Shown in pieces: positions 1-64,000 of a stretch of DNA of 64,000 nucleotides. The stretch is from assembly GCF_009914755.1 (NCBI RefSeq), contig NC_060940.1; one strand, written 5' to 3'. The stretch comes from the human T2T-CHM13v2.0 reference genome, Homo sapiens. Every line of letters starts with the position of its first letter. Within the stretch, counting starts at the first letter, position 1. Both the position numbers and the translations under genes were made by a program. The notes beneath the pieces are model-generated. The model had not been told where the DNA came from. It saw only the letters and a program-made list of their open reading frames with translations, and searched no databases.

Positions 1-28
1 TGGGCAGCCCTCAGGTTGCAGGACCCTC

Positions 29-98
29 TGGATCTGTTTCCGGCTTGCACGGTGGGCCTTTCCAGCAGCTCCGGAATGCTCCCGATGAGCTCAGCTTC
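29..98 (-). pseudogene. TEKT4-like pseudo-exon 2
   Basis: Acceptor ctcctcatccag|GAAGCTGAGCTCATC (AG at 100-99). Encodes EAELIGSIPELLERPTVQA, with an apparent 1-nt deletion before CAG ATC. The donor looks mutated (GAGGGT), so the 3' boundary is approximate. Confidence 0.8.
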
Positions 99-1295
99 CT
101 GGATGAGGAGGCGCCCCTGAGCCCCAGACCCCGGAACCTGCCAAGGGTCCCAGGAGGCCCGGAGGCTGCAGGCCTTGGTCAGCACTAGCTTACTCGGGAG
201 GAGCAGAGTGTGGGGCCTGAGTCCTGGCTGGGTGTCCGGGCCAGGCCCCACTTGTTCGCCCTCAGGCCTTTCCCCTGGAAAGTGGCACACAAGCCCAGCT
301 CCCTCCTCGGTTTATTCCGGGCTTTTGGATGTTCTTGGTGGGTTGGAAGTGGGGTGCTTTCCTCCAGGGGCCTCTCCGGGCTGCTGGGAGGGTCCCCTCA
401 TGGTAGTTCCCACGCCCCAGGCTTTGGGGGTCATACCTGCCGTTCCCCGTGGTTCACCTCCCTGTTCCTGCACTGGGCAGGCAGGGCGAGCGAGGGCTGG
501 GCCCGGGGTCTCTGGGCTCAGGGCGGAGGGGTTAGCACGGGAACCACAGGAGTTCTTGAACCACTGAGGGGGTGCAGAGGAGGGGCCTGGGGAGGGGAAG
601 GAAAGGGGAAGGGAAGGCCTGGGGAGGAAGGAGGGATGCGAGGTCCTGAGCTCGGGGGTGCAGCAAGGGAACCCTGAGGCTCCTGCACCAGCTGCCCCCA
701 CCCACATATTTTGCTCATAGACCTAACAGTGCGTTCACAGGGAGGCCCCAGGCTCTGAGAGGTGGCAGAATTCTCCAGAGCGAGCACTGGGGCCAGGATT
801 GGTAACCCCCTCACCCTACGGGGCTGCTTCACGGACAGGTCGTGCTGGATTCGGAAGGGACAGAGCGTTCGGAGGAGAGGGCACTGGGGGTGCAAATCTT
901 TGAGGTCAGGGCTCCATACAGGATGAATGGGTACCAGTGGCCCCCAGCGCACTCTTCCTGTCCACACCTGCAGCACTGACCTGGGTTCCCAGCTCGGGAG
1001 CAGTTGTCCCAGCAAGAGATGCCTTTGGGGAGGTGCCCTGTGGCTCAGCCCCGGGAGCTCAGGGCTGAATGTGCCTGGACTCAAGGGGGCAGGAGGAGGG
1101 GAGGGGCCCAGAGGAGACACAGCTGCTTGCAAGCCAGGTGCCCCTTGGGGCAAAACCAGCTTCTGTGGTTAAGGGGCCAGATTTCGGGACTCAAGGGTCT
1201 TGTGTGCCTGTAGCAGCCACGTAGCTTGTCCACATGAACGGCCAGGCTGCTCCTCTCCGTGGCTGCACGTCCTGGCCACCCCGAGGCCGCAGCAC

Positions 1296-1810
1296 TTTCA
1301 GCAGCTCCGTCTCCACGTAGTCGCCCACGAGGTAAGGGTGCCAGCATTGCTCGTGGTACTGCAGGTTGTTGGTGGCGATGGAGAAGGGCACGGTCATGGT
1401 GTCCGAGGCATGACACAGCTGCGGCTCCGGGGCCAGCAGCAGGCGGGTCTCAGCGGCGGTGCTACCACCTCCCACTCAGGCTCCAACTTCCAGCCGCGCG
1501 TGTCCTACGGCTGCCGCCCACCCTGTGTGTGTGGAGTCCCTTTGTGTGCACTGTGCCGCGGCCTCGGTCTCCGCTGCCCACTGCTGGCTCTCATGCTGCT
1601 GCTATGCCAACGGTTCGAAGGTGATGGTGGCCGGCGTCATGGTTCTGGAGCCACTTGTCCAGCAGGTGCTAGGCCACTGGGAGCCAGCGGTGGCCAGGCT
1701 GGAGGACGTGCAGGCACCTGTGTTTCAGGCCACGTCGCACAGCTTTGGGGGACAACTGGAATGGTCTGTGGGGCCGGCTGCTTGGTCAGGAGCGTGTCCA
1801 TCTGTGCCAT
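1296..1810 (-). pseudogene. TEKT4-like pseudo-exon 1 (ATG at 1810)
   Basis: ATG in ACACC-ATG-G context. In-frame TGA at 1727-1725 where tektin-4 has Arg, plus several frameshifts. Ends CTG CTG AAA|GTGCTG with the donor GT at 1295-1294. Confidence 0.88.
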
Positions 1811-4800
1811 GGTGTCCACCAGGGCCGGGGGAGTGAGGGGTGGGGTCAGCCCAGCCAGGTCAGTGGGGAAGCTCCAGCCACTCAGTCCCAGAGCAGGATG
1901 CGGCTCCCAGTTGCCTGGTACACACCGACGGCCTCCATTACTGGGCACCAGGGATCCCCCCGAAGTGGCTGAGAGAGGCGGCATTCAGGGTGGGCAGAGC
2001 TGCCCCCCAGAGGCAGGGGGTATGGGCTGCTGGGGGTGGGGGTCCCTCTTAAAGGACCAGGCAGGCCCAGCCCTACGACCCCTGTCCCCGCCATGGCCCA
2101 AGCAGCAGTGGCCAAAGGTTCCTGTCACCTAGAGGATCCTGGGGCTGGCCGGTGCCCGGCTTCTGTGTTCCATGCTTGGGGGACAGGCCGTGGGTGGGAG
2201 GTGGCCTGCTGCCCTGACACCTGTGCCCCTTCCTTGGTTTACCCCCTGCTGTTCCTGTTTTGTTCTCTGATCCCTTTCCATGCTGAGCTCCAGACAGTGT
2301 GAACGGAAGGCTCTGCCCACCTGCAGTCCCCGCGGGGCAGAAGGCTGGGGCCGTGGGGGGCCTCGGGTGGGTGTTGGGACCCCTGACAGTGACGGTGATT
2401 CCCAGTATCTGCCACCCCGCGAGTGGCTTCCCTCCCTGTCCCCCGGGGCCCCAACACCAGCCTGATACCACACCAGGACCCCCAGGCCAGGCCCTGAGGG
2501 GCAGCCTGAGCCCCACGCACAGTCCCAGGGGACCCAAGACTGAGGCAGTTCCTGTGGAGACTCTGCCCACTCGGCTCCTGGGACCGCTACCCGAGAGCTG
2601 GGCACCCGCTTCCCTCCTCCTTCCGTGTCCCAGCCAGGGTCCCCCCCAGTCCTGTGCTGTGGAGGCCGCCCCCATGGCCCCCCAACCCCTGGGCCAAGCT
2701 GCCTGGCAGAGTCTGGATGGGCAAGGAGTGCCCCGCGCACCACGTGACCCCGTCCTGGGCCAGGGGAGTCCCAGCCCAGGCGCGATGCCCCCTGTGGCCA
2801 GCAGAGTGTGGTGTTGGCCGCGAGATGCCAGCGGCTCCCAGGCTCCGCTCAGCCAGCCTGGCCCATCCTGTTCTGGGGACCCCCCACCCCAGGCCCAGGT
2901 CCTCCCCAGCACAGGCCCCTGGGTCCCCACCCCCACCCCCTCCACCTCCACCTCCAATCCTTGCTCCGGCCACAGGAGCCCAGGCTTTTCCTGGGCCACC
3001 TCCCTCCCTGGCCATCTTCCTCTGGCATCCCCGCCCATGCCCCCACTGTGGCCCCGCCGTGCCCTCCCCCTGCCCATGCCCCCACTGCATCCCTGCCATG
3101 CCTTCTCCCAGCCCTGACTGACCTCTGACCCCTGGCCCTGACTGATGGGTGGCCGGATCCCCACTCACACACTGCTATGACCACGGTGAGCCCGGCCTGA
3201 CAGCCTCCCGATGGCGGACGTGGAGGCGTGCGCCGCACTCCCGGGCACACTGGAGGCTCCTCATGAAATGTGGGCTTTGGGGACAGCAGTGCCAGGACTG
3301 CAGGCTGACCCAGAACCGGCGGCAGTGGCCTGGGCCTCTTCTCACCGCCCTTCAAAGGTGGGATGTCAGGGAACCTTCCGGGACTGATGTGGCCTGAGGA
3401 CCGTCCTGGAGCCTCGCTGTGACTCGGTTTCCCCAGATGGCTGCAGGCTCGAGCCACACGGTGGCGGGGGGGGGCGCCCAGCTCCACATTTTGTCTTGAA
3501 CCTGCTTTCACTTGGCACCTCCCTGTGGGCTGAGCCGAGCGGAACTGCCCGTGTTTGTCCCCTGACCTGCAGACCCGGGGAACCAGTGGGACCACCCGGG
3601 CCGAGGAGGCGAATTCTGGGCTCTGCGACCTCTCAGCCTCTGCCTCCAGGTGCCCTGGGGTGCGGCGGGGGCACTGCCGCATCGAGCTCCCAGGCTGACG
3701 GGACACAGACTCACCCGTGACCGCAGTCGGCCCTGCAGGCTGACGGACAGGACTTGACTGAGTGCCTGTCTGAGACAGGGGGCTGGGCCCTTGACCCCTG
3801 CAGCCACAGAGCCCCGCAGCCCTCAGCCGGCTCAGGGGGTGAAGACACCCCAGGAAGAGCTCCTGGGTCAGAGCCGCCCGCTGTGTCCACTGTGTGGCCA
3901 GGCAGGCGGCCCCTCCCAGACCGTTTCCCTACCTGCTGGGAGTGGGGCAGCACCGGCCTGGGGGGCACGGCCTGAGGGAAGGACAGAGAGTGGCCGAAGC
4001 CCCCCACAGTCCCCCGCCCCACCTCGTGGGCCTCTGCACACATCCCCTTGGGCAGACACAGGGCCGGGGCCAGGACAGCCCCAGGAACGGGTGCCCCCAC
4101 CTCAGGGCAGCCCCCAACACTCACCTCTCTGGTCCACCAGCCAGAGAGTGGGACCCTCCACCTCACAGACCCCAGGGTCACGGTGTCCATTAGAGCACCT
4201 TGGTTGGGTACCAGAGGTGGGGAGGGCAGGGCCGAGGCCACCCGGGCAGTCGCCAGCCCAGGAGGCGGGACAGTTGTGTGACTAGCGTCCCTGTGACAGG
4301 GACGGTTGGGGCTGGGCTGGCGGACGAGCTGGAGGCCACAGAAGACACCTTGGACATGGGGTGGCCCCTGGGAGGCCCCTGAACCCCATCCTGATTTGCG
4401 GGGCAGTGACCCTGGCCCAGCCTGGGGCCTCAGGCTCCTCCCTGGAGATGGTGTGGCCGCCCTGGGCCTTCCCACACAGGGCTGGTGCAGTGGTCACCCT
4501 GGAATGGCTGTGACCCACACCGCATCGCCTCCCCCAGGACCCATGCCAGGCAGCATGAATAGGGCGGGCCCGGTGAGAAGCCCCTCCTGCTGGGTCCAGC
4601 CTCGCCCACCTCAGTGGCCTGAGGCCCCTTCCTCAGAGTGGCCAGTGGGGAGGTGGGCGCCCATCACTTCTGTGCAGCCTCGCCCCTCCAGCCACCGCCA
4701 AGCACACCCAAAGCAGCCTAGATGAGCCAAGGTCACCGGGATTCCATGGGGGAAGGGAGAGCAGAGACTCAGACCATCTGGCTTCCTCCGACCCCCGGCC

Positions 4801-6591
4801 ACACCCCCTCGCTCGCTCCCGCCTGGAATGACAGCTCGAGGAGCCCTCCCGGCCTCAGAGCAGGTGCCCTTGCCGGCTCAACAGGTGGCCTGGTCCTGCG
4901 CTTTCTCCCGGGGCCAACGGAACATTTTAATGACGGGGATTTGAGGCACCTCAGGCAGCCCTGAGGCTTCCCCCGGGGGTGAGTAGGGGCCGGTCACGGC
5001 AGAGCAAGAGGACTGGGTGCACAGGGTGGCAGTGCCCTGGGCGGGAGGGCTAGGGGGAAGATGAGGGACACCAACAGCCCAGCACATGGACAAGAGGCTG
5101 AGAGGGCAGGCTCTGGGAGGAGGCTCCGGAGGACTTCTTGGAGGAAGAGTCGGCCAGGCTGAGCCTCCATGAACACGGCCCCCCGAGGCTGTGGGAGGGG
5201 GTGAGGGACTGTAGAGGCGGCGTCTCCCTGGCGGCCCCAGACAGCTGAAACTCACCTTCCCTTGGGAAGTGTGGGGCCCCACAGAGACAGGGACACAGGG
5301 GCATGGACGAGGAGGTGAGGATGTGAGTGTGGTCAGGCGGGCAGGCAGTGAGGCTGCAGCTCGAAGTCCTGGCCTGCTGTCGAGGTGGGCACCGAGCCCA
5401 GTTCTCTGCGCTTGGCAAACTGGGCGGAGGGCGGGGCGGCCGACAGAGGCTGACGGCTCACTCCTGCTCAGCTCTCATCCTGTCCTCCCAGGCAGTGGGC
5501 AGAGCTGGGGACCCACGACCACGGACGCTTTTCCGTCTACCCTTGGCCTAGGGAGGCAAGGCTCTGACACTGCACGTGTGACTCAGTTTACCTGCCTGAA
5601 GGCCGGGGGCTGGGGGGCGGTGCAGGCAGCTGTGTGCCTCTCCAGGACTCAGGGCCCTTTGCTGGCCTTCAACAGCAGTTGGCATCCTGGCCCAGCACCC
5701 AAGACGCCCCCACCCACCGTGGTCTGGAGCTGCTAAGTGGAGTCTCTGAGGTCCATGGTATGGGCGGGGTCCAGACCCCAGCCTCTGAGGCTGCATGCAG
5801 GGCCCAGAGCTGTCACAGACTGTGCCCTGAGCTGCCCGCTGCAGAATGGAGACCAGGACAGTTCCTCCCTCCTGGGTGTTTGCGGGTGAAGCAGGAAGGT
5901 GTGCAGTTTCCTCCAGGGAAAGTCCTGGGCGTGCTTGGTGGAGGGAGAGGAGGCTGGGCACGCAGGGCCAGGTAGGGTGACGGTCCCACAGGCTCCCCAT
6001 CCGAGGTCCCCCCGGGGCTATGCTGGCTCCCTACCTGGGGAAGTCCCAGGCCGCGGGGACAAGCCCGACGCCGTCCCATTCACCTTCACCACCCACCCGG
6101 AACCGGCCTTCCAGATACGGCCGAGTTAAACCACGTTCAGAGGGAGCCATAAAACTCCAGGGTGAGATGAGATCACACGCTGATCCTGACTGCAGATCCC
6201 GACTGCAGCGGGAAGATAAATGTCTGAGTGTTGAAGGGATTGGAGGAATCGTTGGAAGCAAGATGGATGGTCTCATAGATATGAAAGTGACTTCACGAAG
6301 AAACTTCTGCCTGGTGGAACGGAGTGGGACAGAGAGGAAAGGGCAGGGGAACAGGGGCAGGGGGCTGAGGCCCAGGCAGGTTCTGCTGCAGCCCACGCCC
6401 ACCCGCCAGCACGCAGGGAAGCTTGACTTTCCTACCTCAGCTGTGCCAGCTGCCTGCAGTGCCTGGGCCTTCCATCCATAAGTCAGTGACAGTGAGGGCA
6501 TGGCCTGGGAGTGAAGGTAGACACAGAACAGTGCCCGACAGGCGGCAGGTGCCTGAGAAGCATTTGTTATCATCGTCACTATCATCACTGT

Positions 6592-6899
6592 TTTTTTGTT
6601 TTTTGGTTTTGTTTTTTTCTGAGATGGAGTCTTGTGCTGTCGCCCAGGCTGGAGTGTAGTGGTGTGATCTCAGCTCACTTCAATCTCCGCTTCCTGGGTT
6701 CAAACAATTCTCCTGCCTCGGCCTCCTGAGAAGCTGGGACTATAGGCGCCCACCATCACGCCTGGCTAATTTTTGTATTTTTAGTAGAGACAGGGTTTCA
6801 CCATGTTGGCCAGGCTAGTCTCGATCTCCGGATCTCATGATCCACCCGTTCAGCCTCCCAGAATGCTGGGATTCCAGGCGTGAGCCCCCGCTCGCGGCC
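6592..6899 (-). mobile_element. Alu (AluS-like)
   Basis: T-rich tail, then gagatggagtcttgtgctgtcgcccaggctggagtg...ctcccagaatgctgggattccaggcgtgagcc. Confidence 0.95.
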
Positions 6900-6904
6900 A
6901 CCGC

Positions 6905-7320
6905 TATGGTTTTATTCTGGTGTAAATCACGTAACAGAAACCTCACCGTTTTAACTGCCGTAAAGCGTGCAGTGTGGTGGCGTCTGGCACATTCGTAGCA
7001 CTGTGCAACCATCGCTGCCATCTGGTTCCAGAATCTTTCGTTGCCATCCCCAAAAGGAAGCCCTCAGCCCATGCGTGGTTACTCCCATCTCCCCAGATGC
7101 TGGGAACCGCAACTCACTGCTCTGAGCACAGTGTGGAAGAGGAGTCTCAAGCATGTGGTCCTCTGTGTCCCGCTCCGCCCTGATGTGGTGACTTGAGGCC
7201 GGTCCCCTCTCCTGGCTGAGTTGTGTTTGCACTGTGGAGACTGTGAGCTGCACTCTGGTAATCATGTCTGTGCACGTTTTTGTCTGAAGACCCGTTTTCA
7301 ACCCATTTGGGTATATCATT
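6905..7320 (-). mobile_element. Old L1 (L1M-type) 3' UTR fragment
   Basis: ttttattctggtgtaaatcacgtaacagaaacctcaccgttttaac...tgtgcaaccatcgctgccatctggttccagaatcttt resembles the antisense 3' end of L1MA/L1MB. Confidence 0.7.
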
Positions 7321-7324
7321 ATTA

Positions 7325-7603
7325 TTTTTTTGAGACAGGGTCTCACTCTGTGGCCCAGGCTGGAGCACACTGGTGCAATGGCGGCTCACTGCAGCCTCAA
7401 ACTCATAGTCTCAGGCGAGTCTCCCATCTCAGCCTCCCAAGTAGCTGGAACTACAGGCACCTGCCACCGCACTCAGCTAATTTTTATATATTTTGCAGAG
7501 ACAGGGTTGCCCAGGGTGGTCTCAGACTTCTGAGCTCAAGAGATCCACCCACCTTGGCCTCCTGAAGTTCTGGGATTACAGTCGTGAGCCACTACACTGG
7601 GCC
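7325..7603 (-). mobile_element. Alu (AluJ-like)
   Basis: gagacagggtctcactctgtggcccaggctggag...gagctcaagagatccacccaccttggcctcc. Confidence 0.92.
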
Positions 7604-7719
7604 AATTATTTTTAAAATCCTGCTAAAACCCACCTGAAAAGCCTTAAAGACCGTGACTTTCAAAACATGGGAATGGACCCCTGGCAACGTGAGAGGGCAA
7701 GCTCCGCCTTCCTGGTGTC

Positions 7720-8015
7720 TTTTTTTTTTTTTTTGAGACGGAGTCTTGCTCTGTCACCCAGGCTGGAGTGCAGTGACATGATCTCGGCTCACTTCAGCCT
7801 CCACCTCCCAGGTTCAAGCAATTCTCTGTTTCAGTCTCCTGAGTAGCTGAGATTACAGGCACCCACCACCACACCTGGCTAATTCTTTTGTATTTTTAGT
7901 AGAGACGGGGTTTCACCATCTTGGCCAGGTTGGTCTTGGACTCCTGACCTCATGATCCACCCACCTTGGCCTTACAAAGTGCTGGGATGACAGGCATGAG
8001 CCACCGTGCCCGGCC
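7720..8015 (-). mobile_element. Alu (AluS-like)
   Basis: polyT-gagacggagtcttgctctgtcacccaggctggagtgcagtg...gagccaccgtgcccggcc. Confidence 0.95.
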
Positions 8016-8900
8016 GGTCCTGCTTTCTAGAAAAAACTGTAGTGCGCGCTCCAGAGACGTAACCCGTTCCCACACCTGAGTGGGCAACTCTAGCCTTTGA
8101 ACACAGCCCTAGGAAATGACTGCAAATGAGGGGGAAGCTTTTTAAATACAAGGAAAAAGGCATTTGTACCAAGCTACATCGCAGTGAAATTATCATTGGA
8201 AAACAGTGGAAAGAGGCTGTGTGTCCCCCCACGGGTCAGGCGCAGTCCCAGGGAGGTCTAGACCCCAAGAGCAGAGAGGCCTACGGGAGGCACGGCTTGT
8301 GCCAGGAGGTGGGGTATGCGGCCACCAGGCACTCTAGTTACACAGCGATGGGCTGAAGGCTGTGCATCCCGCAGGGAGTGAGCCCTCCGACCCTGGAGGA
8401 GTTCAAGCAGCTGCTTGTCAGGATGCAGCGACAGGAGGGACACCGTTGCAGCCGATGCCCGAGACAGCCAGAGGCTGCCGGCATCCAGCAGCAGAGAGGC
8501 TGGGCCTGGAATGGACCCCCAGAAGCTGGCCAGAGGCCTGGCAGTTGGGAAAGGCTCGGTCGTCCTGGGGAGGGAGCAGCACCAGCGGAGGCCCCGCCTG
8601 GGTCTTCATCAGAGACACTCCAAGCTGGTGGGGGATTCCTGGGACAGTGTCACCCCCGGCAGGCCCCAGGTGCCCACCGCCCACCCGGCCACAGTGGGAG
8701 CAGCTCGGGTCAGGGAGGCCGGGCTGAATGCAAACCACTGCTGAGGAGACAAACGCGGCGCCACGAGCAGGTCAGGAGAGAACTCCCTCCCGCGGGCCGT
8801 CCGCGGACCCTGGCGTCAGCCAGCATGTCCTGAGCCACAGACGAGGCTGTCCCAGGTGTGAAAGAGGGTCTGTGCCTCCGAGTGGAGGCCGGTCCCACGC

Positions 8901-9135
8901 TGTGGACTGAGCTGCATCCCTCAGATGCATCTGTTTCAGCCCTAACCCCAGTGTGAGGGGACGTGGAGGTGGGGCCTCAGGGGTGATGAGGGTTAGATGA
9001 GGTCAGGAGGGAGGAGACGCAAACACAATTGGCCGGACCTTGATCTTAGACCCGCAGCCTCTAGAACCTGCAGAGAATGCTGGAGCTGCCCAGGGTGTGA
9101 TTCTTGTTACGTCTCCCCGAGCTGGCTGAGACATA
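8901..9135 (+). mobile_element. MaLR LTR fragment (MLT1-like)
   Basis: tgtggactgagctgcatccctc...ccctaaccccagtgtg...gggttagatgaggtca...ccttgatcttagacccgcagcctctagaac. Confidence 0.6.
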
Positions 9136-10164
9136 CAGCTCCACTCCACCGGCCTGTGCCCAGAGACCCCGGGGTACAGGAGGAGGACGCCGCAGAGGTG
9201 CGTGTTGATGAGTGGGTCGCACCAGGGTGGAGCCTCCTAGAAGGGCAGGGACGCACCATCCTTGGGGAGTGGCCTGGAGAGGCCTCGGGAAGGGGGTCCA
9301 GGGTGGCTGAGCCTCAGCCATCACCCCATGCCGTCCAGCCCTGCAAGCACATGCTGTGCCTTGGACCTGCCTTCTGACGGGGCCGGGGTGCCCGTGGGGT
9401 CCCAGTCCCCGTACGAGCATCTCACTTTCCCTTCCATGGTGCTGCTGGTGGCCGGGAGACCATATGTCCCAGCCATAGTGGCAGATGCTCTCCAGGCCGG
9501 CTAGGGGACACCGGCCCTCATGGCAGGTGAGGAGGCAGTGCACTGTTTTGGGGGCTCTGAAGCCCGGCCTGCCCGACTTGAAGTGTCCAGGGCCCACCAC
9601 CTCCTTCCTGGTTGAGGAGTTTCTGGGAGAATGGTCAAATCCCCAATGTATCAACTCAGCTTTATCTCCAAAACCTACCACTTCCCAGAGAACAAAATTA
9701 AAGAAGATTTCCCAGAGATTTGTCATCTGGCGGAGCAGGACCAGGGACAGGCTGATGTGGTGGAGGTGGTGGACACGCTCTCAGCCCCACTCCATCCCGG
9801 AGGCTCAGAGCCCACAGCAAGGACAACTCCTGGGTGAGCGGGTGCCAGGCAAGCAGCCCACACGCCGGGAGTCCCCAGGCTCCGAGATGTGCCCCTTCCC
9901 TCAGCACACAGATGAGGAATCTGAAGCTCCAGGAGGCCAGGTCATTTCCTCCCTGAGCCCCAGCAGCCAGCGGGTCTGCAACGTGGCCTCGAACCCAGAC
10001 ACCCCCGTGGGGGCTCACAGCTGTCCGAGGGCTGGCCACTCTCCCAGGAGCTGTGGCCGCGTCGTCCGGGGACCCAGCCCCAGGACAAGGTGGAGACAGC
10101 CCAGGGGGTCAGCGCTCACAAACCCCCCCACCCCGAGAAGATCCAGTGCCCGAGGCTGGAATAA

Positions 10165-10853
10165 CCTCAGCCCCACCCACTACCCTCACCCCACTCACCA
10201 GCCTCACCCCCACTCACCACCCTCACCCCCACTCACCACCCTCACCCCCACTCACCACCCTCACCCCCACTCACCACCCTCACTCCACTCACCACCCTCA
10301 CCCCCACTCACCAGCCTCACCCCACTCACCACCCTCACCCCACTCATCACCCTCACCCCCACTCACCACCCTCACCCCACTCACCACCCTCACCCCATTC
10401 ACCAGCCTCACCCCCACTCACCAGCCTCACCCCACTCACCACCCTCACCCCCACTCACCACCCTCACCCCACTCACCACCCTCACCCCACTCATCACCCT
10501 CACCCCCACTCACCACCCTCACTCCACTCACCACCCTCACCCCCACTCACCACCCTCACCCCACTCACCACCCTCACCCCACTCATCACCCTCACCCCCA
10601 CTCACCAGCCTCACCCCACTCACCACCCTCACCCCACTCATCACCCTCACCCCATTCACCAGCCTCACCCCCACTCACCAGCCTCACCCCACTCACCACC
10701 CTCACCCCACTCATCACCCTCACCCCCACTCACCACCCTCACCCCCACTCACCACCCTCACTCCACTCACCACCCTCACCCCATTCACCAGCCTCACCCC
10801 CACTCACCAGCCTCACCCCCACTCCACCAGCCTCAGCCCCACTCACCAGCCCT
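10165..10853. repeat. Minisatellite/VNTR, 18-19 bp unit CCCC(C)ACTCACCACCCTCA, about 37 copies
   Basis: Directly visible tandem array with variant units (ccagcc, catcacc, actcc, cattc). Confidence 0.97.
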
Positions 10854-12302
10854 CCGGACACGGGGCTCTCAGCACCCCTTCCCCTGGGGGGCGGAAGCCC
10901 AAAGTGAGCATCAGTGGCCAGTAGCCCCTGGCCGGCAAGGGGAGCCCTGTCCCGCAGGCCAGGCGAAGGCAGGATCCTGTCCCCGGAGGGGAGCACTGAC
11001 CTCCCTGATGAGCGTCCTCCAAGTTCAGTCATGCATCCTCCGCCCGCCTGGATTCCTGTGATACTGATTTATGTACGTTACTCACATTTTCACACACAGC
11101 TCCCCCAAACTCTCCCTGTGGAAGACGCATCCTCGGTGAATCGTGGGGATCCCACCCTGCCGCCCTGCTGGGCCTGTTTTCTCTGCCCAGGCCTGAGCCA
11201 CTGGGGGCAGGGGTGGGGGCTGCTTCCTGGGGTCCGCCCACACCTCGGCTTTACCAGATGTGGATGGCCCCCGGGGGATCCTGGGTGGGCCTTGGCGGCC
11301 CGTGGGTCTGTGTCCACCTCTGGTCCACCTCCGCTCCACACCCGGGGCCTCAGGCCAGCCACCCACCACGCATGGGATGTGGTTTCTGGTGGGAACAGAG
11401 ACAGGCAGGTCCCAGCACCGCTGTCCTGCCCACCCCACACCCTGTCATCGGGCAGAGCCAGTGGCGCAGCCTCCAGGATCCCAGGATGGGGTGCCCATCG
11501 CCCTGTCTCTTGCTGGCAGAGCCGAGGGCGCAATCGGGGAGAAGCAGGTATGCCACCCCCTGTGGAGCCCCACAGAGGCCCCGGGTACAGGGTGGGTTTC
11601 TGTCGGCCTCCGTCTCCGTCTCACTTGCTCCAAGCAGCATGACCTCAGGGGGCCTCAGGTGCACCCTGAAGGCCAGAGTCCTGGGGTCTGCTGAGGGGGC
11701 ACCAGGCCCTGGAGTGCTGGAGGGTGAGGCTGGGCGGCCTCCTTCCCCGGCCTCTCCTGGCTGGCCTCTAGGTGTGGCCACATTCCCTGATCTCTGTTCT
11801 CTGGCACTCCCTGGTGTGTGGGTGGCCGGGGCACCTGTGGGCCCTGTCGGTGAAGGCGTCAGGGAGGGGCCGCCTTGGAGCTCTAGTGCATCTGGGGTTA
11901 AGAGGCTCCAGTCTGGCTTCTGAAGATGCTCTGGGCAGGCGGAGCCCATCAGCTGCTGCCATGAGATAAGGCCTGGGGAGTGGGTTGCAGAGCAGGTGCC
12001 GAGGACCAAGAGAGTGCGTGTTCTCCCCACCCGACCGTCACACCCCCACCCGCCCTGCACCCCCCAGTCCTGCCCCCCGGGAGGCCACCGGTCAAGGGCA
12101 CAGAGCTGCCCTGGAGCCCGTACCTGGGTGAGCCCTGCCCCCTGCACACGGTGTGTGACTGCTAACAGATGCTGCCCTCTGTGCCTGGACCTCAAGCTTG
12201 GAGCCCCATGCCACATCTCAGGCTGTGGGCAGCGCCGAGCCTCTGTGGCTTCTGTCCTCCTGCTGCCGGCCTCTCGTTCTAGGGCCGCCTGAGGCTTGCT
12301 CA

Positions 12303-12819
<517 letters not shown>

Positions 12820-12878
12820 TCACCTTCCGGTGGCTTCCCAAGCCCCAGGGAGCCCCCCACACCATGTCCTACTCCCTA

Positions 12879-13106
12879 CAGCAGTGACTGCCAACTGGGG
12901 TGACTCTGCCCCCACAAGGGACATGTGGGGGTGTCTGCAGAGGATCTCAGCTGTCATGACGCGGGGGCGGGGGAAGAGGCACTCCTGGTACCTGATGGGT
13001 AGAAGTCAGGAATGCGGCTTAGCTGCCTGCCACAGGGCCCAGGACTGCCCCACCATGGGGGTGAGCAGCCGGAATCCCGGCAGTGCCCAGGTGGGGAGGC
13101 CGCTCC
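12879..13106. mobile_element. MER20 (hAT-Charlie DNA transposon), diverged
   Basis: cagcagtgactgccaactggggtgactctgcccccacaagggacatgtggg...ctgtcatgac...tgggtagaagtcaggaatgcggc...caggactgccccacc...gtgcccaggtggggag is colinear with the recalled MER20 consensus. Confidence 0.7.
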
Positions 13107-16100
13107 GGGGACAGCCCCCTTTCCTGCTGGAGGTTGTGAGGAAACGGTGGGAAAGGAGCGTGTGCTCCCTAGAACTGGAGCACTCCCTGGGCTCAGCAGG
13201 CCCGAGGGCAACTCCAGTGCATCGGAGGGACGCCAGGTCTGCGGGCGGCAGGCAGATAGCCTGGCCAGGCCCTCACATGCCCACCGCCAGCACCAGCCTG
13301 GAAATGGACCTGGAGGGGCCGGGCTCCACCCGGCACTTAGACCAAAGAGCCCTGAAAATAGACGCAGAGAAAATCAGCCACGGCTCCCAGGCCCCAGAGG
13401 TCCTCCCGGGAGCAGGACGTGGCCTGGAGCCACTTAGCTGATGGAATGGGGCGTTCAGAGCTGTGCTGTGGTCTCCACCTCTCTACCGAGGAAGCAAACA
13501 GTCTGGGGTGCGGGGGTTAGCAAGGTCACCGCGCCTGGCCCCTTCCCCGCCCCCCTCTGCTCCCCCGGCCTCCCCCGTTCGCTCCCCCCGCCTACCCTCC
13601 CCAACTCAGGGTCCTCAACCCCCAGGATGCCCCCCCACAACCTCCAGCCCATGATCTGTGGTCCAGGGGACCCTCCCCGCCCCCACCTTCCTTTCCACAG
13701 GGGCGGCCTTGCCCTGGAGGCCCCACACCCTCCCCTCTCCCCTGCCTGGGTGCTGGATCACCCCTCACCCTGTCCCCACAGGCCCAGGATGGCTGAGGCC
13801 CTGCCCCCACCCCTGCCGAGGTGGGTCCCCCCAGCCTCCCACAGCTCCATGTGGTCACCATCGACCCCACAGACGAAATTGAAGCTGGAGTACGGGGAAG
13901 GGCCCCCCCAGCTGCGGAGCCTCCACCTGCAGGAGCTGCCAGGAGGGAGGGGCGGGGACGAGATCCCAGGCCGAGCCCAGCCATCCCGCGCCCCCGCCTT
14001 CCCCCAAGGCCCTGTCTGACCCTGCAGACGGACTCAATCTCCAATCCCTGCTTCCCTGGACAGATGCTTCTGGAAGGTTCCCTCAAGGAGGACAGCTGCC
14101 CCCTGTGCCTGGTGTTCCTGACTCTGAGCCAGGGCCGGGAGGGAGCCCCTCCCCTCCCTGAATGCTGGGGACGTCCCTGTCACAGGGTCTGCTGGAGGCT
14201 GCAGACTTCCCGAGGCCTCGTCTTCACCAGCCTGAGCCAGGGAGTTGGTCGGACGGGAGAGGGACAGAGGGGAAAGCAGGGAGGGACGCCAGGGAGGAGC
14301 CCCCGTGCCTCTGAGTGTGGCTTCTGGGGGCCCGGGCGGACCCCCACTCCCCACCGCAGGACAGGGAGGCGGTGCCACCTGGCCCTGGACCACCGAGGCC
14401 AAGGTCTCACAGGAAGCTCAGCCTCCAGCCCCTGCAGATCCGCACGGCAGCCGCAGACATCCTGAGGACGACGCGTCCTGGGGTCCCAGCTGCACGAGGC
14501 TCAGGACAGAGCTGGGGGTGTCAGCGACAATATTTCCCTCGCTCGTACATTCCTTGGTAATAAAAACACAAGCGGAACACAGTCTGATGACTCCTTTTGA
14601 GAATCAGGTCAGATTGTTCCCAAGGCCAAGAGCAAGGGAGGAAGGGAGCCCGGGGCCGCTCAGACGACCCGGCAGGAGAAGCCCCGGACACGGCTGGACA
14701 CCGCGGCCACACAGGGAAGCAGGGGCTGGGTGGGGTCTTCCAGCTGGGAGAGGGGCCAGGTGCAAAGGTACGGAAGGGTGTCCCCGAGACCCCGGGGGCT
14801 GGGGCTACAGGGTCAGGAGGGCCTCCGGCCAAGGCTGTAGACCCGGCTGCGCCCACCTTCAGCCACCCCCACCGCCTGCACCCCCCCAGGCTCCCCCGCC
14901 TGTGCCCAGACCTCCAGAGCTGGCCAGGCCACGTGCCCGGCTCCACAGGCCCATGTGGGTCCATCGGGAAGGGACCAGGAGGGGTCAGACGGGCTCCTGC
15001 CCACCTGTGGGGGGGCCAGGAGTTCAGGTCACTGCGGTGCCCCCACCTCCTGGGGTCCCAGGGGAGGCCTGGGAAGGCGTGGCTGGCTGGGGGGCCTGGA
15101 ACCTAACCGGAGGAGGAGGAGGAAAGATGAAGGCTCCACTCCCATCCCAGCCTGGCCTTGTTTCCCATCCGTAAGGGTCAGCTATCTCCAGCTGCTGTGC
15201 CGGCCCCTGCGTCAGATCCTCTGACGTGGGCTCAGGTGTGAACGCAGCCCCTGTGCGTGGATGCCTCTCCCGGCACGAGTCCTGGTGAGTCTCCACCTCC
15301 CCCAGGCTGGGTGGGGAAAAGGACCGAGAAGGCTTCCAGACACTGGGGCCCGGAGCAGAGCCTCCAGGGAGGCACAGGGAGGCCCAGTCTTGGGTCCTGA
15401 GCCCTCTGGAGGCCAAAAGGGCAGTGAGGAGGCGAGAGGGGTGCTCTCAGCCCTGGCCCCAGGGTCCCCAGGCCCCTCTGCCCAGCCTGGCACCTTCGCC
15501 AGCCCTGCCTGCTGAGCGTGGAGCAGCCTCCGCGGAAGGTGAGCTCTGCCCAGGTCCTGGAGGTGCGGCCTCTGCTCCATCGCGGCCTGGGGCCCAGGAG
15601 GCCAGGAAGGAGAGCGAGTGGGCGCTGGCAGACAGTGGGCAGGGCCAGGGCCTGCGGACAGGCTCCAGCACCAGCCTGTGAGCAGCTGCCCAGCCTCTTG
15701 GCCTGTGAGCCCTGAGCAGGTGTGAAGACGGAGTTGAGGTGGGGACCCCCACCCGTCACAGACACCAACGACAGTGATTGCAGCCAATTCTCTGAAACCG
15801 CTGGGCCCTCGACAGTGTCTCTGGGTGCCGCTGACCAGGTGCCTGGCTGGCGTTGGCCCTCTTGGGCCCTCGAGAGGTGCAGGGAGGGTTCTTGGAATTG
15901 GGGCCCTCTTTCCTGGGGGAGAGATGCAGGCATGGCCTCCCCAGTAGCCACCGGGGGAAGGTGAGGTCTCCCCATGGCCCTGCGGGCCGAGCAAGGCCAG
16001 AGTCGGGCCCCTCCCTCCAGGCCCCGGCGCGGCTCTGTGTGGATGTTAGTGAGGGATCGCCCCTTGCCCGCAGCCCACACAATGAGCCTGAGATGATGTG

Positions 16101-16928
16101 GCCGATATGGCCAGCAGGGTGGGAGCAGGCCCCTCCCACGGCGGTAACGCACTTCACGTTGTTATAAATCTTGATTTCCTTCACAAAAGAGGAAAGGGCA
16201 CTCTGGGACCCCGCCTTGGCAAGGGACAGGCGTCTTGGTCTAACAGACAGCACTTACTCTGGGTGGACAGGAAATTCTTTCCCAGTAGGGCCACGGCTGG
16301 GCTCTGAGCCTACCCCCAGGGACCAGCCACACACCCCCAATCCCCACTCAGAATCCTGTCTCCCTCCTCCCATCTCTCTGGCATCTTCAGGCCCACCCAG
16401 GACCCCCTCCTGATGCATTCCACGGCTGCCCCAGCTCCCCGATGCCCCCCTGCTGCCCCCAGCTCCATCTTGTGCACCGAGCAGCCCCGCAAGGCACAGC
16501 TGAGCTCGCTCCTGACCAAGCAGAGGGTCCTCCAGGGCTTGGGGCGAGTGGCTGAGGGCCCCCCGCTGCAGCAGGCCTGGGGCCCTCCTCCAGGGCACGT
16601 CTTGATCACGGCCAGAGTCCCAGAAGTGCCACCACTCAGCCCTGGCGTGGGCATGAGGCACGTCAGGTCTGGAGGAGCTGCCTGCACACCCTGGCCTGGA
16701 GAGGCCTGGCCACCTGAGGCCACCAGACCCTGGACAGAGGCCCTGACGCCACCCACTTCCCCAAGGGCCGGCAGGAGTCATAGGATGGCAGCGGGGGCTG
16801 CGGGCCCATCTCATCGGAAGCGGGTGGGTTCCCTTGAGATAACAGCATTTGCATTTTTTCACATTTGCCATAAGCTGCCAGCCACCTGCTCTAAGGATTT
16901 CCCCGATAATCATTGCTCAGGGCAACAG

Positions 16929-17270
16929 ATTAGCTTCCTAGGGCTGTCCTGACCGCAAGCCACAAACCTGGTGGCTAGAACAACAAACTGTCCTCCCAGG
17001 CGCTGGAGGCCGAGTCCGATCTGGGCATCGTCAGGGTGCGGCTTCCTCCAGAGGCTCCAGGGAGGATCCTTCCGGCCTCTGCCGGCCCCGGGGCCCCCAG
17101 TTCCCAGCCTTGTGGCTGTTTCCGGTGCTGGGGCCCAGAGGGGCTCAGGTGTGGCGTGTCCGGCCAGGGGCTGCAGCCGGCGCGGTACAAGGCTGTCGTG
17201 GGAGACCGGGTTGGGTGGAGCTGGGGCCACAAGATTTGATTTCCGTGCCGTGGGAGACGCACAGGTGGGG
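16929..17270 (-). mobile_element. MaLR LTR fragment (MLT1-like)
   Basis: attagcttcctagggctg...ccacaaacctggtggctagaacaacaaa...ctggaggccgagtccga...ggctccagggaggatccttcc; right boundary approximate. Confidence 0.6.
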
Positions 17271-20019
17271 CCGGGTGCCCCCAGGGGCCTGACTCTGTTT
17301 GCCCGGTTAATAGACCTGAGGACGCAGGGGTCCCCACCCACCGCAGGCCCTGGCCAGAGAGGGACACAAATGGCCACGGTGTACTCTGGGAATGTGGCCT
17401 GTTTCTATGACGACGAGGCCCTCCTGATCTCAGCGGAGAAATGCTCGCCAGGCTGGGGGTGGGGGCCGAGCCGGACCCCCACTGCCAAGCAAGGGTCGGG
17501 GCTCCCACAGGGCCGCCTCCCTCCCGCCGGTGTCCGGGGCTGCCTGGGGTTCCTTGAGCTGGGGGGCCTGCCATGCAGTCCCGTCTCCCGCGGGTCCCCT
17601 CGCCCCGACATCCCCTCAACATGTCCCGCAGGCCCGGGGTCCTGTCAGGGGAAACCGGCTCCCCCGGCTCCCGGGTCTCAGTTCCGACATCACCTGCACC
17701 TCAGCCTCCCGGCTTGTGGGCTGGAATTCTCCATCTTGTCCTAAATGTTTCCCATGAAACTCCCTCCCATGCACAACAGGGAGGCCTAGAAGCTAAGCCC
17801 CTTTCCCCGGAGCCCCGAGCCCGGCCGGGGAAGGTGTCGAGTCAGTGGCAGAGTGGAGGTGAGGGCGCGTTTCAGGGGCGACACCCCTCCACGCACCCGT
17901 AGTGGCCAAGCCCACCTCCGGGGGTTCCCGGGCCCCAGAGTGGACACGAGTGCCCAGGGGGCTGGGCCCAAGCCAGGGAGGGTCTGTCGGCCCCTCCCCA
18001 CCCCGGGGACCAAGCGTGCCTTTCCGAGGGCCAGATTCACACATCCCCCGGCCCGGGGGGTGACTTCTCCGTGCCCTGGGGTTCTTAACAAAGCGCCCGA
18101 TGTCCTGCCTGAACTCTGGTCTGCGGTGTCGGTGATAAATTGATATTTTTAAACTCTTTAATGGTGTGCGAGTGACATAATGGCGCTCACCATCCCATAA
18201 TTGTCCCGGATCAATAGGGACCATTCAGCTTCAGCCAGGCCGCCCCTCGGGGCCCCCGCCTATCCCCACAGCTCCGTCTGGATACCCCGGACGGCACCGG
18301 AGACTCAGAGGCCAGGAAAATCATTTCTGGGAGGACACAGTTGCTGGAGTCGAGAGAGGCCCAGGGAGGGTTTGGCTGGGCCTGGGTCCCCGAGGGGCTG
18401 GGGGCTGAGGGCCACAGCCCTGGGCAGGATGCATGTCCTCATCTGGCAGCCGGGGCCACCCCAAGGTCCAAGCTGAGGCAGGTTCCCGTGCAGCCCCGGG
18501 GGTCCCGCCTAGAGGCCCTGGTGAGAAAGCACTCTGTGTGTGAGGGGCACAGGGATGCTGGGGCCTGGGTGACCAGCCAGCCCCTCGCCGAGCCCTCTCG
18601 GGTCCCTGGGCCTGTCCCCAGCTCTCCTGGTGATGTCAAAGGCCTGAGTCATGCATGAGAGGCAGCCTGGAGCGAGAGGGGACTCCGTCCGCAGCCTCTG
18701 CTTCAGCCAAACATTGAAACAATCGCTCCTGAGGGTGACGTGTGAACACGCTCAGGCAGACAAGACATTGTTTGGGCCCCGATTATCTTCAAGAGAGAGA
18801 AACAGGGTACTCTGTGGGGCTGCTCTGACTGGACGGACATGAGAGGAGGTCCTGATGCCGGGCTGATGTACCCCACGCGCAGGCGTGAGGCGAGGACGTC
18901 CCAAAGCCAGGGGCCTCCTTGTGCTCCTCCCTGCCCACCTAGAGACACAGGTGCGTCTTGTGACCTGCCCACTGGCCAGCTGTTTCCCACAGTTCCAGGG
19001 TGGGCAGGGCCGTGTCTCAGCTCAGAAGGAAAAGTCCTAAATTCTCTGCCCCAAGTGGCAAAAGTCCTGGGCCCAGCTCTGCGGTACGGTGTGAGGGAGG
19101 GCAGGGGGCAGGGACCCCAGAGACCAGGGGAGTTTCTGCAGGGGGTTCCCCGGGAGGATTCCCAGAGAGGCACCAGGGTGGGTGCTGGGCGACTGGGGGA
19201 GGGCCGCCTCCGTGACACGGACATTGGGGAATGGAGGGAGAGCGTGTGGGGGGACGTCCCAGCCCTCTTGTTCGGGGTCTGAGATGGGGGAGGACTCGTC
19301 CCCACACGCCGCTGGACCCCCCTGCTTGCCCTCTCCATACCTGGACAGGCCCAGTCCCTGGGAGCTCGCAGCCTCCTTCAGGAATCAACTCCTGATCCCT
19401 TCACTCAAGGACCATCTATGGCTCCCCACTGCCCATAAGAAAAATGTGCCCTCCCCTTAGCTGGCACCCAAGCCCTTCGATGACCTGCAACAGCTCTTTC
19501 CCTGCTGAGGCCTCAGGGCTGCTGTCGCCCCGTCCCGCCTGATCAGTCTCCCCCCAGGCCTGAACAAGCATATCAGCCCTGGTCCTACCTCCATACCCAC
19601 CCACAGCCCCTACCCAGCCTCCCCTGGCGCCCTCCCACACTCCTCAGCAGCGCGGCCCTGTCCTCTGAAGGCCCCTGGAGAGGCTGAGGTCCTGGGGTCT
19701 GCCCCATCAGTAGAGGGGGCCAGGCCAAGCAGGCTGGGAGGGTCCTGGGGATAGGGGGCTCAGCTCCCGCTGCCACAGGGCTGGGGGGCTGAGCCTGCGG
19801 GAGCCCCGTCCCTGGTTGCAGGTCAGCCAGTTGGGATGGGGGCCCAGGTCCCAGGCTGTGGGGCAGGCTCAGGGCCCTCCCTCTGCAGTCACCCCGCCCC
19901 CCAAGTTCTGAGCAGCCCCCGGCACCTGGGGCCGATCTACAGGTGCATTTTGTACATAGAATCTGACCCACAGGTTGTTTGTTGGATAAGGGGAAAATCC
20001 CGGAATCCAGGAGGCCCGT

Positions 20020-20067
20020 GCGCCTTCACCTCCGGCCTCCCGCGCGCCTTCACCTCCGGCCTCCCGT
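20020..20067. repeat. 24-bp tandem duplication (gcgccttcacctccggcctcccgc) x2
   Basis: Directly visible. Confidence 0.85.
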
Positions 20068-23000
20068 GTGCAGTTGAGGGTCTCGTCGGCCTGCAGGTCC
20101 AGCGGCTGCAACTGGGCAGCCCCTCCTCCTGGGAGTGGCGGGGACTGGCATTTGTGGTCTTCGGAAGCCCCTGGACCCTCTGCAGGAGCCTTGGCTTTGG
20201 GCTTCTGGGGTTCCCGGGTGCCCGGATTCCTGGCTGCCCTGTGCCTCCAGGACCCCAGGAGGGAGAGATGGCCTGACCCAGGCCTGGCCCCAGTGGGGAA
20301 CCCAGCAGTGCCAGAGGGCGGGGGCAGGAGGTGCCCTGTGGGGCTGCCCTTTGAGCTGTGCCAGGCCTCTGGGCACTGCACGCCTGGGAAAGCCCCTCTG
20401 TTGCCCCCAGGACAGACCCTTGTACAAAGCTGGGACTTCCCTCCAGGGACCCCTCCCTGCCCGGCCAGGGGAGCCTCCCCCGACTGCCTGCGCTGCCCCC
20501 GGGACCCCAGCGTCCAAGGTGGGTCAGGCTGGACTGTGGGGCTGGGGGAAGCCGGGCAGCTCTTCTGATCGGCTCCTGGGCCAGCGCTGAGTTCAAGTTT
20601 AAGTTGCTGGAGCAGGCACTGCAGGCCTGGGGGAGGGGCTCGGCTCTGTTCTGTGGGTGAACCCTGGGCCCAAAGCTGTGACGTTTAGATTTAACAGCAG
20701 GAGGTGAGGGTGGTGGCGGGAGGAGCCCTGGCCATCTGGTGGATGGAAGGACAGGAGGCCACGGGGGCTCCAGGCACAGCTGTCCCTGCGTCGGCGGGTG
20801 GAGGGGCAGGGTGCAGAGGTCCCCATCCCTGGACGTAGAAACCAGGGCCAAGGGGTCACCATGCACCGACACCTTTCAAGCCCACCCCACCCCGTAATCC
20901 TCTCCGCCCCTCAGCATTTCCTGCCTCTCCCTAAAGCTCCCAGGCCAAGGGGAGAGAAGAGGGAGGCTGGGGCCAGTGTGGCCTGGGCCGAGCCCCCGTT
21001 GGGCTGGACGGGAGAACACAGTAGAGGGGTCTTGGTGCCAATGCCCCTCCGCCCTGCTGGCCGCCCCAGCTGGTACCTGAGCAGGGGACCCCCCCAGGCC
21101 CAGGAGGCCCTGGTTGGCACAAGGATTCGGAAGCACAGGTAGCGGCCCAGGTGGGCAACCAAAGCCCAGGCCACCGGGGGACCCGGGGGCTTCCCCTCGG
21201 GGCGGGCAGGTCGGGGCACCGGCCACTGGGCCACAGCTGTTTAGAGCGGGTTGGGCCCCCTGTTGCCAGGGAAGACTGAGGCTCAGCGTTGCCTGCAGCG
21301 TGGGGGGCTGGGGTCCCTCGAGGTCGTCCCATGGAAGGATGGGGCCACACCCAGAAGCCCCCACCCACATGGAGGCCTCCCCTCCACCCAGGCCCTGACC
21401 CTTCCGGGGGATCTGCAGGACTGACGTGCAGGGAGCACCCCACTCCTAGCCTGAATTGGCAGGAGGTCTGAGTTCAGGAGAAAATGGACCACGGAAGGTG
21501 CCGGAAGACCCTGCCCCCCACCCAGCAGGGTCCTGAGTGGGCCCAGCTGGGCGCTCCAGCTCCCCTGGCCAGGTGTGGGGCTCGGCCCTCAGGGAGTGCA
21601 CCACGCTGGACCCCTGGCCAGCAGGATTGACATCCTGGGGCTCCCATGCCTGGCTGGAGGCCCCCACCGCCCTCACCACAGGAAGCCCTGGAACAGTGTC
21701 CCAGGACAGTGGGGACCTCCCGGGTGGGGCCGCCTCTGACACCCTGATGTTCCTCTCTGGGAGCCTGTGGGGCCCCCATCCTCTGGCCTGCAGGGCCTCT
21801 GGGCTGTGGTCACCCCGGACTGTCGGAGCACCGCCAGGCCACCCAGGATGACCACTGCACTTTTGGGGAAGCTGAGGCCTATGGAGATGGGGCTAAACCC
21901 TGGTAACCCCCCAACCCTGCTCTGCACAGCGGCCCATGGAGACCTGGCCTTGCCCGAAGTGGCCCAGGAGGGGCTGCACCCAGCACGGCCTCTCCTCACT
22001 GTGGCCCAGGCAGAGGGGACAGGCAGCTCCTGCTGTCATTTTGGGTCCAGCAGGAAGGTCCCCTACCACCCCCTGAGCCTGGAGTTCCACCATCGAAGCT
22101 GCTTGGCCTCTCAGCTCTAAGCCACAGCAGCCGCTGGGAGAACTGTCAGCCCCTCCCGGGAGCAGGACTGGGAGTGGGAGCCTGGAGCTCCCAGGGCCAC
22201 CCCTTCCTCCAGGGCCGGCGGGCCACGCCTCCCTCTCCCAGCCATCCAGTGTTAACACCGCCTCGCCTTAGCAAGCGGCAAGACATAAATATTGGAACCT
22301 GGGTTCCTCCGCCCTACGGAGATGGTGACGCCGGATGCGCGAGGCAGTTGCCTGGCAACCCTGCTGCCGGCACCCACGCAGGCCCAGCCCTGCCTCCACT
22401 CAGCACCTCCTGCTCGGGGCTCCAGCTGGCCAGGCTCTGAGGGGACTGGGTGCAGACCCCCTCTGGAGATGGGCCAGGCTGACTCCCTGTCCCCTGGGGT
22501 GGGCTTCGGCCCATAGGCCCCAATGGTGGAGCAGAAGGGGGCCCTGGCCGAATCCCTCTGGACGGGTGGGGTGTCTGCCAGCCGACTCTCCTATCCACAG
22601 CGGCCTGTTGCCCCAGGGCACCTGCCCCCAAAAGACAAAGAGAAAGCCAGAGAGTCCCCACCAAGAGCACCCTGGCCCCACTCCAGCCTGAGTGACCTCT
22701 GGAGCTCCGGCCTCTTTGCCATCCTCGGATGAGGAACTGAGGCACAGAGGCTGGGCCAGCCCGTGGCCAGGTGGCGGGTTGGCCCCATCAGGGGCAGGAC
22801 CGGCTGATTTGAGAAGTGGAAACCCAGTTTTAGACCGGAGGGTGATGTTGCCCGTCCCCGTGTGATGTGTGATCCGAGGCAGACCTGGGCGAGGGGAGGC
22901 TCCCAGTGAGACATCAGTGACATTGCAGCAGAGGCTGAGGGGCCCTCGGGCTCCAGCTCCCCGGTGCTGGAACCGACTCCATGGTCACCTGGTGAGGGAG

Positions 23001-23857
23001 GCCCAGGTGCTGAGAGCCACCTGCAATCATACGGCCGGGCCAGAGCTGGAACTGAGAGGCCCCCGCCCCTCTCCCCACCGCCTGCTGTCCGGAGGGGGCT
23101 CTGGGGACCGAGGAGCCCTCTCCCCACCCAGGACTCACCCACCTGGAGTCCCTTTGCTGTTTCATCTCTGCAGAGGCCTCTGCAGCCCCACAGCCCCACT
23201 TGCTCCCCCTCCCAGAGGGGCTCAGGGCCCTCCCCCCGCCCTCCCCCCACCACCCTCCCCCCTCCCCTTCAGGGCTCCGGGCCCCTCTGCAGCCAGTCTG
23301 GATGGTGAAGACACTGTGGGGACAGAGTAGGCAGAAAGCCCTGCAGGAGAGAGCTGGGGACGTAAATCTGGTGACAGACCCCAGGGACTGGTTCAGGGCA
23401 GGGAAGGAGGCGGCCAGGCATTGGGGGTGGGGCCGTCCTGAGCCAGGTAGCGGAGGCCCTGGGGAAGGTGCCCGAAGGTCCCCGAGGAGGGGGAATGGGC
23501 TGCATGGGGAGGGGATGGCGAGGGCAAAGGCACAGGGTAGCCTGAGCTCCCTGTGCAGGGGGTGGCCTGAGGCCAGTGCAGACGGGGCCACCCCATCTTC
23601 AGGAGGAGGCGGACATGAAGGGTGCAGGGCTGCTCCAGCTTTCTTGGGACAGGCCACCAGCAAGCTCAGCAGGCTCGGGGAGGGGCCGTTCCTCAGCTCT
23701 GCTTCCCACAGATAAAGCTGGACAGAGACCCCGCGCCACCCAGCTCCAGGGACAGAGCCGAGCTCCAGGCCCAACCGAAGCTCCAGGGCCCAGCAGAAGC
23801 CCCACCACACCAGGGCCTCCCCTCCCTTAACTTCCACGGCCCTGGGCGCCCTCCTGT

Positions 23858-23943
23858 AGCCCCCACTGCAGTCTGAGGCCCTCTGCTGTCGTCCCACCTC
23901 CAGCCCCCACTGCAGTCCGAGGCCCCCTGCTGTCGTCCCACCT
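23858..23943. repeat. 44-bp tandem duplication x2
   Basis: agcccccactgcagtc(t/c)gaggccc(t/c)ctgctgtcgtcccacct repeated. Confidence 0.9.
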
Positions 23944-26155
23944 GGACGGGGCACAGAGTCCAGCGTTTCCCTCCTCCTCCCAAAGCGATCGAAGTGGCCT
24001 TCTCAGCCCCGAGAGCCCTGTGTCCCCTGATCGAGGAGGCGCCCGGCCCTGTCCTCCTGAGACCCTGTGGCCCCGTCTGTAGGGTGGGGGGTGAGGGCCT
24101 GTGCTGGGCCCAGGCAGTGGTTGGTTCTCAGATCCTGAGCCTCTGTGCCCTCTACTGAGGTGGGGACGCACCACCCTCCCGTGTGGATGGAGCTGGGGCG
24201 GGGTCTGACGTCCACTGCATCCAGGCTTAGCCCCGGAATCTCAGGTGTCCACTGGAACCCGGAGCAGAGGCAGCTGGGGGCTGTGGGGATCACCCTGATG
24301 GACCCCCGTTCCCTACTGCAGGGCCCAGGTGCCCTCCCAGGACCCCCTCGTTTTGCCCAGGAGGTTGGCAGGGGCAGTGGCTCAGCCCAGGGTCGGGAGA
24401 CAGCCTGTAGGGCCCCTCGATGCCCAGGACCCTTCCTGAGGCCAGCCTGGGACAGATGCCCCTGAGGGACCCTGCACAGCAGGCATGACCCTCCAGAAGC
24501 CCCTCCCTCCAGCCTGGAGAAGGCACAGGTGCGTGTGGGGGTCCGGGCAGTTCTGCAGTTAGGGTGGTGTGTCTCCATATGGGTCTTGCTGATTAGGAGG
24601 AAGCCACATCTTCCAGTCTCGGGTGGGCAGCAGCACCAGGCCCTGGTGACAAAAGGACCCACGATAGGCTTTGCAGATCTGACACTTGCCTGGGGACCCC
24701 TCCATCTTATTTGAGAAAGTGCTGTGGGCTTTGCCGGGAACCCCCCTGCTGTCCTGCACCTCTTCGGCGGAACATCTGAGCATCCAGCATGAGAACGTCA
24801 CCAGGACCCTTGGAGTTGCCGCTCACTAGAGCACCACAGTTCTCCCAGTCCAGGAAGGCTTCCTGGAAGAGGAGGCGCTGAGCTGAGCAGGGTGGGGAGT
24901 GACAGTTGGGGGTCCTGGGGCTGGAGGGGGTGTTCATTCCTGGGCCACACCGCACACTCTGAGCACCTACTGAATGCGAGAACGGCTGGGCAGGGTGCAG
25001 GGAACGCTCCGGAATGGCCCGATTCAGGTGGGGGGAGGGACCGGACAAGACAATAGAGGAGGTGTTGATAAGGACTTGGGAGAGCGCAGGAAGGAAGACG
25101 ATGGGATGAGAGGCGCCCCAGGCGGCCCCCGTGTCCCCAGGACACCCCCATCCCCACTGCTGTCCATGGGAGCCATCAGTGTCGCCGGGCTCTGGGTCCT
25201 GGGGGGCCCCTGCCGAGGTGCGTGGCTCTCCGTCCACGTGTTCTAGCCTCACCCGTGGTGACCAGGCCCCACGTCCCAGCCTCGCCGTAGCCTGGGCATC
25301 AGTTTCTTGCGGGTTCTGACTGTGAGGACGAGGGGTGGGGACACGGCTCTGGAAACACCCTCCAAGTAGGCCGCTGTGTCCCTCCCTGGTCTCCCATAGG
25401 GCCCCTCCTGAGAGCCTGGGGTCCTTGGGCAGACCCCAGGGAGCCCAGGCTGACCCCTAGAACCAGCCTTTTCCAAGGTCCTCCAGGGCCTCTGGGTCTG
25501 AGCCTGCATTTCTTCACCCATAACACGGGCAGTGGGGGCCACGCCCTGACTTCTGGGGTCCTCCACGCAGCAGCAGCAGATGAGATGCCCTGGCCTGGCT
25601 CATCGGGGGACGGGCACAGTGGGTGTGGGAGGACGGGACAGTTACCCGGCCCAGGGATCCTGCACAGACGCCTCCCGGCCCAAAGAGGCGAGTTTTGGAA
25701 ACAGAGGTGATATTTGCCTTTCAAGGCAGCAGCCCCGGAAGCCGAATGTTTTACTTTGGGATCAGGCTGCCCAGGCCACACCATGCCAAGTCCACCTCCA
25801 GCCTGTTTGCGGGGCGGGGGTGAGGACTGAACCCCACAGTCCTGAAGCCTTGGTGTGCCTGCCTGCCCCGAGGAGGCCGGGCGGGACTGGGGACACGTCG
25901 CTCATTAGCAGGGTAGTGCCCGGGGCCTTCCCCAAACCTCCTGTGCCCGCATGGTGAGCCCCAGGGCGCTGAGGGCCCTAGCCAGGGACCACTGGGGTGG
26001 GGTCTAAATATCCCAGCTCCCTCCTGAACAGACACGTGGGGAGGCCCGTGCCCACCGCTCTGGGGCCTCCTCTGTGGCCCTCGCACCCAGCCTGGCCGCC
26101 CTCCGCCCGGGCCTGCCCCTGCTGCGGGGTTTTCCTGGGAAGGCTGTACTGAGTC

Positions 26156-26203
26156 AGGATCTGCTTCCGGGAGGATCTGCTTCCGGGAGGATCTGCTTCC
26201 GGG
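26156..26203. repeat. 16-bp perfect tandem repeat AGGATCTGCTTCCGGG x3
   Basis: Directly visible. Confidence 0.95.
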
Positions 26204-27461
26204 AGACCGGCAGATACACCCAGGGACACTCAGCCTTCCTGCACTTCAGACTCCCCTCCCTCTGCTTGCCCCCGCTCCGTGCGGGCTGCCGCCCCTGCTG
26301 GTACCTGCACAGCGGCTGTTTGCAGCCCCCCACCCCAGGCTCCGGCTGAGTCCACAAGGCGGGTAGCGTGCTTCACCCTCAGGTGAACCCCGGGGGCCTC
26401 GTGCCTCGCTGCTGGGGCGTCTGCGCCATCGTGCGGGCTGAAGACGGTGTGCGTGGAGGGCTCCCAGCTGGTGTGTGTCTCCTTGCTGGGTTCTGCCTCG
26501 CCCACCATGCCCCGGGGCCCCTGCGGCCGCTGTGGAGAGGGCAGACACCGGCAGCTAGCCCAGGGCCCAGCACCCGTGAGCGCACATTACGTGCCGGTGG
26601 ACTGGGAGCCTCACTCCAATGCACCTGGGGTCCCTGTCTCATCCTGCCCCCGCCTTCCTCCAGGCTGCACGCCCTGCCCAACTCTGCTTGCGCCCCTGGG
26701 AAAGGGCTGGCCCTGCCCCCAACTCCCCGCGAGCTCGCCTCTGCCTCAGGGGACAGCTTTGCCCATTCCCTGCGGCACTGGATGGTGTTTCCTGGGGGCC
26801 AGAGGCACAGCTCATTTATATGAACAAATGGATGGAGGGCCCTCAGGGACCCCTGCCCCTGTCCTCCAGGCCCCTAGCCCGCCCGAGGTGCCTCAGGGCC
26901 TGCGGTGGCCACAGCCGTCCCTCCTGGGCTGTGCACCCTCCCAAGGGACAACCCATGTGGAGGCTGGGGACGCCTTCACTTCGTGAGAGCTGGGGCCAGG
27001 CCAGGCTCCTCAGAGACCCCCAGAGGCTGCCCAGGAGGCTGGGGGAGAAAGACCAAGGGTGTGGTCTGGGGTCCATCTGGCGAGGGCCGGGGAAGGCTAT
27101 GGCTGAGGGGCCAGAAGGTCCCCGGGGCAAGCACTGCCTCAGGCCCCTGCATCCCTCTCCTCTGAGGCCTGAGTGATGGGTGGCCCCACTCCCAGGTCAC
27201 ACTGCAATGACCTTTGACCCCCAGTTTATCCATCACCCCGATAATGCTGCCCCCCCAGGCCACCAGCACCCAGGAGGCTTTCCTGGGCCCACCTGTGGAT
27301 ATGTCCCCCAGCCCCACACCAGGCAGGCCCTGGGAAAGACAGCGGATGGGGACGGCAGAGGGGGCCCGGTGCACGTCAGCTCCTTCCCAAAGTGCCTGGC
27401 CCCTCTCTTGCTGTCTGCACCTAAATCATCCTCCAAGCTGGGTGAGGCTCCCCTGGGTAGG

Positions 27462-27730
27462 CCGGGGGCAGATGCAGTGGGGGGGGCCGGAGGGTGCAGT
27501 GGGGGTGGGGGGGGCCGGGGGCCAGATGCAGTGGGGGGCCGGGGGTGCAGTGAGGGTGGGGGAGCAGGGATGCAGTGGGGGGGGGCCGGGGGTGCAGTGG
27601 CGGGGGAAAGCCAGGGGCCAGATGCAGTGGAGGTGGGGTGGACAGGGCACAGTGGGGGTGGGAGTCCCAGGGGCCAGATGTAGTGTGGGGGTGGGGGTGG
27701 ACCGGGGACGCAGTGTGGGTGGGGGTCAGG
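27462..27730. repeat. Degenerate G-rich minisatellite (GGGGCCAGATGCAGTGGGGG-like units)
   Basis: Recurrent tgcagtggggg and ggggccagatg motifs with long G runs. Confidence 0.85.
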
Positions 27731-28147
27731 GGATGAGCTACCCTTGTGCCCGCCCCTGGTCCACCATACCCAGCAACACCCTCTTCCTGGCATGGGGCTG
27801 TTCCTGGCTCCAGAGACTTCAGTATCGATCCCAAGACCGAGACTGCTGTCCGGGCCGCCTGCCCACTGCCTTGTGGGAACCTGGGGCCAGGTCCCTGTCA
27901 TGTTCCCAGAGCCCGGCTCCAAGGAAGCTCTGAGGCCTAGGCAGCCTGGACAAATATGCCCCTCGGGTCTTCCCCAGGCCTGGGCCTGCCTGAGCTAGCG
28001 GCTGCAGAAAAGCCTTCCTGGGGGTGAGGTACCCATGGGGCAGCCCACCCAGCCTGCAGCCCCCAGACCAGGCTGCGGCACGGAGATCCCCAGACTCCCA
28101 CCCACGCCCCCTGAGCCCATTCCTGGCCTCTGCTGACTGGCCGCCAA

Positions 28148-28275
28148 CCGGTCCCTGGCCTCTCCTGCCCGTGCGCCGGCCGGTCCCTGGCCTCTCCTGC
28201 CCGGGCGCCGGCCCGTCCCTGGCCTCTCCTGCCCGTGCGCCGGCCCGTCCCTGGCCTCTCCTGCCCTTGCGCGTG
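28148..28275. repeat. 32-bp VNTR x4 (CC(G/C)GTCCCTGGCCTCTCCTGCCCGTGCGCCGG)
   Basis: Directly visible; units start at about 28148, 28180, 28212 and 28244. Confidence 0.93.
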
Positions 28276-28558
28276 CCCTTGGCGTGCTTCCCCTTGGGCA
28301 GGAGCGACACGCCACCTTCCAGTGCAGAAATCCAGGTGTCTCCGGGCGCTGGGTCCCCACCTTCCTTCCAGGCCTAGGGACGGTGTCCCACACAAGAGAA
28401 GGCACACGTCCCAGGTGAGGGTCCAAGTGCTAGGACCCCCCTGTGCACACCTGGACAGGCTTCGGGGCCTCCCTTGGCCCTGCTGGGGCCCACGAGCAGG
28501 GCTGTGGCTGCTGGTCGGGAAAGCTCTGCGCTCGGCCCGTGACTGGAAGCTCGGGCGA

Positions 28559-28930
28559 TGTGTTGGGTTCCTGGGGCTCCGGTGACACAATGCCACCCCC
28601 GGGGGGTGTCAAACAGCAGAAGCATCCTCTCTCCCAGTGCTGGAGGCCAGAAGTCCAGCGTCGGGTGTGGGCACGGCCGCATGCCTTCCGGAGGCCGCAG
28701 GGGAGGTCCCTTCCTGCCTCTTCCAGCTCCGGAGGGCTCCTGGCGTCCTGGGCTCTGATCTCTGCTCTGACTTCTGAGGACGCCAGTGTGGGAGCGAAGG
28801 CCCATGTGGACGGTCCCACCTGGGCCTAGTCCTTGACTAGGCCGCGTCTGCAAAGATCCTTTTCCCAAGAATGTCGCCTCCACAGGCTCCAGCTGCAGGG
28901 TGTGCTCACGTTCTGGGGGGTCCACCGCCC
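28559..28930 (-). mobile_element. MaLR LTR (MLT1B/C-like), diverged
   Basis: aaacagcagaagcatcctctctcccagtgctggaggccagaagtcc...cttcctgcctcttccagctcc...ctgcaaagatccttttcccaa. Confidence 0.7.
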
Positions 28931-30334
28931 ACCCCTCCGCAGGTGACAGATCAGGACTGGTTTGCAAGAGAAGGCACAGCCCACAGAGAGAACAGCCCAC
29001 AGCCCACATGCTGCTGCTGTGCCCCTCCCCAGGCTCCCCACCCCACCAGGACAAAACCCCCCAGCACTGGGACCACCTCGTGTCCCCTCCTGCTCCCCGT
29101 GGGGCAGAACCGCCGGGTCTGGGGCCACCTGCTTATTTCCAGAGCAGCTCCCTCCTCTGATCAAACAGGGGCGTGAGATCAAACAATTCATTAGGAACCC
29201 GTCCTGGGGGAGCGTCTGCTGCGGGGAACTGACTAGCCAGCGAGGGGCGGAGGCCAGGCTGGGGCCGGGAGACGCAGAGGGGACTCAGTGGGGATTTGGT
29301 GGGGGGTGTTGGGGCTTAGTGGGGCCGTGTGGGAGCCACTTGGTCTGCATGTGGAGGCTAGGAGGGGGCGCTTGGGGGCACATGGGATGCCATGTGGGGG
29401 CTGCATGTGATCTGCCTGGGATCTGCGTGGGGTCCCCATGGGGTCTGTGGGCCCACATGCTCAGCCACGCCTGCAGGACCACAGCACCCACTGCCCCATG
29501 TGCACGGCCACACGAGGTTAACACCTTCTAGCACATTCTGGGGCTCACCTCCTGTTGGCCCACGGCTGGGACAGACGCTGTGTCCACCACTAGCTCTACC
29601 CTCCCAGTGGGACCAGCGTCTGCCCAGGAAGGCCCCCAGGGAACCCCGCCTGGTGGGTCCACCTAAGCCCCTGAAGCCCCAAGGGCAACGGCCGCCCCTC
29701 CAGGCTTGGCTCAGAGCAGGCCCAGGCAGGCTGGGCCAGGGGTGCTGCTGGGAGACAGACCAGGGCGGAGGCCTCGGCGGCCTGGACAGGGACTCAGGCT
29801 GGCCTCTGGGTGCTGGGGGAGCTGACCGTTCCACTCTTGCTTACAAAACACAAGAAGGTCCGAGTAACAGGCTTCACACTGCCCGGGTCCCCTCTGCGTC
29901 CCCCTTCCCAGGCCTGCGTCCACCCCCAGGTGAAGGGAGTGAGGGCCAGTCCAGTCTAGCAGAGAGGAGACCCCGTCCTGCACCTTCCAGGCCACAGGCC
30001 CCCACCTCTGCTGTCCCTGTGGCCCTGGACGGCGGCTGTGCTGCCAGGACACCAAACCAGAGGCGTGGTCCCCTGGGAGGCTTGCGGCTTCCCCCAGCCC
30101 TGCGGGCCTGCTAGCGCGAAACCGGGTTGTCCAAACGCACCTTACCTGCTGGGTGTTCCCTGGGGGTGGGATGGGAAGACCCCCAACCGCAGGGCCTCGC
30201 TCCTTCCCGGGCTCTGCCCAGCTTCCCTCTGTCTGTCCTCCGGCAGGAAGGCCTCCAGAGATAACCAAGGCGTGGACACGCCAGGCACCCAGGTCTCAGC
30301 CAGGCACACGGTTCCCGTGTCTCACAGCCGTGGC

Positions 30335-30450
30335 CACCCTCTGCACAGGAACAATGACTACACCCCTGTCACAGGTGAGGAGACCAAGGCTCAGGAGGTA
30401 AGGACACCTGCCCAGGTCACGCAGGCAGGAAGGCCATCATGCCTCAGACC
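30335..30450 (+). mobile_element. MIR fragment
   Basis: cacccctgtcacaggtgaggagaccaaggctcaggaggtaaggacacctgcccaggtcacgcag matches the MIR core. Confidence 0.65.
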
Positions 30451-32176
30451 CAGATCACCTCTGAGCGGCCCAGAGAGGCCAGGGCCGGGGGTGCCTGGTC
30501 CCCGCGACGGTGGGGCTGTCAGAGCGTCCGTGAAGCTCGGGCTCCCGCTGTCTTGAGGTTTCTTCCTCCCTGCCCTGTTTCTCCTCCAGCCCTGGTCACG
30601 CCCTGAGGGCCAGCCCAGGGCCTCCAGACACAGGAGGCCTCAGGAAGCGCTGGGTCCACCTGGAAGGCAGCCACGGGCCTGGCCTGCGTGTGGGTTCTGT
30701 CTCCCGTTCCTGGGGCCGGCAAGACATCGGGAGGCCTGCTCACCTCTTACTTCCTCCAGGCTGATACTCTGCAGAGCCGACTCACCCCAGCCCTGGGGGC
30801 TCTGTGCCAGAAGCCACCCCACAGGGAGACCCAGAGCAAACACCCCAGGGACCCCATGGTCACGAGGGCCCGCCTGCCAGGCAGTTGGAGTGGGGACGCA
30901 GGACACCAGGACTGCAGGGCCCCCGAGGGGTTCCTGACACCACACAGCCTACCATGGCAGAGCCGGCCAGGCCACGCTGGGAGGGACTTGGCTGAGAGCA
31001 CGGGGCATCCTAGGCCCAGGACGGGCATTGCCTCCCCTCAGTGTGTGGGCAGAAGCCCTGCTGGGCGGGGTCTTCAGGGATCACGGAGGGCAGGGGGACC
31101 AGGCACCTGCCCCACCCCACCCCACCCCGCTCTGCGTCCCTCTAGGAGTCCGCTCAGGAACACTTTTGGGGAAGGTGGGTGGGGCGGTGGCTGCCATCTG
31201 GAAATTCTAGGAGAGCGCCCCCCCCCCAGCCCTCTCCGGGGGCCAAAGATGCACCATTCCCAGGTGTGTGAGGGAGGATGAGAAGGGGCTGGTGGCTCAT
31301 CTTCTCCTTGGGAGAGCACGGTGAGGGATGGTGTCTCTGAGGAGCTGACTAAGGTCTGGACCCTCCCCAGAAGGAAGCCCCAGCCTCTCCCGCCATCTCG
31401 GCTCCAAATTCAGGGGCCACACCCTCCCAATCCATCCATGGACTCTGACCAAGAACTTTGAGTGAGCCAGCCCCGCTGCCACCTGCACACAGAGACAGAG
31501 AATGAAGTCCTCCCCTCAAGCCCGCCCCTCTGAAGGGAGGTTGGGGAGCACCTGCTGTATGCCCGGTAGGCAGGGCCCGGGTGCCCCACACTGGCATCCC
31601 TCCTCCCAATTTCAGGGCCCGTCCCCGCCGCCTCCCTGGCCGCCGTGCTCCATCAACTCCTTCTGTTTAAATATTTAATCCAGTTAAATATTAAACCCCT
31701 TCCAAGTCCCAGTTATAGCCAATCGATTCTCCACCACAGCTGTTGGGGCCAAGCTGGCACTCTGCCTCCCCGCCTGACGTCGGGGCAGCCTGGGGGATTG
31801 GGGTGGGGGGTGCCTGGAGGCGGGGGCTCCTGGCGTGGACCCATCGCAGCTCCGCCCCCCTATCCTTGACCTGTGAGACCCCCGCCCAGCACGGCTGCCC
31901 CACACACAGACGGCTGGGCAGGGCAGGTGAGCCGGGGTCCCAGCCCTAGGTCCCCTCTAGGTCCCAAGGACTCCATTGACTAGAAACACGAGAGAACCGT
32001 TCTCCGCAGCTCACTCCACGGTCTGCCCTGACCCCGGGGCCTGGGATCACCCGAATTATTCGCAGGGTTCCTGTTTTCGTAATCAGGGCCGGAGCTGGAT
32101 GAAACCTTCCCTGGGGTGAGGCTGGGCCACAGAGGGGGGCCCTGAGAGCCAAGACTTATTTCTGTTCAAAATTGGT

Positions 32177-32521
32177 TTTTTTCTTTTCTTTTTCTCTTTT
32201 CCTTTTTTTTTTTTTTTTTTTTTTGAGCCAAGGTCTCACTGTGTCATCCAGGCTGGAGTGCAGTGGCGTAATCACAGCTCACCGAAGCCTCCACCTCCTG
32301 GGTTCAATTAATCCTCCCACCTCAGCCACCCAAGGAGCTGGGCCCACAGGTGCAGGCCACCATGCCTGGCTAATATTATTATTATTTATTATTATTATTA
32401 TTATTGAGATGGGATCTTGCTTTGTTGCCCAGACTGGTCTCGAACTCCTGGCTTCAAACACTCCTCCTGCCTCCACCTGCCGAGGTGCTGGGATGACAGG
32501 TGTCAGCCCCTGCGTCCAGCC
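32177..32521 (-). mobile_element. Alu (AluJ-like) with (TTA)n middle region
   Basis: polyT-gagccaaggtctcactgtgtcatccaggctggagtgcagtggc...ctcgaactcctggcttcaa. Confidence 0.93.
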
Positions 32522-33380
32522 TCTAAGATCTTTTAAATATATTGAAAAGTACGGAAAACAACCGTACTAACCGTGCACCCCCTCCAAGGTCTAGGCCCCC
32601 ATGGTGGGGCTTCAGGGGTGTTTAAATTCCCAGGAGCGGAAACCCTGGACTTCACCTGCCTTTCGCCGGCTGCCCTTCTCACCCTTCACGTGAGGGAGCC
32701 CCCCACAGGTGCATAAATGTGCGCATTTGTAGACGTGCAGCAGCTTATTGTTAAGCTTTACTGAGGTAAGGCATGTGTAGCACATGATTTACAAACAGTC
32801 ATAAAATATGGGATAGGGCTCTGTCGTAAACCCCACATGGCTGATGGGTTCTGACGGGCGCCTCGGCTTGCTTCGGCCCGACTCTTAACGTTGCAGCCAG
32901 CCTGAGACTCCACAGAGCGAGGCTGCTCCCCACCTGCCGATTCTTGCCCCGATAAGTGTGTCATCCGTAAATCTGATCTGTGATCCACTGTTCAACTCTT
33001 TCTCACCCTGGTACAAGTGCTATTCGTGAAACGGAAGCTTCTTCCAGCTTCAACACTAATTGTAAGTGTATATGATTTAATTTTTAGTTGTAGCTGTTTA
33101 ACAAGCAGCTCACTCATTTCTTAGGTATTTAACCACTGGCTCTTATGAACTGGTACATGTCGGCCCCACACGTGGTTGAGTCACCTGTGCAGACACCTGC
33201 TGGCCTGGCTCTCCCACGTCCCTGCACTGCGACCCTTCTGCTGGGGGTGTGGGGACGCCTGCCCAGCGTTAGTTCTGCCTCCTCCTCTCCTTGTCTGTTC
33301 CCCTGGTGTTTTCATGACTTTGGCTTGGCGGTAAGCCTTGAAATCTGCCCTTGTTATTCTTTGTTGAAATTGAAATTGGT

Positions 33381-34144
<764 letters not shown>

Positions 34145-34156
34145 GTGTGATGCATG

Positions 34157-35689
<1,533 letters not shown>

Positions 35690-35816
35690 TCATGACCTGT
35701 GACGTGCAGTTTTGCTCCTGTGCTTATTTGCCATCTGTAAATCTTAGGTGGCATATTTATTTCAGTCTTCTGACCATTTTCAAATTGTGTTGTTGTCTTT
35801 TTAATATTAATTTTAA

Positions 35817-36377
<561 letters not shown>

Positions 36378-36390
36378 TGATTTTGTGGGG

Positions 36391-36734
36391 TTTTTTTGTT
36401 TGTTTGTTGTTGTTGTTGTTTTGAGAGAGTCTCGTGTTTTTTTGTTTGTTTGTTTGAGAGAGTCTCATTCTATCACCCAGGCTGGAGTGCAGTGGCATGA
36501 TGTCAGCTCTCCACAACCTCCACCTCCCAGGTTCAAGCGATTCTCATGACTGAGCCTAACGAATAGCTGGGATTACAGCATCGGCCACCACGCCCGGCTA
36601 ATTTTTGTATTTTTAGAAGAGACGGGGTTTCGCCATGTTGGCTAGGCTGGTCTCGAACTCCTGACCTCAGGTGATCCACCTGCATTGGCCTCCCAAAGTG
36701 CTGGGATTACAGGTGTGAGCCGCCGCGCTCAGTC
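36391..36734 (-). mobile_element. Alu (AluS-like) with a small duplicated tail/3' segment
   Basis: (TTG)n-ttgagagagtctc occurs twice, followed by a full Alu body. Confidence 0.92.
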
Positions 36735-36739
36735 TGTGT

Positions 36740-37230
36740 TTTAAGAAATATTTGTCTCCACCAAGATCACACGGATATTCCCCTCTAATTTCCTATGGAA
36801 GCTTTGCTGGTTTTCCTCTGGTGGGCAGTTAAGAGCGTGTGTGTGGCGTGAGGCAGGGGTGGCAGCTCATTCCGGGTTATTCCGGTTTCCCCAGCACTGA
36901 TTGCTGAGAAGCCTCCTCCTTCAGTGTCTGTAAGGCAGCTTTTCTTGCTCTCTGCTTTCAAAATTTTCTCTTTATTTTTAGATTTCAGAGGTTTGACTGA
37001 GTTGAGCCTGGGAGTGGTTTTCTCCGTATCGATCCCGGTTTGGGGTGGTTGAGCCTTTTGGATCCATAAATGCTGACTTTCCCGCACATTTGGGAAATCC
37101 AGGGCCTTGCTCTGAATTGCTTTTTCTGTCCTATTCTTGCTCCTCAGACTCTGAGGCTCCACCCACATGTGCATTAAACCACTTGAACCTCACAAATGTC
37201 TCTGAAACCCTATTTCCCTCCTGCCACTCT
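36740..37230 (-). mobile_element. Old L1 fragments
   Basis: aagaaatatttgtctccaccaagatcac...cagcactgattgctgagaag...ctctgctttcaaaattttctctttatttttagatttcagaggtttgact. Confidence 0.6.
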
Positions 37231-38974
37231 CCCACTCCAGGGCTGTCTACTGTCCCTCATGGCCTGACCACTGAGACTCAAATCCATTGCTCAAGGCTCT
37301 CGCGCACGCCAGAGTGTGAGGCCAAGACCCCCAGGGACGGCTGCCCTCAGACAGCCCGGCGCCTCCTTCTCCTGGCGGCACTCAGGCCTCCCACCTGCAT
37401 GCCGCCCACGCCAGCTCCCACCTTCGCCAAACGCTGCTCACTCGCAGCCCCCACGTCAAGAGCCACCCCCCAACACTGGGCATCCGGCCTGAACGTCCGG
37501 GGTCTCCCCATCCCAGGCTCACCTGGCCTGGCTCTTGTCTCTGGTTACTGACATCTCACTGGGTCTGAGAGCAGGGGCTGCTTCTCACTTCTCGAGCCTG
37601 ACACTCAGGTCCCGGCCAGCACGTCCTGGGCTCACGTGGGATGCTGGACCTCCCAGGAAGGTGCATCCTCCTTCCTGGCATCCCCAGACTGGGTGACTCC
37701 AGAGTCCTCTTTACAATGCAGCCTCAGCCCACCCAGATACGGCGGGCTCTGATGGCCAGTGGGGGTGAGGACAGCCAGGACCCTTGGACCTGTGGGCAGG
37801 GGCTGGACCGGGCTCTCCACCGCCTTGGCCCCTCTGCCGCCCTGGCCCCTCCTGAGGCCTGTTGGGCCGATCAAGGGGGCCAACAGACCCTGCCCCACTG
37901 GCCCAAGCCTGCAGATGCTCAGGGACCCTCCCAGGTGTCACCCAGTATGCCTGCCCAAGAACAAGAGGTGCCGCTGTTGACCTGCAAGCCATTCCACATC
38001 CCCGAGCAGCCCGATGGAGGGGGGCCCTTTCTGCTGTCCTTATCTCAGTAATAAAGCCACAGAAGAGGCTATAAATCCAGGAAAATTAAAGCTTCAGCAT
38101 CTCCCGGGGAGAAATCTGTGTCGCCTGCAGCTGCTTTCTGACCAGGGGAGGGGCAGGAGCTGGAGGAAGGTCAAGGGAGGCAGGGCGGGTGGGGGGGGGG
38201 TTCCTGAAGAGGACATCCTGTCATCGTCCCCAGGGCCTCCACACTGACCCCTGGGACTGGCCAGGGGTCCACCCCCACCCATCATCCACAAGGCCTGTCC
38301 AGCAAGCATTGCCTGTTCCCCAAGCGCCCAGCCTGTGCCTGGGACGGGGGCTCAGGACCCAAATGGAGGGCCAAGGGGTTGAACCTCCAGCACAGGCCCA
38401 AGGCTCAGCCCCGGGCTGGGCCCCCGGCTACACCCAGCACAGGCCCAGGTGTGCAGGTGCCCCCATACCCTCCTGAGACCCTGGCAGTGGGCAGGCTCAT
38501 CCCAGAGCAAGCTCCACTTCAAGGTCCTCCTTCAAGTGGGCCCTGTACTCACCGTGGCCACTGCAGCTGGACCCTTGGCAGAGCCCACCCGTCCCTGCTG
38601 CCCCTGAGTCCTCACGCTCTGAAAGCATCCCCTGCAGGCCTGAACCCCCTGGTTCCACCAGCCCATCCCTCTGAGCTAAGGCCGTGCCTCCCTGGGGCTG
38701 GGCGGGGCTGTACGGGGCTGGGGGCAGCCTGCAGGCTGCTGAGATCTGCAGCCTTACTTTCCAACCCCAGCCCTGCGCCACGGCACTCACACTCCCAGAT
38801 GACCCCGAAAGCACCTGCCGCCCCGTCCCATCCTCTTCCTCAGAACCCCTGCTCTCTGCTGTCGGTGGCAGGAGAGGGCCTGAGAAATTCATTCATGCTG
38901 CAACAGCCATGGCTGCTGCAGCGTGGTACACGGCCCCTCCTAGAAGGATGTGGCTTTTGAAAGGAAGAACCTAA

Positions 38975-39182
38975 GCCTGGGCAACGTATTGAGACCCGTC
39001 TCTACAAAAATGGAGAAAATTACTGGGTGTGGCGGGCGCCTGTGGTCCTCAGGAGCTACTCAGGAGGCTGAGGTGGGAGGATCACTTGAGCCCAGGAGGT
39101 CGAGGCTGCAGTGAACCGTGACTGCACCACTGGACTCCAGCCTGGATGACAGAACAAGAGCCTGACTTTAAAAAAGAAAAAG
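38975..39182 (+). mobile_element. Alu (AluJ-like, partial)
   Basis: gcctgggcaac...ggaggatcacttgagcccaggaggtcgaggctgcagtga. Confidence 0.9.
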
Positions 39183-39184
39183 GC

Positions 39185-39692
<508 letters not shown>

Positions 39693-39934
39693 TTAGCAAG
39701 GAGCATCCTGTGTGTCCCGCAGGCAGCTCTGCAGCCCACGAAGATAGAGACCAGATATACGAGGGGTCCGTGCACCCCAGGCGGCGGCCGGCTCGCTGAG
39801 CGAGGGGCCCTGCCAGCTCCACGACAGATGCTCGCCCCCCTCACTGCCACTGCTGCTGCTAGAACACTTAGATCTGCAAAAAGTTGCTGTTTTCTTTTAC
39901 CTTCACCTCTGACAACAATTAGAAACTGATTTAG

Positions 39935-40270
39935 GGCCAGATACACCAGCTCGCACCTGTAATCCCAGCACTTTGGGAGGCTTAGGCGGGTGGATCACCT
40001 GAGGTTAGGAGTTTGAGACCAGCCTGGCCAACATGGTGAAACCCCATCTCTACTAAAAATACAAAAAAAAAAAAAAAAAAGGTATCTGGGTGTGGTGGCA
40101 GTGCTTGTAATCCCAGCGGCTGGGGAGGCTGAGGCAGGAGAATCACTGTGAACCTGGGAGGCGGAGGTTGTAGTGAGCCAAGATCGTGCCACTGCCCTCC
40201 AGGCTGGGTGACAGAGCAAGACTTCGTCTCAAAAAAAAGAAAACAAAAGCAAAAAACAAGAAATTAAAAA
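39935..40270 (+). mobile_element. Alu (AluSx-like)
   Basis: gatcacctgaggttaggagtttgagaccagcctggccaacatgg; expanded middle A tract. Confidence 0.94.
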
Positions 40271-40647
40271 ATGAAGCTGATTTACTAGCGCTAGAGGGAA
40301 GGAACAACAGCCTCTGTCCTCCCCTTGCTGTCTGAAGCCCAAAGGGAATGAGGGGGGAAATTATCAGGGCGCTTGATGCAGCCACGCAGCATGGAGGGGT
40401 GAACACGCTCGTCATCCTAGCTGGAGCAAGGGCTTGGCAGCTGTGCACATGCGCCAAAGCTCATCGAACTGCACGCTTTACACACGTGCAGCTTGTTGTG
40501 TCTCACAACATGGCACTGTTTCAAAGAATGCACGAGAATGGACAGACTCTGTGCAGTGAATCTGCAGGGTGGACTAGTCCTCAGCCCCGAAGAGGAAGTG
40601 CTGACCTACACTCCCAGGATGCACCTTGAAGCACCACGTCCAGAGAA

Positions 40648-40868
40648 AGAGGCCGGCCTTGCACACATCGCAGCCAGGCAGGGAGACAGGAGGCCGAGGC
40701 GGTTAGACAGCCAGGCGGGGAGACGGGAGGCCGGCCTTGCACACATCACAGCCAGGCAGGGAGACAGGAGGCCAGCCTTGCACACATCGCAGCCAGGCGG
40801 GGAGATGGGAGGCCAGCCTTGCACACATCGTAGCCAGGCGGGCAGACAGCCAGGCAGGGAGACGGGCG
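40648..40868. repeat. 41-bp VNTR, 4 full units plus partials (GAGGCC(G/A)GCCTTGCACACATCGCAGCCAGGC(A/G)GGGAGAC(A/G)G)
   Basis: TGCACAC recurs at 40660, 40738, 40779 and 40820. Confidence 0.93.
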
Positions 40869-43427
40869 GCCCCCATTTCCCTGGGGTAGAGCAAGGCTGG
40901 TTTTGGAGGCTTGCAGGCATCCTCCAGGGCCTGGATGAGAGGAATCACCAGAGTCACTTGGGCTCAGACACCCCCACCCAGGATGGCCTGGACCTCATCC
41001 CACATGGGTGACGGGGGCCAAGGCCATCAGAGTGTGGCCCAGGCCCCAGCCGGGCCTGGGGTACAGGAAGGGTGACTCACCCAGAGAAGACCCCTGTGCC
41101 CTGGAGTCCACTGAGTGAAGCCACACGGCTGGACTGCCTTGCACCTGCCATCGGTCCGCACACCCCATCCTGCGCCAGCCTCCAGGACACAATGGCTTCC
41201 AGGAAGCGCCGGGGAGGGGAGAGAAAAGACTCGCAACAATGGCCCCGGCCGGCCTGTTCTGCCCTGTCCCGCCCCAGCCTGCCACGAGACCCTGCCGAGT
41301 CCCCTCTGAGGCCGCCACTGGCACCCCAAGTGGCCAAGGCCCCCGGAGACCCTTAAGGGCTGGGAACCCCAAGGCTCCCGAGGCTGGGGCTGCAGAGTCT
41401 CGGCCCCACGGCCAGTACCACGGCCCCCACTTCTGGGCCGGAATGGAAGGAACAGGCCTTCTCTTCAAGGCTCCCAGAGTGACCTGTCGTCACCCTCACA
41501 CCTGAGGTGCTGCTGTGGCCAGCTCTGGCCCAGGTGGCCTCGTTGTCCCTGTGTGTCCTAGCTGTGGGAAGCGGGAGCAGAGAGAAGGTGTCTGTCCTGC
41601 CAGCTTCCTGCTGTCCGGTGCCGCCTCCCGGGGAACGAAGGTGCTGATCCGGGGTGCCGGCCATGTGGGGGTGCACAGGCTTGGGCAGGCAGCTGGGCAG
41701 GGACAGCCAGAGTGGTGTCTGGCGCTCAGGGCCGGACTACAGCTCTGGTGGGCTGATTGCCTGGCCTGGCAGCACCCTGCTGTCAGCCCTCCCTCCCTGA
41801 ATGCGGTCAGCTGCCTGCGACATGGCCTGGCCGGCAAGCCCAGGAAGCCGGTATGAAGTGGAATCAGCAGAGCATTAAACAAGGTACAAATGATTTGCAA
41901 TAAATTATATAAATGCTGTCGGAGCTGTCGGGTCGCGGCCTCCAGAGCCCGTGAGGTCTCCTCGGGCAGCCCGGGGGCACAGGCGTCCGGCACCCCCATG
42001 GCCATCCCCGGGGCAGCTACGCGGCCTTTGTGGATGCCAACCTTTGTCACAGCCAGGAGGGGGCCTCCCTCGGGAGGGGCTGTTTAAATATTGGCAGTTG
42101 ACGACTTAACTCAGTTAACCGTAAAGATGAAAAACCTCCCGGGTGAGTACAAAAGGAGCAGGAGTCAGAGTGCCTGGCTGCACAGCTGGGGCCCAGCCTC
42201 TCTCTGCAGCCACTGCGTGCGGGGCCGGCCCCTCCACTGGCCACCTGGGGATCGTAGCTGGCTCCTGTCCAGTTCTCCCAGGTGACGCAAGCTGCGGTGT
42301 GGGGGCCGCCCCCCGTGCCTGACCCCGGCCCCTCCGCACAGGCCCCCGCCCCGGGTCTGGCTCAGCTGGTTCCTCAGATGTCCCTGGGCGGCCTGGCACC
42401 TTCTCTGAGGAGCCCCCGGGTGAAATTCCCCCAAAAACACACACTCTAGGCCCACGCGTGGTCATCTGTGGTTCCAAGGGCCTCGCCTGGCCGAGCCGAG
42501 AGCTGGGGCACCCGGCACCTGAGGGTTGGAGGGGTGACGGACCCGGGGCTGCCTGCAGACCCACGTTTCAGGGGCTCCTCTTGTGTGGATCTCCTTGGAG
42601 CTCCCGGGGCTGGGCCTGGGCTGGGGTAGGGCGAGGTGGGGGTGTTGAGGGTGGTCTGGTGGCCAGACCTGGGATCTGGGGGACCTGCTGCATTACCTCT
42701 TGAGGACTCCCTAAGAAAGGACCCCGTGACTCTGCACCAGCTCAGCCCTTCCTGCAAGCAGAGGGGCTGTGCAGAGCTGGGGGCTGGTGAGGGAACCAAG
42801 CAGGGGAGAGGGGCACCCATGTCTGCTTTGCGCCTTCCACGGCCCCTTGAAGTCTGTCTGGAAGCACCCGGCCTGGGCTCACCCCATCCTGTCACTTTCC
42901 CTCCCAGGTCAACCCCTCCTCCTTCCCACTCCACAGTGATCCGGGGGATTCAGCAGCTCAGGCAGAGTTGGGTGCTGCCAGGCACGTGCCCTCTGCCCAC
43001 CCCCACACACCCCAGACTCAGCTCCCTGCCCCCCATGCCCTCGGAGGAGGCTTCCCTGACACATTTGGGTCCAGGAGACTGAACCAGACGTGTCCACCCC
43101 GGCCTCAAGGCCTTGGCCCAGGCCAGAGGCAGCCCCACCCCTAGGGCCTCCGAGATCCTGCGGACCCCAAGGGACAGGCTGAAGGCTCTGCTCCCCCAGC
43201 CCAGCTCCATCCTGGGTTCTGTCTCCTCCCATGAGGCCACGCCCTCTGGCTCCGCCCCCACAGGGAGCTGTTAAAAATGGCCTCCCTCTTTCTGAGCCTT
43301 TGTCACGTGCGGGCTCCCATCCTTCATGACTGCTTTCACAGCCTGAGGCGGAGCTCACACACGGACGGACGGCTCACCCACTTATGGGTGAGTTTTCAGT
43401 GCACCCAGCGGTGCAGCCGTCTCTGCA

Positions 43428-43700
43428 GGTCTCGCTCTGTCGCCCAGGCTGGAGTGCAGTGGCACAATCTCCACTCACTGCAGCCTCGACCCCTCAGAGT
43501 CAAGTGATCCTCCTACCTCAGCCTCTCGAGTAGCTGAGATCACAGGCACCACCACCACACCTGGCTAATTTTATTTCATTTTTTTTTTTTTTTTTTTGTA
43601 GAGACGGGGTTGGGTCTCAGTATGTTGCCCAGGCTGGTCTCAAATTCTTGGGCTCAAATGATCTTCCTGCCTGGCCCCCATAAAAGCTTGGATTGCAGCT
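43428..43700 (-). mobile_element. Alu (AluJ-like)
   Basis: ggtctcgctctgtcgcccaggctggagtgcagtggc...tatgttgcccaggctggtctcaaattcttgggctcaa. Confidence 0.9.
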
Positions 43701-43745
43701 TTTATGGTGGTGTCAACTGTCACCGCCCTAAAATAAACCCCTTTC

Positions 43746-44137
43746 TGTGTTAGTCTGTTTCGTGTTGTTGTAAAGGAATGCTTGGGACTGGGTGATCTCT
43801 AAAGAAAAGAAGTTGATTTGGCTCACGGTCCTACAGGCTGTATAGGAAGTACAGCGCAGGTATCTGCTTCTGGGGAGGCCTCAGGAAGCTTCCAATCATG
43901 GCAGAAAGGAAGGAGAACCCAAAAGTCACATGGAGGGAGAGGGTGCCAGGGAGAGGAGGAGGTGCCAGCTGCTGTGTGAACTACTGGAGCAAGAAAGCAC
44001 TCATCATCACTGGACAGCAGCAAGCCACTCCTGAGGAATCCGCCCCTGGTGCAGACACCTCCCACCAGGCCCACTTCCAACCCTGGAAGTCACGTTTCAA
44101 CATGAGATTTGGAGGGGGGGCCACACATCCAAACCAA
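43746..44137 (+). mobile_element. MaLR solo LTR (MST-like)
   Basis: tgtgttagtctgttt...aagaaaagaagttgatttggctcacgg...ggcctcaggaagcttccaatcatggcagaa...cacctcccaccaggccccact...catgagatttggagggg...atccaaacca; strand assignment uncertain. Confidence 0.85.
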
Positions 44138-44179
44138 ACAAACCCTCTGCTTGCTAGACGTCTCCCCTCCCCCACCCCC

Positions 44180-44870
<691 letters not shown>

Positions 44871-44899
44871 GTTCATGATCACTTTTTATTTGATGAAGC

Positions 44900-45005
44900 A
44901 TTGATTTTCCAGAGAAGGAAATTTAAGGCTCAGAGAGGGTAAGACACATGTCCAAGGCCACACAGCCAGGAAGTGGTGGAGCTGGCATTTGAACCCAGGC
45001 CGTGC
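44900..45005 (+). mobile_element. MIR fragment
   Basis: aaggctcagagagggtaag...ccaaggccacacagccaggaagtggtggagctggcatttgaacccagg. Confidence 0.8.
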
Positions 45006-46986
45006 GTCTGCAGAGCCAGAGAAAGGCCCGGAGCTTCCCTCCCCAGGTCCCCAGGCGGCCTGCGGGCCCCTCCACAGCCCAGTGATCCTTCAAGCACTCC
45101 CAAGCCCAGCCTCCGCCTGCAGCCCCTCCACAGCCTGTCCAGGGCAGGGAAGGGCCACCTCACAGGCCACGGCCTCTTCCGCGCAGTGCCTGGGGGCCGG
45201 TCTTGGGGACAGTGGCGTGGTGCCCCTGCCTCTCCCGTCTTCCACACAGACAACTGCGAAGGTGAGAAGGGTGAGCGGCGTCTAGACGGCGCTGTCCACC
45301 CAGCGGCAATAAAATCGGATGTTTCCGCACACAGCACCGTCACAGGCTATCACCGTTTAACACGGCAACTCTTAAAATCATTGCTGCTGCGTCTAAACCG
45401 TCCTGAGCTCACAGCTGAGCCCAGGAAAGGGCTTGGGGTGCGCGCCAGCCGGCAGCCACCAGGCTCCCCATCCCACAGTGTGGGGTCATGCTTCCCGCCC
45501 AGCACGGTCTCGAGGGTGGTGGATCCCAAAATTCCTTGGGATGCCAGCGCAGTCCCTTCAGCCACCCAGTCAGCAGGTATTTATTGGCACCTACTGGATG
45601 CTAGGCAGGAGCAAAGGACACTCACCTGCTCCCCACTCCAGGGTCTCGTGTCTCTGACTCCATGGCAGGACAAAGGTGAGAGCCCGCCATGCTTCGGGGC
45701 GACCTACCGGGCTCCGTCCTGCCCTTGAGTCTGCGGCTCAATGGGGCCCCACCGAGGCTGCTCCCAGGGAAGAAGCATTCTGGCCAGGCAGGGCCCGAGC
45801 CTGTGTCAGTGAGAGGCCCTGTTGCCTGCCCTGGAGGCCGATCCCTGCAGGGGCCAGTCTAGGCAGGGACGCCCCTCTTGTCTGCATATTCCCGGGGCCT
45901 GGCTTCCTGGCCGCGTGGGCAGCCTCCTTGGTGGCGGTGACCTGGGTCCCCGGCTCACAGGCCACACGTAGCAGCAGAACCCAGAGCTGGCTGGGAGAAG
46001 GGGTCTCACTGGACACCAGGCAGTGACCGCCACGGCTGGCTCTCCAGGCTTTGCCAGGAGAGGACTCTGTCCACCAGCCCTTGGTCCAGATTCTGGCAGA
46101 CCAGCCACGGGCCCCACTGCTACAGGGAGCTGAGGACCAGTCAGGGCGTGCCTGTCCCATCGCTGCCATGCCGGGCCCCACTGCCGACGTCCTCCTTCCC
46201 CTGGGCAGCGTGGGGGATGCTGAAATCCGTGGGAGACCCCGAGAAGCCCACCCCACCTTCTTGGGTTCCGCCACATGATGGCTGAGCTAGGAGGTCACTT
46301 GTACTCTCTCCCCGCAGCTCTTTGTCAAAGAAAAGCATTGCCCTTAAAAACAACCCCGGCCAAAAAAAGAAAAAAGGAAACAGCGAAAACCAGAAGCAAA
46401 TTTTCCAGAGACCTGGAGGATTAGAAACAATACATCTGAACGTTCTGGAGTTGAATTAAACCATCTCAATGCCGGTTTCCAACCGTCCTGGGCTTCTCTC
46501 TGACGCTCAGCGAAGGGCGCGCATCACGGCATCACCGCTCTCAGGACGATTTCCCGTCTCGTCTCACTGGACCGTCTGCCGTTTATGTCCTTTCTCGGTG
46601 GAGGCCCTCACGTCGCGTTGAGGTGGTCCCCGCTCCGGCTGCGTGAACGCGGCCTCAGCTGCCTCATCTTCCGGCAGATGGATGTTCAGAGCAGGGAGCA
46701 TCCATGTTCCAGGCATGCGGGCACCTGTCCCGCCGGACGTGGAGCGTGCAAGTCAGTGGGCAGCAGCCCAGGGGACACAGAGCCCCCAAGGACAAGGTGG
46801 GCACGCCATCCGATGGGCTGGAGTGAACGGAAAGCGGTGGGAGGCAGCCTCCGTCCCAGACCTTGAGCTGGAAAATGCCCGCCCGGGTGCTGGAGAGGCT
46901 CCAACTGGTCTGCAAATTGTCCGTGGGATGCCTGGCGACTGCACGCTTTCTCAGATTACAGACACTTTCTTTAAAAAAAATCTGTG

Positions 46987-47291
46987 GGCCGGGCGCGGTG
47001 ACTTACGCCTGTAATCCCCATACTTTCAGAGTCTGAGGCAGGCGGATCACGAGGTCAGGAGTTCAAGACCAGCCTGGCCAACATGGCAAAACCCCGTCTC
47101 TTCTAAAAATATGAAAATTAGCTGGGCATGGTAATTACATGCCTGTAATCCCAGCTACACGGGAGGCTGAGGCAGGAGAATCGCTTGAACTGACACCAGG
47201 AGGCGGAGTTTGCAGTGAGCCGAGATCACGCCACTACACTCCAGCCTGTGATACAGAGCGAAACTATGTCTCAAAAAAAAAAAAAAAAAAA
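46987..47291 (+). mobile_element. Alu (AluS-like)
   Basis: ggccgggcgcggtg...gatcacgaggtcaggagttcaagaccagcctggccaacatgg...polyA. Confidence 0.95.
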
Positions 47292-47758
47292 GTCTGTTAT
47301 AGAAGTCCGTGGTCTTTTTCCCTTCTGCCGACATCTGGAGGACAGAGTGTGGCCGGGAGGGCAACAGCTGCTGTGTTCAGAATTCCAAGATGCTTCCCAG
47401 GCGCCCTCTGGGTCTTCCCGCTCCCCGGCTCCCTCCGGCCTGCCACAGGGCCTTTGCATGGGCTGCCGTTGCTGCTGGAAAGAGCCTCTGCTCCTCTTCC
47501 GGCTGCCGGCTTGTCCTCACAGAGGCCCCGCCCTCGTCTATCTGGGCGCCCCCTGGCACTTAGTTTGGAAACTGTTTTCTCCTCCCCATAAGACGGAAGC
47601 TGCAGGCATGAGAACCGGGTCTGTCTGGTCACAGCCAAGGCACCTCCACCCTCCAACCGGGCCCCGCGCACTGTCCACCCTCAACTACCATTTGTCCAGC
47701 AAATCAACGACAGCCCCCAGCTAGAATCTGGAGCTTCAGTCTGTGGCTTTGCCTTAGC

Positions 47759-48072
<314 letters not shown>

Positions 48073-49749
48073 CCACCCTAACTTTTAACGAGCAGGGTGT
48101 TGATAAAAAGATCAGAGGTTCCAAGTGCCCTCTGGACCGGACTCCGATTCAGCGTTTGTGTCTCCCCACCTGCTCCAGCCTCCCTCCACGGATGTGTCCA
48201 AAGCACGGGGCTCTCCTAGGTCCTGCTCCTCTGTGGCTGGAACCTTAATTGGACCTTTGAAGGCCTAATTCACCAGCTGTGGCCCTCCATCGCTGAGTAG
48301 TTGCATTAAAATAGACTGAATGTTTTCCTTTTCTTGAAAGTTCCCGTATACAGGAGGAGGTGCTGCTGAAAGGACCTGTACCCCAGCCAGGCCCCCACAC
48401 TCCTGCCTTCCAGTTCCTCGGCCCACCCCAGGTGCTGTGTGTCCTTCCGGGCCCCAGCTGGGCAGGGCCTCTTCTTCACCCTGCACGATGTGGCCCACCC
48501 GGGGGAGGTCCTGCTTCTCTGCTGCTCACCCGCAGGTGGGAAGCCACAGCCGCCCCACAGCCTCTCCGGGTCTGGGGTCTCAGGGTGCGCCCTGGAGCAG
48601 GGCCTCTTTGTCTGGAGGGAGAAGGGGTCTCTCCCACTACCAGGGGCCCCTTGTTGGCGGGCGTGCTGAGGTGCACACCTGGGAGCTCAAGCTCCCTGGT
48701 GCACAAAGCAGTGGTCCCAGAAGCAAAACCACCCTTCCAGCCTGGAGGGGTGCCCTGGGGGGAGTCAGGAGCCTGGGCACCTGCCCCCACCTGCTGGCAC
48801 CTCGAGGTGCGGCCAGCCCTCCCTGGGACAAGGGCCTGGCCATCCCCAATGTCTGAAGGGTCCACCCCTTCCCGACCAAACCACTTGCTCTGAGGGTCCA
48901 GGGGAAGGCCCTTCTGCTGGCCTGGCTGAAGGAGCAGCTGCTGGCAGGGGGAAGGGGCCTGCACTTCTCCTCGGGGGCCCCTGGGTGAGTCTCGCTGAGG
49001 CAGCGGGGTTGGAGGATGCAGGAGCACCAGGCTGCCGTCCCCAGGGTCCCCCAGATCCCCACGCGGGAGGGGACCGGAGACGAGGACAAGTTCGCGGAAA
49101 CTGCCCGTGCGTGTCGGGGAGAGATGCGAGTGCAGGAGCGCCCAGCCGTAAAGCACACCCCCGCCCGCCCCCGCGCCCCATCACACACGCGCGCGCGGGC
49201 ACACCCGGGACACACACGCGGCGGGGAAGGGGCACGCAGCCTCTCGCCTTCCACGCCCGCCCGGTCCCCGCCCCTCCGCCGACCCGGGCCCGCGTCGTAG
49301 TGGGGGTGGGGGTGGGGGCGGCGGCGGCGCGCGCGGCAGCGCGAAGGGGGAGGGGGAGCCGGAGCGGGAGGGGGAGGGGCGCGGCATCGGCGGCTCGGCC
49401 GCCCCCGCAGTTGGGGGCAGGGAAGGACGTAGGTGCTCCCCCTCCCACCCCGCCGGAGCCTCCCGCGAGCGCCCCCTGGTGCACCCCACGCCCGGCATTG
49501 TTGGGGAGCACGAAAAGCGGGGAGCCCAGTGCGGGGGCGTGGAGGGGGCGCGGGCGGGGTCCAACTTCCCGCACCCGGGGGGGGGCGGGGCGCCGGGCGG
49601 CGACAGGGAGGGGTCGCTCGGGCGCGCGCGTCTCGGGCCGGGGGCGGATCCTCCCCAGTACCCCCCCGCCCGCCCCGCCCCCGGCCCCGCCCCGGCCACG
49701 CTGGCCCCGCCCCGGTCGCGCCGGCCCCGCCCCGCCCCGCCCCCCGCCG

Positions 49750-50117
49750 CTCAGCCCGAAGTTTCCTGCGCCGCGCGCGGACGGGCTCGAGGCTCGCTCG
49801 CTACCTCACCGGTCCCCGGCCCGCGCCCCGCGCCCCGCGCCCCGCGCCCCGGCCTCACCCGTCCGCTCAGCGGCCTCCACGCCGCGCCGAGGCCGCCGCC
49901 GTCGCCTCCGCCGGGCGAGCCGGAGCCGGAGTCGAGCCGCGGCCGGGAGCCGGGCGGGCTGGGGACGCGGGCCGGGGGCGGAGGCGCTGGGGGCCGGGGC
50001 CGGGGCCGGGGGCGGAGGCGCTGGGGGCCGGGGCCGGGGCCGGGCGCCGAGCGGGGTCCGCGGTGACCGCGCCGCCCGGGCGATGCCCGCGGGGACGCCG
50101 CCGGCCAGCAGAGCGAG
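49750..50117 (+). other. CACNA1H: CACNA1H non-coding exon 1 (5' UTR); 5' end approximate
   Basis: Donor GAGCGAG|GTGAGA at 50117/50118. The sequence matches my recollection of the CACNA1H mRNA leader. The TSS cannot be fixed from sequence. Confidence 0.75.
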
Positions 50118-50366
50118 GTGAGACGCGGCGAGGACGCGCGCCCGGGACCCTCTTCAACTTGCGCGAAGCGGGCCGGGGAGCCCCTCGGGGTGGGGGTGGG
50201 GCCGCTGGAGGGAGGGAGGGGGCGGGCGGGGGCGGGGGGCGCGTTTGTCTCTAATAAGAAAAGACAAAGACATCCCGGCGGCCGCGGCTGTTCCCGCAGC
50301 TCCGCGCCGCGGGAGGCAGGGCGGGGGCGTCGCCACCGGCCCCGGGTCACCCCCTGTCCTCTGCAG
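50118..50366 (+). other. CACNA1H: CACNA1H intron 1 (249 bp, GT-AG)
   Basis: GTGAGA donor; acceptor cccctgtcctctgcag|GTGCTG. Confidence 0.85.
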
Positions 50367-50384
50367 GTGCTGCCGGCCGCCACC

Positions 50385-50683
50385 ATGACCGAGGGCGCAC
50401 GGGCCGCCGACGAGGTCCGGGTGCCCCTGGGCGCGCCGCCCCCTGGCCCTGCGGCGTTGGTGGGGGCGTCCCCGGAGAGCCCCGGGGCGCCGGGACGCGA
50501 GGCGGAGCGGGGGTCCGAGCTCGGCGTGTCACCCTCCGAGAGCCCGGCGGCCGAGCGCGGCGCGGAGCTGGGTGCCGACGAGGAGCAGCGCGTCCCGTAC
50601 CCGGCCTTGGCGGCCACGGTCTTCTTCTGCCTCGGTCAGACCACGCGGCCGCGCAGCTGGTGCCTCCGGCTGGTCTGCAACCC
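50385..50683 (+). CDS. CACNA1H: Voltage-dependent T-type calcium channel alpha-1H (Cav3.2), first coding exon (299 nt, partial CDS)
   Basis: GCCGCCACC-ATG Kozak context. Translates to [100 protein letters not shown], the Cav3.2 N-terminus. Ends at an ATATCCTT donor. Confidence 0.98.
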
Positions 50684-52251
50684 ATATCCTTCCCGGCCGG
50701 CGGGGGGCGGGGGGCGGGGGGCGTGGGGAGGGTGGGGGCCCGGGGCGCGGGACTCCCTCGGCATGCGCCCCCGCGCGCCCCTGTTGGTGGGACCTGGCGT
50801 GGGCCGGGCGCGCGGGGGTGCAGGGCAGGGGCTGGAGGACCGCGCTCTAATTTCTGAGAGTGGCGGGCTTGGGGGGCCACCGGGCGCCTCCGGACTCCCT
50901 TCCCCAGGGCCGGCTCCGGACGGAGAAGGTGGAAGCGAAGCGGTGAGGCCCCCGCGGGCTTGGAGGGGAGAGGAGTCGGGGAGGGAGGGAAGGTCCTAAC
51001 TCCTCGCGGCCCCAAGGGTGTTGGCCAGGACGGGAATTTCCCCCTTGCCCACCCCTCACTGTCTGAAGGTCCTGCCCGAGGCAGGCCCCTCGCGGGGGAG
51101 GGGGAGGCCAGAGGAGCTGGAGTCAGGGGCGCAAAGTTTTCAGCCGGCGCCTGGTGGTTCCGAGTGCGTGGGGAGACCCGTGGGGCCTGTGAGCGCCGCC
51201 AGGGCCTTTTCCGTGGAGAGAGGCGGTGACGTTGGTTGTGAACTCGCTTTTTCTGGCTGAACTCGGTGGCGGGGCTGACTTAAGTCATGCGCAGCTGAAG
51301 GGTAGGGGGCAGGGAGGCAATTGGCACTGCCAAGGGGGAGTCTCATCTCCCCAGCCCCTTCCCTGGCTGGAGAGGAAGAGGCAGCCTCTTCTACTCTCGG
51401 CCAGAGCGGCACAGACTGCAGAGAAGGTTCCAGAACAGAGTTGGGTCAGGGCCAGGGGCATTTGTGGGATGTACACGGAGGTCCAGGGGGCCCCCCAGCA
51501 GGTGGCCTTGGGGGCGGGTCTCCGCGTGCCCTGAGAAGGGCCTTGCGTGGTGCCTGTGTCAGGGCCGGGTCTCCCCACCGGCCCTTCTGAGCCGGCAGCT
51601 GGGGTGGCCAGGCCGTGGCTTCTGCTCCGGGCCTGGGGACGGGTGGAGAGACCCTGCCCGCAGACGTCCCCCGTCGGAGGTGGGGAGACAGGCTGGCAGC
51701 AGGAGCGGCCTGTGTACACTTCCCTACCTTGTGTGTTTAACTGTACAAATATTAAACACGAAAGAGGAATCTGTACAAAAAAAGTCATAAAGCCCGTGTT
51801 TCTCCTTTCTCAAATCCAAACATCGAGTGAGTCAGACTCATCTCTGCTTGTAGAGGAAGAGGAGGCTGCTGTGGTCCCGGGGGCAGCCGGCCCCGGCCAG
51901 AGGGCTGCCTCGGAGCCCCACACCCGCTGCCCGGGCGGCCTAGGCCTCTGTAGCCTCAGGGTGGTGTCTGCGAGTAGGTGGGTGTCCCCGGGAGCCGAGG
52001 TGCAGGCCCGGCCTTGAAGAGCGGTTGTAGGTTTGTCTCCTCTCTAGAACCAAGGCGGGAGGTGGTCATGCCCCTTTGTTCTGGTAGGAGGTGACTGGGT
52101 GTGGGGTTAGTCCGGCGGTGCCAGCAGGCCATGGGGAAGGGTCTGGAAGGGACTGCATGGGTTGGAATGGGAGGCTGGCCCCGAGCCAAGGCCTGCGTTC
52201 CTTGTTTCCCAACGTGTGCAGACCGGAGAAGGGAAAGAGTTGAGCAGGCCT

Positions 52252-52334
52252 GGACTCTCTCCTCACAGCCCCGGGCCTGGCTGCCCCATCCCCAAGCAGG
52301 GCATGGACTCTCTTCACAGCCCCGGGCCTGGCTG
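52252..52334. repeat. Short direct duplication (ggactctct..cacagccccgggcctggctg) x2
   Basis: Directly visible. Confidence 0.75.
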
Positions 52335-54615
52335 TCCTGTCCCCTCTCGGCTGAGAGAGTTTTGGAGCCTGGCCCCGGTGTTCTGGGCTGGCTGTGTGTC
52401 TCAGGACTTCCAAGGAGGTTGTTTGCGTTGCTGTGTGCAGGGAAGGTGTTGGCTGGGTGGCCTCATGCAGGTGGGATGAGCTCTCCAGGGGGAGAGGAGG
52501 GCTGGGGCCAGCGGCATCACGTGACCCAAGCGCTGTCCCCCGGTGTCCTGAGGAGCTGTCCTTTTGGGCTTTGTGACCTGACAGGAGTATGCTCTGGTAG
52601 CCCGAGAGGGACTTGGGTGCTGTCCTGGTCTCGGGGGCTGGATGGTGCTCTCAGCCTGGGAAGAACAGAGCATGCCCCATCCCTGGTGTCCCCAGGGCTC
52701 TCTGGGCTGGGAGAGAATGGGTGGTCGGCCTCCTGCCCTTCGATGGCATCCCTTGCTTGGAGCACTGGGTCTGCCTGCGGCACGGCAGGACCCCCCACCC
52801 TCCTCGCCGCCAGCACCTCTGGCACGCTTTGGCTCTCCCAGCTCCAAACGCAGTGATGGGGGGTGTCCCCACTCCAGGAGACATGGGAAGCAGAGCTTAG
52901 ACCCCAAGCTTGGTTCATTCTTGGCCCCGTGGAAACGCCCGTCGGTCAGGTGGAGTGGGCTTGTGGAGGCCCCGGCTGCATGGGGGTGGGTGTGACCACC
53001 AGCAGATGCCTGGCCTGTAGCGAGGGTGTGTGTCCTGGCGTCAGAGAGAACCTAAAATAAGCTGGCAGGCCTGGACAGGTGGGGGGATTGGCTGAGCCGG
53101 GGAAGCCCATGTGGGCCATGGCTGAGGCTTTCCAGAGCGCTTCAGATTCCTGGGAGTTGGGAGGGGGAGGCTTTGCAGGAGGCGGCAGGGGCGGTGGGCG
53201 ACTGGTGTGGCTGGGGTGTGTCCCGTAGCAAGAGGGTGCTTCCTGGGCCTCAGCCTCCCCTCCCTCCGCAGGGCCCCGCATCCCTCCTGAAGAGGGTGAA
53301 CTCTGAGAGGGAGGGATAATCGGATTTGCTCAGGGAACCCACACTCAGTAAAGTGACTCCATGCTCCCGGGGGTTGGCAGAGCCCCAGCTGCTGTCCGCC
53401 GGGCCCAGCCTGAGCCGGGGTTCAGTCAGCACAGGAACCTGGGGGAGGGCCCGCGTTTATCCCTGAACCTCTCCTGAACCCCGGGGTAGACGCTCAGCAC
53501 CAGGGAGCACATGCGTGCTGGCTCCATCTCCAGGGTGACTCCATCCCAGGCAAAGGAGCCTCCAAGGACGCCCTTATCCTTATTGATTGGTTTCTTAAAA
53601 ATATAATTGTCTTAGAACTTTTGGGGCGAGCGCTGCTTCTCCTCCACAGGTTTATTTATAGAGAAAGGTGGGTGGGATCTGTGTGTTGTCGCCCGGCTGG
53701 GTTATGTGCTGCCCGGACTCCCGGGGTTCCTGACTCCGCGTTCGCCTGCGACACAGCTGCCGCCGTCCCGGCACACGGACGGGGCGGGGCCCCCGGGAAT
53801 GCTTGGAGGCCAGGAAGGGGGACCCTGCTTCGGTCCCTGCGAGAGCGAGGGAGGCGGGCTGTGGGTGTGTAGGGACCAGAAGGTGACCAAGGGGTGCTTG
53901 GGGGCTGGGGGTTGGCAGGACCCCCTGGGAGGCGTCTCCCGGGGCCCAGGCTCCAAACACCCCGTGTCACGGAGCTCTGAGATGGGGAAGGATATATCAA
54001 GGTCATCGGGATGCTGAAGGACAGAGCTGGGTGAGCCCATCCTGGCTCTGAGGGCCACGTGTTTGGCAGAGCGCTGCCTGGGTGGGGACGAGCTGCGGGA
54101 GCCTGAGACAGCCCTTCATGGCATCTCTGAACACTCGGCGCTGGGGCTGTCACGCTGCTCCGCGGGCGTCCCCCGGGAGTGTGAGAGGGCACCCGTCTGG
54201 AAAGGGCCAGTCCCGCCTGCGCCCGCCTCCCCGGGCTCCACGTGCCCCGCAGGCCTCTCGTGGGCAGGACGGGGCTGGTCGTCCCCTACTGACCTTGCAT
54301 CGTGGGGACCCTCTTGAACACTTTGTCTTAGCAGCGTCCGGACATCCGAACTGGTCTCAGAGGGGCTGCCTCAGTGGTCGGAAGTCACAGGCCCAGGAGG
54401 GCCCAAAGCTGTCCCTTGACCCCTGGGCCTGAACTCCAAGCTGGGGGTCACTCAGCAGGGTGGGGCTTGGCAGAGTCTCCGTTACAGACTGGACGTCCCG
54501 TCCCTTCTGCCTGGGTGGACCAGGGTGTGAACTCGGCCGTTGCGCCCGACCCACGGCCCGGCTTCTCTCGGCCGTGCTAGGGCGCGTGTCTCCCGGAGAC
54601 CCTGGGCTGCCCGTG

Positions 54616-54670
54616 CCTTGCCCGTGGCGCCCTTGCCCGTGGCACCCTTGCCCGTGGCGCCCTTGCCCGC
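54616..54670. repeat. 15-bp VNTR (CCTTGCCCGTGGC(G/A)C) about x3.6
   Basis: Directly visible. Confidence 0.9.
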
Positions 54671-54960
54671 ATTCTGACGGGAAGGAGAGTTGCAGGGATG
54701 GATCCATTAGTCTCTGAAGCCACCGACTGGCATTGCAGTGTTCCTGGGACAGGTGTGGGTTCCCACTGAGCCCTACGGCCTACCCACGAGAGGGCTGGAT
54801 GTGTCCCTGCCTCCTGGGCTAGTACAGGGTGGGAGAGGCTGCCTCCCCACCCCCACAGCTGATCCTGCAAGGAAGCAGAGACACAGATGGGGCTGAGACT
54901 GGGAGCGTTGCAGGGCTCAGGGGGAGGGGCCTTCCCACTCACCAAGAGCTGGGGGAGCCG

Positions 54961-55121
54961 TGGGGGCAGCTCATCCTTCCTGGGGCGATGGGAAGAGAGG
55001 CCCCCGGGGGTGACGACAGGGTAGGGGGTCCGCCGAGCGCCTGGGGGCAGCTCATCCTTCCCGGGGTGATGGGAAGAGAGGCCCCCGGGGATGATGGCAG
55101 GGTAGGGGTCTGCCGAGCGCC
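54961..55121. repeat. ~81-bp tandem duplication x2
   Basis: tgggggcagctcatccttcc...gatgggaagagaggcccccgggg...cagggtagggg...gccgagcgcc repeated. Confidence 0.92.
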
Positions 55122-55439
55122 TGTCGTAGTCATTCCCTCCCCTTCATGGAAGCATCAGGGCCGCACGCCCCGTGGGACGTCATCTTGTTCCCGCCAGGAA
55201 GTGGGCGTGACGCCAGCAGGCTGAGCTCACCCTCCGGGTCGGGGCTACCCCGATGGACTCGGGACTCAGGCCCCGCTGGGGAGGAGGGAGGAGATGGAGC
55301 CCAGAGCAGGCCGGGCCCTGGCAGGGACCGTGCGCCTCCCAGACCCGCTTCTGCGGCCGGGGCTGCCGGGCATGTGACCTTGGTGCTCTTGGGAACGAGT
55401 TTGCCGAGAGAGCTCTAGTTCCACAACCGCTCCTGCCCC

Positions 55440-55583
55440 GCCGCACCCCCGGCCCCGCAGGGCGCCACTCAGCCCGCACCCCCGGCCCCACAGGGCCCCG
55501 CTCAGCCCGCACCCCCGGCCCCGCAGGGCCCCCGCTCAGCCCGCACCCCTGGCCCCGCAGAGCCCCCCCGCTCAGCCCGCACC
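55440..55583. repeat. 33-35 bp GC-rich VNTR about x4 (CCGCACCCCCGGCCCCGCAGGGCCCCCGCTCAGC)
   Basis: Directly visible. Confidence 0.92.
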
Positions 55584-58500
55584 GCTGGGACCGGGCAGGG
55601 GTCTCGGGTTTCACCGTCCGTCTGTCGCCCGGATCCTTCATCGCTGGGATCGTCCTTGGCACTGACTGACCTCAGGGCCCCTGTTCGCCTGCCTGAGGCA
55701 CTTCAGGGTGGAGGGAGTCCCTGAGCACAGCCTTCAGGCCCTGATGGGGGGACTTGGGGAGCCGTGCAGAGTGGGGAGAGCCTCTGAACGCCTTGGCAGA
55801 CGTCTTCATGGCCAGTTCCCCGCAGAGTGCCCGGGTGTCCGTATCCCGGGGTAGAACGAGGCTGGCCTGAGCCCTGTGACCGAGGCATGGTCGGGGCCCC
55901 TCGGACGGTGGGGTGGGCCCGACAGGGGCAGAGTCCATGAGCCCGGTGGGCACAGGAGCCTGTGCGGGAGGAGGCGTTCGGACTGAGACCTGGATGGGGT
56001 GTGCCGAGGGAAGAACGTCCAGGCAGGGGGACAGTGCAGGCCTTGAGGTGGGGGGATGTCTGTATAGCAGATGAGAGGGAGGGTGAGGGGCAGGGTGGGC
56101 CGTGGGGAGGAGGTCTGGGCGCGTGGCGGTGGCACACCGGTGTGATGACCCAGTTCCCGAGCCTGCCCTCGGGAGCTTGAGGGCTGTGAGGAGGCAGAGT
56201 GCGGGTGGGGACAGCAGGTGGTGGGCTGGCCTGGGGGCCCAGGGCTCAGCTTGCCTCCAACTGGCGTCACAACTGCTCCTTAGGGAGGGGAGGCCTGGGG
56301 GCCGGGCTTAGCAGGAAGTCGATGAGAGAGACGGGGCTGGAAGGGCAGGTGAGGGCCGCACAGGGACAGAGGCTGGGAGTGGGGAGCACTGGTGTCCCAC
56401 ACACTCAGGCCCAGAGGGCGTGGCTGCTGCCAGCCCCTGAAGGAAGCTCTTGGACTCGTGGGCAACACGCTCCAAGCACCCGAACTTCATTCTTGCCGGG
56501 GCCAGCTGCGGGCACCCTCCCTGGCCTGGTGGAACGCTCAGGGGTGGTTCTGCATACTCCCCTCACCTCCCCCAAGGGCTGAGAGCCGAGGGCGATGCGG
56601 CCCCACCAGGCCGGGCTCCTGGAGCTGCAGAAGAGACGTCCCGTTCCGGGGTCAGGACAGGAGGAATGCGGGGGAGGGGCCAGCCTGTCAAACACTCCGG
56701 GGATGGATCCACAGCAGCTCTGCTGGCTGAGTCCAAGCCACGGTCGCACAGTCAAGGTCAGGCGAGGAACGCGTTACCTTTGTTTATGCAGATGTCGGCC
56801 AGGCCGTCCGTCCAGCCGCCTGTGCCGAGCCCGCTGTGGGAAGGGCGGGGACTGTCCCTGCCTGTCCTCGTCAGTGGGCATTCCCCTCCCTGGCACGGAA
56901 GAGGAGTCTCTCCTCAGTGGCTCATGTTGGCGTAACTTGGAACAACTCTAAGTCACGCGGGCCCAGGTTGAATTTCCAGGGTGGAGATTAAGGAGCGACC
57001 ACTCACCCTGGGCAGATACAAGGGGTGAAGTCAGCCGGTCGCGCCCTGAGCAGTGATGGACGGCCGCCTCGGTCAGAGATGGTGGGGGCGGGGCTCGGGG
57101 AAGGAGCTCTGCTGGCTCTCAGCCCCTGCCCGGCTCAGGAGAGCTGGCAGCAGGTCTGGGCACCGTCCCCAGAGCACTGTGCCCGCCGAGGATGACAGAT
57201 GGGGACGGAGTAGCAGCTTGCCGTGGTGCAGGGGGTGTGCCGCCACGTGGCCGCTGGTGTCCCTGGCCTCCGTGCACACTCCTCGCGGGGCGGAGGTGGG
57301 CCCGGGCTGACGGGAGAAGCGGGCCGTTGGCGGGGCCGTGAGAGCCCCCGGGTTTGATGAGCCGGACGGTTGATGAATGTGCTCCACGAGGCCTCCTTTG
57401 TCCTCTTGCTGCCGCCCGGTCGCTTGCCGGGAGCGGGAGCTGTGGGCAGAGAGATCCTTGGGTGGGTGTGGCCGCCGCCTGCGTTTGGAGGCCCCGTGCA
57501 GCGTCAACCCGGGACGCCAGAGCACCCCATCCTCGGGTGCGCGGCCGGCGAGGACCGAGGCATCAGCCCAGTGCGGCCCCCCCCCAGCCTCGGTGCAGCC
57601 CTGGGCTCTTTGCCCAAGTTGAGAGCAGGGCTGGCAGGGAGAGGATCCGGAGGCCCCCACGCTGCCTCGGGGTGAAGAGGCTCCTCTGACCCCCAAGGTG
57701 TGTAGACCTGACACAGTTGCACCCCCAGCCCTGCTTTGATGTCTGCAGAACTGGCTCCTGCAGAAAAGGCCTTGAGCGAGACCTCAGCGTCTGCTGGCCC
57801 TGCTGGACTCGTCTGACCCTGGGCTGCTGGTGGTGTGGGTGCTTCTGCCGTTGGCGACTGATGGGAGCGAAGCTGTTCCTTTGTGGATGGACCGTTAGGT
57901 GACACGGGATGTTGGCATTAATGAACGCTGTCAACTGAGCCGGTGGCAGAGGTGGGGGCAAGCCCTCGCCTCTGTTGACCGCCAGGCCGCCCTGTGTTCT
58001 CACCCCTTCTCCCCTCCCCAGCTGTCTGCACCTGGGCAGAGCCCCCTGGCCGGAGGTGGTTGTCTCTGGGCCCCTCACTGGCCTGAGGACTGAGGTGGGG
58101 ATACCTTGAGGCCTTTTTTTGGGCAAGGTGGTCTTTAGTAGCCCCAGATGTTAAAGACTCAGCCTCAACTGGGTGGAGCCTCCTGGGATTCTGGGGTCTC
58201 CCTGGCCACAGGAGGGGGGCTAGCGACCCCTGCCAGCCTGGGCAGTGCCTCCACGTGGGCCTCAGTTTCCCTGTCACACCACTTTGGTCTGTCATCTCGG
58301 TCACTGATGGAGTGAGGCTCCCAGCAGGCGGGTGAGAGAAGGGGCCAGATGCGGTCCCGGGAGATAGGCTGTCAGCCCCGTCCAGTCGGTGGGTGGCCAG
58401 TGCGGCGGCTGATGGGGGACAGACCGCTGGCCAGGCCCCACGCCAGCCCTGTCCCCATCTGTGAGCAGCACCCGGACCTCCTGGGTCCCCTTGCCGCAGC

Positions 58501-58684
58501 CTGCCTGTGGGGTGGGTCCGTGGGGTGGGCCTGGTCGGACGCGTTAATGGAGCTGCAGGCAAGGCTCGGGGCAGATCTTTCTAGAAGGCAGCAGAGCCAT
58601 CACGGTGGGTCAGGCTGTGTCCCGTGAAGTCTGAAGTGGACTGGCAGAGGTGGGCACTGAGGTCCCTGCTCCGGACCCTGTCGG

Positions 58685-58735
58685 GGTCGTGTCACCTCCT
58701 GGGCGTTGGTTTTCTCATCTGTGAAATGGGCCTGC
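58685..58735 (-). mobile_element. MIR fragment
   Basis: gtcacctcctgggcgttggttttctcatctgtgaaatggg. Confidence 0.55.
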
Positions 58736-60982
58736 TGCCCTCCTGGCCTCTGGGTGTGTGGCGGGGACTCCTCGTCCCCACTCAGTCCCATGGGTGATGC
58801 AGGACATGGGATCCTGTCAGCCCCATGACCCCTCGCCCTGGGCCTCTGGCCTCCAGAGCCCCAAGAGGCCATTGCTGTCTGAGGCCCCTACCTGTGGCAC
58901 TCTGTTACAGCTGCCTCCTGCCAGGGTGCCCCCACCTGCCCTCACAGCTGCGAGCAGGGGTGCAGGTGCCTGGGGGAGGCCCCCAGCACCTGCTTGGCCC
59001 TTTCCCCACCTCACCTGTGGGCCCCCCCGGAGGGAGAAAAATGGCCCATGAGCAGGAGGTGCTTGACGCAGTAACAGGAGTCAGCCCCTTTCAGGATGAA
59101 TCGCGATTGGTCGCCCACTGTTGTCAGGCTCCTCCGATGAGGAGCAGCCCCCAGAGAGAGAGGACGCTTAGCCGTGAAGTGGGTCATTCGGAGCCTCGGT
59201 TGGCACGGGGGCTGGTGCTGCAGTTGTGTCTCTGTGCCCTGGTTAGAAGCTGCCCCGCACGGCCAGCTCCTGCGGACACCTGGAGTGGGGGGGGGGGGGG
59301 TCCATCCTAGGAGGAGCCGAGCGTCTTGGGACCCTGTGAAGGGGTCTGGGGGCCGCACTTGGCTCTGGTGAGCAGGGAACAAGATGGATGAGACCCGGGC
59401 CCCACTGACGCTGGGAGGACAGTGTCCAAGCTGGGGGACCATCCGCCAGGGCTGTGGCGTGAAGGCCGAGGGAGTATGAGCAGGGGGTGGGATAGTCCCA
59501 GGTGGCTGGAAACAGCTGTGGTCAGGTGGGCGAGCAGAGGTCAGTGGCCCCAGGTCCCTGGAACGCCTCTTCTCACGGCCACTCCACGGGTGCCTGGCCC
59601 TGCGGCCACGCGGAGCTATCCTTGGCTCCAGCCTCAAAGGCTGTGGGGGCACAGTGGCCGGTGCTCTGCCTGCCTGGACCTTGGGCTCGTCTGACTCTGT
59701 GTTTGCTGTGTGTCCCTCACTCGTCACCCAGCCTCTCTGTTCTGGGCAGGTGAGGCAGCCTGCAGAAAGGTGTAGGTGTGGGCCAGTCTGCCCTGGGGAG
59801 CCGATCCTGGGTCCGGAGAGGCGACAGCCACCTCCCCCAGCTCGGCCATGGACCTTGAGGCTTGAGACTGTGCCCTGGTGCCCGTCTGCAGGGCAGTGGG
59901 GGTGGCCTCGGCCCAGCAGGGCCAGGTGGGTGTCGGGCGTTGAGTGGGGCCCAGTTGGAGCAGGGCCTGGGAGGCCGGCGCCGGGGTACGGTGTGGAGCT
60001 ACGAGTCTCCCCATGGCACCTCGTGCTCCCGGGAGGGGGTGCTGGTCTGGCCTGGGAGTGTCCAGTGAGCTGCCGGCCTGTGCCCAGCCCCCTCTGAAGC
60101 CGCAGCCACACACAGCCCGGCCTGCCTCAGAGGGGAAACCCGTGTCCAGATGGCCAGAGAGCAGCCACGACCTGCCGGGAAGGTGTGGAGGGGCGAGGGT
60201 CTCTCTCAGGGCCACACACACGGTCCCTGCCCTGGTCTTTGCGGGCAGCCGCCAGCCCTGGCTGTGGTCTGATGAGTCAGCCTGCATTAGCGCCTCATTG
60301 AAATGGATGGGAACTTGTCCCGGGCTGCTGGGGGAAGCTGGCCGCTGTGTCTGAGGATGGCTTAGGGTACTGCCTTGGCTGGTAGCTGGGACCACGCTTG
60401 CCCAAGCCCACTGGGCCACGGGCTCTTGTGCCAGTGCTGACCTCACACTTGGGTGCCAGGGTGAGAGGCCCCGGGATGCCACCTCCTCTCCCTGGGAAGC
60501 CTGGTCGTTGTGATGAGAAGCTGGGCTATGTGGCGGCCACCTCGAAGGCCAGGTCTGGGGACCCTCCCGCTTGTGACTCAGCGGCTCAGCTTCTTGGTTA
60601 GTGAAGAGGGGAGAGGCCGTGTCTGGCTCAGCCGCCCCTGCCCCAGCCGAGGAGCAGCCGATGGGTGCGGCCTGTTGGTGCTGCTGGGGTGTGAGACTGC
60701 CTGGCCGCCGGCCGGGTATGGAGGCCGGCACAGGTGTGGGGGCACTTTTGCCTCTCCCAGAAGCCACAGAAGCAAGGGCCCTGGGCCTGAGTCCCTGACA
60801 CAGAAAACCCAGGATGCCCGTTCAGTTATGTTTGGATTTCAGTTAAGTAAGAATGTCTTAGGGTGAGGGGTGTCCATGCATGTTTGAGACGGGCGGCAGT
60901 GTCGTCAGTTGCAGGGGTGCAGTCCAAGGCCCCAGGAATACCCGAAGCCTCAGATCTGATGAACCCTGTCCTGTACGTACTG

Positions 60983-61144
60983 TTTTTTCTTTTCTTTTTT
61001 GAGACAAGGTCTCACCCTGTCGCCCAGGCTGAGTGCAGTGGTGCAGTCACCCCTCACTGCCACCTCGATCTCCTGGTTCAGGTGACCCTCCTGCCTCAGC
61101 CTCCCCAGGTGCCAGGATTACAGGTGTGAGCCACCACGCCGGGC
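60983..61144 (-). mobile_element. Monomeric Alu (FRAM/AluJ right arm)
   Basis: polyT-gagacaaggtctcaccctgtcgcccaggctgagtgcagtgg...gtgagccaccacgccgggc. Confidence 0.88.
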
Positions 61145-63109
61145 CTCATACTCTGTTCTCTCAGCCTGATAACTGAGATGGCTGCTAAGTGGCCATCAGG
61201 TGGGCAGTGGCCTGCAGCGTGGGCACAGGGGCGATTTGGACCCCGGGCGGTGCCGAGCGTGGCTACACCAGGCTCACTGCTGCACAGAATGGGGCACAGT
61301 TAAAACCTGGGAGTGAGGCCTTTCCGTCGGAGACCCTTCGGATCTCCCTTCTGTGAGATCTTGGCCCTCAAGCCCCGCAGAGGGGCCTCCTGGGGTTCTG
61401 TCGGTGGAGCTGGGGTCTGGTGGTGCTGCCCTCACTGGCCGGGCTCCGGATATGCTGCTTGGGGTGGAGGGCGGCTGTCCACAGCCCTGGGGTCTGGAGG
61501 AGGTGTGGGTGAGCCCGTGGCCCCGTTTGGGTTTTTGGGGGTGGGTCGAGTCGCCCCTTTTGCTGGTCCCTGGCTTGGCAGATGTGTGTTTTCTCCTTGG
61601 GTGCAGCAGGTGGGGCCCCTCGGTCCAGCATGGGCTGACCTCAGGGTGATTTGTCTCCGTGGGGTTCTGGGGCGTGAAGGACACCTGTGCAGGGGTGGGA
61701 ACAGTGGCGCTCACCTGACCGGGGCAAGGAGGGGGCTGATGGGGCAGGAGGAGCGGAGAAGGTGCTGGCATGTCTGGGCCCGGGAGTGGGTGGGGGTGCG
61801 GCAGGCACCAGCTGACCACCGTGGCGCGATTGCTGGGGAGACGGGGGGAAGAGCAGAGAGCACACGAGGCACAGGCCCCATTGGAGGAACATTCTAGAAG
61901 CCAGATGTAGCGTCACAGGAATGGCTTCAGCGGGCCTGGGGGCAAAGGCTCAGAATCGGCAGACCCAGACCCCAGTTGGTGTGTTTGAAAGCTGAGCCTG
62001 CTGGTCCTCCCGGGCCACGCTCTTTCGTGACAGCACAGAGTTTTTATTTTCTAACCTTCCGTGGAAATCTGGGTCACTCAAATAAGGAGGATGAGGCCTA
62101 TGGTCTCAGGGAGCCGCGTGGGCCGAGCCCCCGTCCTGCGCACTCACAGCCGGGGAGCTCCAGGTGGAGAGAGAGGCGCCTGGGCCCCCCTCCCCACCTG
62201 GCCTCCGGTGCATCTGGGCATGGGAATTCAGGCAGCACAAGCCGGCCCGGAGCTGAGGCACCCTCCCTTTTCCCCGCCAGGCACAGCTGCGTCCCCCCGA
62301 GGCCATTGCCAGGTGGCTGCACGCTGGGGTCACCCCTCCTGAGGATGTAGAGGGGCTGCCTCCCTGCCCCCACCCCGGCTCACAGTGCGGGTGGCTCCCG
62401 GCTCTCCTGAGTTGTGCTGGCCACCTCACGTTCCCCACCAGATGAACCCATCAGCCCATGGTTTCCTTTCTCCCCAGGAGGTTTGGGGCTGGGAGCTGGT
62501 TCCTCTGCTCCCCTTGGGAGAGGGGTGGGTCCTCTGGCCCCTGCTTGGGTGGTGTGTGGGGCCCGGCCCGGCCGTGTGGGGCAAGAGTGGTGGGCACACC
62601 GGCCCGTGCATCTTTTAATTGTGGTGGCTCTTTCTGGGCTGAGGTCCCTTCTCGGTCCTCCTCGTCCTGTTGGCACCGTAGGGGGACACATTCCCATTTG
62701 TGACTTGGAATTGGGTGACTCTGAGAGCTGACGCCGAGATTTCTTGTTTGTGTTTTCTCACTCAGACTCAGAGGATGGTGAGGCCTGGGGAAGGGGCAGG
62801 CAGGCCTGAGAGGACAGTGGGTGTTGGGGTGAGGGTGCCTCTTGCCCCTGGGGGCAGGCAGAGTGTCCACGAGCAAATCCTTTGCGTCCGGAGTGGGGTC
62901 TTCACTGGCTGCTCCATTTGTCTGCGTGGGGAGCGGGAGACAGGAGCTCCCTGTGGCTCAGACCCTGCTCAGCTCCGTGGCTCCAGGCCAAGTAACGGTG
63001 CCCTGAATCCCGGCCCCTGCCTTCCTCTCAGCCCTGCAGAGGAGGCCGCGCAGCGTACAAGGCCCTCTGGCCAGCCCGGCACCAACTCATTCCTGTTGTT
63101 GGTCTTTTC

Positions 63110-63670
63110 CCAGTTTTATTGAGAGGTAATTTATCCACCACCTAACTCGCCAATGAAGGGTCCAATTCGGTCGTTCTCCCTGTATCCTCGCGGTGGTGCA
63201 GCCCCAGCAGCGATGGGTTCCAGAATGCTTTCCTCGCCCCGAGAGGAAACCCTGCAGTCAGCTGTCTCGGCGTCTCCCGCTGGCCTTTTCCGTCTCCGAG
63301 GTTGGCCTGTTCTGGACGTTCCCTGTATATGGGATCCCACGTGGTGTGGACTCCTGCACCGGCTTCTCTCGAGCTTTGTGCGGGCCGGTCGTCCATCCTC
63401 CCCGCAGAGCCCTGACCCTTCCACGGTTAGATGCGCCCTCATGTAGACGGGCTGCGGTGTTTATCTCTTCACCGCTGGTGGATGTCTGGGCCGTTTCACC
63501 CTTTGCTGCTGTTCATGGCGCTGCCGGGCCGTCCCTGCTCCAGGTTCGGGGGAAACCCTGGCTTCGTGTCTCTTGGACGTAAATCTGGGAGCAAAATTGC
63601 TGGGTCAGGCGGAAACAGTGTTGAGTCCTCGGAGGAATGGCCAGGCTGTTTTCCAAAGCGGTGCCCACCT
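63110..63670 (-). mobile_element. Old L1M (L1MB-like) 3' fragment
   Basis: cagttttattgagaggtaattt...ttccagaatgctttcctcgcccc...tggcctgttctggacgttcc...aattgctgggtca...ccaggctgttttccaaagcggtg. Confidence 0.72.
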
Positions 63671-64000
63671 GTTGACCCACCTCTCGCCCCCAGCTTTTGG
63701 GTCCCTGAGTGGTGGTTCAGCAGCAGTGAGTGCTGACAACCACACCCAGCCGGAGTCCAGGGCTGTGGGAGTGGACACGGCCCTTCCTTTCCTCGCCGAC
63801 CCTTTGGGGCGTCTCCCATCGGGAAATGGCAGCCCCTGACCTGCCCCGTGGGGATGAAACGGGCTCTTTGCGGGGGGCCTGTGGGGTATGGGCCTCCTGT
63901 CAGCAGCCCGTCCCGGTGGGTGGGGCTTGCCGGCCGCCCGCGAATGTCAGGAACCTTGGATTCCTGACACACGGGTGCGGGGGCGATATCGGCGCGGAGC

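What the first reader, a model, noticed from the sequence alone, without database searches (positions are those of the whole stretch)
29..1810. Fossil TEKT4 gene: probably the decayed ancestral tektin-4 locus, head-to-head with CACNA1H
Seen: a two-exon minus-strand tektin-4 homolog with an intact ~1.2-kb GT-AG intron (1295-99), a premature TGA (1727-1725) and several frameshifts. The intron means it is not a retrocopy. No single ORF in the track reveals it. Its N-terminus (MAQMDTLLTKQPAPQTIP) resembles the longer rodent-type start (MAQTGVLLTKEPAPQS, recalled) rather than the shorter human TEKT4 start (MAQTVPPCELP). Known (recalled): mouse Tekt4 lies next to Cacna1h, whereas functional human TEKT4 is on chr2q11. 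Inference: the gene relocated in primates by duplication and the parent copy died here. I do not know whether this relic is already annotated.
Basis: partly seen in the sequence, partly recalled or inferred. Interest (0 to 1): 0.85.

Follow-up and report, generated by a model that had tools for sequence, protein, structure and literature searches.

The report
Dead ancestral tektin-4 gene on chr16
This is the decayed original copy of the sperm and cilia gene TEKT4, left at its ancestral place on chromosome 16 after a working copy was duplicated to chromosome 2 early in primate evolution; it is a tidy but ordinary case of a gene changing address.

Summary
On the minus strand, window 1810-29 carries exon 1, a 1197-nt GT..AG intron (1295-99) and exon 2 of a tektin-4 homolog. 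The TGA is at 1727-1725 and there are several frameshifts.

The relic continues left of the window to about -2425. All six TEKT4 exons are traceable:
- Exon 4 is almost unrecognisable.
- Exon 5 is about 84% deleted.
- The original stop codon is kept.

It is not a retrocopy. A block from window 4424 to -6180 is colinear, introns and flanks included, with C2:95375633-95387706, which holds the functional TEKT4. BLAST identity is 64-80% per block (74.8% over ungapped columns around exon 1) and noncoding K2P is 0.28.

Cattle (SSTR5-C1QTNF8-TEKT4-CACNA1H) and mouse (Tekt4 19 kb from Sstr5) place the gene at the chr16-type site, so chr16 is the parent locus.

The six recent TEKT4 copies are 92.5-93.4% identical to chr2 and exclude the relic. 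Likelihood placement favours a split on the haplorhine or anthropoid stem. A dN/dS of 0.57 fits early death of the parent copy.

RefSeq does not annotate the relic. GENCODE could not be checked. Verdict: a real, unprocessed pseudogene left by a gene relocation, of moderate interest.

The parts
1296..1810 (-). Relic of TEKT4 exon 1. ATG is at 1810-1808. It encodes the ancestral long N-terminus. There is a premature TGA at 1727-1725, further in-register stops, and at least 6 frameshifting indels.
   Evidence: DNA identity to chr2 exon 1 is 69.3% with gaps counted. tblastn gives E 3e-24 to 9e-26.
99..1295 (-). Intron 1 of the relic, 1197 nt. GT is at 1295-1294 and AG at 100-99. It is colinear with intron 1 of chr2 TEKT4, which is 1443 nt.
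   Evidence: The blastn block L010 2435-4394 to window 2510-538 has 68.8% identity.
29..98 (-). Relic of TEKT4 exon 2: 70 nt against 71 in chr2, with one 1-nt deletion. The donor site is GA instead of GT at 28-27.
   Evidence: Identity is 74.4% over 117 aligned columns.
1..28 (-). Start of intron 2. The relic runs out of the window to the left here. The parts outside the window, in window-style coordinates read in L009 (= C16:1106001-1116000), are:
- exon 3 at -300..-430, with 4 frameshifting deletions and an in-register TGA at human codon 199;
- exon 4 at about -1105..-1356, 58% identity and nearly erased;
- the exon 5 remnant at -2027..-2051, the first 25 of 155 nt, where ~0.8 kb of chr2 sequence has only ~20 nt in its place;
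- exon 6 at -2211..-2425, with 3 frameshifting indels and the original TGA kept;
- the colinear 3' flank down to about -6180, ~1.2 kb short of C1QTNF8.
- Exon 3: 71.4% identity over 185 columns.
- Exon 6: 77.6% identity over 250 columns, tblastn E 5e-15 to 6e-13.
- Exon 4: score 52 against shuffles of 27.8 +/- 4.6 (0 of 200 reach it).
1811..4424 (-). 5' flank (former promoter region) of the relic. It is colinear with the 2.5 kb upstream of chr2 TEKT4. Window ~4424-4430 is the upstream edge of the duplicated block.
   Evidence: blocks at 66-86% identity. Beyond this edge only Alu matches were found.

Best explanation
This is the dead parental copy of TEKT4, an unprocessed pseudogene sitting at the ancestral mammalian TEKT4 position between C1QTNF8 and CACNA1H on 16p13.3.

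Early in primate evolution a genomic segment of about 10.6 kb (12.1 kb in its present chr2 form) was copied as DNA to what is now 2q11.1 (C2:95.38 Mb). The segment held the whole six-exon gene, ~2.6 kb of upstream sequence and ~3.7 kb of downstream sequence. The most likely time is on the haplorhine or anthropoid stem.

The daughter copy kept the function. The parent lost constraint soon afterwards and has since drifted. It has accumulated stop codons, at least 14 frameshifting indels, a broken exon 2 donor, near-erasure of exon 4 and a ~0.8-kb deletion that removed most of exon 5. The net effect is a relocation of the functional gene.

Shown here:
- homology to tektin-4;
- colinearity with the chr2 gene, introns and flanks included;
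- the disabling lesions;
- the age relative to the recent copies;
- outgroup gene order, taken from papers.

Inferred:
- the direction of copying, from mouse and cattle gene order;
- the date;
- early death of the parent, from dN/dS;
- lack of any present function.
For: Homology:
- PDB hits are to tektin-4.
- All named proteins among the 120 listed hits to the chr2 exon 1 are tektin or tektin-4; a minority carry no name or only 'hypothetical' or 'unnamed' labels.

DNA-level copy:
- A 10-kb chr2 TEKT4 locus aligns colinearly with chr16 through promoter, introns and 3' flank.
- In an 80 kb by 104 kb comparison the colinear chain is confined to C2:95375633-95387706 against window 4424..-6180. Only Alus match outside it.
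- All six exons are found in order, with splice sites mostly kept.

Death of the copy:
- 5 in-register premature stops.
- Frameshifts and a lost donor site.
- Decay of exon 4 and deletion of exon 5.
- 174 of 289 comparable codons (60%) are identical to human TEKT4.

Parent locus:
- Cattle BTA25 has the order SSTR5, C1QTNF8, TEKT4, CACNA1H.
- Mouse Tekt4 is 19 kb from Sstr5.
- This is the same order and spacing as SSTR5, C1QTNF8, relic and CACNA1H here (hub table).

Age:
- Noncoding K2P is 0.281 over 7891 sites, and 0.242 at non-CpG sites.
- The chr2 locus differs from the chr21 and chr22 copies by about 8.6%.
- On a fixed species tree the best attachment of the relic is the stem of Anthropoidea. 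Carlito or the haplorhine stem are 0.4 lnL worse.
- These attachments are rejected by AU: sister to Homo (p 0.0018), stem Catarrhini, Cebus, Euarchonta, Glires, Euarchontoglires, Laurasiatheria and Boreoeutheria (all p < 0.05).
- At 14 sites where anthropoid TEKT4 is derived, the relic has the derived state at 6, the ancestral state at 5 and another state at 3. This is as expected for a split part-way along that stem.

Early death:
- dN/dS between relic and chr2 gene is 0.57 (dS 0.42, dN 0.24, 270 codons). That is close to the ~0.6 expected if one copy was neutral throughout and the other constrained.
Against: - The protein data alone are weak on position. In the free ML tree the relic has a 1.05 branch, sits in an open fork with lemurs and anthropoids (80/76) and has odd composition.
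- Holding the relic with apes is not rejected (p-AU 0.186). On the fixed tree, attachments to apes, African apes, OWM, Strepsirrhini, Primates and Primatomorpha are also not rejected (p-AU 0.13-0.27).
- Exclusion of a recent origin therefore rests on DNA divergence and on the N-terminal 12 codons, not on the protein tree.
- Exon divergence (K2P 0.35 at all sites, 0.29 at non-CpG sites) is higher, not lower, than noncoding divergence (0.28 and 0.24). I put this down to CpG-rich exons, the doubtful exon 4 alignment and the fact that only alignable noncoding DNA is counted. This was not tested.
- No other primate genome could be examined, so it is not shown where TEKT4 lies in lemurs, tarsier or monkeys.
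- Mouse adjacency to Cacna1h itself was not seen in a paper, only adjacency to Sstr5.
- Transcription or regulatory use of the relic was not tested.
Confidence: 0.88

Rival explanations
1. The chr16 sequence is the daughter. On this view TEKT4 was always at the chr2 site, and a copy was inserted next to C1QTNF8 and then decayed.
For: The two loci are simply colinear. Colinearity by itself does not give a direction.
Against: Cattle and mouse have their functional TEKT4 beside SSTR5 and C1QTNF8, at the chr16-type position, with the same order and similar spacing. The chr2 block is bounded on both sides by sequence with no chr16 counterpart, as expected of an insert. The chr2 site, close to the centromere by my recollection of the map, is a typical acceptor of duplicated segments.
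Confidence: 0.03
2. The duplication is older than primates. On this view both copies existed in early Euarchontoglires or Boreoeutheria, with rodents and cattle losing the chr2-type copy and anthropoids losing the chr16-type copy.
For: Divergence is large (noncoding K2P 0.28, dS 0.42). The protein tree is poorly resolved. A third, equally old fragment exists at C2:130.75 Mb.
Against: - Attachments of the relic at or below Euarchonta are rejected by AU (p 0.006-0.042).
- The relic lies inside a starred Euarchontoglires clade (99/91*).
- It shares derived residues with all primates (site 221), with haplorhines (site 111) and with anthropoids (sites 41, 236).
- High GC (62-68%) and CpG decay can raise the local rate.
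Confidence: 0.06
3. It is one more of the recent TEKT4P-type segmental-duplication copies that spread from chr2 to pericentromeric and acrocentric regions.
For: Six such copies exist in this genome, on C13, C14, C15, C21, C22 and C24. The protein-only test does not reject relic plus apes.
Against: - Those copies are 92.5-93.4% identical to chr2 and form a 100* clade with it. The relic is 74-75% identical over the same 3.2 kb.
- The relic keeps the 12 N-terminal codons that Homo, Pan and Gorilla TEKT4 lack.
- Sister-to-Homo placement is rejected (p-AU 0.0018).
Confidence: 0.01
4. It is a processed retrocopy, or a chance GC-rich resemblance, or a relic of another tektin paralog.
For: The Pfam match of the best fragment is below the gathering score (18.9 against 34.3 bits, E 7e-4). 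The other 5 fragments gave no Pfam match. The region is GC-rich with long meaningless ORFs.
Against: Introns 1-5 and both flanks align with the chr2 gene. Of 5 PDB hits, 3 are named Tektin-4, the other two are chains named only 'Tektin', and no chain named as another numbered tektin reached E<=1. tblastn E values go down to 9e-26.
Confidence: 0.01

Closest known systems
Human TEKT4 (functional gene at C2:95.378-95.383 Mb, 2q11.1 by recall of the map)
   Same: Six coding exons in the same order, the same splice phases where still readable, and homologous introns, promoter and 3' flank.
   Different: The chr2 gene has an intact 435-codon frame identical to protein P0001. The relic has stops, frameshifts, a lost donor, a decayed exon 4 and a deleted exon 5. 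BLAST identity is 64-80% per colinear block, and 74.8% over ungapped columns of the 3.2-kb region around exon 1. The relic keeps the 12 N-terminal codons lost in African apes and human.
DPY19L2 / DPY19L2P1 gene relocation (Carson, Cheung and Scherer 2006, PMC1475853; abstract read)
   Same: [quoted passage not shown] The locus syntenic to mouse holds a pseudogene, so the ancestral copy was silenced and the descendant kept.
   Different: That case lies within young low-copy repeats on chromosomes 7 and 12. The TEKT4 event is much older, far below the about 90% identity by which segmental duplications are usually catalogued (threshold recalled). It moved a single ~11-kb gene-sized block between chromosomes.
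TEKT4P-type copies on acrocentric short arms and C24 (TEKT4P2 is named in 21 of the 24 papers listed; only the listing was seen)
   Same: They are DNA-level, intron-containing copies of TEKT4.
   Different: They are daughters of the chr2 gene, 92.5-93.4% identical to it and ~91.4% over 9-9.5 kb. The relic is the parent of the chr2 gene and three to four times more diverged.
Unitary pseudogenes (lost genes with no functional copy, such as GULOP; recalled)
   Same: An unprocessed pseudogene at the position where other mammals have a working gene.
   Different: Here the function was not lost, because a duplicate elsewhere carries it. This is relocation rather than gene loss.

Membership tests
Tektin family (Pfam PF03148), tektin-4 subfamily | Significant sequence similarity to tektins, with tektin-4 as the best match | tested here: met
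   - PDB phmmer: best hit human Tektin-4, E 2.6e-11. Of 5 hits, 3 are named Tektin-4 and the other two only 'Tektin'.
- tblastn with 4 TEKT4 orthologs: E down to 9e-26.
- Pfam Tektin hit for the best fragment only, at 18.9 bits. That is below the 34.3 cut-off, as expected for a 94-aa broken piece. The other 5 of the 6 fragments gave no Pfam match.
Positional ortholog of mammalian TEKT4 | Same neighbours and order as TEKT4 in outgroup mammals | tested here: met
   - Cattle: SSTR5, C1QTNF8, TEKT4, CACNA1H on BTA25 (PMC12071107 tables; PMC7500205).
- Mouse: Tekt4 is 19 kb from Sstr5 (PMC3008721).
- Here: SSTR5, C1QTNF8, relic, CACNA1H (hub table).

This rests on papers' tables and text, not on genome alignments.
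Positional ortholog of mammalian TEKT4 | Conserved six-exon structure | tested here: met
   All six exon positions were found in order against the chr2 gene. Exon 4 is marginal and only 25 of 155 nt of exon 5 remain.
Unprocessed (duplicated-type) pseudogene | Introns and flanking DNA retained | tested here: met
   Intron 1 has GT..AG, and blocks are colinear through all introns and 2.6 kb plus 3.7 kb of flanks.
Unprocessed (duplicated-type) pseudogene | Frame-disrupting lesions that exclude a full-length protein | tested here: met
   5 in-register stops, at least 14 frameshifting indels and a GT-to-GA donor change, and the exon 5 deletion.
Unprocessed (duplicated-type) pseudogene | No transcription or translation of a functional product | not testable with these tools
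   No expression data are available here.
Processed retrocopy | Absence of introns, poly(A) tail, no flank homology | tested here: not met
   Introns and flanks are present.
Catalogued human segmental duplication | At least about 90% identity over at least 1 kb (threshold recalled) | tested here: not met
   BLAST identity is 64-80% per colinear block and 74.8% over ungapped columns around exon 1. It works like an old duplicative transposition but is too diverged to be listed as a segmental duplication.

The most novel reading that the evidence does not exclude
Human TEKT4 is a relocated gene, and every step of the move is still readable in one genome.

- A single gene-sized block of ~11 kb was transposed as DNA from 16p13.3 into the chr2 pericentromeric region on the haplorhine or anthropoid stem. 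That is roughly 45-70 million years ago on recalled clock values.
- The parent died almost at once.
- The daughter later seeded the acrocentric and C24 copies.

If so, this is one of the oldest traceable pericentromeric duplicative transpositions that replaced its parent gene. It is invisible to segmental-duplication catalogues because identity is only about 70-75%. It is not annotated in RefSeq, and no paper describing it turned up in my searches. It also predicts that lemurs keep TEKT4 at the CACNA1H site while all monkeys and apes carry this relic.
Probability: 0.55. Interest if true: 0.5.

Novelty: new member of a known kind. Interest (0 to 1): 0.4.

Why it matters

It supplies a missing pseudogene annotation in the C1QTNF8-CACNA1H interval.

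It also gives a clean, datable example of gene relocation by DNA duplication and loss of the parent. This matters in three ways:
- Synteny-based gene-age methods could mistake such a relocated gene for a new primate gene.
- Studies of regulatory change after a move can use it, because the gene took only ~2.6 kb of upstream DNA with it.
- It bears on the early history of pericentromeric duplication in primates.

It has no evident medical weight.

Tried and rejected
- Pfam on six frame fragments: only one weak Tektin hit below threshold, so Pfam alone would not have revealed the relic.
- Pfam on four long ORFs on both strands of 518-3164: nothing. They are by-products of 63-71% GC.
- Free protein ML tree and AU test of relic plus apes: too little signal to place the long branch. 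The AU test did not reject (p 0.186). I replaced this with a fixed-species-tree attachment scan and with DNA distances.
- Strict synapomorphy filter: it found only 8 sites and missed known ones, because single species differ. It was loosened.
- Exon 4 at the protein level: no convincing alignment in any frame, with best local BLOSUM62 score 28.
- Alu-mediated mechanism: an Alu lies ~170 bp beyond the downstream chr2 edge, but the nearest one upstream is ~1.8 kb away. No claim is made.
- Literature searches for a prior description of the chr16 relic found none:
  - TEKT4 with CACNA1H;
  - with pseudogene and segmental duplication (0 papers);
  - with 16p13.3 (2 unrelated clinical papers);
  - TEKT4P1/2/3;
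  - tektin, synteny and TEKT4;
  - TEKT4 with C1QTNF8 or SSTR5.
- GenTree paper: TEKT4 is absent from the main text and from the 3 supplementary files that could be searched. One file could not be searched.
Full report
**1. The observation**

  - An ATG at 1810-1808 opens MAQMDTLLTKQPAPQTIP.
  - After frame changes, stretches follow that match the N-terminal third of tektin-4. They end in ...ETELLK at 1296.
  - Then come GT at 1295-1294 and AG at 100-99, and exon 2 starts at 98.
  - TGA at 1727-1725 lies where the chr2 gene has the codon for Arg19.
- The 94-aa frame 1191-1475(-) gave 5 PDB hits at E<=1.
  - Three are named Tektin-4 (human 7ung_D0 E 2.6e-11, mouse 8i7o E 5.4e-10, bovine 7rro E 3e-8).
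  - One is a 447-aa chain named Tektin.
  - One is a 462-aa Tektin at E 0.27.
  - No chain named as another numbered tektin reached E<=1.
- The 41-aa frame 1476-1601(-) hit the same four tektin chains, three of them named Tektin-4.
- Pfam gave only a sub-threshold Tektin hit for one of six fragments.

**2. The whole relic**

- The window is G000:C16:1116001-1180000, and the genome is held. I fetched the 10 kb to its left (L009) and the chr2 TEKT4 locus (L010).
- tblastn of human, baboon, galago and horse TEKT4 found exon 1 (E 3e-24 to 9e-26). It also found the last exon at window -2206..-2408, split over three frames (E 5e-15 to 6e-13).
- I derived the six coding exons of the chr2 gene. Spliced together they give protein P0001 exactly.
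- I then aligned each chr2 exon to chr16.

| Exon | Window coordinates | State |
|---|---|---|
| 1 | 1810-1296 | 69% identity with gaps counted |
| 2 | 98-29 | 74% identity; donor is GA, not GT |
| 3 | -300..-430 | 71% identity |
| 4 | about -1105..-1356 | 58% identity; see below |
| 5 | -2027..-2051 | only the acceptor and the first 25 of 155 nt remain |
| 6 | -2211..-2425 | 78% identity; original TGA kept |

- Exon 4 detail: the exon-only score is 52 against shuffles of 27.8 +/- 4.6, and 0 of 200 shuffles reach it. Only the 3' end and donor are clearly homologous.
- Exon 5 detail: about 0.8 kb of chr2 sequence is represented by ~20 nt in chr16.
- Read in the human codon register, there are 5 premature stops, at codons 19, 38, 64, 96 and 199. 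174 of 289 comparable codons (60%) are identical to human TEKT4.
- Frameshifting indels:
  - 6 in exon 1 beyond the ambiguous first ~60 nt;
  - 1 in exon 2;
  - 4 in exon 3;
  - 3 in exon 6.

**3. It is a DNA-level duplicate of the chr2 gene, or rather the reverse**

- blastn of the 10-kb chr2 locus against chr16 gives one colinear chain through promoter, all introns and the 3' flank. Identity is 69-84% per block.
- I compared 80 kb of chr2 with 104 kb of chr16. The chain runs from C2:95375633 to 95387706 against window 4424 to -6180. Everything else that matches is Alu.
- So one block of ~10.6 kb (chr16) or ~12.1 kb (chr2), holding only TEKT4, is shared.
- The direction comes from outgroups.
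  - In cattle, two GWAS papers list SSTR5, C1QTNF8 and TEKT4 around one BTA25 marker. The distances put TEKT4 ~5.7 kb beyond C1QTNF8, with CACNA1H at the next marker (PMC12071107 tables; PMC7500205 passages).
  - In mouse, a Tekt4 probe lies 19 kb from an Sstr5 probe on chromosome 17 (PMC3008721 passages).
  - The human order SSTR5, C1QTNF8, relic, CACNA1H, and the spacing, are the same (hub table).
- Hence chr16 is the parent locus and chr2 the daughter.

**4. Age**

*DNA distances*
- Noncoding K2P distance between the two blocks is 0.281 over 7891 aligned sites, and 0.242 at non-CpG sites. Both blocks are GC-rich: 62% in chr2 and 68% in chr16.
- The chr21 and chr22 copies are 91.4% identical to chr2 over 9.1-9.5 kb.
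- Over 3.2 kb around exon 1, the six recent copies (C13, C14, C15, C21, C22, C24) are 92.5-93.4% identical to chr2 and form a 100* clade with it. The relic is 74-75% identical.
- The relic keeps the 12 N-terminal codons. Of 37 aligned orthologs, only Homo, Pan, Gorilla and two lemur models lack them.

*Protein trees*
- In the free ML tree the relic falls inside Euarchontoglires (99/91*) and outside crown anthropoids (88/88). Its branch length is 1.05 and local resolution is poor.
- Holding the relic with apes is not rejected (p-AU 0.186).
- On a fixed species tree I attached the relic at 17 positions.

| Attachment | Delta lnL | p-AU |
|---|---|---|
| Stem of Anthropoidea (best) | 0 | 0.90 |
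| Carlito or stem of Haplorhini | 0.4 | about 0.52 |
| Strepsirrhini, Primates, Primatomorpha | 4.95 | about 0.13 |
| Apes, African apes, OWM | 5.1-5.9 | 0.13-0.27 |
| Sister to Homo (rejected) | 15.0 | 0.0018 |
| Stem Catarrhini, Cebus, Euarchonta, Glires, Euarchontoglires, Laurasiatheria, Boreoeutheria (rejected) | 6.0-7.8 | 0.006-0.042 |

*Single characters*
- At 14 sites where anthropoid TEKT4 differs from the non-primate consensus, the relic has:
  - the derived state at 6 sites (41, 90, 111, 221, 234, 236);
  - the ancestral state at 5 sites (42, 77, 406, 407, 428);
  - another state at 3 sites.

*Conclusion on age*
- The split most likely lies on the haplorhine or anthropoid stem. A somewhat earlier primate date is not excluded.
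- With recalled genome-average rates, 0.12-0.14 substitutions per lineage would mean roughly 45-70 million years. The local rate is unknown.

**5. When the parent died**

- dN/dS between relic and chr2 gene is 0.57 (dS 0.42, dN 0.24, 270 codons).
- About 0.6 is expected if one lineage was neutral for the whole time and the other constrained.
- So the parent probably lost function soon after the duplication. This is an inference.

**6. What it is**

- It is an unprocessed pseudogene marking the ancestral address of a relocated gene.
- The closest described precedent I found is DPY19L2/DPY19L2P1 (PMC1475853, abstract).
- It is not a retrocopy, not another tektin, and not one of the recent TEKT4P copies.
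- At about 70-75% identity it lies far below the usual threshold for cataloguing segmental duplications (threshold recalled). That may be why it has escaped notice.

**7. Is it known?**

- RefSeq on T2T has no gene row over it (hub table).
- Seven literature searches found no description.
- The GenTree paper does not mention TEKT4 in its text or in the three searchable supplements. One file could not be searched.
- GENCODE and Ensembl pseudogene tracks and synteny nets could not be consulted, so prior annotation cannot be excluded.

**8. Limits**

- No other primate genome was available, so the date and the prediction for lemurs are untested.
- Exon divergence exceeding noncoding divergence is explained only by argument.
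- Expression was not tested.

Noticed in passing
L011 (G000:C2:130741001-130751000), about 130747580-130749440 on the minus strand: A third, old, partial TEKT4 copy of ~1.9 kb, covering promoter, exon 1 and the start of intron 1. It has stops and frameshifts. It is 72-78% identical to chr2 TEKT4 and 67-72% identical to the chr16 relic. It carries the long N-terminus and mostly ancestral residues, so it is about as old as the chr16-to-chr2 event. Whether it came from the parent or from the daughter is open.
   Followed up: partly
L003-L008, L012, L013 (G000 C24, C14, C13, C21, C15, C22): There are six recent TEKT4 copies, each with a 184-aa open exon 1 frame. They are 92.5-93.4% identical to chr2 and 96.5-100% identical to each other. 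The C13 and C15 copies are identical over the 3.2 kb compared, which suggests very recent exchange between acrocentric short arms.
   Followed up: partly
L010:3107 (start of chr2 TEKT4), compared with window 1810-1757: Homo, Pan and Gorilla TEKT4 lack 12 N-terminal residues that Pongo, monkeys, tarsier, galago, non-primates and the relic all have. This looks like a 36-nt in-frame deletion in the African-ape ancestor. The two lemur models that also lack them may be annotation choices.
   Followed up: partly
window 518-3164, both strands: Several long stop-free frames (216-363 aa) lie on both strands, including one antisense to relic exon 1. None has a Pfam match, and GC is 63-71%. They are compositional artefacts, not genes.
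   Followed up: yes
window 3954-4430: The first annotated exon region of lncRNA LOC107984906 (+ strand, from 3954) and a RefSeq enhancer (4287-4805) sit at the upstream edge of the duplicated block, ~2.1 kb from the relic's ATG. A link to the old TEKT4 promoter region is possible but was not examined.
   Followed up: no
L018, about C2:95387875-95388241: An Alu lies ~170 bp beyond the downstream edge of the chr2 block. The nearest Alu at the upstream edge is ~1.8 kb away. No conclusion on the mechanism was drawn.
   Followed up: no
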